Part shown: piece after piece, positions 1 to 64,000 of the stretch
How the letters are laid out: each line of letters opens with the position of its first letter
How positions within the stretch are numbered: the stretch's first letter is position 1
Source: an uncultured bacterium
Lineage (GTDB): Bacteria > UBA8481
Direction of reading: 5' to 3'
Length of the DNA: 64,000 nt
Assembly: GCA_964499705.1 (NCBI GenBank)
Contig: CAZCME010000009.1
Span: forward strand, 2,001-66,000
Program-made: the position numbers and the translations under genes
The notes under the pieces: generated by a model
Told to the model about the DNA's origin: nothing
Database searches by the model: none
The model's input: the letters and a program-made list of their open reading frames with translations, nothing else

Positions 1-912
1 GATGAGCCGGTCGAAGATGGATTCCCATGCCTTGTTTCTGGCGAAATTATCGTCCGTGATGAAGAACCTGTGTATGCCCTGGGCGAAGTTGAGACGAAGA
101 AGGCATTCGATGTCGTCCGCTGAACGATAGCGAGAGGCGCGACCCTGCACGTTGATGATCGTGCAGAAGGAGCACTGGAACGGGCAGCCGCGGCCGGCGT
201 CGAAGCTGGCACCCATGCCTAATGTGCGCTCCACATATTTCTTAGGAAGAAACGGTGCGGGCGTGCCGGCGATGGACGGCAGATCGTCCATGAAGTTGTA
301 GAGGGGCGCGAGTCTGCCCTCCGCGGCATCGCTAAGCAGCAGTTCCAACCGCCCCTCGGCTTCTCCGGCGAAGATCGTGATGCCCATGTCGCGGCAGGCA
401 TCCAGCTCGACGGCCCGGCCGTCCAGCATCGAGAGGCACCCCGATACGTGGAATCCACCCAACGCGACTGCGATCCCGGCCTTGCGGAACGGCGCGGCGA
501 TGTCGAGGGCGCGGGGATACTGGTTCGACTGAACGCCGACAAGTCCGACGAGACCGAAATTCTCCGCCGATCGGAATCGCGCGATGAGAGCCGAGACATC
601 GACTCGAGTATTGGTCTCGTCGATCACTTCGATATCGATCGCGATGCGCGGTCCGAGAACGCGCCGTTCAGCGCAATCGACCGAGATGCCATATAGAGCA
701 GCCAGCGAATTCGAGGGGATCATCGCCCGCCACCATCGGATCACGTATCCGTCGTCGTCGTAATGCGAGGGCTTGATGAGGACGAGCAGAAACCGGCGTA
801 CGGGCGTTTCCTTGCCTTCCCGGACAAGACTGTCCGTGGTGCCCGCGGCACTTCCAAGAGGCGAGGATTCTCCGGGACCTAACGATGAAACGTGACGGTC
901 GGATGAATTCAA
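1..912 (-). CDS. B12-binding-domain radical SAM protein (3' end runs off window)
   Basis: Hand translation from TTG at 912 (AGGA upstream): FLLVLIKPSHYDDDGYVIRWW...VGVQSNQYPRALD...GGFHVS...SFDAGRGCPFQCSFC (CxxxCxxC)...FFITDDNF. Not in the ORF track because it is truncated by the edge. Confidence 0.85.
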   Translation of the reverse strand, partial: MNSSDRHVSSLGPGESSPLGSAAGTTDSLVREGKETPVRRFLLVLIKPSHYDDDGYVIRWWRAMIPSNSLAALYGISVDCAERRVLGPRIAIDIEVIDETNTRVDVSALIARFRSAENFGLVGLVGVQSNQYPRALDIAAPFRKAGIAVALGGFHVSGCLSMLDGRAVELDACRDMGITIFAGEAEGRLELLLSDAAEGRLAPLYNFMDDLPSIAGTPAPFLPKKYVERTLGMGASFDAGRGCPFQCSFCTIINVQGRASRYRSADDIECLLRLNFAQGIHRFFITDDNFARNKAWESIFDRLI

Positions 913-1050
913 CGTGTCCTTTCTGAAAAATGCATCCGGAGGAACTCAGAGGCGCGAGCCGGCTGTTTGTTTCGTTTTTCCGGCTCGTGAGGAGTATATC
1001 ACATCAGGCTCCTATGGCACAGACTCCCCGATGACCTGTCCGCTCGAAGA

Positions 1051-2127
1051 TCAGCGTCCCCGGAAATCCGGTATGTCGAATTCCAAATCCGTCTCCTCAT
1101 CGCGCCATGTAAAAATCGGAATGTCGTTCGGATCGGAAAGTTTCCGGATCGGAGAGGCCTGCCAGGCGGCCACGAAGCCCGGTATGCCTTTCAGGATCCC
1201 GATCAGGTCGCGCGCGTGCACTTCGGAGACGCCGCAACCCGGAGTGTTGAAGGCGAAGAGAGCCGGATAGGCTTTTTTACCGGCGATCTCCCAGCTTTTC
1301 CGATGGATCTCCTCGATCATGCGCCGGGGATTCTTCGAACGAGCGTCAAACAGGCAGGCGATCAGTTCTCCCTTTAAATCCCGCAGGCAACTCTCGTCCG
1401 CGTCCAGTATCGCCGCGAAGTCGCCCAGTTCTTCGAGCAGATTGAGGCCGAACACCTCGCCTTCGTGTCCCAGCACGCTGACGAGCCAGAATCTTTCGTC
1501 CGGAAAGTTGACCTCCAGGAGATCGGCATTCAGAAGGTGAGTCCAGGGTCTGGCCCGGTAAAACGCCGCCGCGGCATGAAAGAATTCCGCAACCAAGGCT
1601 TCATCCAGATTCCATCCCGACCAGGTTTCCACCGAGCCCAGTATCAAACCGTTTCTTCGTCCCTGCATGGAATAGATCATGCCTCGAGCGGCCTCGCGCA
1701 TCGCGGGAATTTTGTCGACCTGCCGGACGCTGATTCCTGAAGGGGACAGGAGCTCTTGTAACGCGATTGCCACTCCTGGATGCCGGAGCTCCACGATTTC
1801 CGGAAGCCGGCCGGAGTTTCCTGCGACTTTACGAATGGCCGCCTCGAGCACACCGGCGGCTCCGTCAGGATCGGCCGGCGGACAATTCACGAGATCGGTC
1901 GGCAGAAGGTATCCTCCCGCCATGATGAAGGGCACCACAAGACGGGCATCAGGTTGCGTCTCGACGTTGCCGGGAAACGGTATGAGCTCGACCTGCCAGA
2001 TCGGCGCGGACTTATTTCGTATCTCGCTGCCTATGCCAGGCGGCGGTTCGCTCTTCGAGAGGCAGCAATGCTTGTATTTCCTGCCCGAGCCGCAGGGGCA
2101 CGGATCGTTCCGTCCGGGACCGCTCAT
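1051..2127 (-). CDS. SEC-C motif-containing hypothetical protein
   Basis: N-terminal GRNDPCPCGSGRKYKHCC SEC-C zinc motif; remainder has no function I can assign. Confidence 0.8.
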   Translation of the reverse strand: MSGPGRNDPCPCGSGRKYKHCCLSKSEPPPGIGSEIRNKSAPIWQVELIPFPGNVETQPDARLVVPFIMAGGYLLPTDLVNCPPADPDGAAGVLEAAIRKVAGNSGRLPEIVELRHPGVAIALQELLSPSGISVRQVDKIPAMREAARGMIYSMQGRRNGLILGSVETWSGWNLDEALVAEFFHAAAAFYRARPWTHLLNADLLEVNFPDERFWLVSVLGHEGEVFGLNLLEELGDFAAILDADESCLRDLKGELIACLFDARSKNPRRMIEEIHRKSWEIAGKKAYPALFAFNTPGCGVSEVHARDLIGILKGIPGFVAAWQASPIRKLSDPNDIPIFTWRDEETDLEFDIPDFRGR

Positions 2128-2203
2128 GGGGAATTATAGGCATATTCCCCGCGCGTCAAAAAGATAAGTCATTCATGCGGAGAAATACCGGTCGCCGCGG
2201 TAC

Positions 2204-2220
2204 CTGACAAAAGTCTTACA
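2204..2220 (+). promoter_or_regulatory. Putative OmpR/PhoB-type direct-repeat binding site
   Basis: CTGACA-N5-CTTACA (11-bp period) upstream of the VWA-HK-RR unit; CATAAT at 2253-2258. Confidence 0.3.
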
Positions 2221-2313
2221 ATTTCCTTCCCTCCGCCTGACCACTTGCCTCTCATAATCGCCGAGAATTCGGATGATCGGCGATGGCCGAGATCCTATAG
2301 TGGAGGCGGACGA

Positions 2314-3657
2314 ATGAAGATGCGGAACTGGTCGGGAAGAAGTTGGAGGAAGGGGATCATCGCGGGCGCGGTGATCATGGCCGCGGCGTTGTCGGTGTCG
2401 GCGGCGCAGGTGGAGCTCTCGGTCAAGGCCGGAGAACCGGTCATGATCGCGGGAAAGAGAAACACGGCGTTTATCAAGGTCAGTCTCGAAGGCAAGCCTC
2501 TGCCGAGCGGAACGCGGCGGACTCCCGCGAACATCGCGATCGTCATCGACAAGTCGGGATCGATGAGCGGCGACAAGATCGCCGAAGCCCGGCGCGCGGC
2601 ATGGCTCGCGGTGCAGCGACTCTCCGGCGACGACATCGTCTCCGTGCTCGCCTACGACAATACCGTCACCGTTCTCGTGCCCGCGACGCGCGTCTCGGAC
2701 CGCGATGCGATTCGCGAAGGAATCGATGCGATAACGGCGGACGGTTCCACGGCTCTCTTCGCCGGAGTCTCCAAGGGCGCAGAGGAATGCCGCAAGTTTC
2801 TCGACGGCAATCGCGTCAACCGGGTGATCCTCCTGTCCGACGGCCAGGCCAATGTCGGCCCCAGTTCTCCGCTGGAGCTCGGCCGGCTCGGCGCGTCCCT
2901 CGCCCGCGAAGGGCTCTCCGTCACGACCATCGGCCTCGGACTCGGGTACAACGAGGATCTCATGACGGAGCTGGCGTTGAAGAGCGACGGCAACCATGCG
3001 TTCGTCGAGAACGCGGACCAGCTGGCGAAGATCTTCGACGCCGAGCTCGGAGATGTGCTCTCCGTTGTGGCGCAGGACGTGCGCGTGACGATCGAGTGCG
3101 CGACGGGAGTCAAGCCGTTGCGTGTCCTGGGCAGGAGCGCGGAGATCACCGGGAGGAAAGTCAGCCTGAACATGAACCAGGTCATTGCCGGAAACGAGAA
3201 GTACGTGCTCCTGGAGGTCGAGGTGCCCTCCGGAGCGGCCGGCAGCGCCCGGTCGCTGGCCTCGGTGAATGTCTCGTACGATGATATGTCGTCGCGCTCA
3301 CGGGAGCATGCGACGGGGCAGCTGGCGATCCGGTTCAGCGGATCCCGCGGCGAGATCGAGGCGAACCGCGACAGGAACGTGATGGTCTCGGCGACGCAGC
3401 AGATCCATGCGGAGAAGACCCGCGAAGCCGTGAAGCTTCGTGACGAAGGCAGGATCGCAGCGGCGCAGAAGCTGATGATGGAGCAGGCCGCGGTGATGGA
3501 TTCCGCCGCCGTCGCGTATGCGGCGCCGGAACTGGCGACCGAGGCGGCGAATGCGCGTACCGGAGCGGCGACGATCAAGGATGACGAGCAATGGAACCAG
3601 CAGCGGAAGGGAATGCGCGAGAGCGAGCACAAGACGCGGGAACAGCAGAGTTATTGA
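2314..3657 (+). CDS. Secreted VWA-domain protein (YfbK/Ca-activated chloride channel-like)
   Basis: MIDAS DKSGSMS, T in GSTAL, LLSDGQAN; signal peptide; GGAGG at 2302-2306 supports ATG 2314. Confidence 0.85.
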   Translation: MKMRNWSGRSWRKGIIAGAVIMAAALSVSAAQVELSVKAGEPVMIAGKRNTAFIKVSLEGKPLPSGTRRTPANIAIVIDKSGSMSGDKIAEARRAAWLAVQRLSGDDIVSVLAYDNTVTVLVPATRVSDRDAIREGIDAITADGSTALFAGVSKGAEECRKFLDGNRVNRVILLSDGQANVGPSSPLELGRLGASLAREGLSVTTIGLGLGYNEDLMTELALKSDGNHAFVENADQLAKIFDAELGDVLSVVAQDVRVTIECATGVKPLRVLGRSAEITGRKVSLNMNQVIAGNEKYVLLEVEVPSGAAGSARSLASVNVSYDDMSSRSREHATGQLAIRFSGSRGEIEANRDRNVMVSATQQIHAEKTREAVKLRDEGRIAAAQKLMMEQAAVMDSAAVAYAAPELATEAANARTGAATIKDDEQWNQQRKGMRESEHKTREQQSY

Positions 3658-3762
3658 TCGGATGAATGAAGTCCGTCGCGGCGCCGGTCGAGGGAGCCCG
3701 GCTGCGGGAGGAGGCCGGCGGGAGCGATCCCGCCGGTCATTCCGCGTGCTGAGGCGGATCGG

Positions 3763-5373
3763 ATGAAGATCCGTCTCGCCGCGCTCGTTATCATGATCGC
3801 TCTTTTGCCGGTTGCCGTCTCCGTCTGGCTCGGCGTTCGCATGGCTCGCGACGAGGAGAGCTCGGTTCGAAGCCGGCTGCGGGAGTTGTTCGAACAGTCC
3901 CTGGCCGACATCGACGGCGGCGTGGCGCGATACCGCGAATCGCTGGAGCGCGAGCTCAGCATGATCGATCGCGACCTTCCGTCCGATGCGGACGGCATCC
4001 GCGAGGTATTGCGGAAGCGCGCCCGGCTCCGGCACATCTTCGTGCTCGATACGCAGGGCGCGCTCGCTTTTCCCGATCCGCGATCCGAGGTGTCGATGCA
4101 TGAGCAGGAATTTCTCGACAGGACGAAGATGATCTGGGCGGACCGGAGGCTCTTCTTCGAGAGCGCTTCCGATGACCGGGAAGCGCGCGTTCCGCAGGCG
4201 GGCGCGAAATCCGAGTTTCGCACGGCGGGCGAGCGATTCGGGTGGTACACGTGGTATTGGGAGGACGGGCTGAATCTGCTGTTCTGGAAACGACGGGCGG
4301 ACGGCGGCGTTGTGGGCGCGGAGCTCGATCGCGTCCGGCTCATGTCCGATATCGTGGGGCTCCTGCCCGCGACTTCTCCGGGCGCATCGGGCGAACGCGG
4401 AGCGCGGATCCGGCTGCTGGATGACAGGGAACGCATCCTGTACGAGTGGGGAGATCATGAACCGGACACGGCCGCTCGCGCTGATGCCGCGCGGCTGTTG
4501 TCGCCGCCCTTTCACGCATGGAGACTCGAGTATTACGCCTCCCCGGCCGACCGCGAAACGCGCGCCGGATCGAGCGTCATCTTCAACCTTGCGGCGGGAG
4601 GCGCGCTGCTGGTCGTCGTCGTCGGGACGCTTATCTTCGTGCTGCTTCGAGAAAGCGGACGGGAGTTCCGCGAGGCCGCCCAACGGATCAGCTTCGTCAA
4701 CGGCGTCTCGCACGAGCTGAAGACGCCGCTCACGAACATCCGGATGTACGCGGAGCTTCTCGAAGAGCGGCTCTTCGACGCGGATCCGGAGGCGCGCCGC
4801 TGGCTTGGCGTGATCGGCGAAGAAAGCCGGCGCCTCTCCCGGCTTGTCGCGAATGTTCTCTCCTTCGCGAGGCGGGATCGCGGCGAGTTGCGGCCCGGCC
4901 CGCGTCCCGTCATTCCGGACGAAACCATCGCCGGCGTGCTCCGGAATTTCGCTCCGGCGCTGGAGGACGCGGGGATCCGCGCGGAGACGACTCTCGGCTG
5001 CGGCAGCGTGCGCCGCCTCGATCCGGATTTTCTGGAACAGATTCTCGGTAACCTCATCAGTAATGTCGAGAAATACGCGGCGAACGGAGGAGTCCTCAGG
5101 ATCAGCTCACGCGAACAGGAAAATGACATCGTTGTGACGGTCGAGGATGAAGGCTCCGGAATTCCGGCGGTGGAATCGGCACGTCTCTTCCAACCGTTTC
5201 ATCAGGCTGATGATAAGGTGGCGAGACGTGGAGCGGGGACCGGTTTGGGACTAAGCATCTCGCGCGATCTTGCGCGTTCGCACGGCGGCGACCTGACGAT
5301 GGAACCCGGCGGTGGAGGTCGCGGTGCGCGTTTTGTTGTGAGCCTGAAAGCGCCGAAGGAAAGGGCATCATGA
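3763..5373 (+). CDS. Membrane sensor histidine kinase
   Basis: Two TM segments, H-box SHELKTPLTNI, N-box NLISNVEKY, G boxes DEGSGI and GTGLGL. Confidence 0.92.
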   Translation: MKIRLAALVIMIALLPVAVSVWLGVRMARDEESSVRSRLRELFEQSLADIDGGVARYRESLERELSMIDRDLPSDADGIREVLRKRARLRHIFVLDTQGALAFPDPRSEVSMHEQEFLDRTKMIWADRRLFFESASDDREARVPQAGAKSEFRTAGERFGWYTWYWEDGLNLLFWKRRADGGVVGAELDRVRLMSDIVGLLPATSPGASGERGARIRLLDDRERILYEWGDHEPDTAARADAARLLSPPFHAWRLEYYASPADRETRAGSSVIFNLAAGGALLVVVVGTLIFVLLRESGREFREAAQRISFVNGVSHELKTPLTNIRMYAELLEERLFDADPEARRWLGVIGEESRRLSRLVANVLSFARRDRGELRPGPRPVIPDETIAGVLRNFAPALEDAGIRAETTLGCGSVRRLDPDFLEQILGNLISNVEKYAANGGVLRISSREQENDIVVTVEDEGSGIPAVESARLFQPFHQADDKVARRGAGTGLGLSISRDLARSHGGDLTMEPGGGGRGARFVVSLKAPKERAS

Positions 5374-6065
5374 AAGTTCTGGTGGCGGAAGACGATAGGA
5401 ATATCCGGGAAGGTCTGCGGCAGATTCTCCGGGCGGAAGGCTACGACGTCGTGCTGGCGGAGGATGGGAAGAAGGCGCTGGAATTGTATGAGAAGGAGCG
5501 TCCCGATTTCGTCCTCCTCGATATCATGATGCCCGGAGAAGACGGATACAGCGTCTGCAGGAAAATCCGCGCCAGGAATTCTCACCTGCCTGTAATTTTC
5601 ATAAGCGCCAAGTCGGAAGAGATCGACAAGGTCGTGGGCCTGGAGCTGGGCGCGGATGACTTTATCACCAAGCCGTTCGGCGTGAAGGAGGTTGCGGCTC
5701 GGATCCGCGCCGTGACGCGCCGCGCGCTTTCCCGCGCCGAAGGGGCGGAAGGAGCAGGCACGTTCCGGATCGGAGACCTGGAGGTTTTATCCAGCGAGCT
5801 CCGAGCGCGCCGCGGAGGAGAAACGATCGACCTCTCGCTGCGTGAGACGAAGTTGCTGAGGCTCTTCGCGGACCACCCGGGCGAGGTTCTGACGCGCGAC
5901 AGGATCTCCGACGAGATCTGGGGCCATGACCACATTCCCAACAGCCGCGCGCTGGACCAGGCGATTTCCCAACTCAGGGCGAAGATCGAAAGCGATCCCG
6001 GAAAGCCCGCGATCATCACCACGGTCCATGCGGCAGGTTACAGGGGCGCCGGCACCGCGAAGTAG
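5370..6065 (+). CDS. OmpR-family response regulator
   Basis: REC (AEDD, LLDIMMP, KPF) plus winged helix; ATGA overlap with the kinase. Confidence 0.95.
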   Translation: MKVLVAEDDRNIREGLRQILRAEGYDVVLAEDGKKALELYEKERPDFVLLDIMMPGEDGYSVCRKIRARNSHLPVIFISAKSEEIDKVVGLELGADDFITKPFGVKEVAARIRAVTRRALSRAEGAEGAGTFRIGDLEVLSSELRARRGGETIDLSLRETKLLRLFADHPGEVLTRDRISDEIWGHDHIPNSRALDQAISQLRAKIESDPGKPAIITTVHAAGYRGAGTAK

Positions 6066-6818
6066 GCAATCTTTCACAGGAATGTCGTTGAGCTTCGGAC
6101 CCGACTCGTCCCGGCGGAACTGATCGAGCTGACCGGGGTCGATCGGCTCGACGCCACCTGTCCCGTTGCCGATCCTCAGGGATTCGCCTTCCCGGAGAAT
6201 CACGTTATCCTGGAGATCCAATCCGCCCGCCTTGATCGATCCGGAGAGCACATAGAAATCCACGGCAGGTTCCGCGGCATCGTCCGTGGGTTGCTGCACG
6301 ACGGAGAGAAAGACCGTGCCGCGCGTTGTGGCGTGGGCGACAGCATTGCCTGCGAGGAGGTCGAATGAGAAGCCCTGTCGGAATCCGCGCAGGGAGGTGT
6401 AGACGCGCCCACTTGTCTGGCTGACCTGGTATCGAAGCGCGTCGCCGGAAATGCGTTCACCCCGGTCGTTCTCCCTGGCGACGACCGCCGCCGTATCGAG
6501 CGAGATGGACGTCGCCTCGGCGAGCTGCATCGTGTTGCGGGGAGATAGTTCAAGCAGCACCATGGCTCCGGTTTCCGTGGCGATTCTTGTGCCCGGGTGG
6601 ATTGTTTCACGTTCGTGAGCGGGACGCCACGCGGTCGCGCCGGGCGTGAGAATCTGAACGCGGCCCCGGAGGCGCGTGATGCGGGCGGGCTGGTTACGGA
6701 TCACTTCGTCGCCATGGGATTCAGTGATCGCGAGGGCGAAAAGGAGGACGAGGAAGAGGAGAGCGCGGTTTCTGCGCGGGGAGGCGCCGAGGATTGAGAA
6801 GAGCGTGAATGTTTTCAT
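5787..6818 (-). CDS. Exported FecR-domain protein (C-terminal ~90 aa overlap the response regulator antisense)
   Basis: Signal peptide, FecR-like GTRIATETGAMVLLEL...RGTVF...VLSGSI. Confidence 0.7.
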   Translation of the reverse strand: MKTFTLFSILGASPRRNRALLFLVLLFALAITESHGDEVIRNQPARITRLRGRVQILTPGATAWRPAHERETIHPGTRIATETGAMVLLELSPRNTMQLAEATSISLDTAAVVARENDRGERISGDALRYQVSQTSGRVYTSLRGFRQGFSFDLLAGNAVAHATTRGTVFLSVVQQPTDDAAEPAVDFYVLSGSIKAGGLDLQDNVILREGESLRIGNGTGGVEPIDPGQLDQFRRDESGPKLNDIPVKDCLLRGAGAPVTCRMDRGDDRGLSGIAFDLRPELGNRLVQRAAVGNVVMAPDLVGDPVARQNLARVVREEPQQLRLTQREVDRFSSAARSELAG

Positions 6819-6845
6819 CGGGCGGTCGCATGGATATCATAGCGC

Positions 6846-9554
6846 GTGATGCTCACTGTCGCCACGCGAAATTCCGCATTAGCCGCATTCCTCCTGACCG
6901 TGATTCTTCTGGCAGCGTCACCGGCAGCGTCTTCGCAGAACGAGTATGAGGCGGCCGTGAACGCCCATCTTCGAGGCGAATACGAAGAAGCGTATCGACT
7001 CTTCACGAATGAACTCTCGCGCTGCCCGGCCACCGTGGAAGCGGATGATACGGAGCTGATCCTCCATGAATGGATCGCCCGGGCGCTTTTCGATTCCGGG
7101 TCGTTCAGGTCCTCGCTTTTCCAACTCGATCGAGGGATCGCGCGCGCCTGCCGGCGCAAATCGGAACGACTGCGCGCTCTCACGGCGAGCCGTGGCGCCC
7201 TGCTGCTCGAACTGGGCATTCACGACGATGCGGTTAGAGACCTGGAGGAAGCCCTCGCGGGCGCGACCACGGGTTCGGAAAAGGCAGAGCTTCATTTCCA
7301 GGCCGGAAGCGCGCATGCGGAAGCAGGCAGGCCGCGTCGCGCGTTGGAGCATTACGAATCCGCACGGCTCATGGCGGCGGGGATGACGGATGCGCGAGAC
7401 TCGCGCTTTCAAGCGCTTGTCGCGAATGACATCGGACTTGCGTTGTACGAGCTCGCGGATTACGTGGCTGCGCGTCGAGAATTGGAGTCGGCGGTGCAGC
7501 TCTTCGGGGCCGACACCTCGGGAGCCTCGACATCGTGGCAGAACCTGGCGCTCGTTTCAGGGGCGGAAGGTGATTACGACCGCGGCATTCGTGAAATAAC
7601 GCAGGCGCTTCTCGGCGCGGATCCCAGGTTATCGATGGATCGGGGAGTCATGTATTTCAATCGCGGGCTCCTGAGAGATCGCGCGGGCGCCGATGCGGCG
7701 GCCGTGGATGATTACAACCGGGCGATCGGGATTTTTCAGCGCGAGGCCGAGCCCGGGTATCCGATCTTCGCCCGCGTGCTCGTCAACCTTGCGGCTGCTC
7801 ATCGCCGCCGCGGCGATTCCACCGCCGCGGACCGCTCCCTGCGGCAGGCGGAGGAAGCGGTTCGGCAGGGCGGATCGCGCTCCGACGAAGCGATGATCCT
7901 GGAGCACCGCGCGCTGGCCCGCGCGGGAGCAAGAGACTTCAGCGGCGCGAAGGTTTGTGTCGATTCCGCCCTGCGGCTCTCGATGGAATCGCTTGGATTT
8001 TCGAATGATCAGACGTTGAACCGGTTCCGCCTCGCAGCCGCGATCGATTCCGAGCTCGGCGAGACGAGCTCCGCGATCCTGAATTTCGATTCGTATGTCA
8101 AAGGCATGGAGGAATTATTCCGCAGGCTTGATTGGAAGAAGGCGCCGATTTATACCGCGTACACGGCATCCGTTCGCGAGTGGTGCGCCTGGCTCCGCGG
8201 GCGTGGTGACGTCGGCATGGAAAAGGCGATGGAATACGAGGAGCGGGTCGCGGGCGTGCGGACGAGGTCGATGGCGCTGGCGGCGGCGGGCCCGGAGGAA
8301 TTGGCGGACTATGCGCGCGTGCAGGAAGCGGAGGCGCGGGCGGCGCGCGTGGCCACGCGGCAGTCGCAGGGAGCATCGGATGCGCGGTCGGTGCGCGAGG
8401 CGCTGAACGAGGCGGCGCAGGCATGGGAAGAATTTCTTCGGAGGCACCGCGGCATCCGCATCCGCGTGCCCGATCTCCGCACGATACGACGCAACCTCGG
8501 CGATACGGAAGCCTTCATCCGCTTCGCCGTGTCGGAATCTTCGACGGTTGCCTACGTCGTGAGCCGCGAAGGGATCCGCATCGGCGAAAACAGGGAACTG
8601 GGCAGACGGGCCTTACGAAGTCGCGTGATCGATTTCGTATCGCGGATGCATGATGTTTCCGTGCCGCCCTCGCCGGAAACATGCGAGGCGCTCTTCGACG
8701 ATCTCTTCGGGGACCTGGCGGAGGAAGTGCGAACCTATCGGCATGTCTTCATTCTCCCCGACGGCATGCTCTATCATCTGCCCTTCGACGCGCTCGATCC
8801 CGGTCGGGATCGCGTGTACCGGCCATGGGTCGCCGACGCGGCGATCGAGATCCTGCCGAACCTCCAGCGCGCGACTCCTCCGCCGGTCGATGCGGAGACG
8901 ACGCTCATCTACGCCGCGCCGACCGGCGCCGGCACGTTTCTCCCCGGCGCCCTGGAAGAAGCCCGCGCGGTTTCCGCGCTGGCTGCGCCCGCGATCGCCC
9001 GCGTCGGCGGCAAGGCGACGGAATCGGGATTCCGAAGCGATCTCTCCTCATCCTGGCGCGCCGTGCACTTCGCCTGTCATGCGACGGCTCGAGGCATTCG
9101 AACCGATGAACTGTCGGACCGCGAGCGTACGATCGACGAGATCATGGTCTCGAACTATCTCTGGCTGGCGCCCACGTTGGGCGATGAAGCGACGAGCAGC
9201 GCGGACGGGAAGCTGACGCTCCGGGAGATTCGGTCTCTCGATCCCGACGTCGCGCCCGATCTTGTCGTTCTCTCCGCATGCCAGACGGCGATGGGGGAGG
9301 CGGAGGAGGGGCTGGAGATTCTTTCCGTCGCCGACGCGTTTCACTCGATCGGAGTGCGCCATCTTATCGCCACCCTGTGGCCGGTCTACGACCGGAGTTC
9401 AAAGCGGCTCTTCACGGAATTCTACCGCATCCGCTCGGAAGGCGTTCCGGACGGGCTGGCCCTGGCGGCCGCGAAAAAGCTGCTCGCCCTGGATCCGGCG
9501 TTCGCACATCCGGTGCATTGGTCAGGAGTCGTTCTCTATCGGCCCGGGTGGTAG
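6846..9554 (+). CDS. TPR-repeat CHAT-domain (caspase-like) protein with signal peptide
   Basis: TPRs; CHAT motifs ILPDGMLYHLPFDAL, HFACHA (His), LVVLSACQTA (Cys), ATLWPV, HPVHWSG. Confidence 0.9.
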   Translation: MMLTVATRNSALAAFLLTVILLAASPAASSQNEYEAAVNAHLRGEYEEAYRLFTNELSRCPATVEADDTELILHEWIARALFDSGSFRSSLFQLDRGIARACRRKSERLRALTASRGALLLELGIHDDAVRDLEEALAGATTGSEKAELHFQAGSAHAEAGRPRRALEHYESARLMAAGMTDARDSRFQALVANDIGLALYELADYVAARRELESAVQLFGADTSGASTSWQNLALVSGAEGDYDRGIREITQALLGADPRLSMDRGVMYFNRGLLRDRAGADAAAVDDYNRAIGIFQREAEPGYPIFARVLVNLAAAHRRRGDSTAADRSLRQAEEAVRQGGSRSDEAMILEHRALARAGARDFSGAKVCVDSALRLSMESLGFSNDQTLNRFRLAAAIDSELGETSSAILNFDSYVKGMEELFRRLDWKKAPIYTAYTASVREWCAWLRGRGDVGMEKAMEYEERVAGVRTRSMALAAAGPEELADYARVQEAEARAARVATRQSQGASDARSVREALNEAAQAWEEFLRRHRGIRIRVPDLRTIRRNLGDTEAFIRFAVSESSTVAYVVSREGIRIGENRELGRRALRSRVIDFVSRMHDVSVPPSPETCEALFDDLFGDLAEEVRTYRHVFILPDGMLYHLPFDALDPGRDRVYRPWVADAAIEILPNLQRATPPPVDAETTLIYAAPTGAGTFLPGALEEARAVSALAAPAIARVGGKATESGFRSDLSSSWRAVHFACHATARGIRTDELSDRERTIDEIMVSNYLWLAPTLGDEATSSADGKLTLREIRSLDPDVAPDLVVLSACQTAMGEAEEGLEILSVADAFHSIGVRHLIATLWPVYDRSSKRLFTEFYRIRSEGVPDGLALAAAKKLLALDPAFAHPVHWSGVVLYRPGW

Positions 9555-9557
9555 GAA

Positions 9558-9576
9558 CTTCAGCGGCCGATGGGAT
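9558..9576 (-). repeat. 19-bp direct repeat of the tRNA-Gly 3' end (att-like)
   Basis: CTTCAGCGGCCGATGGGAT occurs at 9558-9576 and 9658-9676. Confidence 0.8.
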
Positions 9577-9611
9577 GACTTTGCGGATCCAGTCGGACTC
9601 GAATCCCTGGG

Positions 9612-9639
9612 GATGCGCCGCATCCTGCGGCGCGTCTTT
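9612..9639. terminator. GC-rich hairpin between the converging CHAT gene and tRNA
   Basis: GATGCGCCGCA-TCC-TGCGGCGCGTC followed by TTT. Confidence 0.5.
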
Positions 9640-9661
9640 CCGGCCGCTTCCGCTTCGCTTC

Positions 9662-9733
9662 AGCGGCCGATGGGATTCGAACCCACGACGTCCAGCTTGG
9701 GAAGCTAGCATTCTACCACTGAATTACGGCCGC
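9662..9733 (-). tRNA. tRNA-Gly(CCC), CCA not encoded
   Basis: Reverse complement GCGGCCGTAATTCAGTGGTAGAATGCTAGCTTCCCAAGCTGGACGTCGTGGGTTCGAATCCCATCGGCCGCT: cloverleaf, anticodon CCC, GTTCGAATC T-loop. Confidence 0.95.
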
Positions 9734-9792
9734 GAGAGTCAGGAAGAATTCTGTCACATCCCTATATCACTGTCCACGCCGGAATCGGCGCT

Positions 9793-9991
9793 CAGATGTT
9801 CCCCATCCGATGGCGGGAATCAACAGGATGGGCAGGATTGGGGGCATGGAATCCGCAATCGGCTTGAATGGGGAGATTGGCGGGTGTTCTGCCTCTCTTC
9901 GATAACAGGACGGCATTATCTTCATTTCTACTGTGAATCGATCCTGCCTATCCTGTTCATCCTGTTACTATATTTTGATGGGTGACTTCTG
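9793..9991 (-). repeat. Nested-palindrome MITE-like element, copy A
   Basis: Ends CAGATGTTCCCCATC / GATGGGTGACTTCTG; inner AACAGGATGGGCAGGAT... and ATCCTGCCTATCCTGTTCATCCTGTT; reverse complement of copies at 29592 and 49275. Confidence 0.85.
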
Positions 9992-10019
9992 ATCGTCGCT
10001 GCTGCGTCGGAGCACGCGA

Positions 10020-11018
10020 CTATCGAGGAAGTGGAATGGCCGGACCTTTCTCCAGAAGCGCCTTGACCCTCGCCGGATCGAAGCCGGGGACGGATTCCAG
10101 ATCTTCGCGGGTCAGGATGGGGCGGGAATTTTCCCGATACCAGAGGAGTATTTTCGCGCGCGAGGAACCGATCTCGGGTATTGCGGAAAGCTCCTCCAGT
10201 GTGGCGGTGTTGAGATTAATTCCTGCGATCGCCATTGTATCGGTGGGCGCCGCCGCAATGGCGATAGCCGGGGAGGTCGCGAGGCCGGTGCCCACCCGCA
10301 CCGGCTGCGACCTTCCTTCGGCATGCGAAATTTCGTCGATCGCCTGCAGCACGATCGTACCGGCGCGCGCCGGGATCACGGTGAGGAACGCGATTCCATG
10401 GCGGAAGGATTCCACCGCGATGATCGGCGCCTGGATCGCGGAGTCATCAGCTGTGAATATTCGGATCCTGGCCTTCTGTCGCGACCAATCGCTGATGATG
10501 TCGCCGGAATCAGTTTTCCCCATGATCTGAAGCATGAATGGCTTTCCTGCTGTTGCCTGTTCGGCTGGAATCAGCTCAAGGCTTCGCAGGGGATTTTCGT
10601 CATTGAGAACAGAATGAGCTTTGGCGCGAACCGCGAAGGGGACGGAGAATCCTCGGATGGGTGCCGCTTCGACCTGGAGCGCCGCGGTTTCAACGACGGA
10701 ATAGCGAAGACGGACGCGCGCGAGGCCGTTCTTGAAGAGCGCGCGGGCGATTCGCGACGGCTCGAAGCGACCGGTCGCGCCGGGGAATCCCTGCCGGATC
10801 GTGACATCGCCGCCCGCCGTCTCGAAATCCGCGATCGGTTTTCCGTCGGGATCCAGGAACTCGATCGTGACGTCGAATGGTTCGCCGACGGTTGCCGACA
10901 GCGGGGGAGTCATCCGCAGGGAATGCGCTCGTGTGGTTTCCGCTGCGGGAGCCTGCGCGGTCGCGGCCGTTCCCGTCATGAGCATGCAACAAAGAAGGAG
11001 CCGGACTTTTCGCTTCAT
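10020..11018 (-). CDS. Secreted protein with Ig-like region and C-terminal ComEA-type helix-hairpin-helix domain
   Basis: INLNTATLEELSAIPEIGSSRAKIL..YRE..LESVPGF; signal peptide; ATGA overlap with the LacI stop. Confidence 0.75.
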   Translation of the reverse strand: MKRKVRLLLCCMLMTGTAATAQAPAAETTRAHSLRMTPPLSATVGEPFDVTIEFLDPDGKPIADFETAGGDVTIRQGFPGATGRFEPSRIARALFKNGLARVRLRYSVVETAALQVEAAPIRGFSVPFAVRAKAHSVLNDENPLRSLELIPAEQATAGKPFMLQIMGKTDSGDIISDWSRQKARIRIFTADDSAIQAPIIAVESFRHGIAFLTVIPARAGTIVLQAIDEISHAEGRSQPVRVGTGLATSPAIAIAAAPTDTMAIAGINLNTATLEELSAIPEIGSSRAKILLWYRENSRPILTREDLESVPGFDPARVKALLEKGPAIPLPR

Positions 11019-12055
11019 TCCGACCCGCACGACTTGCGGACCATCAGCTGATTCGCGAGCATGATCGCGACCGGCCCCCGCTTCTTCTCCTCGACGAAAT
11101 CGATGACCTTCTCACAGGCGATCTTCCCCATTTCGTAGCAGGGCTGCCGGACCGACGTGAGCGGCGGCCGTTTCTCGATGCAGAAATCGTTGTCGTCGTA
11201 ACCGACGATCGCGATGTCGCGCGGGACATTCATGCCGGCCTCCCGTATGGCCCTCATCGCCATCACCGCCATGAAGTCATTCGCGCAGAAGACCGCGGTC
11301 GGTTTCTTCTTCAGGGCGAGAAGCTTCTTCATGGCCTGGTAGCCTTCATCGAGCTGCCAATCCCCGGAAACGATCAGCTCGTCATGGATCGCCAGTCCGT
11401 GCTTTTTCATCGCCTTCCTGTATCCGGCCACGCGGTCGATGCCGTTGGAGGATGTCAGGTCGCCGGCGATCGTGGCGATGCGACGGTGACCGAGTTTCAC
11501 GAGATGTTCCACCGCCGCGAAGGCTCCCTGGCGGTTGTCCGCGTCCACGAAGCTCATGCCTTTCTTCACGGGTCGCGCGCTGGCGATGATGAAGGGCGCG
11601 TTGATGTGACAGAGCTGATCGAGGTTCGGATCTCCCACGGGAGGCGCCACGACGATCAGGCCGTCCACGAAACCGCAAGTCTGGAACCGCGCGTAGTCGA
11701 CCGCGCCGCCGCTCTTCTTGATCGTGTTGTAGATGAGGAGATCGTATCCCCGCTTTTCGACCGCATCCTCGATGCCGCGGAAGAGTCGCAGGTAGTAGTC
11801 GACGGTGAAGAGAAAGTGATGGGACGGGAGACAGACTCCGATGATGCCGACGCGGGTGTTCTTCTTGGCGAGAGCGCTGGCTACAGGATGAGGACGATAG
11901 CCGATTGCGTTGATGACCTTGTAGATCTTCTCGCGGGTCGCCGGCCTGACGGAGTCGGGCGCGCTGATGGCCCGGGACACGGTCATCATGGAGACGCCGG
12001 CTTTCTTCGCGACGTGTTCGATGGTCTTGTGGTTGATGCCGTTCTTTCTTCTCAT
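11015..12055 (-). CDS. LacI-family transcriptional regulator
   Basis: TIEHVAKKAGVSMMTVSRAI HTH, YRPHPVASAL hinge, AVFCANDFMA, IVGYDD, LTSVRQP; GGAGGA before ATG 12055. Confidence 0.95.
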   Translation of the reverse strand: MRRKNGINHKTIEHVAKKAGVSMMTVSRAISAPDSVRPATREKIYKVINAIGYRPHPVASALAKKNTRVGIIGVCLPSHHFLFTVDYYLRLFRGIEDAVEKRGYDLLIYNTIKKSGGAVDYARFQTCGFVDGLIVVAPPVGDPNLDQLCHINAPFIIASARPVKKGMSFVDADNRQGAFAAVEHLVKLGHRRIATIAGDLTSSNGIDRVAGYRKAMKKHGLAIHDELIVSGDWQLDEGYQAMKKLLALKKKPTAVFCANDFMAVMAMRAIREAGMNVPRDIAIVGYDDNDFCIEKRPPLTSVRQPCYEMGKIACEKVIDFVEEKKRGPVAIMLANQLMVRKSCGSE

Positions 12056-12056
12056 G

Positions 12057-15000
12057 TCATCCTCCGTGCCGCTCCGGGCGGGCCCGCGCCCGACCTCGCC
12101 TGATGATATGCGCATCGGGCGCGTCCTGCGAAGGTTTAGCGCGCACGATGATGTATACACGCGCGCCGTAAATATAGATGACATCCGTCCGGTCCGGGCC
12201 TTCGAAATCCCACACGGAGATCGAGTCACCATAGTACGGCCTGCCGATCCAGTCCGTCGCGCTTGCGGAGGCCGCTCGAACGGTCGCGAATCCCCGGAGA
12301 ATATTGCTGGTTTTCGTCGTTTCCTTCAGTGTGATCGCGATGGGATTCTCCTGCGCCGCGCGGAGATAGACCTGGACGTAGTCGATCTCCGAGTCGTTCC
12401 CGAGGTCGGTCTGCATCTGGATCGCGATGGTGTCGCCGAGAGTCACGGTGCTGTCGGCGGGGAGGATGCCCGACCAATCGGGGAGCATGAAGTCGAGGCT
12501 TACGATGGATTCGTCGAAGACGTCCATTCCGTCGTTCGTCCCGCCTTCGGAAGCCCGGCCCCCCTGGGCCGTCGCGCGCCAGTTGTCAGGAGAATTCGTG
12601 TCGAGTCCGTCCGGGAAAAGATAGAGCGATTTGTCCGTTCCTTCGGCGTAGATGAAAGTCTGGTTGTCGGTCCAGATTCCGGCGGCGACGGCGTCGGAGT
12701 CGGCGCTCGCGTCCGTCAGGCTCCCGAAGGCGACGAAATCGACGATCTTCCATTGTGTGTTGTACAGACCGCATTGATCCGACGACGCGAACATGTCGTC
12801 CGGGGGTATCCGGCGCGCGTAGACATGCGCGACGCTGTCGGCGAAGTCAAGGTCGTCGGGACCGGTGTCGATGTGAGCCACAACCCAGGACCGCGCGGGC
12901 ATCACGAGATTCGAGGGGAGCGTGAAGATCTTCCCGCTGTAGTTCGTGATGTGCCACCCGCTGATGTCGATCGGCGTGTCCGAGGCGTTGTACAGCTCGA
13001 CCCACTCGTCGGCGTCGGCTCCGGTGGAGTCGTTCAGAGAGTCAGGAAGGATCTCGTTGATGACGACCTGCGTCGGAACATGTCCGCTTGGATTGTCCAT
13101 CTCGAAGTAGTCGTAGTTGAATGCCGGATTGGCGCCTTCATACCCGAACTTCACCTTGTTGTCGCCGGCGTTCAAATATGCGGATTGCTCCTTCGTGGCC
13201 CACGTGTTCCAGTCGGCCGTCTGGTTCAGGATGGGATTGTTGACTTCCAGGTCGTTGATGTCGAGCCGGCCGAACGTGCCGGCTCCTCCTGCGGAGTACC
13301 GGAATTTCAGCGTGCGGAATCCGCCGGTTCCGACGTTCACCGTATGCTGGGACCAGTCGTTCGCTTCTTCGGCGTCGAGCTGGTCGAGAAATCCGTCGCC
13401 GCTGTAACCCGGGTGATCGAGATCGACCGCGGCCCCCTTGCCGATGATGCCGCGCTCCGCTTCCCAGCGGTCGACCAGCGTGTCGGAGTCGCCCAGAGTG
13501 TTGACGCCGACCACAGCGTAGTAGTAGGTGTCGCCGACGACGACGTCGGTGTCGAGATACGTGCTGTCCGTCGCGAAATAGCGTCGCGCGATGGGCGAGA
13601 GGACGGTGACGTCGTGAAACGGCGTCTTGCTCCGGAAGATGTCATAACGCCGGAACCCCTGGCCCTCGCAGGGATTCCAGGAAACCTTCAGGTCGAAAGA
13701 CACATTCTCGACCTTGACTCCTCCGATGCGCGGCGGAACGAAGTGGCAGAATGTCGAGAGCTTCAAGGGTGTGCTCGTCGTCCAGTTTCCCGGGTTGGCG
13801 TCGTCGCGCGGATTATTGACGCTGTCCTGGGCATTGTCCGTGATCGTGCCGCCTGTGGTCCAGAGCTCCAACCAGAGCTTCGCGGAGGCGACGTCGCCGA
13901 GGTCGTTCTTGTCGATCTTGTACTCGATGGTCGTCATGGCAGCCGTCGTGTCGAGCGCGATCGCGTCGATGATCCCGACGTTGGTCCATGCGCCGCCGGT
14001 GTATTTCCAGCGCTGGAGGTCGGTCACGTCGAAGGGCGGAAAGTTCATCCATGCGTTGATCTGGTAGTCGGGACGGTGGGGATTGCCGAAGGAGACGGCG
14101 CGGTCCCAGGAGGACGATTCGGAGCCGCAGTTGTCGCGGCCGTCGGTGTCGAAACTGACGATGTACTTGCCCCAGGAATCGTTCTGCGTGCTGACGTCCT
14201 TGTTGATCGTGTAGCACATGTAGATGAAATCGGTGTCGTGGGACATGTAGAGGTTCTTGAGATCCATGGGGGAGTTCGCCTGGCCGTTGGTCCCGTTCTC
14301 CTCGTCCGCCGCCGCGACGACGCCGTAGAAATAGTCAACGCTGCCGTCCATGATCGGCGTGTACCATGGGATGTAGGTGCGATAGGAGGAGGCAAAGGAC
14401 GACGCGGGATAATCCGTTCCCGTTCGGATGACGACCATGTTCCAGTATTCGAGGCGCGGGATCGTCATGTACACGTAATGGCCGTAGGGTTCGTCGGTGC
14501 CTGTCGACCAGCCCGGGAGCTCCGTCATCCGGCAGAGATCCGTGTCGGGGGAGGTGATGAAAACATTCTCCACCTGGGAATTCGTGTAGTACTTCAGGTC
14601 GAAGTTCGTCTTCACGGTCGGAGCGGATGGCATGGTGTCGCGCCAGACGTCGTTGTTGATGCCGACGAGGTTGATGAGGTGGATCATGATCTCGTTCGGA
14701 CGGGTCTTGACGATGCTCCACACCTTGCCGACCTCTCCCGTCGTCGTCAGACCTTCCGCGAGATTCGTCCACGTCACGGCGTCTGTCGTCACGTCGGTGG
14801 CGCCGTCGAAGAGGAGATTCTCGTAGCGGACGATGAAGTCGTAGTAGGCGTACATTTTCCCTTTCAGCGAATCGCTCATCTTCGGCTCGTGATACGGATA
14901 ATAGACCTGCGTCAGCATCACGTTCGATTCTCCCATCTCCAGATGAAACGCGCCGTTGGCGTAGATCGCGGCGTTGGCGAGGAGGGCGGAAGGGGAGTCG

Positions 15001-16271
15001 ATCGGGAGGTTCGACGCAACGAGCGTGTCGTTCTCGTTGTAGTTGATGTAGGCGGGCAGGACGATCTGCTTGCCCGGAGCGTTCTGCTGGATGAGGCGGA
15101 TCCGCGTGCGGAGATCGTTATAGGTCCAGGGACCCCATGTTTCGTCATAGAGAATGTCGGTGTTCGATTGCGCGTTCGACCAGAGTTGTCCCACGTCGAC
15201 GCTGTTGAAGGCGACCGCGCCCTCCGGATCGACCTCGCGAATCGCCGCCTTCGCGCCGTCGATGAAATCCCTGTAGTGGGTGGAATAGTCGAGGACATTG
15301 CCGAAGGCATCCCAGCGGCCGCCCCACGTGCCGAGCTGATCGAGCTGGATGCCCCGGAAACCGACTTCGCGGATCGCCTCCTTGAACTCCGGATAAATGC
15401 GGCTCCGCCAGTCGGTGTCTCCCGCGTTCATGACATAGATCTGGACGCCCCATCCGGAGAGATCGTGCGTGTCGGGAATCGTGGCGGCGGCATCGAGATA
15501 GACGCCGTCCTGAGGATAGGCGGAGGGAGCGCCGATCGGTTTCAGCTCGCCGTACAGGAGATCGTACGCCATCGTCCACATGTTCCGCTGGTTCGCGGCG
15601 CGGATCTTGTTCTTCAGGACGGACAGGGAGAGCCAGCGGGTGGAGAAGTCCTGGTAGAATTCGGAGTAGACGCCGTCCTCCTCCTTCAGGACATCGTCAT
15701 GCTTGTACTGCCAGTCCTGGAACTGGACGATGTTGATATGGAACTTGTTGAGCTCGTCGAGAATCCTGTTCGATTCCTCCGCGGATTCCCAGGAGAAAGC
15801 GTCGGTGAGGAAACCATAACGCGGAGCGTTATACCAGCGATCGCTCACGTCGAGGGCGCCGGAATACCGCAGGACGACCGTGTCGCCGCTATAGATGTCG
15901 GCGTCGATCCCATATCCCTTCAACCTTTCCGTCGGCACTTTCCAGTCGAACGGCAGGAGGACGATCCCGCCGCTGGAGAGGGAGAGCGGGATCGAATCGC
16001 GATGAACGACATCGGCCAGGTGGCGGATGGAGAGTTCCAGGCGCCCGTCGATCGGCAGGCCGGTCGTGTTGTGAACATGGACCTTGATCCGCGCGTTCTG
16101 CGTCGGGTAGTACATGGCCGAATCCGTGGTGATGTGCTTGATCGTCTGGGCTCCGGCGGCCGAGGAAAAGAGAAGAATGAGAAGAAGGGATTCGAGAAAC
16201 GCGCCCCGCGGAATGTGATGAAGGAGCCCCCCCGCATCCTGATACCCTCTGGACGGCACCGCCATGCTCAC
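12057..16271 (-). CDS. Secreted multidomain GH66 (dextranase/cycloisomaltooligosaccharide glucanotransferase-like) with FN3, CBM35/6-like and lamin-tail-like domains
   Basis: PRYGFL, HINIVQFQDWQYKH, GIQLDQLG, LYDETW, YYDFIVRYENLL; EAE..YSGDGF..TADWNTW; VVINEI..EWVELYN. Confidence 0.85.
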   Translation of the reverse strand: MSMAVPSRGYQDAGGLLHHIPRGAFLESLLLILLFSSAAGAQTIKHITTDSAMYYPTQNARIKVHVHNTTGLPIDGRLELSIRHLADVVHRDSIPLSLSSGGIVLLPFDWKVPTERLKGYGIDADIYSGDTVVLRYSGALDVSDRWYNAPRYGFLTDAFSWESAEESNRILDELNKFHINIVQFQDWQYKHDDVLKEEDGVYSEFYQDFSTRWLSLSVLKNKIRAANQRNMWTMAYDLLYGELKPIGAPSAYPQDGVYLDAAATIPDTHDLSGWGVQIYVMNAGDTDWRSRIYPEFKEAIREVGFRGIQLDQLGTWGGRWDAFGNVLDYSTHYRDFIDGAKAAIREVDPEGAVAFNSVDVGQLWSNAQSNTDILYDETWGPWTYNDLRTRIRLIQQNAPGKQIVLPAYINYNENDTLVASNLPIDSPSALLANAAIYANGAFHLEMGESNVMLTQVYYPYHEPKMSDSLKGKMYAYYDFIVRYENLLFDGATDVTTDAVTWTNLAEGLTTTGEVGKVWSIVKTRPNEIMIHLINLVGINNDVWRDTMPSAPTVKTNFDLKYYTNSQVENVFITSPDTDLCRMTELPGWSTGTDEPYGHYVYMTIPRLEYWNMVVIRTGTDYPASSFASSYRTYIPWYTPIMDGSVDYFYGVVAAADEENGTNGQANSPMDLKNLYMSHDTDFIYMCYTINKDVSTQNDSWGKYIVSFDTDGRDNCGSESSSWDRAVSFGNPHRPDYQINAWMNFPPFDVTDLQRWKYTGGAWTNVGIIDAIALDTTAAMTTIEYKIDKNDLGDVASAKLWLELWTTGGTITDNAQDSVNNPRDDANPGNWTTSTPLKLSTFCHFVPPRIGGVKVENVSFDLKVSWNPCEGQGFRRYDIFRSKTPFHDVTVLSPIARRYFATDSTYLDTDVVVGDTYYYAVVGVNTLGDSDTLVDRWEAERGIIGKGAAVDLDHPGYSGDGFLDQLDAEEANDWSQHTVNVGTGGFRTLKFRYSAGGAGTFGRLDINDLEVNNPILNQTADWNTWATKEQSAYLNAGDNKVKFGYEGANPAFNYDYFEMDNPSGHVPTQVVINEILPDSLNDSTGADADEWVELYNASDTPIDISGWHITNYSGKIFTLPSNLVMPARSWVVAHIDTGPDDLDFADSVAHVYARRIPPDDMFASSDQCGLYNTQWKIVDFVAFGSLTDASADSDAVAAGIWTDNQTFIYAEGTDKSLYLFPDGLDTNSPDNWRATAQGGRASEGGTNDGMDVFDESIVSLDFMLPDWSGILPADSTVTLGDTIAIQMQTDLGNDSEIDYVQVYLRAAQENPIAITLKETTKTSNILRGFATVRAASASATDWIGRPYYGDSISVWDFEGPDRTDVIYIYGARVYIIVRAKPSQDAPDAHIIRRGRARARPERHGG

Positions 16272-16277
16272 GGGGGG

Positions 16278-16306
16278 ATTATAGGTTTTGCGCGACGCGG
16301 CATCAA
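16278..16306 (-). promoter_or_regulatory. Sigma70-type promoter of the GH66 gene (probably leaderless)
   Basis: TTGATG-N17-TATAAT-N6-GTG(16271). Confidence 0.65.
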
Positions 16307-16311
16307 GAATA

Positions 16312-16327
16312 ATGTTAGCGCTATCAT
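16312..16327. promoter_or_regulatory. LacI-type operator 1
   Basis: ATGTTAGCGCTATCAT near-palindrome just upstream of the -35 box. Confidence 0.7.
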
Positions 16328-16500
16328 ATATTGGGGAGGGTCAAGCCGAAGTCGGCCCTTCGTATTCGGATCGATCGAGCCGCTCCGCCGGAGGACTGTA
16401 TCGGCGCGTGGAGACATGAACGCGATATCCGAGGAAAAGAGGGATCAGTACAAGCGCGATGATTCCTGCGGGCGCGGGTTTCCTGTGCGATACCCGAACT

Positions 16501-17823
16501 TCATTCCGCCTCGTCGAGGATCGCCTGCAGCTCGTCCTGCGTCGCGGCCAGGACTTCCTTCGCCTTCTTCTTGCCTTCCCAGACGAACTGCAGCTCGCGC
16601 GAGAGGATCTCCTGGATCCGGCTCCACTTCCGATTCGTCGGCGTCGGCACGGCGTAATCGACCGCGTCGAGAAAGACGCGCGTGTTGATCTTCTGCGGCA
16701 CGGCGGGCGCCTCCAGGAAATCGGGCGACTCGGCGATGGAGCGCATCGATGGAATCGCGTGGCCGCTGCGGGCCGTGGCCTTCTGTCCGACCGGGCCGGT
16801 CAGGAACTTCACGAGCCGCCAGGCTTCCTCGGGGTGCTTGGAGGATCGGGCGATGGAGTAGCAGACGGTGAAGAGCGTGGAGACGCGCTCCGGGCCGCGC
16901 GGAAGGACCTGGACGTCCCAGTCGAACTCCTTGATGTCCTTGAACTGCATGCACATCCATCGGCCGTACGTGCACATCGCGGCCTTGCCGGCCTTGAAAA
17001 TGGCGCTGGGTTCCCGGTCTCGCGTGACGGTCGCGTTGGGGGCGGCCTTGTGGACCCACATCAGGTCGGCGAGAAACTGCAACGCCTCCGCGTTCTTCTC
17101 GATGTACCGGGGATCTCCCATCAGCCAGGCCTTGTTGTCGGCCGAGATGATTCTTCCGCCGTTCTGCAGGACCCACGGATACCATTCCGCCATCCATGTC
17201 TCCACGACGAATCCGTACTGATCGGTCATGCCGTCGCCGTCGAAGTCCTTCGTGAGCTTCTTTGAGGCTTCCAGGAATTTCTTCCAGTCCCATTCCGACG
17301 TGGGGAATTCCAGGCCTTCCTTTTGAAACATGTCCTTGTTGAAATACAGAACGAGCGGCGTGAAATCCTTCGGGATGCCGTAGAGCGAACCGTTCCACTT
17401 GAAGTGGCCGACGAGCTGGGGGTAGAAATCGTCGAGCGAAAACTTGTCGCGCTCGATCAGGGGCGTCAGATCGAGGAGCTGATCGCGCGAAGCGAGGTCG
17501 GGGAATTTCTCGAGTCCCAGGTACATGACGTCCGGGGGAGTGCCGCCCGCGAAGTAGGTCATGAGCGCCTGGTCGTACTCGTTCTTGTGGATGATCTTGA
17601 TCTTGATGTCGGGATTTTCGTCGGAGAACTGCCGGAGATATCCCTTGACCGTTTCGAGCTCGTCCGGAGTTCCCCACATCATGAATTCCAGCTGCTTCTG
17701 TTCCACGGCAGGCGCCGCGGCTGTTGCCGGAGCCGGAGCGTTTCCCGGAGAAGTCGACTGTCCGCCGCACGACAAGGCCACAGCCGCCGCGATCCCCAGA
17801 AATATTCTCAACGAATTTCGCAT
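16501..17823 (-). CDS. Sugar ABC transporter substrate-binding lipoprotein
   Basis: Lipobox ALSC, PDVMYL, LYGIPKD..LYFNKDMF, CUT1-type SBP. Confidence 0.92.
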   Translation of the reverse strand: MRNSLRIFLGIAAAVALSCGGQSTSPGNAPAPATAAAPAVEQKQLEFMMWGTPDELETVKGYLRQFSDENPDIKIKIIHKNEYDQALMTYFAGGTPPDVMYLGLEKFPDLASRDQLLDLTPLIERDKFSLDDFYPQLVGHFKWNGSLYGIPKDFTPLVLYFNKDMFQKEGLEFPTSEWDWKKFLEASKKLTKDFDGDGMTDQYGFVVETWMAEWYPWVLQNGGRIISADNKAWLMGDPRYIEKNAEALQFLADLMWVHKAAPNATVTRDREPSAIFKAGKAAMCTYGRWMCMQFKDIKEFDWDVQVLPRGPERVSTLFTVCYSIARSSKHPEEAWRLVKFLTGPVGQKATARSGHAIPSMRSIAESPDFLEAPAVPQKINTRVFLDAVDYAVPTPTNRKWSRIQEILSRELQFVWEGKKKAKEVLAATQDELQAILDEAE

Positions 17824-17825
17824 CT

Positions 17826-19046
17826 TCACTCCTTCAGTCCTGTCATCACGATTCCCTTCACGAAAAATTTCTGGTTGAACAGATACACCATGATCATCGG
17901 CGCGAGTATGATCATACTCGCCGACATCAAGAGCGCCCACTGGGATCCGTACTGCGTCTGAAAATAGGAGAGACCCACCGGGAGCGTCATGTTCGATTCC
18001 GACTTCAGGTAAATAAGAGGCCCCAGGAAATCGTTATACACGCCGATGAACGTGAACGTGCCCAGGGTGGCCAGGGCGGGCTTCGAAAGCGGCAGCATGA
18101 TCCGCCAGTAGATCCCGAAACGAGAGCAACCGTCCATGACGGCGGCCTCCTCGAGCTCCCGCGGTATCGTTCGGAAGAACTGCCGGAGGAAGAAGACGCC
18201 GTAGGCCGAGAAGATGCCGGGCACGATGAGCGCGGCGAGCGAATCGAGCCATCCGATCTCGCGGATGATGACGAAGGTGGGAATCAGGGTGACGGGAAAC
18301 GGCACCATCATCGTGCCGAGATAGAGGAGGAACAATTTCTCGCGGCCCGGGAAGGGAATCCGGGCGAAGGAATAGGCCGCCAGGGAGCTCGTCAACAGTA
18401 CGCCGAACGTCACGCCGAGAGACACGAGGATGCTGTTGGCATACATGCGCCCGAAAGGAATCGTGTTCCAGGCCTCCAGGTAGTTTCTCCATCGGAACCA
18501 GACCACCTTCCTGAACTCGAGCCGGTCGGCTTTCAAAGTGATTTTCTCCCCGAGTCGGAAATCGTCGAGAGTCATTCCGGTCAGGATGCGCTGCTTCGTC
18601 ACCATCTCGAACTCGTCCATCGACTTCACGTCGTATTCCTGCGCGACGAGAAAGCTCTTTCCCTCCCCGGTCCTTGCGTTGATCTCCTTCAGGGGAAGAT
18701 CGCGCGACTCCCGCAGAAGCCTCCACCACGAGATGTCGAGCTCCGACTCGATCTTCCGGAGCGTGTAACCTCCGCCGTCCTTGTCGAGGAGAAGATAGTA
18801 TTCGCCCGTGCGCCTGTCGCTCATGACCTGGAAGTCCCGGCCCTCGTGAAAAATCCGGAGGATCGTCGCCGGGATCCATGTCGGGGGAAGTGTCTGCGTG
18901 AGGCCTTCCTCCTTCAGGGACGTGGAGACTGTCCAGGCGACGGGCGCGAGCATCAGGACGCTGCCCGCGATGAGGAGGAGATAGGCGAGCAGCGAGATCG
19001 CCCTCCGTTCCACGATGCGGATGTCCGGCCTTCCCGGCGGATTCAT
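17826..19046 (-). CDS. Carbohydrate ABC permease (MalG-like) with long inserted loop
   Basis: EAA motif ELEEAAVMDGCS, multiple TMs, C-terminal QKFFVKGIVMTGLKE. Confidence 0.9.
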   Translation of the reverse strand: MNPPGRPDIRIVERRAISLLAYLLLIAGSVLMLAPVAWTVSTSLKEEGLTQTLPPTWIPATILRIFHEGRDFQVMSDRRTGEYYLLLDKDGGGYTLRKIESELDISWWRLLRESRDLPLKEINARTGEGKSFLVAQEYDVKSMDEFEMVTKQRILTGMTLDDFRLGEKITLKADRLEFRKVVWFRWRNYLEAWNTIPFGRMYANSILVSLGVTFGVLLTSSLAAYSFARIPFPGREKLFLLYLGTMMVPFPVTLIPTFVIIREIGWLDSLAALIVPGIFSAYGVFFLRQFFRTIPRELEEAAVMDGCSRFGIYWRIMLPLSKPALATLGTFTFIGVYNDFLGPLIYLKSESNMTLPVGLSYFQTQYGSQWALLMSASMIILAPMIMVYLFNQKFFVKGIVMTGLKE

Positions 19047-19048
19047 CT

Positions 19049-20002
19049 TCAAATCGCCGCGCGCTTTCCGAGATATCTCCACTGGACCGCCGTGACGGTG
19101 AAGATCATGACGAAGAGGATCCAGGAGAGGCTGGCGGCCATCCCCATGCGATTCCAGACGAAGGCGTTCTGGTAGATGTAGTACACGAGTGTCGTGGTGG
19201 ATCCTCCGGGGCCTCCTCCGGTCATGACGAAGATCTCGCCGAACATCTGGAGCCCGCCGATGACGCTCATGATGACGATGAAGAGATTGACGTGGCCGAG
19301 CATGGGGAAGGTGACATGCCAGAACTGGTTCCAGGAATTGGCGCCGTCGACTTCCGCCGCCTCGTACAGCGAGGGCGGAATGCCCTGGAGGCCGGCGAGG
19401 TAGAGGAGCATGTTGTAGCCGGCGCCCTTCCAGATGAGCATCAGCATGATGGCGGGCTTGGCCCAGGCCGTGGAGTTGAGCCACTGGGGGAGCGAATCGC
19501 GGGGAATGGAGAGACCGGCCAGCACGCCGTTGAGGAGCCCGTATTCCGGGTTGTAGATCCAGCGCCAGAGGATCGCGCAGGCGACCATGGAGGAGATGAC
19601 CGGCAGGAAATAGATCGTGCGGAAGACGACGATGCCCCGGAGCTTGCGGTTCATCGTGACCGCGAGCGCGAGGGAGACCGCCATGGATGCGGGGATCATG
19701 AGCATGAAGAAGAGCGTGTTGCCGAGGAACTGCCAGAAGTATCGGTCGCCCATGTAATTCCAGAACCCGAGCGCATCGAGTCCCGAGAGCGCCTTGTAGC
19801 GTTCCGGATGGAATTCATACAGAAGGATGCGGAAATTCTTCAGGCCGACGAAGAGCGGCTTGCCGAAGAGATCCCATTCGCACAGGGAGAGAACCAGGGA
19901 CATGCCGACCGGCAGGAGGACGAACATGGCGAAACCGAGAATATTGGGCAGGAGGAATCCATAACCTTCGACGACGTCTCTCTGCCTGCGCGATAAACTC
20001 AT
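19049..20002 (-). CDS. Carbohydrate ABC permease (MalF-like)
   Basis: LYEAAEVDGAN EAA motif, MTGGGPGGSTTT. Confidence 0.93.
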   Translation of the reverse strand: MSLSRRQRDVVEGYGFLLPNILGFAMFVLLPVGMSLVLSLCEWDLFGKPLFVGLKNFRILLYEFHPERYKALSGLDALGFWNYMGDRYFWQFLGNTLFFMLMIPASMAVSLALAVTMNRKLRGIVVFRTIYFLPVISSMVACAILWRWIYNPEYGLLNGVLAGLSIPRDSLPQWLNSTAWAKPAIMLMLIWKGAGYNMLLYLAGLQGIPPSLYEAAEVDGANSWNQFWHVTFPMLGHVNLFIVIMSVIGGLQMFGEIFVMTGGGPGGSTTTLVYYIYQNAFVWNRMGMAASLSWILFVMIFTVTAVQWRYLGKRAAI

Positions 20003-20011
20003 GCGTGGAGA

Positions 20012-22546
20012 TTATTCATATTTGATGAGGAGCGCACCGTATGTTTCGAGCCTGGGGAGAAGCGTGCGCACGTGGCCGTCCTTCCATTCCCAGTCCAGTT
20101 CCCGGGGGATCATGAGCCCCGCGAAGTCGGGAGTGCCGTAGTAGACCGCGACCGGTTTTCTGCCGTCCGGAACCTTGTAGGCGATCTCGTGGTCGGAAAG
20201 CGTCTGCGGTGTGGCGCACTTCTCGCTCCAGTTCCAGTTGGTCTCATTATGGAGGATCTGGACCGCGAGGAACTTTTCGTCGGAGTCGAATTCGCGGACG
20301 ATGCAGCCCGGGAGCTCGAAGCCCGACGTGAAATTCGTGACATTCCGGCCGTGCGTGATCCGGTAGAGCTGGGCGTCGAAGAAATTGTAGGCCTTGATGA
20401 TCTCGAAGTTGCGCTCGGGCATCGGCACATTGTCGGGATAGTAGAGTGTGTTCAGGGCGTGCATCACGCCGCCGGCCTCGTCCGGTTCTCCGGCCACCAT
20501 CAGGGACCCGCCGCCGGTCAGGGTCGCTCCGAGGATGTATTTCAGGTTCGCTTCCGTCCAGGTCTTCTGATCGAGCTTCGCGTCGGCGGGGTAGAGCTTC
20601 ACGACGACGCGCTGGTTCCGCGGAGCGCGGTGCCGGTAGCAGATGTCCACGAGCTCATCGAGGCCGCTCTTGAAGCCCGACCAGTTCTCGATGAAGATGA
20701 AATCCGTGACGTCGTACATGTTCTCGATGCCGTATTCGTTGACGCAGTTGAACGAGACCGTACTTTTCCTCTTCGCGGCGTGCGTCATAGCGCGCACGTC
20801 GCCCACGAGGTCCCTGATCACTTCGCTGAGAAGAACGCCGCTGTAGCGGCTGCCCTCGCTGTAATACCGGTCGTCGCGGCCGTGGCCGTAGGAGTCGATC
20901 TCGAAGCCGTCGAAGGAGACGATGTCGGCGTCGGAATCGTCGAGCGCGCGCTGGAGTTCCTCCATGAGGAACGGATACCACTTCGAGTCCTTGGCGATCG
21001 CCATGAGGTAGAACCAGATCGGCTTGTTCTGGCGCCTGGCTTCGTCCTCCGACATGACCGCGCCGTTGAAGATCCTCGGCACACCTTCGCGCGTCGTCAT
21101 CGGGTAGGGATGCAGGTTGTAGATGCTCTGCGAGGAGGCATACGCCGCGATGTAGGCGATCGAGAGGATGTTGCGGTCGTGACCGGCGTCGATCTTTCTC
21201 CGGATGTCCTCGCCGAGAATCTTCACGCCGAACGGCTCGTATTCGTAAACGGTCTTCGTCGGCGCGTAGTGGCCGTGGGCGGGGAAATAGTCGTAGTACT
21301 CGACGCCATTGATGTGAAGGCGCGCGAAGAAGTCGGACTTTTTCGCATAGTCGGAGCCGAGATCGGCCCAGTTGGCGTAGAAGCCGTAGCGGAGGTCATC
21401 GGAGATGTCGCGCGCGACCGTGAGGATTTCCGTCGCGCGGTCGAGGACATTTCCGTTTTCTTCGAGAGAGAATTCGACCAGGTAGCCGCCTTCGGCGAGG
21501 TTATCGGTTGGAATGGAGAAGGAATGCTGAGTCGGCGGCGGATCGAGCGGAGTTTCATCCAGGATGGAACCGTCGAAACGCTTCAACCGACGGATCAACG
21601 ACAGGCCGTGCTTCGCGAGATCATGCCTGGCGATCGTCACGGTGCCATGAGCCGACTCGCCCGGCTGCACCCAGACCTGGCGCAGGGAGACATCACCGAT
21701 GTGAATGCCGTCGAGGTTGCGCGGGGACGGGCGCGGCGCCAGGGGGAGGAGGACTCGCCCCGGGATGAGCCGGCGCTCGGTCGAGCCCCGGGAGAGGATC
21801 GTCGAGAAATCGAAGATGGAATTGTTCTCGGCGTCCTTATCCGCGACGAAGGGATCCGGAGACCAGTCGAAGTTGCCGGAACCGTCGTCCTTGACGAACT
21901 TGTATTTGTATTTCTTCGGCTTGACGTTCAGGATCGCATACCAGATTCCGCTCGCGGATTTCGTCATCCTGAACTGGGGATTCGAGATTTTTCCTCCGTC
22001 GTTTTCCGCCCAGTTGTTGAATTCTCCCGCGAGGTAGACGAACGGCACGGAGCCGCCGTCGAACGTGAAGAGCACTCCGCCCTCCACGGCGCGCGGCGCG
22101 CCGAGGGTGAGCGTCGTCGCGGGGACGGAGGCGGTGCCTGGGACCGGAAAGGAATGAGACTGGCTCGCCGCGTTCGTGACCGAGAAGGAAGGGCCCGTTC
22201 CGAGCCAGCCGTTCTCCTTGTCCTCATCGCGATCACAGGCCCACTCGAAGGTGGTTCCGGGCGCGGAGGGCATCCGGATCACGTAGCCCCAGATCCCGTC
22301 TCCCGCCGCTCCATCGTTATTTTGGCCGTCATCGTGCATGGGTACGCGGTTGTAATCCTCCCAGTCGCTCCTGTATTCACCCGTTCTCTTGTCCCAGTTG
22401 CCCGCGAGGTAGACCATGGCGTGAGGAGCAGGACCGGCGGAATCGTCAAAGAGGAGCGTGATGGCGGCGAACTCTTCCGAGAAGCAGTTCGTGGCCGAAA
22501 GGACCAGCGCGCCCGCCAGTGCGATGAGACTCCGGAGATAACGCAT
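20012..22546 (-). CDS. Secreted divergent GH66-like enzyme with N-terminal CBM48/glycogen-binding-like module
   Basis: Signal peptide; DDGQNNDGAAGDGIW; VLFTF..VYLAGEFNNW..YKYKFV; LRYGFY, HINGVEYYDY, FDGFEIDSYG, FIFIENW; GAGG before ATG 22546. Confidence 0.7.
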   Translation of the reverse strand: MRYLRSLIALAGALVLSATNCFSEEFAAITLLFDDSAGPAPHAMVYLAGNWDKRTGEYRSDWEDYNRVPMHDDGQNNDGAAGDGIWGYVIRMPSAPGTTFEWACDRDEDKENGWLGTGPSFSVTNAASQSHSFPVPGTASVPATTLTLGAPRAVEGGVLFTFDGGSVPFVYLAGEFNNWAENDGGKISNPQFRMTKSASGIWYAILNVKPKKYKYKFVKDDGSGNFDWSPDPFVADKDAENNSIFDFSTILSRGSTERRLIPGRVLLPLAPRPSPRNLDGIHIGDVSLRQVWVQPGESAHGTVTIARHDLAKHGLSLIRRLKRFDGSILDETPLDPPPTQHSFSIPTDNLAEGGYLVEFSLEENGNVLDRATEILTVARDISDDLRYGFYANWADLGSDYAKKSDFFARLHINGVEYYDYFPAHGHYAPTKTVYEYEPFGVKILGEDIRRKIDAGHDRNILSIAYIAAYASSQSIYNLHPYPMTTREGVPRIFNGAVMSEDEARRQNKPIWFYLMAIAKDSKWYPFLMEELQRALDDSDADIVSFDGFEIDSYGHGRDDRYYSEGSRYSGVLLSEVIRDLVGDVRAMTHAAKRKSTVSFNCVNEYGIENMYDVTDFIFIENWSGFKSGLDELVDICYRHRAPRNQRVVVKLYPADAKLDQKTWTEANLKYILGATLTGGGSLMVAGEPDEAGGVMHALNTLYYPDNVPMPERNFEIIKAYNFFDAQLYRITHGRNVTNFTSGFELPGCIVREFDSDEKFLAVQILHNETNWNWSEKCATPQTLSDHEIAYKVPDGRKPVAVYYGTPDFAGLMIPRELDWEWKDGHVRTLLPRLETYGALLIKYE

Positions 22547-22647
22547 CTTCACACCTCGATAACCGATTTCCATTCCCGTGCCTCTCCTCACCGTCCCCTG
22601 ATTTTCATGTTCTGTCCAGCGAAGATCGTCGCTGGCCCGCTCCGTAT

Positions 22648-22690
22648 TGTTAGCGCTAACAGTATGAGTCGGGTGGGCGCGTAGTGTCAA
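22648..22690 (-). promoter_or_regulatory. Promoter plus LacI-type operator 2
   Basis: TTGACA-N18-CATACT running into the perfect palindrome TGTTAGCGCTAACA (22648-22661). Confidence 0.75.
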
Positions 22691-22707
22691 GGAAGTCATG
22701 GCTTCGT

Positions 22708-23050
22708 CAGAAATTCCCCATCCACAAAACCTGAGACCACGAACCACACGAAAAACACGAAAATTTGGGGAAGAAGCGTCACTTTATGGATGCACTTGAG
22801 GAGAACACCGATTGATGGGGCGAATTCGTGGCCCGTTTTCCAGATCCGTGCGCACGTGCATTGAACGTTTTCAACAGGTCGAAGGGCGCGTTCCTCCGTA
22901 GATGCTGCGTAAGTGATGTGAAAAGAAAAGTGAAAAGAGAAAAATGAAAACCCTCCGCGACCGCCGACTCGATTTTATCCCATCGAAAGGCATTTTTTCG
23001 TGTGGTTCGTGTGGTTCGTGGTTAAGGATTCTTCAGTTGGGGAACTTCTG
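22708..23050. repeat. Nested-palindrome MITE-like element, copy D (different inner repeat)
   Basis: Ends CAGAAATTCCCCA / TGGGGAACTTCTG; inner ACCACGAACCACACGAAAAACACGAAAA and TTTTCGTGTGGTTCGTGTGGTTCGTGGT. Confidence 0.75.
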
Positions 23051-23091
23051 TGGCTACGTAAGCAACCGTTGATCGCGGGTCCCCGCGCGTT

Positions 23092-24426
23092 TCACGCCGC
23101 GGGGCCTTCCGTCGAGCGGCGGACGCGGATGACTCCGGCCGGCCGTCGTTCTTCCGCGCGGCGGACCCCGTCGATGTAAGGAGTCAGGTAGACGCGGCCC
23201 GTCTTCCTTCCGCGCGGAAAGACGACGTTCTCGTCGTAGTGCTCCACGATGAAGAAGACCCGCGCGGCCTGGCTCCGGGTGACCGTGTCGTAGCCTCCTG
23301 CGAAGTTCTCCCGGGTCGTGTCGGACTGGAAATAGTTGTAGGCGTTGTGGAACGTGACGAGGTAGAGATAGGTCGATGCCGTATCCGGAATCGACGTATC
23401 GACGGCGGTGATGACCGCGTCGAACGCGCTCGTGTTATTGTCCGAGAAATTCGTGTCGGCGGAACCGAAGACGCCGGAGATTTCCCGGGTGCGATCGACG
23501 AACAGGGCGCCGCTTACTCCGCCCGCCGGGGAATCGCAGCGCCAGATTCGGTAGCCGTACTGCGGAGATCCGCCGATGCCGCCGCCGCCGAATCGCCGCG
23601 CGCCTTCGATCGTCGGGATGAATCCGTCGGCGCCCATGCTCATTTCCCACGTGAGTGTGAAGGCGGAGTCGCCGGTCTGGACGGCATCGAAGTTGTACGG
23701 ATTGTCGCCCGCGTAATTCGCGAAGACCGTGTCGCCGGAAATATTCAGGCGCCGGCATCCCGGAGTATCCGGCAAGGAGGCGATGAAGGGATTCAGGGTC
23801 GAGAGGACGTCGGTATCGCCGAGCGAGCCGGACGCGGCCTGGTGACCGAGGACGGTCACGTCGCCGAAGGCGTTGTAGATGTAGAAGCCGTGGACGACGT
23901 TGGAGGGAATCGTGATGGACTTCGCCCTGCTGGCGTCCATCGTCCGGTTCCCAACGGGATCGATCGACATGAAGGAGATATTCGAATCGGACTCGTATTC
24001 CTTGATGCGATACGGGAAATAATAGGTGTACGTCGCGCCGGGAAAGACCACCATCGTGCAGGCATACGAGCCGTCGCCGACGGGAGTCATGATGACGCCG
24101 GATTCTCTCGCTCCGCCGCCGGCGCCCGTCAGGAGATTGGACAGGGCTCCGCGGTGCGACGATACCGGCTTGTTCGCGCTCGTGAAGACGATGGCCTTCG
24201 GGAAGGAGTCGCTGCCGAACGGCGCCTGCACCGGAAACGCCCGCGCCGGCAGGGCGATCATGAGTAGAATAAGAGCGACGATAATACGGGGACAGTATAC
24301 TGATTTTCCGTGAAGAATTTCACGGCTGTTTCTGCGTCCTCCAAGTCCTCCGCATCCTATGTGGCGCACGCGGTAATTCCTCGATCCGCCCGGTCGGAAA
24401 AACAGTATACTGTCCCCGTATTTCAA
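23092..24426 (-). CDS. Secreted hypothetical protein (start uncertain; 5' end overlaps a palindromic element)
   Basis: 444-aa ORF, signal-like RIIVALILLMIALPARA; TTG overlaps the GH15 stop. Confidence 0.6.
   Translation of the reverse strand: MKYGDSILFFRPGGSRNYRVRHIGCGGLGGRRNSREILHGKSVYCPRIIVALILLMIALPARAFPVQAPFGSDSFPKAIVFTSANKPVSSHRGALSNLLTGAGGGARESGVIMTPVGDGSYACTMVVFPGATYTYYFPYRIKEYESDSNISFMSIDPVGNRTMDASRAKSITIPSNVVHGFYIYNAFGDVTVLGHQAASGSLGDTDVLSTLNPFIASLPDTPGCRRLNISGDTVFANYAGDNPYNFDAVQTGDSAFTLTWEMSMGADGFIPTIEGARRFGGGGIGGSPQYGYRIWRCDSPAGGVSGALFVDRTREISGVFGSADTNFSDNNTSAFDAVITAVDTSIPDTASTYLYLVTFHNAYNYFQSDTTRENFAGGYDTVTRSQAARVFFIVEHYDENVVFPRGRKTGRVYLTPYIDGVRRAEERRPAGVIRVRRSTEGPAA
24283..24422. 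repeat. 28-bp inverted repeat element (GGGGACA...TGTCCCC family)
   Basis: AATACGGGGACAGTATACTGATTTTCCG (24283-24310) vs CGGAAAAACAGTATACTGTCCCCGTATT (24395-24422), one mismatch. Confidence 0.85.
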
Positions 24427-26318
24427 GAGGTCACGAGGTCGAAGACGCGGTTTCGTTCCCGTGAGACCAGGTGCGGCACATCGTCGATCTGCACTTTCTC
24501 GCGGTCATTCAGAGCGGTGATGTATGCGCCGGGGCCGAAGCCGCACATGGGGATGGCTCCGGAGTAATCCGCTTTCTCCACGGAGTAGAGCTCGCCGATC
24601 AGGTTGAAGTTGCGGGCCGACTGGGCGGTGACCCAGTCGATGAGTTCTTCGTATCGTGAGCGCTCGCCGAGCCTGGCGAAGGCGGAGGCGATCCGGAGAT
24701 CGATGACGACCCATTCCTGCCGGTCATACTCGGCTCCGTCGTCATTGCGGGCGTACCCGGGTGTCCGCTTCATCTTCAGGTATCGATCGAAGACGCGAAG
24801 CGTGGCCCGCGCGACGTCGTCGGAGACGAGATCGAAGTTGATGCCTTCGACGGCTCCGGCGTCGAGGCAAGTTTCGACGTTCGATTCCTCGTGCAGACCC
24901 TTGATGTAACCGCCATCCGCGGCGATGAAGGCCGATTGAAATCCGGCGCGCAGCATTTCCGCGGCGGCGCGATAGCGCCGGACGTCGTCCGTGCGACCGA
25001 GCCGGCCCGCCAGCCGGGCCGAGGCGACGAGTCCGCGATGAGCCGTGGCGGATGTATAGGAATATCGCCTGGAGCCGTTGTATCCGTTCTCGACGATGTG
25101 TCTTTCCCACGGGCCCGACTCCGCACGGATGATTCGCAGTTCCGGCTCGATGCAGTGGACGATCACGTCGGATATTTCCCGGAAAATGACGTTCGCGTAA
25201 TGCCGGGCGAATTCCATGTCGCGCGCCGCGTCGATATAGCGTTCGAGAACCCAGAGGAAAAGCCCGAAGCCGTCGAGCTCGATGTTGGGATCGTGAGCCC
25301 CGTCGGATTCTTCCGTGCCGTTTCCATAGTAGCGGCAGACGGAGATCCTGTAGGGGAGACCGACTCCGAAGTCGCGGCCACCGGAGATGAACGAGCGGTA
25401 TGTTCCGCAGCGCGCTTCGAGGAAGAACACCAGGGCTGAGCGGGCTTCATCCAGGTGGTTCGCGAGGATGAGGCCGCTCACGGCGTAGGCCGCGTCGCGG
25501 ATCCAGCAGATGTTCCAGTGTCCCGGCGGAAGGCTTGCCAGGATCTGCCCGTGCGCTCCGCCCGGTTCCCGGCATTGCGCCATCTTCAGCACCGTGGTCG
25601 ACATCGCGAAGAGCGCCTGTTCCTCGCGCGACTTGAAGACGGGCTTCTTTTCCCTTGCGTGCCAGGCCGCCCACCACGCTTCCTCTTCCGCGAGAAGTTT
25701 CGCGGGCGGTTTTTCCTCGGTCGAACAATCGGGAGATCCCTGGGAAAAGGTCACGGAGAGTCCGAACCAGGCGCAATCCGGATCGCGGCTCGTGATCTCC
25801 AGGAACCCCCTCGCGTAATTTCCCTGGATCGACGGTTTTTCCGCGAACAGCTTCAAGGTGATGAATTCGTCGGACGGACCCGACTTGATGACGACGAGAT
25901 TATCACTGGAATGGATCTGATCTTCCGTGGTGAACCCGAATTCGGCGGCGAATCCGAAGGAGGCCGGAAGCGGACCTCTCATGGAGACGAGATAATAGAT
26001 CTTCCTGCCGGCGGAAATCATCGGCGCGAAGACGCAGGCCTCGAAGCCGCCGCGCTCGTTCCGGGCTGCGTACCGGACGATACCCGTGCCCGGGATGTAT
26101 TCGGGCACGGCCATTCTCGGTGGCGCGGAGATTCCCGACCCGAAGAAGAGGCTCCGGCAGAAATCGCGCGTCGGCGTGAATTCATCGTGGTACGAATAGA
26201 TATGCTCGCGAAAGCTGTCGACCCTGTCCGTTTCGAGGTTGACCTTGGCGGAGACCAGGCCGTTGGAAAACGGGAGCTGATGGAATGAGCGGTGCGGATG
26301 TAATGGTAGCGCTAACAT
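24423..26318 (-). CDS. GH15 glucoamylase/glucodextranase-like enzyme, no signal peptide
   Basis: WIRDAAYA, ELDGFG, GPWE, IGELY motifs. Confidence 0.8.
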   Translation of the reverse strand: MLALPLHPHRSFHQLPFSNGLVSAKVNLETDRVDSFREHIYSYHDEFTPTRDFCRSLFFGSGISAPPRMAVPEYIPGTGIVRYAARNERGGFEACVFAPMISAGRKIYYLVSMRGPLPASFGFAAEFGFTTEDQIHSSDNLVVIKSGPSDEFITLKLFAEKPSIQGNYARGFLEITSRDPDCAWFGLSVTFSQGSPDCSTEEKPPAKLLAEEEAWWAAWHAREKKPVFKSREEQALFAMSTTVLKMAQCREPGGAHGQILASLPPGHWNICWIRDAAYAVSGLILANHLDEARSALVFFLEARCGTYRSFISGGRDFGVGLPYRISVCRYYGNGTEESDGAHDPNIELDGFGLFLWVLERYIDAARDMEFARHYANVIFREISDVIVHCIEPELRIIRAESGPWERHIVENGYNGSRRYSYTSATAHRGLVASARLAGRLGRTDDVRRYRAAAEMLRAGFQSAFIAADGGYIKGLHEESNVETCLDAGAVEGINFDLVSDDVARATLRVFDRYLKMKRTPGYARNDDGAEYDRQEWVVIDLRIASAFARLGERSRYEELIDWVTAQSARNFNLIGELYSVEKADYSGAIPMCGFGPGAYITALNDREKVQIDDVPHLVSRERNRVFDLVTS

Positions 26319-26354
26319 TATTTCACGTTACATCAGGGCAGGGGGAGAGATCAA
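26301..26354 (-). promoter_or_regulatory. Promoter plus LacI-type operator 3 overlapping the GH15 start codon
   Basis: TAATGGTAGCGCTAACATTA (26301-26320); TTGATC-N18-TAACGT-N6-ATG(26318). Confidence 0.7.
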
Positions 26355-26414
26355 GGCCCTTCCCGGAATATCTGCGCGATTGAAAGATGCGGAACCCGGT
26401 CCTATGCTCGCTTC

Positions 26415-27530
26415 GTGGTCGTCATGCGTCCATGGGCTGTTCGCTCAGGCGCGCCCCAATGTCGTGCCGGGGGCGGGGTACTTCGGTGCGCGGCAAGTCT
26501 TGCCGGCGTCCTCCTGGTCCTCTTGTCCGCCCCTGCCTCTTCCCGGGCCGAGCCGAACGCGAATCTCCTGAACGAGGCCGGCCTGCAGTTCCTTACCCGG
26601 GGGCGCGTGGAGGAAGCGATCGGGAAATTCACCGAGGCCATCGAAATCCGGGAGAAGCACGCCGAAGCCCATGCCAACCGAGGTTACGCGTATTCCATGC
26701 TCTCCCGCCCCGAGGATGCCCTTGCCGACCTGGATCGCGCGATCGAGATCGAAGGCAATAATGCGCAATTTTTGTACCTGCGCGGGAACATCCGGGCGCG
26801 GAGCGGCGATCACGAGGGAGCCATCCGCGATTATTCGCAATCTCTCCGCCACATCCGCCCGGATCCATGGATCCTCCTTCGCCGCGCGGAGGCGCGCGAG
26901 GCGCTGGGGCAATCGAGCCTGGCTCTGAAGGATTACTCCGACGCGATCCGCCACGGCCCCTTGTCCGCGCATTTCCACACGCGCCGAGGTCTCTTTCATC
27001 TCAACGCCGGCCGCCACGACAGCGCGATCGCCGATTTTTCCCGCGCGGCGCTCCTGGATTCCGACGATGCCACGATCTTTCACCATCGCGGGATCGCCTG
27101 GGCTGCGCGCGGTCGGTACGATTCCGCGCTGGCCGATTACGACGCGTCGGAGAAACTCAATCCGAACGATCCTCTGCTTCATAACAACCGTGGCAACGCC
27201 CGCAAGGCGCTCGGCGACATCCGCGGCGCGATCGCCGACTACGATGCGGCCATCCGTCTGGATCCGCGCGATGCCGTCGCGTATCTGAACCGCGGGACCG
27301 TGCATCAGATCGAAGGAAGACGAGGCGAGGCGGAGCGGGACATGGCGGCGGCATTGGCGATCAGTCCGACCCTGAAGGATGTCTGCGCGGCGATCCTTAA
27401 TCCCGCGATCTCGCCTCCGATTGGCGACTCGGCGACAGCTGCCGGTGGAGAACTTGTGGAAGAAGTGAGAACATCTCCGCGGAGAAGACGCGGTCATCGG
27501 AATAAAGATTTGACACGCTCTGACCGATGA
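26415..27530 (+). CDS. TPR-repeat protein with signal peptide
   Basis: Multiple canonical TPRs (AHANRGYAY..ALADLDRAIEI); TTGAAA-N17-TATGCT-N6-GTG upstream. Confidence 0.85.
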   Translation: MVVMRPWAVRSGAPQCRAGGGVLRCAASLAGVLLVLLSAPASSRAEPNANLLNEAGLQFLTRGRVEEAIGKFTEAIEIREKHAEAHANRGYAYSMLSRPEDALADLDRAIEIEGNNAQFLYLRGNIRARSGDHEGAIRDYSQSLRHIRPDPWILLRRAEAREALGQSSLALKDYSDAIRHGPLSAHFHTRRGLFHLNAGRHDSAIADFSRAALLDSDDATIFHHRGIAWAARGRYDSALADYDASEKLNPNDPLLHNNRGNARKALGDIRGAIADYDAAIRLDPRDAVAYLNRGTVHQIEGRRGEAERDMAAALAISPTLKDVCAAILNPAISPPIGDSATAAGGELVEEVRTSPRRRRGHRNKDLTRSDR

Positions 27531-27562
27531 CATAAATGTAACGCGCAACACGGCACACAACG

Positions 27563-28648
27563 ATGCAAGCGACGCAGCAGACCATACGCCAGGATCCACC
27601 CGCGCCCTGGCGCGGAGCGGAAGCGGACTGTCCGGCGACGGACAAGGAGGGGAGAGGGGCAACGGAAGACCGTCCCCGCTTTCGACCCTTCAGACCTCGC
27701 CCCTCCTCATCCGGCGCTCCCGTTTCCTCCTCCGCGAAGATCATTCCGTTCAACGTCCAGGAGCTCAATAATCTCCAGGAACTCGGCACCGACATCATCG
27801 AGTATCTCGCCGGCGATCACGAGTTCGCCGATCCCGCTCTCGCCGCCTTCGCGGAACGGATCACGTTCCACAAGGCGCCGTCCCTCTACAGCGAGATCAT
27901 CCATACGATGTCGCAGCTGAGGTTCACGGAGGAAGTGGCGCGAAGGAAGTGGGACGCGATCCTGAAGCACAAGTATTGCATGAGCGAACGGCAGGGCCGG
28001 AACGTCGGCATCCGCGTCGCGATGCTCGATTATTTCCTGAACATCACCCGAGAGGTCCGCCATGTCACGATGATGGAAGTGACGCGCCTCGAAGAGACGC
28101 AGCGGGATAATCTTTTCGACTGGCTGACCGGAGTCTGCTCCAAGAGGCATTTCATGGCGATGGCCGAGGCGGAACTCGAACGGGCGCGCCGTCACGGCGA
28201 AACTTGCTCCTTCTTCTTCTTCGACATCGATTTCTTCAAAGCCTACAACGACCGCTGGGGACATCTCCGCGGCGACGCCCTGCTCCGGCTGCTGCCGCAA
28301 TACGTCTGCGATCTCATCCGGCCGTACGATGTGATGGGCCGTTACGGCGGCGAGGAATTCGTCGTCCTGTTTCCCGACGCGGGATTGAGGGATGCCTATA
28401 CGCGGGCGGAGGAGATCCGTTCCATAGTGGCGGACCTGCCGTTCGCGGGCCGGGAAATATTTCCGGAGGAGAGGCTCTCCATATCCGGCGGCATCGCGTC
28501 CTACCCGCATCACGGAGAAACGCTCAAGGAGATTCTCGACGCCGCGGACAAGGCGCTCTACCAGGCCAAAAAATCCGGCCGGAACCGCGTCTTCGCCGCC
28601 GCCGCGCCATCCGCGTTCTCCACGACGGGAACCCTCCCCGAAGAATAG
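27563..28648 (+). CDS. Diguanylate cyclase
   Basis: DIDFFKAYNDRWGH, RPYD I-site, RYGGEEF. Confidence 0.92.
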   Translation: MQATQQTIRQDPPAPWRGAEADCPATDKEGRGATEDRPRFRPFRPRPSSSGAPVSSSAKIIPFNVQELNNLQELGTDIIEYLAGDHEFADPALAAFAERITFHKAPSLYSEIIHTMSQLRFTEEVARRKWDAILKHKYCMSERQGRNVGIRVAMLDYFLNITREVRHVTMMEVTRLEETQRDNLFDWLTGVCSKRHFMAMAEAELERARRHGETCSFFFFDIDFFKAYNDRWGHLRGDALLRLLPQYVCDLIRPYDVMGRYGGEEFVVLFPDAGLRDAYTRAEEIRSIVADLPFAGREIFPEERLSISGGIASYPHHGETLKEILDAADKALYQAKKSGRNRVFAAAAPSAFSTTGTLPEE

Positions 28649-28730
28649 CGTCTAAGTATCCACAGCGGAGCGGGATGAACTTGGTAAATTCTGACACAAG
28701 CGCCATAAATGCCTGTCGATATAGTCTATA

Positions 28731-29543
28731 ATGACGACAGGCGAGACCATGGAGCGCAGGCGGATGGGGATCGGATTCCCGACGGGTTGGAGCGCCCTCA
28801 TCTCTTGTCTGGCCCTCCTGTCGCTCGCTTCTTGTGCGGATTCCAAGCATGTCAAGGCGCCCGCTCAGCCCGTCACCGTTCATTCCCTCGTGTTCCTGAC
28901 CGAGGAGGATTCCCAGAGGAAACTGCACGAGGAATATGTCGGCCTTCCGAGTTCCACGGATCTCCAGATCCGCTACAGCGAATACCAGCCGATCGAGCGG
29001 CGGCAGGGAAATCTCATCTCCAAGGCGCTCTCCCGCATCGCGAAGATCGCGGGACGATCCACGGACGGAACCGTCGAGGGGATCGTGGACCAGTACGACG
29101 AGCGGCTGGACAAGTTGGAGCGCGGCTACAAGAAGGTCGAAGCGCTCGCGGAGGACATCGGGATCGACCGGGAGGATTTCCGGCAGGGGCTCGGCATCAC
29201 GACCGCGGCCGCGATGACCACGCTCGGAACGCTTCACGCCCTGAAGCCGCGCGCCCAGACTGAGGAGATGTTCGGCACGAAGATTCGCGCCGGATACGAC
29301 ATCACGCGCCTCGACGATCCGCGGATGACGCTCTCCTACGATAATCGGATGCGCGTACTTCTTTCCCGCGAAGGAATCGGTGGATCACTGGGCACGGCTC
29401 GCGGTCTCACGTATTCGGGCGAATTGAATGTCCGCAGGATGATGGCGACGGCGAATCTTTCCTTCCAGAATGCGATCTCCCTCGGGGCCGTGTATGCGCA
29501 CAAGGCGGAAGAAGTGAAAGGATACGTGAGGGTGGAATTCTAG
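28731..29543 (+). CDS. Hypothetical lipoprotein
   Basis: Lipobox LASC; beta-rich C-terminus ending in F. Confidence 0.65.
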   Translation: MTTGETMERRRMGIGFPTGWSALISCLALLSLASCADSKHVKAPAQPVTVHSLVFLTEEDSQRKLHEEYVGLPSSTDLQIRYSEYQPIERRQGNLISKALSRIAKIAGRSTDGTVEGIVDQYDERLDKLERGYKKVEALAEDIGIDREDFRQGLGITTAAAMTTLGTLHALKPRAQTEEMFGTKIRAGYDITRLDDPRMTLSYDNRMRVLLSREGIGGSLGTARGLTYSGELNVRRMMATANLSFQNAISLGAVYAHKAEEVKGYVRVEF

Positions 29544-29591
29544 GGGGCCACGCGGTTGCAACGTGGGATTCGAATCAGGGAAGGTATATGA

Positions 29592-29731
29592 CAGAACCTC
29601 CCCATCAAAAAATATTAACAGGATGAACAGGATAGGCAGGATCGATTCAGGGTGGAATAGAAGGCAATTTAGTCCTGTTATCGGGAAGTGGTTTTCATTC
29701 CTCCCAAATCCTGCCCATCCTGCCCATCCTG
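29592..29731 (+). repeat. Nested-palindrome element copy B, left part (interrupted by the intron)
   Basis: CAGAACCTCCCCATC..AACAGGATGAACAGGATAGGCAGGATCGATTCAG..ATCCTGCCCATCCTGCCCATCCTG. Confidence 0.85.
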
Positions 29732-30215
29732 GTGCGCCGGGCGAAGCCTGGCCTGTCTTGTGACCTGAAAGGAGGTCGCCATGTGAATTGTCCGTTCAAC
29801 ATGTAGCAGAGGAAGCGTCGGTCGGGAGTAATTCCGACGACGAAGCCTTCCAATGCGAAAGTGTGAGCTGTAACGCAAGTGAACCTGATTCAGCCTCGTT
29901 AAGCTAAGCGAGAGCGGTCAGACTGTCAGGATTGATGAAGCCTGTCATCGGCGAGGAAGCAACGGACACGTGCACTCGTCGAGCTCTCCGGGGTCATTGA
30001 GGACAGCGCGCACGGAAAGACGGGTCGAGGAACCCGGGAGACCCGTTTGGGACTTTCCTGCTGTAGGTAGGAAAGAACGCTGCTGCGGAATTCATAACGC
30101 GGTGACGGCTCAGGCGGGAGTCGGATGGGCTCACAGTAGCGAGGAAGCGGGTTAATGTCCGTGGAGCGAAGGAGCCCTGTCGGAAGTATGTTTTGAAATT
30201 GGAGGTAAGTGCCGC

Positions 30216-30344
30216 TTGAACGAAAGTTCCACTACGGGTAATCCGTTGGACGAAACGTCTGCTCGAAATTTGGGCAAACGAATTGCTCTCCCTGAGAAAC
30301 TCTCGCTTCTGAGGACAAAACTAGGCCAAAAGGCCAAACAGTGA
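30216..30344 (+). CDS. Detached N-terminal (RT0) segment of the intron-encoded protein, 42 aa
   Basis: GGAGG 30201-30205, TTG 30216, ...[21 protein letters not shown]. Confidence 0.6.
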
Positions 30345-31585
30345 GCCGCGAGAGCGGCGCAAGGAAGTTCCGATTCTATGTTTTGTATGATCGGATCTAT
30401 CGGATGGACACGCTTGAGACGGCGTGGCGATTGGTTGCTCTCAACAAGGGAGCCCCCGGTGTGGATGGTGTCACGACTGACGACATCCGAAAATGCGACG
30501 GCGGCGAGGCTGTTTTTCTGAAAGAGATTCACGAAGCGCTTCGCACCAAGACCTACCGCGCTCAGGCAGTACGCCGTGTCTACATTCCCAAAGCCAACGG
30601 GAAAATGCGACCGCTCGGCATCCCGACAATCCGGGATCGCGTGGTTCAGATGGCGACGCTGTTGATATTGGAACCGATCTTTGAAGCGGATTTCGAGGAA
30701 TGTTCCTTCGGATTCCGTCCGGGTCGTTCCGCTCATCAGGCATTGGATGCCATTCGCACGGAACTGACGGCGGGAAGAGTTGCGATATACGATGCGGATC
30801 TACAAGGCTGCTTCGATGAAATTCCCCACGACAAGCTTTTAGCATGTGTGCAGATGAGGGTCGTCGACCGATCGGTCATCGGCCTGATACGCATGTGGCT
30901 GAAATCGCCCATCGTGGAAGAGGACGGCAAGATGGGAAACGGAAGAAACGGGAAGGGCACGCCGCAAGGCGGGGTCATTTCTCCGCTTCTGGCGAACATC
31001 TTCCTTCACTGGCTGGACGTGACGTTTCACCGGAGTGGCGGTCCCGGAGTATGGGCGAACGCTCGACTGGTCCGCTATGCCGACGATTTTGTCGTCATGG
31101 CGCGATATCAGGGTGATCGTATTACGAACTGGCTGGAATCGACGATCGAAGGCTGGATGGATTTGAAGATCAACCGAGAGAAAACTCGCGTGATCGATCT
31201 GAGGACGGAAGGAGCCAGTCTGGACTTTCTCGGCTTCACTTTTCGTTATGACCAAAGCATCAAGAAGCGCGGCAGCGTATATCTGAACATCACGCCGAGC
31301 GCCAAAGCGATGAGCCGGGAACGCGAAAAGTTGCGAACGATGACAAGTGCGAAAATGTGCTTCAAGCCGATGCCCGATCTCATTGAGGATCTCAATCGAC
31401 ACCTCAAAGGCTGGGCGAACTACTTCAGATATGGATACCCGCGGACATCATTCCGGGATATCAACACGTATGTCCACGAACGGCTGACGAAACATCTGCG
31501 GCGACGAAGCCAACGAAAATATCGCTTTCCGCAGAATATGTCCTGTTATGAGCACCTCAAGAGACTGGGGCTCATGACTCTGTGA
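30341..31585 (+). CDS. ltrA: Group II intron reverse transcriptase/maturase
   Basis: [59 protein letters not shown], domain X GWANYF. Confidence 0.93.
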
Positions 31586-31696
31586 ATGCCTCAAGCGAGA
31601 GTTTCCGAGAGAGCCGGATGCGGGAAATCCGCCTGTCCGGTTCGACGAGGGGCGCGGCGGCGGACGAAACACATGTCCGCCCCGCGCCTACTCTAC

Positions 31697-31729
31697 TTAA
31701 ATTTACCGCCATCGGATGGGGAACTTCTG
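31697..31729 (+). repeat. Nested-palindrome element copy B, right end
   Basis: TTAAATTTACCGCCATCGGATGGGGAACTTCTG matches the ends of copies A and C. Confidence 0.85.
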
Positions 31730-31781
31730 GTTATCCGAGCGCGACATTGCAGCGGTGTGACCCTCCCTATAGATTGATGGT

Positions 31782-34199
31782 GTGCGGAATTGTTTCTCCA
31801 TCATCGTCTGCCTGCTTGCCCTGATCGTTCCGGCGCGGGGTTCGGAGGAAACGGCGCCGATCGCGATCGCCGCTTCCGCGGAGACGCTTCTCGTCGGGCC
31901 TGAAATGGGGCCCGCGATCATTCTCGATGATGGCGCGGAACTGAAGGACATGCATATTGTCGGCCGGGATTCCTCCCTTCTCGGATGCGCGGTTCTCGTG
32001 CGGGGGCGCGGCGTGCGCATTATAAATTGCGAGATCGAGGGCGGGCCGGGAACTGGCATTCTCGTGCTCGGTGGCGAAGCGATCATGGAAAGCGTCACGA
32101 TCCATTCCTCCCGCGAGGGGATTTCCGCGCGCGCTTCAGCGTTGGAGATTTCCCGCAGCCACATCTGGGGAAATACTTCGACGGGCATCGATCTGGAAGA
32201 AGGGAGCTCGTTGGCCGCGTCGCATACTTCCGTGAACAGCAACGGCGGCGACGGACTTGTCCTGGGGGCGCTCGCTACCGCGACGTTCGAGACGGTCACG
32301 ATTGCCACTAATTCGGGGTACGGGATCCGGTCGCTTTATGCCATCCGGTCTTTCGACACCACATCCCTCGTCTGCGTCGGTAATGGAAGGGGACCATTTC
32401 TCGTGGACTGGCTTTCGACCGACCATGCAGCCGATTCTGCAGTGACTCCTCCATCCCAGGAGGCAGCTCTCAGACCGAACTCGGCGGAAGAGATTGCTCC
32501 GGTTCTTGCCTTGGCGGGATTCGCTCCTGACGATCTTCGCCTCCCATCCGATCGGCTCGCCGACATCACTCCGCTGGCCCGGTCAGCCCTGGATTCGCCC
32601 TGGACGGCTTCGTCGCATGTCACTCTTGTGGCGGAACACATTCTGGAGTCAGTCGCCATAGGCACCGCGTTGCGCGCGATGGTCGAAGCGGCGGGCGGGA
32701 GCATGCCGGAGGAACGGGGGCGGCTGACGCTTGTGGAGGCGGCCGCGGTGGCGCACGCTTTTGTGAGCGAGCTTCCTTCCATGGACGAACTGGAGACCGC
32801 GGTGCTCATTGAGGAATCCGAGCCGACTCTCCTCGAAAATCATTTCGGCGTGGAGCGCGAGCAGGCGGAGGCGGAGAGGCTGGGAATGATCTCGTCATCC
32901 GTGGATCTGGGATCGGTTGCCGGAATCATGCAGCTTCTTCTGGATGCGGCCATGGCGATGGATTCGTCGGCCGTGGATTTCGTGGAGCGACCTGCGGGCG
33001 TCGAGGGGAAATTGAGGGCGGCATGGAAGACGGAAGCAGGATGGATCGTCGTGGGCGATACGGGCGCGAATCGCTATCCCGCGGGAATCGCCTTCATCAT
33101 CGACGCCGGCGGCGATGATCATTATCGCGACGCGGCCTGCGTGGAGAACTCCGGTCCGCATATAGGATCGGGCGCGGATTCGGTGGCCGCTTATTCCTTA
33201 GTCGCCGACCCCTGGGTCTCCGTCGTCATCGATTATGGCGGCGATGATCTGTATGAAGGCAGGACCGCATCCGCGAAGCGCGGGTTCGCCCTGCTCGTGG
33301 ATTTCGGCGGCAACGACCGGTATATCGGCGGAGATCGGACCCAGGCCGCGGTCATCGGCGGCGGCGCGCTTCTCTGGGATCGCGAGGGAGATGACCATTA
33401 CCGTGGCGGCCGGGGATGCCAGGCCTTTGCGGTCGCGGGATTGTCACTCCTCATGGACGATGCGGGAAGCGACGAATACTCGGCCGCTTCCTCCTCCCAG
33501 GCCTTCAGCGGCACACACTCGGCCGCAGCGCTCGTCGATCGATCGGGCGACGATCAGTATGTGCTCCGCGGAGGCGATGCCGATTCTCTCCGCGACCCCT
33601 CGATGCGCGTCTCCTACGGCCAGGCCTTCGCCGTCGGATTGCGACCGGGACCGGCGGGAGGCGTGGCGCTCCTGCTGGACGGCGGTGGACATGACTATTA
33701 CAAGTGCGATCTCTTCGGGCAGGGCGTGGGATACTGGGGAGGCATCGGCGCGCTGGTGGACTGGAGCGGATCGGATGTCTATCGCGGATATTATTACGTC
33801 CAGGGAGCGGGCGTTCATCTCGCGGCGGGACTTCTGATTGACCGGGCCGGGCGGGATTACTACCAGTCGTGGACGGTTTCCCAGGGGTGCGGACACGACA
33901 TGGCTCTCGGGATTCTGATCGACGAATCCGGAGACGATCTCTATCGAGCGGATAACCTGACGCAAGGCGCGGGAAATTCCAACGGTATTGGATTCCTGCT
34001 GGACTGTTCGGGCAACGATCGGTACATGCTCGATCACGGCATGTCGGGGCAGGGATACGGGGTCTATGAGAATCTGATCCGGAGATACGGATCGCTCGGA
34101 GTGTTCCTCGATCTGGCGGGGGAAGATTTTTACAGCGGCAAGGGGCGGGACGGGACGAGCTGGATGAACGGGGAAGTGGGAGTGGGGATGGATCGATGA
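31782..34199 (+). CDS. Secreted protein: right-handed beta-helix plus tandem DxxGxDxY repeats
   Basis: Signal peptide; NxGxGI beta-helix turns; more than ten (I/L)xDxxG(D/N)DxY repeats; TTGCAG-N17-TAGATT-N6-GTG upstream. Confidence 0.75.
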   Translation: MRNCFSIIVCLLALIVPARGSEETAPIAIAASAETLLVGPEMGPAIILDDGAELKDMHIVGRDSSLLGCAVLVRGRGVRIINCEIEGGPGTGILVLGGEAIMESVTIHSSREGISARASALEISRSHIWGNTSTGIDLEEGSSLAASHTSVNSNGGDGLVLGALATATFETVTIATNSGYGIRSLYAIRSFDTTSLVCVGNGRGPFLVDWLSTDHAADSAVTPPSQEAALRPNSAEEIAPVLALAGFAPDDLRLPSDRLADITPLARSALDSPWTASSHVTLVAEHILESVAIGTALRAMVEAAGGSMPEERGRLTLVEAAAVAHAFVSELPSMDELETAVLIEESEPTLLENHFGVEREQAEAERLGMISSSVDLGSVAGIMQLLLDAAMAMDSSAVDFVERPAGVEGKLRAAWKTEAGWIVVGDTGANRYPAGIAFIIDAGGDDHYRDAACVENSGPHIGSGADSVAAYSLVADPWVSVVIDYGGDDLYEGRTASAKRGFALLVDFGGNDRYIGGDRTQAAVIGGGALLWDREGDDHYRGGRGCQAFAVAGLSLLMDDAGSDEYSAASSSQAFSGTHSAAALVDRSGDDQYVLRGGDADSLRDPSMRVSYGQAFAVGLRPGPAGGVALLLDGGGHDYYKCDLFGQGVGYWGGIGALVDWSGSDVYRGYYYVQGAGVHLAAGLLIDRAGRDYYQSWTVSQGCGHDMALGILIDESGDDLYRADNLTQGAGNSNGIGFLLDCSGNDRYMLDHGMSGQGYGVYENLIRRYGSLGVFLDLAGEDFYSGKGRDGTSWMNGEVGVGMDR

Positions 34200-34864
34200 G
34201 AAAGCGATTTCGCATTCCGTCGATATTATTCTGGATGCTTGTGGCGGGGATGACGATCCTTCCCGCGAACGCAGAGACCTCGTTCATCTGGCGCGAGAAT
34301 TTCCTGGTTCTTTCCACGGGGCGCGCGTCATTCCGATCTCTCTATGATGAGTCTTCGCGCAACATCATCGCGGGAGCGCCCGCATCGATTCTTCATCTCG
34401 CGGAATTCTACGACGCACGCTCGTCGCGGGAGTGGCTGTCGCTGTATCGCGTGGCGTCCGACATGGGGCCGGCCGCGGGACCGATCCTGCTCGATGCGGC
34501 GGACGCGGCGGCAACGGACACGGCCTTGTGGCCTCTGCTGGTCGCGTACGGCGCTTCGCGGGACACGCTCCATGTCGACCGGCTGCTTCGTTTTACCGGT
34601 AGTCCGGACAAGCGTGTTCGGGCCGCGGTCGCTTTGGTCTGCGGAGACGTGGCGCTTGTTTCCACGCAGCCCCTGCTGGCGGAAGTTGTGCACGATACGG
34701 AAGCGGCGGTTCGACGCATCGCGGTGGATTCGCTGGGACGAATCTTCAAGGCGGCGACCGCGGAATCCGACTCCGCTGCGCTTCGATCGTCACTGGAAAT
34801 GGCGCTCGACGATCCCGATCCCTGGGTGAGAAGAAATGCCCGGAAGGCGCTCGGGCGCCCATGA
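34196..34864 (+). CDS. Exported HEAT-repeat protein
   Basis: DPDPWVRRNARKALG, VRRIAVDSLG; ATGA overlap. Confidence 0.75.
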   Translation: MRKRFRIPSILFWMLVAGMTILPANAETSFIWRENFLVLSTGRASFRSLYDESSRNIIAGAPASILHLAEFYDARSSREWLSLYRVASDMGPAAGPILLDAADAAATDTALWPLLVAYGASRDTLHVDRLLRFTGSPDKRVRAAVALVCGDVALVSTQPLLAEVVHDTEAAVRRIAVDSLGRIFKAATAESDSAALRSSLEMALDDPDPWVRRNARKALGRP

Positions 34865-35819
34865 ACGCTCGCATCAACAGGCGGAACTTCTGATCCGCGC
34901 GGAACAACTCTCGCGGTCCTTCGGTGATCTGCTGGCCGTGGATCGGTTGGATCTCGAGCTGGCGCGGGGGGAGGTCCTGGGATTCCTGGGGCCCAACGGA
35001 GCAGGGAAGACCACGACGGTCCGCCTGCTTGCCGCGCTTATTTCTCCCACCTCCGGCACGGCCATCGTGAACGGTCATGACGTGCGAAACGATGCCGATT
35101 CCGTGCGGCGGAGCGTCGGGATCCTGACCGAGACTCCGGGTTTCTACGACCGCCTTTCCGTGCAACGCAACCTGGAGATCTTCGCCGCGTTGTATGACGT
35201 CAACGATCCCGCCGCGCGGGTAGCCCGATATCTCGACAGGCTCGGACTCACCTCGCGCCGCATGGATCCGGCGGGAACGCTCTCCAAGGGCATGAAGCAG
35301 AAGCTGGCGATCTGCCGAGCGCTTCTGCATGAGCCTCCGATCGTCTTCCTGGACGAACCCACGAGCGCCCTCGATCCCGAGGCGGCGCGCGTGGTCCGCG
35401 ACTTCATTCGCGAATTGCAGAGCGATGGCCGAACGATCCTTCTGTGCACGCACAACCTGGAGGAGGCGGATCAGCTCTGCGACCGGGTCGCGCTCTTCCG
35501 GACGAGGCTTTTGGTCGTGGAGACGCCTGACCGGCTGAGAAGCAGGCTCTACGGCCGCGAGATCATCTTCCGGGTACGATCAGCCACGGACGCGTACGCG
35601 GAGATCATTCGCGGACTGCCGTTCGCGACGGATGAGTTCCGCGCCGGTGTCATCCGACGCGGCGACGACATCCAGGTGAGTTCGACCGACCCGGAACGCC
35701 ACAACCCCGGGATCATCCGGGCCCTCACGGAGGCGGGAGCGGACATTCTGTTCGTCACCGAGGTGAGGCATTCGCTGGAAAAGATCTACCTGGAAGTCCT
35801 GGCGGAGAAAGTCCCGTGA
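34836..35819 (+). CDS. ABC-2 type exporter ATP-binding protein
   Basis: GPNGAGKTT, LSKGMKQK, FLDEPT, H-loop. Confidence 0.93.
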   Translation: MPGRRSGAHERSHQQAELLIRAEQLSRSFGDLLAVDRLDLELARGEVLGFLGPNGAGKTTTVRLLAALISPTSGTAIVNGHDVRNDADSVRRSVGILTETPGFYDRLSVQRNLEIFAALYDVNDPAARVARYLDRLGLTSRRMDPAGTLSKGMKQKLAICRALLHEPPIVFLDEPTSALDPEAARVVRDFIRELQSDGRTILLCTHNLEEADQLCDRVALFRTRLLVVETPDRLRSRLYGREIIFRVRSATDAYAEIIRGLPFATDEFRAGVIRRGDDIQVSSTDPERHNPGIIRALTEAGADILFVTEVRHSLEKIYLEVLAEKVP

Positions 35820-36601
35820 ATAAAATTCGCGTGATCGTGGAAAAGGAGTGGGACGAGTGCTTCCGCAATATGACGGTTCTCTTCTCGTTCATCTTTCTGC
35901 CGTTGCTCTTCGCCGCGCTCGCCTCGGGCACGGTCTACATGACGTCGCGGACCGCGGCGGAAGATGCCGGCATGGAAGAGATCGAGGCGACCATGGGCGC
36001 GGTCTACGACGAATCGCAGGGACCGGACGGATTTCTCCTTTATTTCGCCTCGGTCTATCTCACGTTCTTCATGCTGCTGCCCGCCATCCTGCCGGGCGTT
36101 TTTGCCGCGCATTCCATCGTCGGCGAGAAAGTGGCGCGGACACTGGAGCCGCTCCTGGCCACGCCGATCCGGACGACGGAACTGCTGGCCGGCAAAGCGC
36201 TGGCGGCGGTGATCCCGAGCCTCGCGGCGTCCTGGAGCGGTGTCTTCCTGTACCTGTTTGCGCTCGCAACCTTTCTTCCCGTGGAGCTCGTCGCGGAACT
36301 CGTTAGCTTTCAGAATATCTTTGTGGTCGGCGTGCTGGGATTCCTGCTCTCGGTGATGGGCGTGGAGTTGACGATGATCATCTCGTCGCGGTCCCGCGAT
36401 CCGCGGATCGCGCAGCAACTCTCCGGTCTAGTCGTCATGCCCATCCTTTTTCTCTTCGTGGGACAGCTGGCCGGATTTCTCGCGGTCACACCCCTCTTCG
36501 CCCTCTCCGGCGCCGTTATCCTGGGGTCGCTTGATGTCGCGCTCGCCTGTCTTGCTGTGAAATTATTCGATCGCGAGTCCATCCTGACGAAATGGAAGTG
36601 A
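35816..36601 (+). CDS. ABC-2 type exporter permease
   Basis: IVGEKVARTLEPLLATPI, about six TMs. Confidence 0.9.
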   Translation: MNKIRVIVEKEWDECFRNMTVLFSFIFLPLLFAALASGTVYMTSRTAAEDAGMEEIEATMGAVYDESQGPDGFLLYFASVYLTFFMLLPAILPGVFAAHSIVGEKVARTLEPLLATPIRTTELLAGKALAAVIPSLAASWSGVFLYLFALATFLPVELVAELVSFQNIFVVGVLGFLLSVMGVELTMIISSRSRDPRIAQQLSGLVVMPILFLFVGQLAGFLAVTPLFALSGAVILGSLDVALACLAVKLFDRESILTKWK

Positions 36602-36619
36602 TCTGATAATGTTTTTCCC

Positions 36620-38353
36620 ATGAGAAAACTTCTCCTGCTTTTCGCTGTGTTCGCCGTGGCCGCGCTCGGCGGGTGGTGGTTCTTCAAGGTGCCCGCGCGA
36701 CCCGCCATCCCGCGGTATAACGTTCTCTACCTTCACGCGGACAGTTTCAACCGGAGCCATATCCAGATCTACGGGTATCACAGGAAGACGATGCCGTATC
36801 TCGAGGAGCTTGCGAAGGAGGGCGTGGTCTTCGACAAGATGATCAATCCGTCCGGATGGACGAACGAGAATCTCGTGGCGATCTTCTCGTCGCTGTCGAG
36901 CCCCATTCACAAGGTGGAGACGCGGATGCACAACATCGATCCCGCCTGGATCACGCCCCTGGAGATCATCCGGACGTACGGTTATCGCGCGCCCCGGCTG
37001 GAGGGTTGGCAGATGGACCAGAACCACAACGAGCTGGGGTTCGAGGAACTGGAGAACATGCATCCCGCGGAGTGGCTGGAGAAGCACGGGACGGAGGGGC
37101 CGTTCTTTCTCTTCCACCAGTTCCTCATCCCGCATCTGCCGTATAACGGCGATCATCACGACACCGATATCCAGCTGCAGTTCCTGAAGGACGACATGTT
37201 CAAGTCCGGGGAACAGCGGCGGCGCATCATGTCGACGGTCTACAAGAACACCGTGATCCCTAGGAACGGCAAGATCGTCTTCGATCCCGACGACATCCAT
37301 GCGATATCCGCGCTGTATGACGGGGAACTGGCGATCCTGGACCGGGAGATCAAACGCTCCGTGGAGATGCTGGAGAAACTGGGCCTTCGGGAGAACACGA
37401 TCATCGTCGTCTCGGCGGATCACGGCGAAGAGGTGATGGAGCACGGATTCGTAGGTCATGCGTCGACCACCCGGAACGCTCAGATCTTCGACGAGATCGT
37501 GAATGTCCCGTTCGTCCTCATCTTTCCGAAGAAAATTACGGGCGGAAAGTTCATCACGACACAGGTGCGCGGCATCGACGCGATGCCGACCATCCTGGAG
37601 CTTCTGGAGATTCCGGTCCCGGAATTCCTGGAGGGAAAATCGCTGATGCCGGTGATCCGCGGAGAAGAAAGCGCGGATCGCACGGCGTTCGTCCAGACCT
37701 CCCGCGCGGGGTACGGCGAGCCGGATCCGATGAACGTGACGGACCGCATCCGCGCCATCAGGACTCCGGATTGGAAGCTGCTGCATTATTTCTACAAGGA
37801 AGATCCCGCGCGGTTCGAGTTGTACGATCTCAGGAAGGATTCCGGGGAGCAGCGGAATGTGATCGACTCCCATCCGCAGGTCGCGAATGAATTGAGAGGC
37901 AGGCTCCTGGAGTGGATCACGCGCGAAGAAGGCGTGAAACCTCCGCCGCCGGATTACCTCGCCATGAAGTCACCGCACCAGAGAGTGCGCGATTATCTCT
38001 TCCGCCGGCATCGCCGGACGGATTTCCGCGGCGTTCCTTCTCCACCGCAGATCCTGACGCCCGTTGACGGCAAGGTCTACACCGGCCTTTCGGACGGCGG
38101 CAAGGCCGTCATCCAGTGGACCGGGGAGAAGGACGTTCCGTACGTCCTGGAATACGACGTCGGGACGGGCGATTACCATCTTCCCGGAGTCCTGGAGGTG
38201 GAAGGCAACGAGCAGGTCTTCGGGCCTTTCACGTTGAAATACTGGAACACTTACCTGACGCTCTACTCGCCCTATAAAGTCCGCGTCTCCATCGACAAGC
38301 ATCCGCGCGAATGGAGCCCCTGGGTGCATTTCGAGGTGCAGGCGGCGGAATAG
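36620..38353 (+). CDS. Sulfatase/alkaline-phosphatase superfamily hydrolase
   Basis: NVLYLHADSF, PHLPY, LYDGEL, VSADHGE, ELYDL; no C/SxPxR motif. Confidence 0.85.
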   Translation: MRKLLLLFAVFAVAALGGWWFFKVPARPAIPRYNVLYLHADSFNRSHIQIYGYHRKTMPYLEELAKEGVVFDKMINPSGWTNENLVAIFSSLSSPIHKVETRMHNIDPAWITPLEIIRTYGYRAPRLEGWQMDQNHNELGFEELENMHPAEWLEKHGTEGPFFLFHQFLIPHLPYNGDHHDTDIQLQFLKDDMFKSGEQRRRIMSTVYKNTVIPRNGKIVFDPDDIHAISALYDGELAILDREIKRSVEMLEKLGLRENTIIVVSADHGEEVMEHGFVGHASTTRNAQIFDEIVNVPFVLIFPKKITGGKFITTQVRGIDAMPTILELLEIPVPEFLEGKSLMPVIRGEESADRTAFVQTSRAGYGEPDPMNVTDRIRAIRTPDWKLLHYFYKEDPARFELYDLRKDSGEQRNVIDSHPQVANELRGRLLEWITREEGVKPPPPDYLAMKSPHQRVRDYLFRRHRRTDFRGVPSPPQILTPVDGKVYTGLSDGGKAVIQWTGEKDVPYVLEYDVGTGDYHLPGVLEVEGNEQVFGPFTLKYWNTYLTLYSPYKVRVSIDKHPREWSPWVHFEVQAAE

Positions 38354-38474
38354 GGGACATTCTCCAACATTGCAACATTGGGGACATTGGAGTTATGAGT
38401 TTCGATTTGCCTCCTCGCGTACGAGAACCTCCAACTCCTTTATTCTGAATGTTGCAATGTTGGAGAATGTCCCC
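38353..38474. repeat. Perfect 27-bp inverted repeat (GGGGACA...TGTCCCC family)
   Basis: GGGGACATTCTCCAACATTGCAACATT (38353-38379) / AATGTTGCAATGTTGGAGAATGTCCCC (38448-38474). Confidence 0.9.
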
Positions 38475-40728
38475 CTATAAATCCAAACCGATGCGGTTTA
38501 TGGAACCAGCCGAGGGTGGGAGACCAGGCTTGATAGGTGTGGGTGACCTGCGGGCCAGAGGAGGCGTCGATCCGGCAAATATTGCCGCGAAGGAATCCGG
38601 ATCGGCCCAGGCCGGGGTAGGCGACTTCCAGCGTCCAGGATTCCGAATCGCGTGTGACCGCCGAACGGATCCCTGCGGAAGACCAGGCTTTCGATTTCTC
38701 GAAATCAATCGAGCGTCGCCACTCCACCTGAGCATCGTAAACCGCATTCAGGGGATTGAATTCGAATTCCCAGTATGTGCCGGCGTAACGATCCGAAATC
38801 TGAAAGAAGAATTCGATGGCATCCTCGCGCCAGAGATCTTCATCCCGGCCCTGGAGTGACGCGACCTGATCGGTATCGAAGGCTTTGACGGCGGCGAAGA
38901 GCGTGCCGGCGGAGTCGACCGCCAGGCGGAATTCCGTGCGGGGCGAGGCCACTAGGAAGGTGTCCGCTTTCATCAGGAGATGCATCGGTGCCGCGGGCCA
39001 ATCGTCGAGATTTCCATCGACCAGGATCGCGCGGTCGACGGCGAGGACGGCGGCGGAAGCGCGTCCCTCGCCCAGTTGCTCCAGCGTGGGAACGGCGGGC
39101 GGGGAAACAAGATTCCCGATGAAATCTCCGGCGATCACGGGGAGGATGATGGCGAGAAAAACGACCAGGAATCCCGCGGCGCGCGGGGTCGAATTCATCA
39201 GGAGGAGTTGCGGCATGAGAAGCAGCAGGATCAGGACGACGGCGGCGAACGCGATGATACCGCCGGGCTGGAAGCGCGTGATGATCCGTTCCGCGACGGC
39301 GCTGGTGTAGGGCTTGTCGATGTACCCCGGGAACATCGCATCCCAGTTCATCGCGGCGGACCATGCGGGATGCTCGCGCAGCCTGAGCCGCATCTCCTCG
39401 CCGAACGCCTCGGTCCATGCGTTTCCGGATCCCGTGATCGGCTCGCGGAAATAATCCTCCAGGATCCGGTTCTCTCTCTCGGCGACGAAGAGATCTCCCA
39501 GCGCTTCGGTCTCCGTTCCCGGATCCTTGGATGCTTTCTCCTTGTGAAGACCCAGGTAATGATGCCAGAGCGAATCTCCCCAGGCGACGGATTCTCCCAT
39601 GATCCAGGCGCGAACGGCCGCGTGAATTTCAGGATCGGGCTCGGGCACGCCGATGTTCTTCACGATCCAGTCGCGATCGTAATCGCAGACATAGGCCCTC
39701 AGGGCCCGGCCGATGAGAGGATCTCCGATCAATCGATCGATGGTGTCGCTCGATTCGCCGCGGGCGACCTCCATCCGGACCATCTTGTGGACGTAATAGG
39801 CGAGGTATCGATCGCGCCGGAAGAGATGAACGCGCATCTCGTTTTCCGCCGGACGATCGTCCTGGCGGAATTTCTCCAGAAAGTCGCTGTAGACATACGG
39901 CGAAGGATCCGCGAGATCGGCTATGACCTGCGCGGAACCTGCCGTTGCCGCGCTTCTCAATCGAGCTGGGCTCTCCGTTCTCGAGAAGAACGTGTATCCG
40001 CGCGGATCGTCGATCCGGACGCCGAATTCCTGCGTGACGACCAGGAAGAGCGAAACGAGCGCGATGAATCCCGCCGAAAGAACACGGAGAATCCGGCGGT
40101 CGCGCGGGCCGATGTCCTCCGTGGAACCGGTGGAGAGCACGCGCAGGATCAAGACAGGCAGCAGCGCCGCCCAGCAGTTCCAGGCGACATCGGCGGCCTC
40201 CGCATGGCGGCCCGGAGTGACGTACTGAAACCATTCGTCGGTGGCGCCTATGATGCCGCCGAGGAGAGCCGCCGCGGGCCAGGTCGCCGCGAATGCGAGA
40301 TGGAGCGACCAGGCGCGGCGCGACAGCCACACGAGAAGGCCGTATTCGAGAAAATGGACTTTCTCCACGGGGATCTTCATCTGAGCGAAGAGCCACCCGT
40401 ATACCGAGATCAGGATGAGCAGCAGTACGATGCGGCCGATGCGGACGCGAACACGCTCGATATTACCGGCGGCATTCGCTTCGCCCCGCGCGGACTTCAG
40501 GATCTGACGCACAAGGGTCACGACGAGTGCGAGCGCGGCCGCGGTGGCGGCGGCATGACCTATCCACTGGTAACCATCATCCGTTCCGAAGAGCGCGTTG
40601 ATCGTTCGCGTCGTCGTGTTGACGATGTTCCGGCCGAACGGGACGGTGACGAGAATGATGCCGGCCCAGATTGCCACGGGCCCGAATCCCCGGAATGGTG
40701 CACCCGCCCGCTTTGTTTTCGTTTCCAT
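38440..40728 (-). CDS. Membrane protein with VanZ-like region and C-terminal CBM9-like domain
   Basis: EKVHFLEYG..DEWFQYVTPGR..DV (VanZ-like); VDGNLDDW..LWREDAIEFF..YWEFEFNP (CBM9-like). Confidence 0.75.
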   Translation of the reverse strand: METKTKRAGAPFRGFGPVAIWAGIILVTVPFGRNIVNTTTRTINALFGTDDGYQWIGHAAATAAALALVVTLVRQILKSARGEANAAGNIERVRVRIGRIVLLLILISVYGWLFAQMKIPVEKVHFLEYGLLVWLSRRAWSLHLAFAATWPAAALLGGIIGATDEWFQYVTPGRHAEAADVAWNCWAALLPVLILRVLSTGSTEDIGPRDRRILRVLSAGFIALVSLFLVVTQEFGVRIDDPRGYTFFSRTESPARLRSAATAGSAQVIADLADPSPYVYSDFLEKFRQDDRPAENEMRVHLFRRDRYLAYYVHKMVRMEVARGESSDTIDRLIGDPLIGRALRAYVCDYDRDWIVKNIGVPEPDPEIHAAVRAWIMGESVAWGDSLWHHYLGLHKEKASKDPGTETEALGDLFVAERENRILEDYFREPITGSGNAWTEAFGEEMRLRLREHPAWSAAMNWDAMFPGYIDKPYTSAVAERIITRFQPGGIIAFAAVVLILLLLMPQLLLMNSTPRAAGFLVVFLAIILPVIAGDFIGNLVSPPAVPTLEQLGEGRASAAVLAVDRAILVDGNLDDWPAAPMHLLMKADTFLVASPRTEFRLAVDSAGTLFAAVKAFDTDQVASLQGRDEDLWREDAIEFFFQISDRYAGTYWEFEFNPLNAVYDAQVEWRRSIDFEKSKAWSSAGIRSAVTRDSESWTLEVAYPGLGRSGFLRGNICRIDASSGPQVTHTYQAWSPTLGWFHKPHRFGFIGGHSPTLQHSE

Positions 40729-40899
40729 GCCTTCCGAAATTAGCCAAGGCGCCCGCAATCGGCAAGCGAAAGGAGTCATCCGTGCAAGACATTGATATTT
40801 CTTTGCGCGGTTGTTGCCGATATGATGCTAAACTTTGTCCCAGGCTGGAGTGTCAGGGGGAAGCCTTAAGACAAAGGAAGGATGAACCTCTGACCTGAT

Positions 40900-42570
40900 A
40901 TGACCGATTCACCCCCAGAACAGGCGCCGGCGACCGTGACGACTTCAGACCCGGAAGTCATGCCGGTCGTATCCGTCCAGGAACCGGTCGCCGCCAAGGC
41001 CCCGCCCGCGGTGTCCGCGCACTCCGATATCGCCGCCGATTTCCGCGAATGGTACAGGAGTCGGCTCGAATCCAAGCGGGAGATCATGGAGCAGCAGCCG
41101 GCTCAGTGCGAGGGCGAGGAGATCCTGAATCCCGCGCTCATGCGCGAAGCGCACCACATCGCCACGGCCGCCCACCTCTTCGGTTTCGAAAAGCTCTCCT
41201 CGCTTGCCGTCGCCCTGCAGGGAAGTGAACTGGCCACGATGCCCCAGGCGCTCGACGCGCTCATGCGCGAAATCCAGGAACTCCTTGCCGCGAGAATCAA
41301 GGCGCGGGGCAGCATTCTCCTTCTCGACGGCGACGCGGAACGGCGCGGCAATTTCGGCAGAGCGCTCCGGTGCCTGCGGGCGGACATCGTCGAGGTCGAT
41401 TCGGCCGGCGAGGCCGAGGATTTCCTGGGAAAGCAGACCGTGCACCTGATCCTCATGGCGCTTCCCCTTCCTGACGGTGACGGCCGGGAGTTCATCCGCC
41501 AGTTGACTCATCGGCAGCACACGTCGAGCATTTCCATTCTCGTCATGGCCAACGTCCAGGATGAGCCGACGGGTGAAGACACACTGATGCACGGAGCGGA
41601 ATCGTTCTTCCGGCTCCCTATCGAGACGAACACGTTCGCGCGCGTCGTGGAGACGCGGCTCGACGGCGCGATGCGCCGGCGCAGTCTTGATCGATCCGAC
41701 CGCCTGACCGATCTGCCCACGCGCGTGGTCTTTTGCGAAGCGCTCGATCGCGCGGTTTCCTTCGCGCATCGCACGAGCCGGCCGCTCTCCGTCGCGCTCA
41801 TCTCGCTCGACGGCGCCGCGGAGATCGCGGCCCATCACGGCCGCAGGATCAAGGATGACGTCACGCAGCGCTGCGCGGAGGCGATCCGGAGAACGTTCCG
41901 GTCGAGCGATCTGCTCGCCTACTGGGGCTCCGGATGCTTCGCCTCCTTCTTTCCCAACACGACATCCGGGCATGCCCGCCGCGCCATTGAGAAAGCCCAG
42001 GACTCGATCCGTCGTCTGAACATCACGGGGCTCGATGGGCGCCCGCTGACCCTGCGCATTTCCGCAGGGATCGCGGACATCACACGCGAGACGATGCCGG
42101 ATACGGCGGTGGCGCACGCGCTCTGGTATCTCAAGCATGCGCAGGAGGATCCGGCGAATCCGATCGCGGTCCAGCCCTCGGCGACCGGCGAATATCGCCA
42201 GAGCGTCCTGATCGCCGAGACGGACGCCTCCACGCGCGAGGTCGTGGCGCACAGGTTCAGGAGAGAGGACTGGGAAGTGACCGAGTGCCACGACGGGCGC
42301 GCGGCGATCGAAGCCGTTCTTTCCGGCGGCCCGGCTCACACTTTTCTCATCATCGACGCTCATCTTCCGCGGATCAACGGGTTGGATCTCATCCGCCGGC
42401 TGCGGGAAATGGGGATTCACTCCACGACGCCCATTCTTCTCCTGGCCGTGGAGGATTCGGGCGGAGGCATCGCCCAGGCGCTTTCGCTCGGCGCGAACGA
42501 TTACATGACCAAGCCCTTTTCTCCGCTCGAACTGATGACGCGCGTCCGCCGCCTGGTTCGGCCGAGGTAA
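40900..42570 (+). CDS. Hpt-like / REC / degenerate GGDEF / REC signalling protein
   Basis: REAHHIATAA; REC1 LILMALPLPDGDG lacks the Asp; RSSD followed by YWGSGCF in place of GGDEF; REC2 IIDAHLP..KPF. Confidence 0.8.
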   Translation: MTDSPPEQAPATVTTSDPEVMPVVSVQEPVAAKAPPAVSAHSDIAADFREWYRSRLESKREIMEQQPAQCEGEEILNPALMREAHHIATAAHLFGFEKLSSLAVALQGSELATMPQALDALMREIQELLAARIKARGSILLLDGDAERRGNFGRALRCLRADIVEVDSAGEAEDFLGKQTVHLILMALPLPDGDGREFIRQLTHRQHTSSISILVMANVQDEPTGEDTLMHGAESFFRLPIETNTFARVVETRLDGAMRRRSLDRSDRLTDLPTRVVFCEALDRAVSFAHRTSRPLSVALISLDGAAEIAAHHGRRIKDDVTQRCAEAIRRTFRSSDLLAYWGSGCFASFFPNTTSGHARRAIEKAQDSIRRLNITGLDGRPLTLRISAGIADITRETMPDTAVAHALWYLKHAQEDPANPIAVQPSATGEYRQSVLIAETDASTREVVAHRFRREDWEVTECHDGRAAIEAVLSGGPAHTFLIIDAHLPRINGLDLIRRLREMGIHSTTPILLLAVEDSGGGIAQALSLGANDYMTKPFSPLELMTRVRRLVRPR

Positions 42571-42635
42571 CCTTCCCCCTGCAAGAGCGGCTCGGCATCC
42601 TCAACGCCATCAGCGAGGATCCCATCTTCACATGG

Positions 42636-43691
42636 ATGGTCATCCTGAGCGCGGTGCTCATTGCGCTCGCCTTTCTCCTCGCCGCCGCGACCGTGCATTT
42701 CCGATTCGCGAATATCCGAAAGGAACAGGCATGGAGGAATCTCGAGACGAAATGGAGGCCCCTGGCGAACCGCGTGATCTCCGGGGAGATTCCCGCGAGC
42801 GCGCTGCACCAGGCCGTCGAACCGGCGGAGCGCTACTTCTTCGTGGAGTTCCTGGCGCGTTATGCCACGCGATTCGAGCGTCACGAGAAGGCCATCCTGG
42901 AATCGCTCGCGGAACCCTACCTTCCCGGCATCGCCGCGCGGCTCGATTCGGAGGATCCCGACATCCGATCCCGCGCGATCATCACTCTGGGGCTGCTGGG
43001 CCCCCGTAAGCATGTGATGGCGCTTGTGGAGGGACTGTCCGCGGAGGAGCCGATCACGGTGCTGGCCGCGGCGCGGGCGCTCTGCGCGCTCGAAGACGAA
43101 AACGCCGTGCGGCATGTCTTCCTTCACATTCACAAGGCCGAACTCTGGAGCGTGAGCTTTCTGTCGCGCGTCATCGCTTCCGCAGGTCGCGCGGCTGAGC
43201 GCCCCTGCCGCGAGATCATGGTCGATCCGGATCGTTCCGTCTGGATCCGCATCCTCGCCGTGGAATCGCTCCGGAAGCTGAACGACTTCGAGGCCGCGGA
43301 CCTGGCGCGCGACCTGATCCTTTCGCAGTCGGACGCGCCGCCCGGCGTTCTCTGCGCCTGTCTCCGGCTCTTGAAAAACATCGGCACGGAACGGCACCTG
43401 GACGCGATCCGGCACGTCTGGGGATCCGACAACGACGCGGTCCGCACGAACGCGATCGCGGCGCTCGGCGGAGCAGGAACGCGGGACGATCTGCCGCGCC
43501 TCCGGCTGATGGTGAGCGACGCGAATCAATGGGTCGTCTGGTCGGCGATCCGTGGAATCATGAACCTGGGGGATCGCGATTTTCTCCGCGATCTCGTGAA
43601 AGCGGGACACAAGGCGGGCCCGGCGGCCCAGGCCGTCCTCGACGAAGTTTCAGCGGGGCACGAGGGACTGCTGCAGGCGGAGAGGCTCTGA
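42636..43691 (+). CDS. Membrane-anchored HEAT-repeat protein (start uncertain)
   Basis: N-terminal TM then HEAT repeats (IRSRAIITLG, VRTNAIAALG). Confidence 0.75.
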   Translation: MVILSAVLIALAFLLAAATVHFRFANIRKEQAWRNLETKWRPLANRVISGEIPASALHQAVEPAERYFFVEFLARYATRFERHEKAILESLAEPYLPGIAARLDSEDPDIRSRAIITLGLLGPRKHVMALVEGLSAEEPITVLAAARALCALEDENAVRHVFLHIHKAELWSVSFLSRVIASAGRAAERPCREIMVDPDRSVWIRILAVESLRKLNDFEAADLARDLILSQSDAPPGVLCACLRLLKNIGTERHLDAIRHVWGSDNDAVRTNAIAALGGAGTRDDLPRLRLMVSDANQWVVWSAIRGIMNLGDRDFLRDLVKAGHKAGPAAQAVLDEVSAGHEGLLQAERL

Positions 43692-43694
43692 CAC

Positions 43695-45107
43695 ATGTCC
43701 GTTAATACCGCGTGGTTCATCCTCGAAATCGCCAGCATCATGGTTCTCATGTATTTTCTGCTGCTCAATGCGACATACGGCATCACCAGCATCATCGCAT
43801 TCGCGGCTCTGCGGTCGCACGCGCGCAAGATCAGGACGCTCGGCGTGGAAGAGCTCGCCACGATCGCGGGAGTGCCGCCGGTGACCCTGGTCGCGCCCGC
43901 GTACAATGAGGAGAAAACCTGCGTCGATTCCGTCAATGCCTTCCTGACGCTGCGGTATCCGGATTTCGAAGTGCTCGTCGTCAACGACGGATCGCGCGAC
44001 AAGACGCTCGCCGTCCTGAAGGACGCGTATCAGTTGGTGCCGTCGACGCGCCTGCCGACGGCGTCGATCGCCACGAAAAACGTCCGGGCCGTCTACCACA
44101 GCCGGCTTCACTCGAATCTCTGGGTCATCGACAAGGAAAATGGCGGGAAGTCCGACGCGCTGAACGTCGGCATCAACTTCTGCCGCACCACGCTCTTCTG
44201 CGCGATGGACGCCGATACTCTTCTGGAACGCGACGCGCTTCTCCGGATCGTCCGTCCCTTTCTCGAGGACCGCCGCACGGTCGTCACCGGCGGCATCATC
44301 CGGATCGCCAACGGCTGCAGGATCACCGCGGGCGAGATCGATTCCGTCGCGCTGCCGAGGGGGATGCTGGCCCGCTACCAGGTGGTCGAATACCTGCGGG
44401 CGTTTCTGTCCGGCCGCATCGGCTGGAACGCGCTGAACGGGACGCTCATCGTCTCCGGCGCCTTCGGTCTGCTGAAGCGCTCCATGGTCGTCGAGGTCGG
44501 CGGCTACGACACGACGACCGTCGGCGAGGACATGGAGCTGGTGGTCCGGATTCACCGCCATTGCCTGGAGAACGCGATCCCATACCGGATCACGTTCGTC
44601 CCTGACCCGGTGGCGTGGACGGAATGCCCGGAGAATTTCATGGTGCTGATGCGGCAGCGCGATCGTTGGCAGCGCGGTCTCATGCAGGCGCTCACCATGC
44701 ATCGCAGGATGCTGTTGAATCCCCGGTACGGAGCGATCGGGATGCTGGCGTTTCCGTATTTCTATTTCCTGGAGATGATGGGCCCCGTGATCGAGGTCGT
44801 CGGCTATCTGCTTCTTACGATCTCCCTGGCGACCGGATCGTTGACCTCCGGTTTCTCGTGGGCCTTTCTTTTTCTCGCCATCATCATGGGGATCGTCCTC
44901 AGCATTTCCGCCGTCGGGCTTGGCGAGCTTTCGCTCCGGAGATATCCGAATCCGAAAGACCTGGCGCTCCTCTTTGCCGTATCGCTGACGGAAAATTTCG
45001 GTTATCGCCAGATCATCACGATCTTTCGGATGATGGGAACGATGTCGGCCCTGCGGAAGAAAAAGGGATGGGGGCACATGGTGCGGCGCGGCTTCCGGCC
45101 GGCATGA
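43695..45107 (+). CDS. Processive GT2 glycosyltransferase (PgaC/cellulose synthase-like)
   Basis: PAYNEE, NDGS, GKSDALN, DAD, GED, QRDRW; flanking TMs. Confidence 0.92.
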   Translation: MSVNTAWFILEIASIMVLMYFLLLNATYGITSIIAFAALRSHARKIRTLGVEELATIAGVPPVTLVAPAYNEEKTCVDSVNAFLTLRYPDFEVLVVNDGSRDKTLAVLKDAYQLVPSTRLPTASIATKNVRAVYHSRLHSNLWVIDKENGGKSDALNVGINFCRTTLFCAMDADTLLERDALLRIVRPFLEDRRTVVTGGIIRIANGCRITAGEIDSVALPRGMLARYQVVEYLRAFLSGRIGWNALNGTLIVSGAFGLLKRSMVVEVGGYDTTTVGEDMELVVRIHRHCLENAIPYRITFVPDPVAWTECPENFMVLMRQRDRWQRGLMQALTMHRRMLLNPRYGAIGMLAFPYFYFLEMMGPVIEVVGYLLLTISLATGSLTSGFSWAFLFLAIIMGIVLSISAVGLGELSLRRYPNPKDLALLFAVSLTENFGYRQIITIFRMMGTMSALRKKKGWGHMVRRGFRPA

Positions 45108-45171
45108 TCCCGGGCCTGGATGAACATACATTATTGAAGAAGCAGTCCGGATTTTCAGATAGGATCGGACC

Positions 45172-46140
45172 ATGAACAGCACGCCCCCCTCTGCGCCCAT
45201 TTCCGGCCGTCTTGCGCTCGCCCTTCTGGAACTCGCGGGATGGGCGATCATCGTTCTTCTCCTCGCAAATATCGTCGTGATCGCGGGCGGATTCATGGGG
45301 CAGGAGACGCAGTCGGGCGAAGGGGCGGTTGCCATGGCGTATGCGCGATACCTGACGGGGGAAGTGCAGGATGTCCTCGCACGGTTGCTGATGCGTTTCG
45401 ATCAGCCGACGACCTGGCAGGGGCTCGATATTCCGGCATTTCTCTTCACGCTCACGCTTCTTGGCCTTCGTTCGCTGAACCTGTATGCCCTGGAACGGAT
45501 CGAGAAGTCCCATGCGCGCGCGCAGGCGCATGCGCACGATGAGAAATTCAGCGACGCGGAGCGACAGGCCGCGTCGCGCCGCGTCGCAGTGCAGACATAT
45601 GCGGACGCCAGGATGGTTCTTTCCGCCATGAAAGTGGAGCTGACTTTTCTCTCCCTCGACATCGTGGGTTCCACGAAGATGAAGCTGGGGGAGGATCCCA
45701 TCCTCATCGAACAGGCCTTCACGGATTACATGAAAATGGTGAACAAGATTCTCCAAAAGAACGGAGCCTACAAGACGACGTGGACTCCGGACGGCCAGAT
45801 GGCGGCCTTCAAGTCGGCTGACGCGGCCGTCCGTGCCGGCCAGGAGATTCTCTCGGCGCTTCCTCCGTTCAATCGCGACGTCTCCCGCCTGAAGACGCCG
45901 TTCCGGCTCCGCGCGGGATCCCACATGGGAATCGTCACGACGGATGACGAGACGCCCATGGAGAAGATCTCCGATTTCTCGATCGATGTCTCCGGACATA
46001 TGCAGAAGAAAGCCGCGCACGACGCGCTCTGGATTTCCGAGAAGCTTTATGAGCGTCTGGAGCGCCGTGAGGGATTCGCCGATACGGGCGAGACCGTGGA
46101 CGACTTCAAGGCGTGGTCCTGGCAGCGCCCGTCTCCGTAG
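45172..46140 (+). CDS. Membrane-bound class III nucleotide cyclase-like protein
   Basis: Two TMs, LSLDIVGST, TPDGQMAAF, LRAGSHMG. Confidence 0.75.
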   Translation: MNSTPPSAPISGRLALALLELAGWAIIVLLLANIVVIAGGFMGQETQSGEGAVAMAYARYLTGEVQDVLARLLMRFDQPTTWQGLDIPAFLFTLTLLGLRSLNLYALERIEKSHARAQAHAHDEKFSDAERQAASRRVAVQTYADARMVLSAMKVELTFLSLDIVGSTKMKLGEDPILIEQAFTDYMKMVNKILQKNGAYKTTWTPDGQMAAFKSADAAVRAGQEILSALPPFNRDVSRLKTPFRLRAGSHMGIVTTDDETPMEKISDFSIDVSGHMQKKAAHDALWISEKLYERLERREGFADTGETVDDFKAWSWQRPSP

Positions 46141-47262
46141 ATGAGGGGCTCGCGCCGCACGAAACGTCTCCGCAGGCTCGGAATCGCCGTCGGGATCGCG
46201 ATCGTCGTGCTCGTCTTTCTCCGGTTTTCGGCCTGCGGTCCCGGCCAGCCCCGGCCCCTCTCGATCATCGTGTACGACAAGACCGTCCCGGACAGGTCCT
46301 ATCGCGAGCATAAGGCTTTCTTCAATGTCCTGGGTTCCGACTACATCGATAGCGCGACAGGACGCTATTTCGAGCCCGAGCATGATTACTACGGCTTCGT
46401 TCCTCTTCCCGACGAAACGTATGTCATCCGCCCGCTTCCTCCGCGCTACGACGGGGTCGATCTCTTCTACCTCGTCGACGCGTACGGCGTGTACACGCTC
46501 GATTTCTACGGCACCAATCCGCGCGGCCAGCGATCGCAGAAGATCTACGGAGGATTGACGCTGCGCGACGTCGCGGAAGCCCGCCGGGCGGTCCATGCCG
46601 GCGCGCTCTTCATCGGAGAATTCAACACGTTCGCTTCTCCGACAGGCGACGCGGCGCAGACGGCGATGGCCTCTTTTCTCGGCGTGCGATGGACGGGATG
46701 GATCGGCCGGTACTTCACGAACCTGGCGCGAGAGGGGGAGGTGCCGGTATGGGCCGTGGACAATTACGAGCGCGAGACGGGTCATCGGTGGCAATTCAGG
46801 GGACCGGGCTACATTCTCGTTCGGCAGGATCACATCGTGGTGCTTGTCGAGGAGGAGGACATCGAGGCGCAGGGGTGCGTTTTCGAATGGAACGAAACCG
46901 GGCGGAAAATATTTCCGGATTCGCGCCGGTCCGTGTACCAGTACTGGTTCGACATCCTGGAAACGGATACCGGAACGATCAGCCTGGCGGATTTCAAGCT
47001 CAAGGTGACGCCGAAAGGCGCGGATATTCTCCTCCGAGAAAAACTTCCGGCGACATTTCCGGCGGTCATCCTGAATGAAACGACCGCCTACACGTCCTTC
47101 TACTTCGCCGGCGATTTCGCCGACCGCGACGATCGGTTCATCTTCCTCCGGAGCGACAAAGAATCGCTCTTCTACCGCAGGAGCTACCGGCCCATGATGG
47201 AGAAGATTCTCGACCGGGTCGCCTCGTCAAGAAAAGCCCCGAAGCCCCTGCGTTTTAAATAG
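46141..47262 (+). CDS. Exported hypothetical protein
   Basis: N-terminal TM; YDKTVPDRSYREH, YLVDAYGVY, EFNTFASPT, WTGWIGRYF, YFAGDFAD. Confidence 0.7.
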   Translation: MRGSRRTKRLRRLGIAVGIAIVVLVFLRFSACGPGQPRPLSIIVYDKTVPDRSYREHKAFFNVLGSDYIDSATGRYFEPEHDYYGFVPLPDETYVIRPLPPRYDGVDLFYLVDAYGVYTLDFYGTNPRGQRSQKIYGGLTLRDVAEARRAVHAGALFIGEFNTFASPTGDAAQTAMASFLGVRWTGWIGRYFTNLAREGEVPVWAVDNYERETGHRWQFRGPGYILVRQDHIVVLVEEEDIEAQGCVFEWNETGRKIFPDSRRSVYQYWFDILETDTGTISLADFKLKVTPKGADILLREKLPATFPAVILNETTAYTSFYFAGDFADRDDRFIFLRSDKESLFYRRSYRPMMEKILDRVASSRKAPKPLRFK

Positions 47263-47276
47263 GGGAAGTTCCAGAA

Positions 47277-49127
47277 TCAGTAGGCCGCCAGGCGCGGGTC
47301 ATCGGAACGGTAGGCGTGAACGTAGACGCCGCCCTTCTGGCGGAGCTTCTCGATCCGGCGGCGGACTTCGGCGGGATCCTCCGTCCGGCCCGCGACGTAA
47401 TGCTCGAAGCCTGCCACGCTCACGGCATGGCGTATCTGATCGAACCAGATCTGGTTGCCGGGATCGCTTTCATCCATCAGGGTGACGACGGAACGCACGC
47501 CCGATGGGGCGAGGACGCCGAGCCATTCATCGGGGGTCGGGAGCGGACCCTTGTGCACGCCGCCGCGCGATGAAGTGATGGCGCCGCGCTCCAGGGAATC
47601 CGGCATCGGAGCGTCATGCTCGATCAATTCCATGAGGCGAACGAGTTTTTCGTCCACCTTGAAAGAATGGATATAGAGGGGACCCGGAATCGATCGGGCG
47701 GCGCGCATGACAGGAATGAGATCGATCCTGCTTTTCGCGGGAAGAACGAGGAGATTCATTCCCAACCGCTCGATCTCGCCCTGTTCCTCAGCGATCCACG
47801 GCTGCTCCGTTTCGTCCTCGGAGTTCAGCAGGCTGATGACATTCCGGACGCCCGACGCGGCGAACACATCCGACCATTCGTCCTTCGTGGGGAGCGGTCC
47901 GACAGCCCAACCCTCCTTGAAGATGCGCACGGGCCCTCGCTCCAGCATGGCAGGCAGGACGGGTGATGCATTGGAGGGAGACAGTTCGATCCGCGCCAGG
48001 AAATCAGAAAGCGGATCGTGTTCCGGCGGGATGCGCTTCGCATAGGCGCCGGCGGGATCAAGGATCTTCTCGAACGCTTTCAACCGCTCGTCCGCGTAGA
48101 AACTGTGTATGTAGACAAGACCCCGCCCCTGCTGCATCTCGGAGATGATCCGCGCGCCGTCCGCGGGGCCGTTCATGGGGAAGACCCGGACGGTGATGCC
48201 GGCGGAGGAAGCCCAGGAGTCCTCGTTGATGGCCCACGATGGAACCGTGTCGGCATCGTTCAGCACGAAGACGCGGCGGACGCCGGCCCGCACGATATTC
48301 TCGAACCACTCGTCGCGCGTCGGAGCCGGTCCCAGCACGATCGTGTCGCCGAAATAGACGACCGGACCGCGGCCGAGCCGCGCCGGAAGCATTTCCCCGC
48401 GCGCGGAACCGGCGTCGGCTTCCTCCATGATGACGAACTTCGCCAGATCGGCGCGATGCCTGCCGAGGTAGCAATGGACGTAATAGCGGCCCGAGGGTTC
48501 CCGCGCGATCGCGCGGATCTTTTCCAGAGCGTCATGGTTGCTGGAGACCCAGGGCAGCATGGGCGTTTCAATGAGCTTCAGGCCGGCCGCGCGCGCGTCT
48601 TCGCGTTCCTGTTCGAGGAGCACGGCTTCGAACGGAACGAGGGGAGAAAGGAGCGTGATGATTCCAGTGAAGCCCTCCCGCTTAAGATCCTCCGTCCGGA
48701 CCCGGTCGGGAAACGGACCGAAGACGAATCGGTCGGTGACGCTGACCTGCTGGCCCCGGAAACGCGAGACCAGGCTGGTGCTGGCCTTCAGGAACATGTT
48801 GAAGACGACGGCGCAGAGGATGACGAGCGCTCCATGAGCCAGCCAGAGGCGCGCTCCTTTCGCCCATCGATGAACGAGGTTCCATGCGAAAAGACCGGAG
48901 GCGATGACCCAGGACAATGCGATGGCGGAGAGCATGAGATTCATGGCGTTCTGGCCCCACCCATGCTCCCTGAGCGATTCCTCGAAAGGAATGGCGATCA
49001 TGAGGAGAACGACCGCTCCGCCGCAGAAGCCGGCGGTCAGCCAGGCGAAGAAAAAGTGCGGGAGAATTCCGGACATGAGGGCGCGCAGGCGGGAGACATC
49101 GGATTCCTCTTTCTTATTCGCGGTCAC
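47277..49127 (-). CDS. Membrane protein with four tandem tyrosine/dual-specificity phosphatase-like repeats (start uncertain)
   Basis: Three TMs; repeated GPxP...G(V/F)..(V/I)(I/V)xL...YxH units; first repeat has HCYLGRHR (CX5R). Confidence 0.7.
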   Translation of the reverse strand: MTANKKEESDVSRLRALMSGILPHFFFAWLTAGFCGGAVVLLMIAIPFEESLREHGWGQNAMNLMLSAIALSWVIASGLFAWNLVHRWAKGARLWLAHGALVILCAVVFNMFLKASTSLVSRFRGQQVSVTDRFVFGPFPDRVRTEDLKREGFTGIITLLSPLVPFEAVLLEQEREDARAAGLKLIETPMLPWVSSNHDALEKIRAIAREPSGRYYVHCYLGRHRADLAKFVIMEEADAGSARGEMLPARLGRGPVVYFGDTIVLGPAPTRDEWFENIVRAGVRRVFVLNDADTVPSWAINEDSWASSAGITVRVFPMNGPADGARIISEMQQGRGLVYIHSFYADERLKAFEKILDPAGAYAKRIPPEHDPLSDFLARIELSPSNASPVLPAMLERGPVRIFKEGWAVGPLPTKDEWSDVFAASGVRNVISLLNSEDETEQPWIAEEQGEIERLGMNLLVLPAKSRIDLIPVMRAARSIPGPLYIHSFKVDEKLVRLMELIEHDAPMPDSLERGAITSSRGGVHKGPLPTPDEWLGVLAPSGVRSVVTLMDESDPGNQIWFDQIRHAVSVAGFEHYVAGRTEDPAEVRRRIEKLRQKGGVYVHAYRSDDPRLAAY

Positions 49128-49274
49128 GGAGTTGGGGTATTCTAGCCTGAAAACTTGGTGGGCTGTGACAAGATTCGTTGGCATGAGGGAGTGTTGAAAA
49201 TCCTGAATCCGAAATCCAAACGAAAATCCGAATAAATGATCACGCAATATTGCGGATTGGTGGTTGTGGCGACT

Positions 49275-49446
49275 CGGAAGTTTCTCATCAAAAAATTTAA
49301 CAGGATGAACAGGATAGGCAGGATCGATTCAGTGAGGAATTGAATTTAATGCAGTCCTGTTATCGGGGAGAGGTTTTCATGCTTCTTAAATCCTGCCCAT
49401 CCTGCCGATCCTGTTAAATTTCCCACCGCCGGATGGGGAACTTCTG
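49275..49446 (+). repeat. Nested-palindrome MITE-like element, copy C (intact, intron-free)
   Basis: CGGAAGTTTCTCATC..AACAGGATGAACAGGATAGGCAGGATCGATTCAG..ATCCTGCCCATCCTGCCGATCCTGTTAAATT..GGATGGGGAACTTCTG. Confidence 0.88.
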
Positions 49447-49502
49447 GCGCATGACTGCGATCCATTGATGTCTGTAGGAAAATCCGTTAGGGTCGTTTTG
49501 GT

Positions 49503-50825
49503 ATGGTGAAGCGGTTTCACTTTGTCTTTCTTCTCGGCCTGCTGAGCGCGGGGTGTGTTCCGCCTGTTCGCGAATCACAGCCGGTTCGCATCGGGCCGAC
49601 AGCATCCGAAGTCGGGGCGGATCTCGCCGGTTGGTCGTTCGTCATCGATCCCGGGCATGGAGGACCGGAACGAGGCGCGCCCTCCGCGATCGAACGGAAC
49701 GCGGGCGAGGCGGATCTGAACCTCGCGGTCTCGCTTCTGCTGGGAGGCATGCTGGAGGAACGCGGGGCCGATGTTCATTACACGCGCAAGGCGGACGTCG
49801 CAGTCGGCGATACATTCACCAGCCTGCGGGAGGAACTTGCGGCGCGCGTGGAGATCGCGAACCGGATCAAGCCGGATCTCTTCCTGTCCGTCCACCACAA
49901 TTCATCCCACCGGAACGATTACAACCATATCGAGATGTACTTCAAGCTCTTTACCTCAGGGCCGTCCCGCGAAGCCGCGCGGGAAATCCTGGAGGAATTC
50001 GGCCGGTTGTATCCGGACTTCGATTCGTCGCTCCTGGCGGGAAACTTCGCCGTCCTGAGAGGCCTCCATGGGGAAGGGATTCTCGCGGAGTGCAGCTACA
50101 TATCGGATTCCCGCCTGGCCCCGTCGATCGAGACGCTGACTCTTCTGAAGAAGGAAGCCGCCGCGATCTTCACGGGCGTGGCGCGGTATGCGGCGTCGAG
50201 CCTGCCGTCGATCGAATGGTCACGGGAGACCGGGCTTGTGTCCTTCTCGGTCCGGCATCATACGCCCCTGACGTACGTGGCCTGGGGCGAGGGAGAAGGT
50301 ATCATCGATACCGCGGTGCTCAGTCGCGGCAGCAATGGAGCACCTTCATTTCAGTTCAAGGCGGACGATTCGGCCGTGTACTGGATCGAGGCGGTCAATG
50401 CGGAAAATCGACGCGCGGTCGTGCGCGTGATTCCGCGGTCGCGACGTTCGCCTCTGGCGGTGATGATCGTTCCTTACAACCTGGACCGGCCGGATTATTC
50501 CATTTCGGCATCGAAGATCGTTCTTGCGGAAAGAAAGACGCCGGTGGAGTCGCTGATCGAGATCGAGGAGCTCGGCCCGGGATGCGTGATCATCCTGGAA
50601 CGCGGCGATCGCAGGACGATCACGCACTATTTCCGGAGCTCGACGGGGAAAAAGTGGGCGGAGAGCCTGGCCTCGCGCGTGAAGGCGACGAGCGTTATCG
50701 CGGGTTCGCATTACCTGCTGAACCATACATCCATGCCCGCGCTGGTTGTTCGGGCGCCCGAAATCACCGGTGCGCTGATCGCGGAAATCGAGGCGTGGAG
50801 CCGGGAACAATTCAGCCTGGAGTGA
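49503..50825 (+). CDS. N-acetylmuramoyl-L-alanine amidase (Amidase_3) lipoprotein
   Basis: Lipobox SAGC; IDPGHGG, EADLNL, LSVHHNS, LAEC. Confidence 0.88.
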   Translation: MVKRFHFVFLLGLLSAGCVPPVRESQPVRIGPTASEVGADLAGWSFVIDPGHGGPERGAPSAIERNAGEADLNLAVSLLLGGMLEERGADVHYTRKADVAVGDTFTSLREELAARVEIANRIKPDLFLSVHHNSSHRNDYNHIEMYFKLFTSGPSREAAREILEEFGRLYPDFDSSLLAGNFAVLRGLHGEGILAECSYISDSRLAPSIETLTLLKKEAAAIFTGVARYAASSLPSIEWSRETGLVSFSVRHHTPLTYVAWGEGEGIIDTAVLSRGSNGAPSFQFKADDSAVYWIEAVNAENRRAVVRVIPRSRRSPLAVMIVPYNLDRPDYSISASKIVLAERKTPVESLIEIEELGPGCVIILERGDRRTITHYFRSSTGKKWAESLASRVKATSVIAGSHYLLNHTSMPALVVRAPEITGALIAEIEAWSREQFSLE

Positions 50826-50908
50826 TATCCGCTCTGTAGCAAGTCGCCTGCGACGCCGAAGAGAGAAAAGTCCGGCTTTCCCGGAAATTCGCGGAGGTTT
50901 ATTCGACT

Positions 50909-52396
50909 ATGCTCAGATCACGCTTCAATACCTTTATCCTGATCCTTCTCCTTTTGGCCGCCGTCGCCTATGCCGCGCCGGCGCATACCGTGCAACCCGG
51001 TGAGACCCTGATGGCGATCGCGCGAGCGGAGCTCGGTTCCGGCGCGCGCTGGAAGGAGATCTACGAGTTGAACCGCGACAAGCTCGCGAGCCCTGACCAG
51101 GTCAAGGCGGGGATGGTGCTGGTGATGCCGGCGAAGGGAGCGGTGTCGGCTACGCCGACGGCCACTGCGACGACGACGACGACGACGGCGACGGCCACGG
51201 CAACGGCGGCCGCCGGGAGCGAATGGACTCATGTTGTCCAACCAGGAGAGACGCTCCGGAGTATCGCCCGGGAACGGTGCGGTGGAGTTGAGAAGTGGAA
51301 GGAAATCTTCGAGATGAACACGGATAAGCTGGCGAGTCCCGACCAGGTCAAGGCGGGAATGGCGCTGAAACTTCCGGTTCGATCGTCGGCGCCCGCCGCG
51401 AACTCGATCCCGCCCGTCTCGGTTCAGGCCTCGGCAGAAGCGGCAGTGGCACCGGCGGATAAAGTCGAAGCGGTGGCCGTCACGATGGAACCGGAAAAAG
51501 TTATCGAAGAGGAACCCATTGTTGCGGAAGCTGCGCCGCTGACAGGCGCGGCGGATGAAGCCGCGGAGATGACCACGGCAATGGAACCCGTTAAGACGGT
51601 GGAAGCGCCCGCTTCTCCGGATAAGGAAGCGGCAATTATTGAAGAAGCACCCGCCGAGGTCCAGGCCGCCGCATCGGAACCCGTGGTCACGAGGATGGCG
51701 GAAACTCCTGAAGCCGTCGTTGCGCCCGCGCCCGACCGCCCGGTCGCCGCACGTGTTGAGGAGCAGGACGAGGAAGAAGAGATGCCGGTGGCGGCACTTC
51801 CAGCCGAACCGGCGCCTGTTTCGTCGCGACGACCGTTGACCGCTTCGGACGCGCTCGACGAAGCGCGACGAGAGTTGGAACGTGTCCGAGCCGTGGCGGG
51901 AGTGCCAGCATCGGCTCCGGCTGCTTCTCCAACCGTTTCATCTTCCCCATCCACAGCGGAAAAGACGACGGTTGCCGAACGGAGACCCGCGCCTTCAGAG
52001 CCGGTGGCCGCTTCCAAGCCGGTCGCGGCGGTGACTCCCGTGCCTTCGGTGACTGCGGTCGAGCCTGACGCGCGTCCCAAGGCGAAGTGCTACACGCAGA
52101 AATTTCCGATGCGGTCCGGTGATCGCGCGAATGCGCGCTACGGCGACGAGCTATCGGCGAAGCTTATTGCGCACTGGAATCGCACAGGCCGGATCTACTC
52201 CAATCCCGCGGACGCGGACTTCACCGTGCTCGGACAGTATTGGGCTCGCGAACGGGAACTGATCGTGCGCGTTGATATTCAGAAGGGGATGCGGATCGTA
52301 AAGTCCCTGCAGTGGCGCGTCATGAAGAACGAGCTGGAGATGGGGGAGACCTTCTACGAGCGGATGGGATCCGAGATCGACGCCGCGATGAACTGA
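50909..52396 (+). CDS. Secreted protein with two LysM domains and a long Ala/Pro/Glu-rich linker
   Basis: HxVQPGETL..IAR..W.EI.E.N.DKLASPDQVKAGM twice. Confidence 0.88.
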   Translation: MLRSRFNTFILILLLLAAVAYAAPAHTVQPGETLMAIARAELGSGARWKEIYELNRDKLASPDQVKAGMVLVMPAKGAVSATPTATATTTTTTATATATAAAGSEWTHVVQPGETLRSIARERCGGVEKWKEIFEMNTDKLASPDQVKAGMALKLPVRSSAPAANSIPPVSVQASAEAAVAPADKVEAVAVTMEPEKVIEEEPIVAEAAPLTGAADEAAEMTTAMEPVKTVEAPASPDKEAAIIEEAPAEVQAAASEPVVTRMAETPEAVVAPAPDRPVAARVEEQDEEEEMPVAALPAEPAPVSSRRPLTASDALDEARRELERVRAVAGVPASAPAASPTVSSSPSTAEKTTVAERRPAPSEPVAASKPVAAVTPVPSVTAVEPDARPKAKCYTQKFPMRSGDRANARYGDELSAKLIAHWNRTGRIYSNPADADFTVLGQYWARERELIVRVDIQKGMRIVKSLQWRVMKNELEMGETFYERMGSEIDAAMN

Positions 52397-52436
52397 AGGG
52401 TGTAGACCCTGCGTCGCCCTACTGCGTTTTCCCCGG

Positions 52437-53057
52437 TCAGTCGGAAGCTAGCTTGATGCGGTAACCCGTGGAGCCCTTCTTGCCGGAGATGCGCAGCCGA
52501 TATATCGCCGGGACAAGCCCGGGCCACGTGAGCGTGGACAAGAGCTTGCGGGCCGGAGCGACGTCCTCGCCGGACGAAGACTTCAGGATGGCGACCGCGT
52601 CGGTCTGTCTTTGCGTTGAAACTTTCAGCAGAAATTTCCCGTCGATCGGCTCCGCGATGATCCCGATGGGATAGGCGACTCCATCCGATGCGATCCTGGC
52701 GCAAGGCCCCTTCGCGATTTGCGCCGGAAGACCTTGTACCTGGAGCTGGCCCTGGCTGAAGGCGACGATGAGCTCGATTTCCGCTTCTTCCTCCGCTGCG
52801 ACCCCGGAGCCTTCCGATTTTTCGACGAGCTCTCGCGCGAGATCCCGCAAGGCCTCCGGAGGTTCCAGGGATTTCTCCGCGATCATGAGATTCCGGATCC
52901 CTTCCGCCGCGACCTTGCGGCAGGTCGGACAGGACTTGAGATGGTCCTGGAGATTCCTGTCGAGCGAGCCCTTCATCCCGGCCATGAAGGAGCGGAAATC
53001 CGCGCAGCGGTCCGTCATGGCAAGCGATTCAGGATCATGGAAGCGGATCTTCGACAT
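52437..53057 (-). CDS. Hypothetical protein with zf-HC2 (anti-sigma-like) motif
   Basis: HLKSCPTC (HxxxCxxC); TATACT-N6-ATG(53057). Confidence 0.6.
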   Translation of the reverse strand: MSKIRFHDPESLAMTDRCADFRSFMAGMKGSLDRNLQDHLKSCPTCRKVAAEGIRNLMIAEKSLEPPEALRDLARELVEKSEGSGVAAEEEAEIELIVAFSQGQLQVQGLPAQIAKGPCARIASDGVAYPIGIIAEPIDGKFLLKVSTQRQTDAVAILKSSSGEDVAPARKLLSTLTWPGLVPAIYRLRISGKKGSTGYRIKLASD

Positions 53058-53220
53058 GAGAAAAGTATAACCTTGAAAAAGTTTGTAAGGAATCGGCGTG
53101 AATGGCCGATAAGGAGGATAGGCGCAAAATCCTCCACGCGGAATCCGGGCGGATTCCGGCGCCCTTCCAATATCGCGACCAAGACGAGCTCTCTGGATAG
53201 CGCTCGTTCCTACGGATCGA

Positions 53221-53249
53221 AAGGGGCGGCTTCGGCTGCCCCTTTTTTT
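53221..53249 (+). terminator. Rho-independent terminator
   Basis: AAGGGGCGGC-TTCG-GCTGCCCC-TTTTTTT. Confidence 0.8.
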
Positions 53250-53363
53250 CGATCGGCCCGCCTTGGCGAAACCGATGAAGGCCGCGGAGTATGATCTTGA
53301 CGCCGCCGACGATTGCCTGTTGACTCGTTTCGTGTTCCGCGATTTCGAGAAAACCCCGGCGTC

Positions 53364-54773
53364 ATGAAGCATTCCCGATCAAGGCGCATCTTCTGCAACC
53401 GGACCTTGAACCTCCGTTCCATCGAAGCGATCGGTTACGACATGGACTACACCCTCGTGCATTACAACGTCGAAGCCTTCGAACGGCATGCCTACGAGCA
53501 CATCAAGAAGCGGCTGCTCCAGTATGGCTGGCCGGTCGCGCACCTGAAGTTCGATCCGCGCGCGATGATCCGGGGCCTCTTCATCGATTCGCGGCTCGGC
53601 AATATCGTGAAGGCGAACCGGTTCGGTTTCGTCAAGGTGGCGGACCACGGCACGAGGCGCATGGACTATGAGGAACAGCGCCGCGTTTACCAGCGAACGA
53701 TCATCGACCTGGCGGACAAGCGGTTTTCGCTCCTCAACACCTTCTTCACCCTCTCGGAGGGCTGCCTCTACGCCCAGCTTGTCGATCTCTTCGACCGTGG
53801 AAAACTTCCGGGAGCGGGATCCTACGCGGACATCCACGAGCGCGTCCGGTCGCACACCGACGCGGCGTATCTGGAAGGGGAGTTGAAACCCGCGATCCTG
53901 GCGGATCCGGAGGAATTCATCGTAAGCGATCCGGAGGCACCGCTCGCGCTGCTGGACCAGATCCACAGCGGCAAGAAGCTGATGCTCATCACGAACTCCG
54001 ACTGGAACTACACGGACTTCATCCTGACCTATGCTTTCGAGCCGCACCTTCCGGACGGCATGAAATGGCGCGAGCTCTTCTCGCCGATCATCGTCTCCTC
54101 GGACAAGCCATCCTTCTTTTCCGGTTCAAACAAGTTATATGAAATCGTCGACGAGAAGGCGAGCCTTCTGAAACCGGCGATCCGCGGACTGCGGCAGGGC
54201 GGGATTTTCCAGGGCGGGAATTCGAAGCACGTGGAGACATTCCTCGGGTTGTCCGGCGACCAGATCCTGTACGTCGGCGACCACATCGTGGGCGATGTCC
54301 AGATCACCAAGGATATCCTCCGCTGGCGCACGGCGCTCATCGTGCGCGAGCTCGAGGAGGAACTCTCGGCGCTGGACGCCTTCGCGACGAAGCGCCGCCG
54401 ATTGTCCGGACTGATCGAGGCGAAAGAGGCCGCGGAGAGCGAGCTCTCACGGCTGCGCCTGCAACTTCAGCGCAGGAAAGACGGATACGGGCCTCGCGCC
54501 GGCGATCTGCGCGACGCCGGTTCGCGGATGTCGCGCCTTCGCGCGCGCGCCGGATCCCTGGACAGGGCGATCGAGCCTCTGACGAGGGAGATGAACGCGC
54601 TGCACAACCGGCGCTGGGGACTGCTGATGAGGGCGGGAAACGACAAAAGCTACCTGGCGCGGATGGTGGAGCAGTATGCCGACATCTACATGTCGCGGGT
54701 CTCGAACATGGCCCACCAGACCCCGTTCGTGTACCTCCGTTCCACATTCGTGACGATGCCCCACGATGAGTGA
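53364..54773 (+). CDS. HAD-IG (cN-II-like) 5'-nucleotidase
   Basis: IFCNRTLNL, GYDMDYTL, LITNS, KPSFF, YVGDHIVGD. Confidence 0.92.
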   Translation: MKHSRSRRIFCNRTLNLRSIEAIGYDMDYTLVHYNVEAFERHAYEHIKKRLLQYGWPVAHLKFDPRAMIRGLFIDSRLGNIVKANRFGFVKVADHGTRRMDYEEQRRVYQRTIIDLADKRFSLLNTFFTLSEGCLYAQLVDLFDRGKLPGAGSYADIHERVRSHTDAAYLEGELKPAILADPEEFIVSDPEAPLALLDQIHSGKKLMLITNSDWNYTDFILTYAFEPHLPDGMKWRELFSPIIVSSDKPSFFSGSNKLYEIVDEKASLLKPAIRGLRQGGIFQGGNSKHVETFLGLSGDQILYVGDHIVGDVQITKDILRWRTALIVRELEEELSALDAFATKRRRLSGLIEAKEAAESELSRLRLQLQRRKDGYGPRAGDLRDAGSRMSRLRARAGSLDRAIEPLTREMNALHNRRWGLLMRAGNDKSYLARMVEQYADIYMSRVSNMAHQTPFVYLRSTFVTMPHDE

Positions 54774-54836
54774 GGGAAAAGGATGAAGATTGAGTTGCGA
54801 GCGCGTATCATGCGGCGGGGGGTGAAGGAGTCTGTG

Positions 54837-55217
54837 ATGAAAAAAATACTGATGATCGGCAGCCTGATGCTCCTGGCTTCATGCACGCCCGGAGTGACCG
54901 TTTCGCGCGTGGGAAATTACGCGCCGCCGCGGAATGCTCCGCCGACCAACGTGGACGTCTATCACTCCAAGGCGGAAGTGACGCGCCCCTACAAGGAGAT
55001 CGCCGTCCTGACGGCGGACGACGCGGGCTGGGATTATCATTACGACGTGATGGAAGACATGATCGTGAAGCGCGCGAAGCAGCTGGGCGCGCAGGGCGTC
55101 ATCTTCGGCCGCCAGCAGGAAGAGGGAGCCGAAGGCGGATATACGATCAGGGGCGCGATCGTGGTGCCGAAAGTCGGACAGAACCTGATGCAGGGGACGG
55201 CGATCGTCTATCAGTAG
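54837..55217 (+). CDS. Small lipoprotein
   Basis: AAGGAG SD, lipobox LASC, RPYKEIA..AKQLGAQGVI..GTAIVY. Confidence 0.75.
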   Translation: MKKILMIGSLMLLASCTPGVTVSRVGNYAPPRNAPPTNVDVYHSKAEVTRPYKEIAVLTADDAGWDYHYDVMEDMIVKRAKQLGAQGVIFGRQQEEGAEGGYTIRGAIVVPKVGQNLMQGTAIVYQ

Positions 55218-55262
55218 GTCTCATCGAAAGCCGGGACGCGGAAAAAAAATGAGTATGGGGAA

Positions 55263-56210
55263 TCAGGGAATATATTCGATGCCCCGTCGCCTGGATTCCA
55301 CGAGGACTCCTTCGGGAACGAGCTCGAACACGGACTTGCCCGCGGCGCGGGCCGTGGCGATGACGCCCAGGTAGTCCTGGTCGGAGGAAGGCTGCAGACC
55401 GGTGATATCGGCCAGGGATGACAACAGCTCCTGCCCTTCGCCCGACTCGGCGAGCTTCATGAAGGCCTTCGTGAGCTGATCTCTCTTCTCCGGCAACAGG
55501 TCGGCACGGTAGAAGATCGGCTCGTTGGGGATGATGTCCGTCTGGGCAATGATTCGAAACCCGGTGTCGCCCGCGACAGCTGCGGAATAAGTCGCGGCGG
55601 CGTCCACGCGACCGGATCGGAGCGCATCGAGCGCCATCTGATGACCTCCCGCAAACTCGGGAACGACCTTGATGTGTGCGTCCGCGACGATCTTGGCGGG
55701 AAAGATGAAACCGCTCGTGGAATAGGGGTCCACATAGGCGATTTTCTTTCCCGCGAGATCGGTGACAGCCAGGATGGGGTCCGCGTTCCTGACGACGAGC
55801 ACACCCGCGTAACCGGTCGGACCGTTCCTGCGGAGAACCTGCAAACCGGCCTGGACGCCATATTCGTGACGCGCCAGCAGATACTGGAAGATCGGCAGCA
55901 ACCCGATATCCGCCCGCGTGCCGAAAGCCTCGATGGCCTCCAGCGGAGTCGCCGCAACCTCGACCTTGACCTCAAATCCGCTTTCCTTCTTCAGAAGCTC
56001 TTCGAGCTTCGCCCTTCGATCGGCGGTCAGACGCATTCCATGATCGGCGGACATCAGAAAGACAAGCGGTTTTGCCGGATCGACGCCGGCGTTCTCGTTC
56101 CTGCGCGATGCGAGGATGCTGGACACGATCGCGGCTACGCACAACAGAACCACAAGCCCGGCGGTAATCCATGGCCAGGGTGTACGGATCGATCGAGTCG
56201 GGTCGGTCAT
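55263..56210 (-). CDS. PhnD-like phosphate/phosphonate-binding protein
   Basis: DLAGKKIAYVDPYSTSGFIFP, GGH, VDAAA, IPNEP. Confidence 0.85.
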   Translation of the reverse strand: MTDPTRSIRTPWPWITAGLVVLLCVAAIVSSILASRRNENAGVDPAKPLVFLMSADHGMRLTADRRAKLEELLKKESGFEVKVEVAATPLEAIEAFGTRADIGLLPIFQYLLARHEYGVQAGLQVLRRNGPTGYAGVLVVRNADPILAVTDLAGKKIAYVDPYSTSGFIFPAKIVADAHIKVVPEFAGGHQMALDALRSGRVDAAATYSAAVAGDTGFRIIAQTDIIPNEPIFYRADLLPEKRDQLTKAFMKLAESGEGQELLSSLADITGLQPSSDQDYLGVIATARAAGKSVFELVPEGVLVESRRRGIEYIP

Positions 56211-56278
56211 TTGCGGTTCCAGATCAAGAATATCATAAGTAATTCACACTTGAAGTGTTCCTGTTCACAATGATCGTG

Positions 56279-57232
56279 TCAACCGGCATCGGCCATGACC
56301 GCGATCGTGGCCGATGCGGACTCGGCGAGCCCGACTAGGTCGTAACCGCCTTCAAGGAATGCGACGAGGCGGCCGCCGCAGAGATCATTCGCGGCCTCCA
56401 CGGCGCGGATCGATGCCTTGCGGAATCCCGCGGACGTGACTTCGAGTTGGGCGAGCGGATCCCGGACATGCGCATCGTATCCGGCCGAAACGAGGATCAG
56501 ATCTGGATGAAACGCGGCGGCGGCTTCCAGCGAGCGGCCGACCGCCTGGAGAAATTCCTCGTCCCCGGAGCCGGGATGCAGCGGCAGATTGAGGGTTTTA
56601 CCTTCCCCGGCGCCGGTTCCACGGTCGCTGGTTTTTCCCGATCCGGGATAAAGCGGCGACTGATGGAGCGATGCGAAGAATACAGTTTCATCCCTGTAGA
56701 ATATGTCCTGAGTTCCATTCCCGTGATGAACATCCCAATCGAGGATGAAAATACGCCGCAGACCGAGCGATTGGGCGCGTCTCGCCGCGATCGCGATGTT
56801 GTTGATGAGGCAGAATCCCATGCTGGTATCGCTCGTTGCGTGATGCCCCGGCGGCCGCGCCGCGACGAATGCCCTATCGATTTCGCCCCGCGCGATCGCC
56901 TCCACAGCGGCGCATCCCGCTCCCGCGGCGCGCATTGCCGCCGTCCAGGAGTACGCGTTCATGCTGGTGTCGGCATCCAGTTGCCCGCCGCCTTCGGAGT
57001 GAAGCTCCTCGAGCCATTCGACGAGCGAAGGGGCGTGAACGGCCAGGATTTCCTCCCGCGTGGCATCGCGGATCGGGAGGCTTGCAAGCGTCCTCGTGAG
57101 ATTCTGCTCCTCGATGGCCTTCCCGAGCGCGCGCAGCCGCTCCGACCGTTCCGGATGACCGTAACCGTTATCGTGCAGGAGAAAGACCGGATCCGTGATG
57201 CAGGCGCATCGGGCGCGGGACTGATTCATCAC
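56279..57232 (-). CDS. Histone deacetylase-family amidohydrolase
   Basis: HPERSER, RPPGHHA, DWDVHHGNGTQ, SAGYDAH, LEGGY. Confidence 0.95.
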   Translation of the reverse strand: MMNQSRARCACITDPVFLLHDNGYGHPERSERLRALGKAIEEQNLTRTLASLPIRDATREEILAVHAPSLVEWLEELHSEGGGQLDADTSMNAYSWTAAMRAAGAGCAAVEAIARGEIDRAFVAARPPGHHATSDTSMGFCLINNIAIAARRAQSLGLRRIFILDWDVHHGNGTQDIFYRDETVFFASLHQSPLYPGSGKTSDRGTGAGEGKTLNLPLHPGSGDEEFLQAVGRSLEAAAAFHPDLILVSAGYDAHVRDPLAQLEVTSAGFRKASIRAVEAANDLCGGRLVAFLEGGYDLVGLAESASATIAVMADAG

Positions 57233-58455
57233 GCCGGTGGAAGTGCCGTCGCCGCTGCGGCGGCGCGTTGACTGACATGGCCTTCCACCCGATGCATGAG
57301 GAACGGCAGGAGCAGGGAAAGCGCGATCGCGATATATCCGACCAGCGGCATGTTCGTCAGGGCGTGCGACCCGGTTTCTCCGAGGATCTGCGACGCCATA
57401 AAGGCGCCGGATGAAGTTCCGAGGTGCTGGACCGTGGACTGGATTGAAGTGAACCGTGCGCGCTCGTGCGGCCCTGGAACTTTTGACGTGAGCACGTTGT
57501 AGGCCACATTCCGAAACGACATCGCCGTCATGAATCCGATGAAGATGACCATGACCGGCAGCGGCGGCACGGTCATGACGAAACCCATGAAGATGACGAC
57601 GCAGAGAAGCAAGCTGCCGCCCGCTCCAACGCGCGTGGAACCGAGCCTGTCGACGAGCGCGCCGGCGATGCGGATGAAGAAGAAGCTGAACGTGCCTCCG
57701 ACCATGTAGAGAAGCCCGATATGGGCGCGCGGATAACCGAGATTATGCTGAAGGTAGGCCGAGATATTCGGGATGATGAGAAATCCGGCTGTCATGGTGA
57801 CGAAGGTCATGAGATAGGAAGCGATCACGTCAGGATTTGCCAGCAGAGTTCCCAGGCCGGCTTCGCCGGCTCCGCGCGCTCTTCGATGCGCGGTCATGGA
57901 GGGAAACACGGCCAGGACTCCGAGAAAGATGATGATGCCCAGGGCGGCCACGGTGAAGAACGGGGAGCGCCATCCGAAGTGGCGGGCGAGTTCCAGGCCG
58001 AGCGGAACGCCGAAGACCGATGCCACGGAAAATGCGCCCATCACGACACCCATGGCGCGGCCTCGGCGCGCGACCGGTATGGCGTCCGCGATGACGGCGA
58101 GCGCGAGCGAAGACGCGGGACCTCCGAAGGCGCCAGCGGCGAGCCGGGAGAGCATGAGCGTGGACATGTCGAAGGCGAAGCCGGCGGCGGCCGTGGCGAT
58201 GATGAGACCTCCGAGCGCGACAAGGAGAGCGCGACGCCGGTCGAATCGTTCGAGAAAGAAGGAGCCTGCGAGGCCCGCGAGGGAAGCGGCGATCGTGTAG
58301 CTGGCGGCTATGTAACCGAGATGCGACGCGGGAATATCGAGCGCCCTGGCGAAGTCCGGTCCCAGCGGCATCACGATCATGAAATCCAGGATGTTGATGA
58401 ACTGGATGGCGCTGATGAGGAAAATGATCGTGCGTTCGTTGGAGAGAGGTTTCAT
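57229..58455 (-). CDS. MFS transporter
   Basis: About 12 TMs, ERFDRRR motif A, DFMIVMPLGP. Confidence 0.92.
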   Translation of the reverse strand: MKPLSNERTIIFLISAIQFINILDFMIVMPLGPDFARALDIPASHLGYIAASYTIAASLAGLAGSFFLERFDRRRALLVALGGLIIATAAAGFAFDMSTLMLSRLAAGAFGGPASSLALAVIADAIPVARRGRAMGVVMGAFSVASVFGVPLGLELARHFGWRSPFFTVAALGIIIFLGVLAVFPSMTAHRRARGAGEAGLGTLLANPDVIASYLMTFVTMTAGFLIIPNISAYLQHNLGYPRAHIGLLYMVGGTFSFFFIRIAGALVDRLGSTRVGAGGSLLLCVVIFMGFVMTVPPLPVMVIFIGFMTAMSFRNVAYNVLTSKVPGPHERARFTSIQSTVQHLGTSSGAFMASQILGETGSHALTNMPLVGYIAIALSLLLPFLMHRVEGHVSQRAAAAATALPPA

Positions 58456-58482
58456 GCGCGGGAGTTCAGGCCGTGGAGCGAC

Positions 58483-58686
58483 CTATTCCTCCTGGTACTT
58501 GATGACCTCGACCGGGCAGCCTTCCGCGGCGGCGATTATCTGGCGGGAATGGGGAGCGGGATCGACGGCGGGCCTGACAGAAGAGGAATCGGCTCCATCC
58601 TTGATCTCGAAGACTTCCGGACAGCAAGCCGTGCTTACGGTGCAAAGAATGCATCCCGGTTCGATCCAGACTTTTTTGACGGTCAT
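58483..58686 (-). CDS. Small ferredoxin
   Basis: CILCTVS..CCPEVF...AEGCPVEVI. Confidence 0.8.
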   Translation of the reverse strand: MTVKKVWIEPGCILCTVSTACCPEVFEIKDGADSSSVRPAVDPAPHSRQIIAAAEGCPVEVIKYQEE

Positions 58687-58807
58687 AATGAGGATAAAGT
58701 GTACAGGAAAAGCGCTGGCCACCGGAATATTTTAATTTCCACTACAAAAACGGGGAACTTATGGTACGATATCCGTCTAATTCCACAAGAAAGTCGGTGA
58801 GGATGAG

Positions 58808-59575
58808 ATGAAGAGAAATACTCTGGCGGCGGCGGTCGTCCTTCTGGGCTGCGTTGTGGCCAGCACGGCGGGAGCGCCTGAGCCTGTGAATAACAACGCG
58901 TGGGCCCTCGGCGAAAAGCTCGAATATGCCGTCAAATACGGCCCGTTTTCCGCGGGCAGGAGCACCTTCGCCGTGGAGGGCGAGGAGACGGTCGGCGGCC
59001 AGAAGGCCGTGAAATTCACCTCCATTCTCACATCGTCCCGGGCTTTTTTCTTCAAGGTCTATGATTCCGCGACGTCCTTTTCCGACTTTTCCTCGCTTTA
59101 TTCTCTCCGATACGAAAAGTTTCAGCACGAAGCCGACGAGAAGAGCTCCAATGTCACCGTCTTCAACCACACTGCCGCGCGGGCGGTCCGGACGGAAGAC
59201 GGAAAGGCTCACCCGTCGATGACCATGGTGCCTTACGCCAGGGACATCCTGGGTGTCATCTACTATGTTCGAACGCAACCGTTGAAGGTCGGCAAATCCA
59301 TCAGGATTCCGGTCCATGACGGGAAAAGGGACTACAACATGGAAGTGGTTGTCCGGAACAAGGAGCGGGTGACGGTGCCGGCGGGGCAGTTCGACTGCCT
59401 CGTAGTGGAGCCGAAGCTGTGGCAGCTCGACGGCAACCTGAAGAAAAAGGGGCAGATGGTCCTGTGGATGACCGACGACAGCCGCCATCTCCCGGTTCGC
59501 ATCCGTATGTCGATTCCCGTCGGCTCCCTGGTGGCCAGTCTCGACAAGATGACGGGCGTCAAGCCGGCGCTGTAA
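58808..59575 (+). CDS. DUF3108-like exported protein
   Basis: GEKLEY.VKYG, VTVPAGQFDC..VEP, WMTDD.RHLPV. Confidence 0.8.
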   Translation: MKRNTLAAAVVLLGCVVASTAGAPEPVNNNAWALGEKLEYAVKYGPFSAGRSTFAVEGEETVGGQKAVKFTSILTSSRAFFFKVYDSATSFSDFSSLYSLRYEKFQHEADEKSSNVTVFNHTAARAVRTEDGKAHPSMTMVPYARDILGVIYYVRTQPLKVGKSIRIPVHDGKRDYNMEVVVRNKERVTVPAGQFDCLVVEPKLWQLDGNLKKKGQMVLWMTDDSRHLPVRIRMSIPVGSLVASLDKMTGVKPAL

Positions 59576-59700
59576 ACAGGCCCAGGAAGCCGGATCCGGA
59601 AGCGGGATCCGGAGCGATGTAAGTTTACGAATCCCAGCCCCCAGATCCGTGCCATCAAAATTCTAATTTTCAACTTCCGGAACATCTGTATTCTCTTCGC

Positions 59701-62424
59701 ATGAAATCGCTCGATTCTTTTAATGCACGCTGCACCCTGACCGTCGGCAATCGTTCCCTCGAATACTTCAGCCTTCCCAGGCTCGAAAAAGCCGGCCTCC
59801 CGGTTTCGCGTCTCCCGTATTCGCTCCGGATTCTCCTGGAGAATCTGCTCCGCTTCGAAGATAACCGGTCCGTTTCCCGCAAGGACATCGAGGCGCTCGC
59901 GAACTGGGATCCGAAGGCGGAGCCCGATTCGGAAATATCATTCATGCCGGCGCGGGTCATTCTCCAGGATTTCACCGGCGTGCCCTGCGTCGTCGATTTC
60001 GCGGCGATGCGCGATGCGATGGCGGAGATGTCGGATTCGAACGGAAGCGATGACGCGGCGAAGATCAATCCCCTGATGCCCGCGGAGCTTGTGATCGACC
60101 ATTCCGTCCAGGTCGATGAATATGGTTCCGAGGCCGCCTTCTTCCTGAACAACGAGAAGGACTACGAGCGCAATGTCGAGCGTTATGTGCTCCTGCGGTG
60201 GGGACAGAAAGCCCTGAGAGGATTCCGCGTCGTCCCGCCCGCCACGGGAATCGTCCACCAGGTCAACCTCGAGTATCTCGCCCGCGTCGTTTTCGATTCC
60301 GACGGAGTCGCTTATCCGGATACCGTGATCGGAACCGACAGCCACACGACGATGATCAACGGCCTGGGAGTGCTGGGCTGGGGCGTGGGCGGCATCGAAG
60401 CGGAGGCGGCGATGCTGGGACAGCCGATCCCGCTTCTGATACCGCAGGTCCTGGGATTCAAGCTGCACGGAGATCTGCCCGAGGGATCCACGGCGACGGA
60501 TCTCGTACTGACCGTGACGCAAATGCTTCGGAAAAAGGGCGTCGTCGGAAAATTCGTGGAATTTTACGGCGCCGGTTTGTCCAGGCTGGGATTGGCGGAT
60601 CGCGCCACGATCGGGAACATGTCGCCGGAATTCGGGTCCACATGCGCGATCTTCCCCATCGATGCCGTGACCGTCGATTATCTCCGGTTTTCGGGCCGCG
60701 ACGCGGAGCAGGTCGCCCTTGTGGAAGCCTATGCGAAAGCGCAGGGCCTCTATCATTCGGATTCCTCGCCCGAGCCGGACTATTCGGACAAGCTCGAACT
60801 GGATCTGGCCACGGTGGTGCCGAGCCTGGCGGGGCCTCGTCGCCCGCAGGACCGCGTGACGCTGAAGGATGTGAAGCGGAGCTTCGCGGAGGCGCTTCCG
60901 GCTCTCATGGAAGCGGCGCGCGGCAAGGCCGGCGGTGCAGCGGGGACGGAGACGGCTTTCAAGGACAGCGTTCCGGCCGAATGGCGCGGAGAAAAGTTCG
61001 AGGTCAGGAACGGGTCCGTCGTCGTCGCGGCGATCACATCCTGCACCAACACATCGAATCCGTCGGTGATGATCGGAGCCGGGCTCGTGGCGAAGAAAGC
61101 GGCGGAGCGCGGGCTCACGGCGAAACCTTGGGTTAAGACCAGTCTGGCGCCCGGTTCGAAGGTTGTGACGGAATACCTGAACAAGGCCGGCCTCACGCCT
61201 TATCTCAACGCGCTCAATTTTCATAACGTGGGCTACGGATGCACGACATGCATCGGCAACAGCGGCCCCTTGCCGCCTCCCGTTTCCGAAGCCGTCCATG
61301 CCGGCAAGCTCGTGGTTGCCGCCGTACTCTCGGGAAATCGGAATTTCGAGGGGCGTATCAATCCGGATGTCCGCGCCAATTATCTCGCCAGCCCGCCGCT
61401 CGTTGTCGCGTATGCGATCGCGGGGAGGATGGACATCGACCTGTATACGGAACCCATCGGAAATGATCGAGACGGCCGGGAGGTTTTTCTCCGGGACATC
61501 TGGCCTACGCAGAAGGAATTGCGGGAGACGATGGCGGCGGCGGTGCTGCCCGAACAGTTCCGCAAGCATTATGCCGATGTCTTCACGGGCGATGAAAAGT
61601 GGCGGGCGCTGCCTGTCCCCGAGGGATCGCGCTTCGCATGGGATCCCGATTCGACCTATGTGCGGCGGCCGACGTTTCTTATGGGGATCCCCGCCCATCC
61701 TGTTCCGCCGGCCGATATCCTCGGCGCGCGCGTCCTCGCTCTCCTGGGGGATTCCGTCACGACCGACCATATTTCTCCCGCTGGATCGATCAAGAAGGAT
61801 TCTCCCGCCGGCAAATATCTCATCGAGCACGGCGTTGCGCCCGGGGATTTCAATTCCTACGGCGCGCGGCGCGGCAATCACGAAGTGATGATGCGCGGAA
61901 CTTTCGCGAACATCCGCCTTCGGAACAGGCTTGTGGAGATCGAGGGAGGCTTCACAAAGCACCTGCCGGACGGAGAGACGATGTCGATTTTCGACGCGTC
62001 CGTGAAGTATGAGGCATCGAGCGTCCCGCTGCTTGTCATCGCGGGCAAGGAATACGGCTCGGGATCCTCGCGCGACTGGGCGGCAAAGGGGACGGCCATG
62101 CTCGGAGTGCGCGGCGTGATCGCGGAATCCTACGAGCGGATCCACAGGTCGAACCTCATCGGCATGGGTGTTCTGCCGATGCAGTTTCTCGACGGCGCAA
62201 GCGCCTCATCGATCGGCGTGACGGGGCTGGAGCTCTTCAGCGTCATGGGCATCGCCGAACTTTCACCGGGAAAAATTCTCACCGTCAGCGCCCTACGGGA
62301 TGGCGGCGGCTCGGCTTCGTCCGCCGTGAAATTCGAGGTCAAGTGCCGGATCGACACATCCGTCGAACTGGACTATTTCCGGCATGGCGGCATCCTGCCG
62401 TTCGTCATGAGGCAGCTGAGGTAA
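59701..62424 (+). CDS. acnA: Aconitate hydratase A
   Basis: [63 protein letters not shown]. Confidence 0.97.
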
Positions 62425-62473
62425 CAGTCGCGCCGAACGCCAGATCGCCCCGGTGGATTTCAGCCCCGCCGGA

Positions 62474-63790
62474 TCAGGCGGCGAACTCCCTGGCTGTTAC
62501 GGAGCTATTCTCCATGATTTCATACCTGTTTCGACCATTGCGCTTGGCTCGATAGAGCGCCTGGTCCGCGGCCGCCAGCAGGCTCAGCGGAGTAGACCGT
62601 CCCGTGTCGGCGACGACGCCGAGCGAAATCGTGACATCGATCAGCGGGGTGGTACGGCTCATAACGCATCCGGGTTTCGCCACGCGGATCAGCAGATCTT
62701 CGACGGCGGCCCGCATGCGTTCGGCGGCCACCGCGGCTTTTTCGAGGTTTGTTTCGGGCAGAAGGACCGCGAATTCCTCGCCGCCATAGCGCGCCACGAC
62801 ATCGATGTCGCGGAGAGTGCGCCGGAGCGCATCCGCGACGGCCCTCAGGACCAGGTCGCCCGCGGCGTGTCCATAGGTGTCGTTGATCTTCTTGAAATGA
62901 TCGATGTCGATCATGACAACGGAGAGGGGCTGGCTCATCCGCCGGGCTCGATCACATTCCGTCGCGAAGATCTCGTCGAGCGATCTGCGATTGAATAATC
63001 CGGTCACGGAATCAATCTGGGCGAGATTTTCCACTCTCTGGATGTGAAAGGATTTTTCCAGAGACAGACCGGTGACGGACGCGAGAATATCCAGGGCATC
63101 CTCATCGATCCCGGAGTCGATCGTGGGATCCGCGTCGCTCCGGCCGCGGAAATCCAGCAGGATCGCATCCCCGCCCGACGATCGGAGGTCCCTGGTCGCG
63201 ACACCGCTTTCCTGCGCGTAACTCCATGTCCGATCAGCATCGCATTCAGCGAGGGGCGAGGGATGCGGATTCACGAGAAAGTCGCGGCTCGTTCCTGTCG
63301 CATCGCGGAAGCGGATCGCGGCGGATTTTGCGCCGAGCGTTTCGCAGCAGGCATGTCCGAACGCTTCCAGGATTTCCTCCACGCGCATGGAAGCACCCAT
63401 GGTCCTGACAAGTTCGCGCACGCGAAGGAGGTGCTCGAGCCTCCTGCGGCAGTTGAGTTCATGCTCGCGTGCCGCGTCGATGCGGCGGGCCGCGGCGCTG
63501 CGCGCCTCCTCGAGCTCCTGTCGCCGCGCCCGGAAACGTGTGTCGCCGGAATGGTGTATGAATCGAGCCAGCGCCCGGATGGAGACGGCGGCGGCAAGCG
63601 GGGAGAAGGAGAACAGCGTAAGGATGGTGGCATCGTGAAATCGAAGGAGAGCGAGGATTGTTGCGAGACATCCGGCGACGACGATCCATGGGCGCGGGAG
63701 ACGGGATGGGATGACGGCCGACCTTTGGACCTTCTTCGCGGCGAGAAGCAGGGATTGTTGAGTCCTGGGACGAGCCGGTGCCGCGTTCAT
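62474..63790 (-). CDS. Membrane diguanylate cyclase with GAF-like region
   Basis: Two TMs, DIDHFKKINDTYGH, RDID I-site, RYGGEEF. Confidence 0.92.
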   Translation of the reverse strand: MNAAPARPRTQQSLLLAAKKVQRSAVIPSRLPRPWIVVAGCLATILALLRFHDATILTLFSFSPLAAAVSIRALARFIHHSGDTRFRARRQELEEARSAAARRIDAAREHELNCRRRLEHLLRVRELVRTMGASMRVEEILEAFGHACCETLGAKSAAIRFRDATGTSRDFLVNPHPSPLAECDADRTWSYAQESGVATRDLRSSGGDAILLDFRGRSDADPTIDSGIDEDALDILASVTGLSLEKSFHIQRVENLAQIDSVTGLFNRRSLDEIFATECDRARRMSQPLSVVMIDIDHFKKINDTYGHAAGDLVLRAVADALRRTLRDIDVVARYGGEEFAVLLPETNLEKAAVAAERMRAAVEDLLIRVAKPGCVMSRTTPLIDVTISLGVVADTGRSTPLSLLAAADQALYRAKRNGRNRYEIMENSSVTAREFAA

Positions 63791-64000
63791 GACGCGGGGT
63801 TCGCTTCATATCGCGCCTGAAGCGGAGTTTCGACGCGATCTTGGCCGGAATTCCTGGCGCGGACCAGGGCGGCGTCCGCCGCCTTCAGCAGGGCGGGAGC
63901 GTTGTCGGCGTGCAAGGGGCAGATCGCCACGCCGAAGGAAGCTGTCAGGGGAGTGTCATCCGGTCGCGAGATGCGGGAAGACAGGGAAGTGCGGATCATG
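63787..64000 (-). CDS. C-terminal part of a GGDEF-domain protein (5' end off window)
   Basis: LTASFGVA..LLKAADAAL.RA...GQDRV; ATGA overlap with the next gene. Confidence 0.75.
   Translation of the reverse strand, partial: MIRTSLSSRISRPDDTPLTASFGVAICPLHADNAPALLKAADAALVRARNSGQDRVETPLQARYEANPAS

Follow-up and report, generated by a model that had tools for sequence, protein, structure and literature searches.

The window, by which we mean the whole stretch of 64,000 nucleotides that was analysed, contains a group II intron of 1,965 nt (29732-31696) that starts with GTGCG, ends with CTAC and interrupts one copy of a dispersed palindromic repeat. The intron and, except where stated otherwise, all other features described here lie on the forward strand. 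Two Rfam models exceed their gathering scores, RF02005 (D1-D4-6) with 65.2 bits at 29771-30003 and RF00029 (D5/D6) with 48.2 bits at 31609-31696. According to the Rfam alignment, domain V comprises 33 nt (31611-31643) and has the AGC form of the catalytic triad, as an earlier note on this DNA had read from the sequence, and its tip GCGG-GAAAU-CCGC closes with a terminal loop of five nucleotides (GAAAU), a loop size that by eye is equal in the relatives L032 and L042. Domain VI and the 3' splice site follow at 31644-31696. Of the features by which ORF-containing bacterial group II introns are recognised, the following were found: domain V with the catalytic triad, the D1 structure, a GUGYG 5' end, an AY 3' end, and a pairing of EBS1 with IBS1 at the 5' splice site. 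Without the 1,370 nt of the full IEP region (30216-31585), about 595 of the 1,965 nt of the intron remain. In the RNA run X9, a contig of 208 nt is identical to 31392-31599 and a diverged domain V piece is present as well, which is too little for a claim about transcription or splicing, and such a claim was dropped.

The IEP gene is broken into two pieces. The remaining open reading frame (30341-31585) has a GTG start, encodes 414 amino acids including the YADD motif, and retains the RVT_1 (82-301) and GIIM (327-396) domains. The detached N-terminal piece (30216-30346), which was recognised by comparison with the intact 450-residue IEP of the relative L040, consists of 43 codons and ends with KLGQKAKQ followed by TGA. 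At 30342-30364, 23 nt that could form a small hairpin replace the 6 nt of the relatives (Glu-Pro codons), as judged from the alignment and from a contig of run X3. The net insertion of 17 nt introduces a stop codon and a frameshift into the RT gene, and the N-terminal 42 residues of the IEP are therefore detached; the inserted string is unique in the genome. The contig from X3, another groundwater run, contains an otherwise almost identical intron that is exactly 17 nt shorter at this position and has an intact IEP. Thus, domain IV of the window's intron does not contain an intact RT/maturase reading frame. The domain search also found no nuclease (En) domain in the frame at 30341-31585, in agreement with the former description of the intron as En-less.

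The repeat copy that is split by the intron, copy A, consists of a 5' part (29592-29731), which is the 5' exon and contains a terminal inverted repeat and the central region (alignment and HMM), and a 3' part (31697-31729), which is the 3' exon, starts with TTAAAT and ends with the other terminal inverted repeat (alignment). The 140 nt 5' of the intron match an intact and empty copy, copy C (49275-49446), at 88% (E 2e-39). If the intron is removed, the rebuilt site (..CCCATCCTG/TTAAATTT.., with the slash at the junction) spans the junction gap-free when aligned with 25 further copies of the same genome, so that the proposed interruption of an element of about 173 bp, and the restoration of its junction upon excision, hold. 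The hexamer said to be reiterated in the arms of the element could be counted in copy A, with three CAGGAT units in the 5' arm (29619, 29628, and 29637) and three ATCCTG units at a spacing of 9 nt in the 3' arm (29708, 29717, and 29726), the last of them being IBS1. Copy C, which was found by sequence match, folds as DNA into a single long hairpin (-32.2 kcal/mol, z -4.27, with none of 200 shuffles as good). A third copy, which is more diverged and also empty, was found with the family HMM on the reverse strand beside a tRNA gene (9791-9993; G000:C9:11791-11993).

Over the whole genome the family HMM gives 115 matches on both strands, 63 of which span at least 80% of the model. These 63 near-full matches were counted as 34 loci, the intron-bearing one and 33 others, which are spread over 17 contigs and are mostly intergenic. 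Nine of the 34 loci are flagged by a stop-free frame of at least 200 amino acids, a test of intergenic location that is crude in a GC-rich genome. Near-full-length copies are 73-88% identical to each other, with one outlier at 70%, and the string ATCCTGTTAA is found 55 times in the genome compared to 2.9 times expected from composition. With many copies, a conserved sequence, and the ability to form hairpins, the family has the properties of dispersed palindromes of the REP, REPIN or MITE type. In the four nearest genomes, which are 86-96% complete, the repeat was searched for without a single match. The core TTAAAT / ATTTAAC resembles the GTTRRRY / RYYYAAC of attC sites, but an identity with attC was dropped because the copies are distributed over 17 contigs and do not form a cassette array.

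By alignment and covariation, CAGGAU at 29927-29932 is the real EBS1. It is located in the hairpin loop of the D1 model of Rfam, and both its position and its complementarity to the last six exon bases, ATCCTG (ATCCUG as RNA, 29726-29731), which had been noticed before, were confirmed. At least five contiguous EBS1-IBS1 pairs are present at 54 of 64 unique sites of the relatives, while shuffled partners reach a mean of 17.8 and a maximum of 28 sites, and compensatory changes in EBS1 are visible in an alignment of eight introns. A minimum free energy fold of domain I alone pairs part of CAGGAU; the Rfam alignment and the covariation were given preference over it. EBS3 is assigned to A29996, whose partner is T31697, with which the 3' exon begins; across 50 introns this column pairs with the exon +1 base in 94%, and with five types of pairs. 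The internal loop at 29900-29910 corresponds by alignment to EBS2 in the relatives (UUACRC..) and reads UUAAGCUAAGC here, where no exon match was found and the best run with the repeat amounts to two pairs. The window's intron is therefore predicted to pair through EBS1 and EBS3 only. Also for the relatives, in which the EBS2 loop would pair with YGYG, the control is exceeded only barely (4.36 compared to 4.04 for shuffled partners), and a column-wise analysis of EBS2 gave no column above 0.74. The assignment of EBS2 in the relatives thus rests on co-variation seen by eye, in which CAC in the loop goes with GTG in the exon and CGC with GCG.

There is exactly one copy of the intron in this genome, and remnants of it were not found at any of the other 33 repeat loci. 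Joints from 29731 to 31697 in the runs X3 and X4 were considered as the empty state of this locus and rejected, because their shorter side has only 32-33 nt and any other repeat copy would give the same joint. The system is not thriving in this genome, given the single copy, the missing EBS2 match, and the RT that has lost 42 residues at its N-terminus. Rather than colonising actively, the copy has probably either arrived recently or come to a dead end, although its present inactivity is deduced. The low occupancy bears on the possibility that the intron did not choose the repeat but travelled in it as cargo, with a tyrosine transposase, for instance, as the mobilising enzyme, or that both have spread together. 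The repeat does have terminal inverted repeats, and one of the two Y1_Tnp genes of this genome has, on one side only, a CAGGAT/ATCCTG palindrome with the 9-nt array about 500 nt upstream. In contrast, co-spreading would hardly leave the intron in one element only with all other loci free of remnants, and EBS1 tracks the host-specific sequences of the units, which fits RNA-guided insertion. We therefore regard transport by the repeat as very improbable. The low occupancy also speaks for a single accident, in which an ordinary homing or retrotransposing intron landed here through the over-represented ATCCTG, of which the genome contains 5,524, with no specialisation of the lineage behind it. The single copy and the lack of an EBS2 match in this intron would both be expected then.

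Whether the lineage is specialised can be seen from its relatives, which come from many phyla, have IEPs of 56-83% identity, and provide 65 distinct insertion sites. Many of them are on short metagenome contigs, and their intron boundaries were set with an HMM and regular expressions and are not curated structures. A 6-mer like IBS1 is repeated 7-11 nt upstream at 39 of the 65 unique sites (shuffles: mean 1.6, maximum 5), most often at a spacing of 9 nt, and an exact reverse complement is found upstream at 19 of the 65 sites (shuffles: mean 1.8, maximum 6). Among the 40 sites that could be rebuilt and folded, the -1 base is within the 3' arm of the minimum free energy hairpin at 24, and z is below -2 at 20. 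The same layout recurs in a second genome, the Desulfobacteraceae MAG G061, which has five further empty ..ATCCTGTAAATCCTG/TCT.. sites besides the occupied one. The pattern has exceptions, with no reiteration of IBS1 at 26 of the 65 sites and 16 of the 40 rebuilt sites outside a 3' arm of the fold. Among the exceptions are the nearest relatives L040, L071 and L072 (83% IEP identity), whose 5' exon is worded differently and shows no obvious reiterated IBS1, as an accidental landing would also predict. Against such an accident stand the number of reiterated sites, the location in 3' hairpin arms, and the parallel in G061, and together these make it quite unlikely. The relatives thus do not occupy unrelated sequence, which would have refuted the earlier proposal, but similar reiterated palindromes in many bacteria, and it therefore looks as if this intron lineage lives on another repeated element. 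The proposed specialisation on the repeat accordingly stands for the lineage, with its 39 reiterated sites, but it is not visible in this genome, where one of 34 loci is occupied and no proliferation is seen. A survival bias, by which introns persist in neutral repeats, may fit the pattern as well as true targeting does.

The sites in hairpins raise the question of a recognition like that of class C (IIC), in which the RNP would recognise the DNA stem-loop itself and the units would be incidental. Class C introns insert after terminator stem-loops or in integron attC sites (excerpts of PMC4424553 and of Toor et al. 2006, PMC1702495), and the use of stem-loops is thus a known habit of theirs. 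They share with the window's intron the En-less IEP, targets with inverted repeats, many sites per genome, and a short sequence requirement. Many sites of the relatives are 5-7 nt from the 3' base of a strong hairpin, and a PDB search ranks IIC RTs first (GsI-IIC, 4e-59) in a set that includes no class E or F protein; a search of plasmid proteins for class anchors gave only unnamed ltrA genes with at most 46% identity. However, the window's intron is not inserted just after a stem-loop but inside the 3' arm of the palindrome, in a reiterated unit, and 16 of the 40 sites of its relatives are outside such an arm. An IBS1 within the stem would also be hidden in the folded hairpin, which disfavours simple recognition of the hairpin. 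Furthermore, IIC introns are without EBS2 and without part of EBS1 (Nagy et al. 2013, PMC3753933, introduction), whereas EBS1 here has 6 bp, an EBS2-like loop is kept by the relatives, and the domain V loop has five instead of four nucleotides, a peculiarity of IIE and IIF (PMC3753933, in part). We consider recognition of the stem-loop alone unlikely, and on account of these three traits the intron is probably not IIC, as the earlier note had already held. Judged by traits of the ribozyme and not by an IEP tree, its class looks E/F-like. The ribozyme is small and IIB-like, its 595 nt being inside the 450-700 nt given for IIE and IIF without the IEP (PMC3753933, in part), the IEP is En-less, and the position of EBS3 corresponds, as does an EBS1 complementary to IBS1, although the EBS2 loop makes only two pairs in the window.

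The reading that we prefer, and think likely, is that an En-less, small IIB-like group II intron of class E/F-like type has reverse-spliced into the repeat and belongs to a lineage that habitually resides in array palindromes. The intron would have entered the last ATCCTG unit in the 3' arm of the dispersed and mostly intergenic palindrome of about 173 bp, a landing site that might be prone to form hairpins or single-stranded DNA. The target would be chosen by RNA-DNA pairing, of EBS1 with ATCCTG and of EBS3 with the following T. Since there is no endonuclease, synthesis of the cDNA would be primed by the nascent strand at the replication fork, by analogy to other En-less introns. The clade is present in many phyla, and its members habitually occupy palindromes in which 8-10-nt units are lined up along the arms. 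In each host, EBS1 is tuned to that portion of the unit which varies, while EBS2 (UUACRC) would read the constant YGYG part in most relatives. Such repeats could benefit the intron by supplying many identical and harmless sites on both strands. The stronger version, that a clade of En-less, class F-like introns is an obligate hyperparasite of widespread bacterial array palindromes, seems to us evenly balanced between true and false. If it were true, an intron clade would follow repeats across phyla by retuning a loop of six nucleotides, and the introns would act as natural probes, showing at what time and in which of the strands palindromes become single-stranded in vivo. A well-understood, RNA-guided retroelement would thereby be tied to bacterial repeats of obscure origin and function, and how often, in which strand and at which position it occupies these repeats could reveal something of their biology. 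The window itself is a modest example with one probably crippled copy, and its value is that an occupied site can be set cleanly beside an empty one, and a broken IEP beside an intact natural variant.

Among characterised introns, the closest parallel is Ge.ur.I1-1, a group IIF intron of Geobacter uraniireducens (Nagy et al. 2013, PMC3753933); the core of class F includes So.us.I2 and Pe.th.I2 (PMC3753933 and Toro & Martinez-Abarca 2013, PMC3552965, both in part). Like the window's intron it has a small IIB-like ribozyme, an En-less IEP, and a five-nucleotide domain V loop. Its splicing can also start 9 or 19 nt further upstream, at alternative 5' splice sites that both follow a copy of IBS1 (IBS1 AUUCG, IBS2 CGUGU; PMC3753933). 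Its 5' exon, as given in the text of section 8, is thus reiterated in the same way, and sites of our relatives share its pattern of words, for example ..ATTCGTG..ATTCG/. The window's intron differs in that it is predicted to pair through EBS1 and EBS3 only, and the extra IBS copies of Ge.ur.I1-1 were treated as a complication of splicing and not as a dispersed palindromic repeat (the word "repeat" does not occur in PMC3753933). A lineage living on array palindromes would explain why this intron has several IBS copies and more than one 5' splice site. It would also add a fourth natural target specificity to the three listed for bacterial group II introns, homing sites, terminators, and attC, among which the part of Zimmerly & Semper 2015 (PMC4424553) drawn on here does not have array palindromes. 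In the literature, we found no naming of such repeats as a class of group II intron targets, and the known cases each share part of the pattern. RmInt1 of Sinorhizobium meliloti is likewise En-less and homes into ISRm2011-2, which is itself a multicopy mobile element, but this target is a protein-coding insertion sequence with a long unique homing site and not a non-coding palindrome of short units (PMC1802570, excerpt). In Pseudomonas putida KT2440, two of nine copies of a group II intron are associated with REPs (Tobes & Pareja 2006, PMC1525189, excerpt), which are also extragenic palindromic repeats; the excerpt gives neither the base-pairing logic nor a lineage-wide pattern. The repeat itself resembles the multicopy class 3 global regulator sites of Geobacter metallireducens, which consist of five heptamers in tandem with the consensus MTYCTGA and are depicted as palindromes that switch strands (Aklujkar et al. 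2009, PMC2700814, in part). In both, short units are lined up along the arms and the copies are dispersed and mostly intergenic, and ATCCTG fits MTYCTG. Compared to these sites, as far as they are described there, the window's repeat is longer, with 173 bp, and has conserved termini and a conserved centre, a period of 9 nt, and three units per arm.

The group II intron extends from 29732 (GTGCG) to 31696 (..CTAC), as placed by its ends and by Rfam matches to a D1-D4-6 model at 29771-30003 (65.2 bits) and a D5/D6 model at 31609-31696 (48.2 bits). It interrupts copy A of a repeat family (29592-29731 plus 31697-31729), of which the 140 nt before the intron are 88% identical to the intact copy C at 49275-49446. 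The earlier note had claimed that removing the intron restores the repeat, and every one of its coordinates that was checked proved correct: when copy A was rebuilt without the intron from the stored sequence and aligned with 25 other copies of this genome, the junction ..CCCATCCTG|TTAAATTT.. was gap-free against the family. The finding of an intron within a repeat is real. The repeat element is a long imperfect palindrome with terminal inverted repeats. Its 5' arm carries three CAGGAT units at 9-nt spacing, followed by a central region, and its 3' arm three ATCCTG units at the same spacing, with the intron directly after the last one. Copy C folds as DNA (DNA parameters) into one hairpin of -32.2 kcal/mol (z -4.27).

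The host genome (4.67 Mb in 45 contigs; the window lies in contig C9) comes from a habitat that the DNA runs containing the stretch label as groundwater or aquifer metagenome. Searching it with a family profile gave 115 matches on both strands, 63 of which cover at least 80% of the model and were counted as 34 loci on 17 contigs. Only one of these near-full loci is occupied, the other 33 being empty. The word ATCCTGTTAA is found at 55 genome sites versus 2.9 expected, one of them being the occupied element's own mirror-image site, on the opposite strand. No copy of the repeat was found in the four nearest genomes (three from other genera of the family and one of the order). A third, diverged copy in the window (9791-9993, minus strand) lies 58 nt from a tRNA gene (9662-9733, minus). 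On contig C13 of the same genome, a small palindrome contains three CAGGAT and matching ATCCTG units, again with 9-nt spacing (L163, 2349-2425), about 500 nt upstream of a Y1_Tnp gene (C13:80706-81038, minus strand). The two-gene unit downstream of this palindrome ends with a 340-aa Y1-transposase-like gene, on only one side of which the CAGGAT/ATCCTG palindrome was seen; this gene could encode the enzyme that spreads CAGGAT-array repeats. The window also holds a 72-nt direct repeat with 83% identity (51050-51121 and 51296-51367, 246 nt apart), probably an internal duplication within a coding region.

The pairing words suggest how the intron recognises its site. In the Rfam alignment CAGGAU lies in the terminal loop of the D1 hairpin, and across eight aligned related introns this word covaries with the end of the 5' exon: CAGGAU/ATCCTG in the window, CAGAUU/AATCTG in L042, CAAGGG/CCTTTG in L045, and CGGAGA/TCTTCG in L046. 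The sole poor case among the eight, L052, has three pairs. At least five contiguous pairs from the splice site, at the same loop position, are present in 54 of 64 distinct sites, compared to a mean of 17.8 and a maximum of 28 sites when partners were shuffled among sites. The earlier suggestion that CAGGAT lies in the EBS1 loop is thereby borne out, and CAGGAU is the EBS1. A second covarying position, A29996, pairs with the first 3'-exon base in 94% of 50 introns, with five pair types, and is taken as EBS3. The relatives have an internal loop UUACRC that could pair with YGYG immediately upstream of IBS1, CAC loops going with GTG exons and CGC loops with GCG exons, at a level barely above the shuffle control (4.36 vs 4.04). 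The window counterpart of this EBS2 loop is UUAAGCUAAGC. Because it gives at most two pairs with ..CTGCCC, the window copy would depend only on EBS1 and EBS3 for site recognition.

The intron-encoded protein (IEP) is read from an ORF at 30341-31585 (414 aa) with RVT_1 at residues 82-301 and GIIM at 327-396. A domain search of this ORF found no endonuclease candidate region C-terminal to GIIM, in agreement with the earlier description of an En-less intron. The 83%-identical relative L040 encodes a continuous IEP of 450 aa. At 30342-30364 the window has 23 nt, with a small GC hairpin possible, where L040 has 6 nt (Glu-Pro), a net insertion of 17 nt that disrupts the IEP frame; the first 42 IEP residues therefore end at a TGA and the remainder restarts at an internal GTG. 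The present copy is presumably inactive. No second copy of the inserted string is present in the genome. A contig from X3, another groundwater run of a different study, lacks exactly these 17 nt in a stretch otherwise identical to the intron, and one other difference in the intron was seen in the X3 contigs examined. Contigs of runs X1 and X4 break at this point; together with the X3 contig they make the insertion site seem polymorphic in nature.

The relatives were collected by an IEP search, which gave 31 loci from species-representative genomes and, from metagenome contigs, the best 80 of 259 loci (112 sources including the window). Boundaries, set with a 5'-end HMM and patterns for domain V (DV) and the 3' end, were not curated and could be placed in 75 (5') and 67 (3') of the 112 sources, resulting in 68 distinct 5'-exon contexts. 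By eye, nearly all 5' exons finish in consecutive units of 8-10 nt that resemble one another, for example ..CTTCGTGnn.., ..ATCCGTGnn.., ..CTTTGCGn.., and ..ATCTGTGnn.., and many 3' exons start with TGGTGA, TGGTTAA, or another unit. In 39 of 65 sites a 6-mer resembling IBS1 (at most one mismatch) is found again 7-11 nt upstream, against a mean of 1.6 and a maximum of 5 for shuffled exons. The spacing peaks at 9 nt (25), with 6 cases at 8 nt, 8 at 10 nt, and 11 at the harmonic spacing of 18 nt. In 19 of 65 sites the 150 nt preceding the intron contain an exact reverse complement of IBS1 (mean 1.8, maximum 6 in shuffles). Rebuilt sites were folded where no less than 110 nt of upstream and 40 nt of downstream sequence was available (40 sites). 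In 24 of these MFE folds the last 5'-exon base falls in the 3' arm of the hairpin, in 9 it falls in a 5' arm, and in 7 it is unpaired; fold z is below -2 in 20 of the 40. In the strongest folds (L042, L078, L086, L097, L121, L143, and L147) the distance between the intron and the 3' base of a near-perfect palindrome is 5-7 nt, or longer by one unit. Five more empty sites with the ..ATCCTGTAAATCCTG|TCT.. word of the occupied site are present in the L048 genome, which carries the label of a Desulfobacteraceae MAG.

Several relatives show further peculiarities. By the HMM and pattern boundaries, about 29 of the 68 (L044-L150) appear to start with GAGYG, GAAGCG, or GAAAGCG and not with GUGYG, the exon end still pairing with EBS1 in most. 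Two head-to-tail pairs were seen, the second intron beginning 9 nt past the 3' end of the first (L046, 118-127) or directly after it (L075, 2180-2181). In L051 (4337-4375) the 3' exon contains, after TGGCTAAAA, a second copy of the final ~25 nt of the intron. The introns of the metagenome contigs L078, L081, and L143 are 84-97% identical and have the same 5' flank over up to 130 nt. Their 3' flanks are unrelated right after TGGTGA or TGGTTAA, and the existence of several occupied copies, a rearrangement, or a chimeric assembly could account for this. One of the four nearest genomes, of the same order, has only an ORF-less remnant of a related intron, located elsewhere (L032, 1308-1500, minus). 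In this remnant, part of the N-terminal IEP sequence is joined directly to the stretch preceding DV, both DV and DVI are intact, and the 3' exon likewise resembles short repeated units.

The earlier note had named intron copies in unrelated sequence as an outcome that would refute its idea. The relatives mostly sit in unit-array palindromes, and their exon units, their folds, and the empty sites in the L048 genome favour repeat targeting at the lineage level. The proposed specialisation on a repeat is supported for the lineage but not for this genome, where a genome-wide search gave one match to the intron, no intron fragments elsewhere, and 33 loci are empty. Collapsed copies are argued against because the intron was assembled within a long contig. 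The interest is therefore mainly in the lineage pattern and not in the single copy of the window. Insertion would proceed by reverse splicing into a 3'-arm unit selected through EBS1 and EBS3, to which the relatives would add EBS2. An IBS1 within a stem would be masked once the hairpin folds. As the IEP lacks an En domain, priming may come from a replication fork. The benefit to the intron might be many neutral sites.

A DV of 33 nt with a 5-nt loop, a ribozyme of ~595 nt outside the full IEP region, an En-less IEP, and EBS3 point to classes E and F. According to passages of Nagy et al. 2013 (PMC3753933), IIE and IIF introns are characterised by a DV loop of 5 nt and a length of 450-700 nt, and IIC introns have no EBS2 and an incomplete EBS1. 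The closest solved structures to the window IEP are IIC RTs. From these traits we infer an F-like class. Our literature search found no paper in which unit-array palindromes are named as targets of group II introns. A passage of Zimmerly & Semper 2015 (PMC4424553) lists three target specificities, namely homing sites, terminators, and attC; 'repeat' and 'palindrom' are absent from the text of Toro & Martinez-Abarca 2013 (PMC3552965), as is 'repeat' from that of Nagy et al. 2013. Looser precedents, each from part of the respective paper, are P. putida KT2440, in which two of nine intron copies are REP-associated (PMC1525189), RmInt1, which homes into an insertion sequence (PMC1802570), and the catalogued palindromic heptamer arrays of G. 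metallireducens, one with the consensus MTYCTGA (PMC2700814). Closer is the IIF intron Ge.ur.I1-1 of Geobacter uraniireducens, for which passages of PMC3753933 describe alternative 5' splicing at positions 9 and 19 nt upstream, in both cases after an IBS1 copy (AUUCG) with the IBS2 CGUGU. As described there, its exon architecture of repeated IBS1 is the same as found here.
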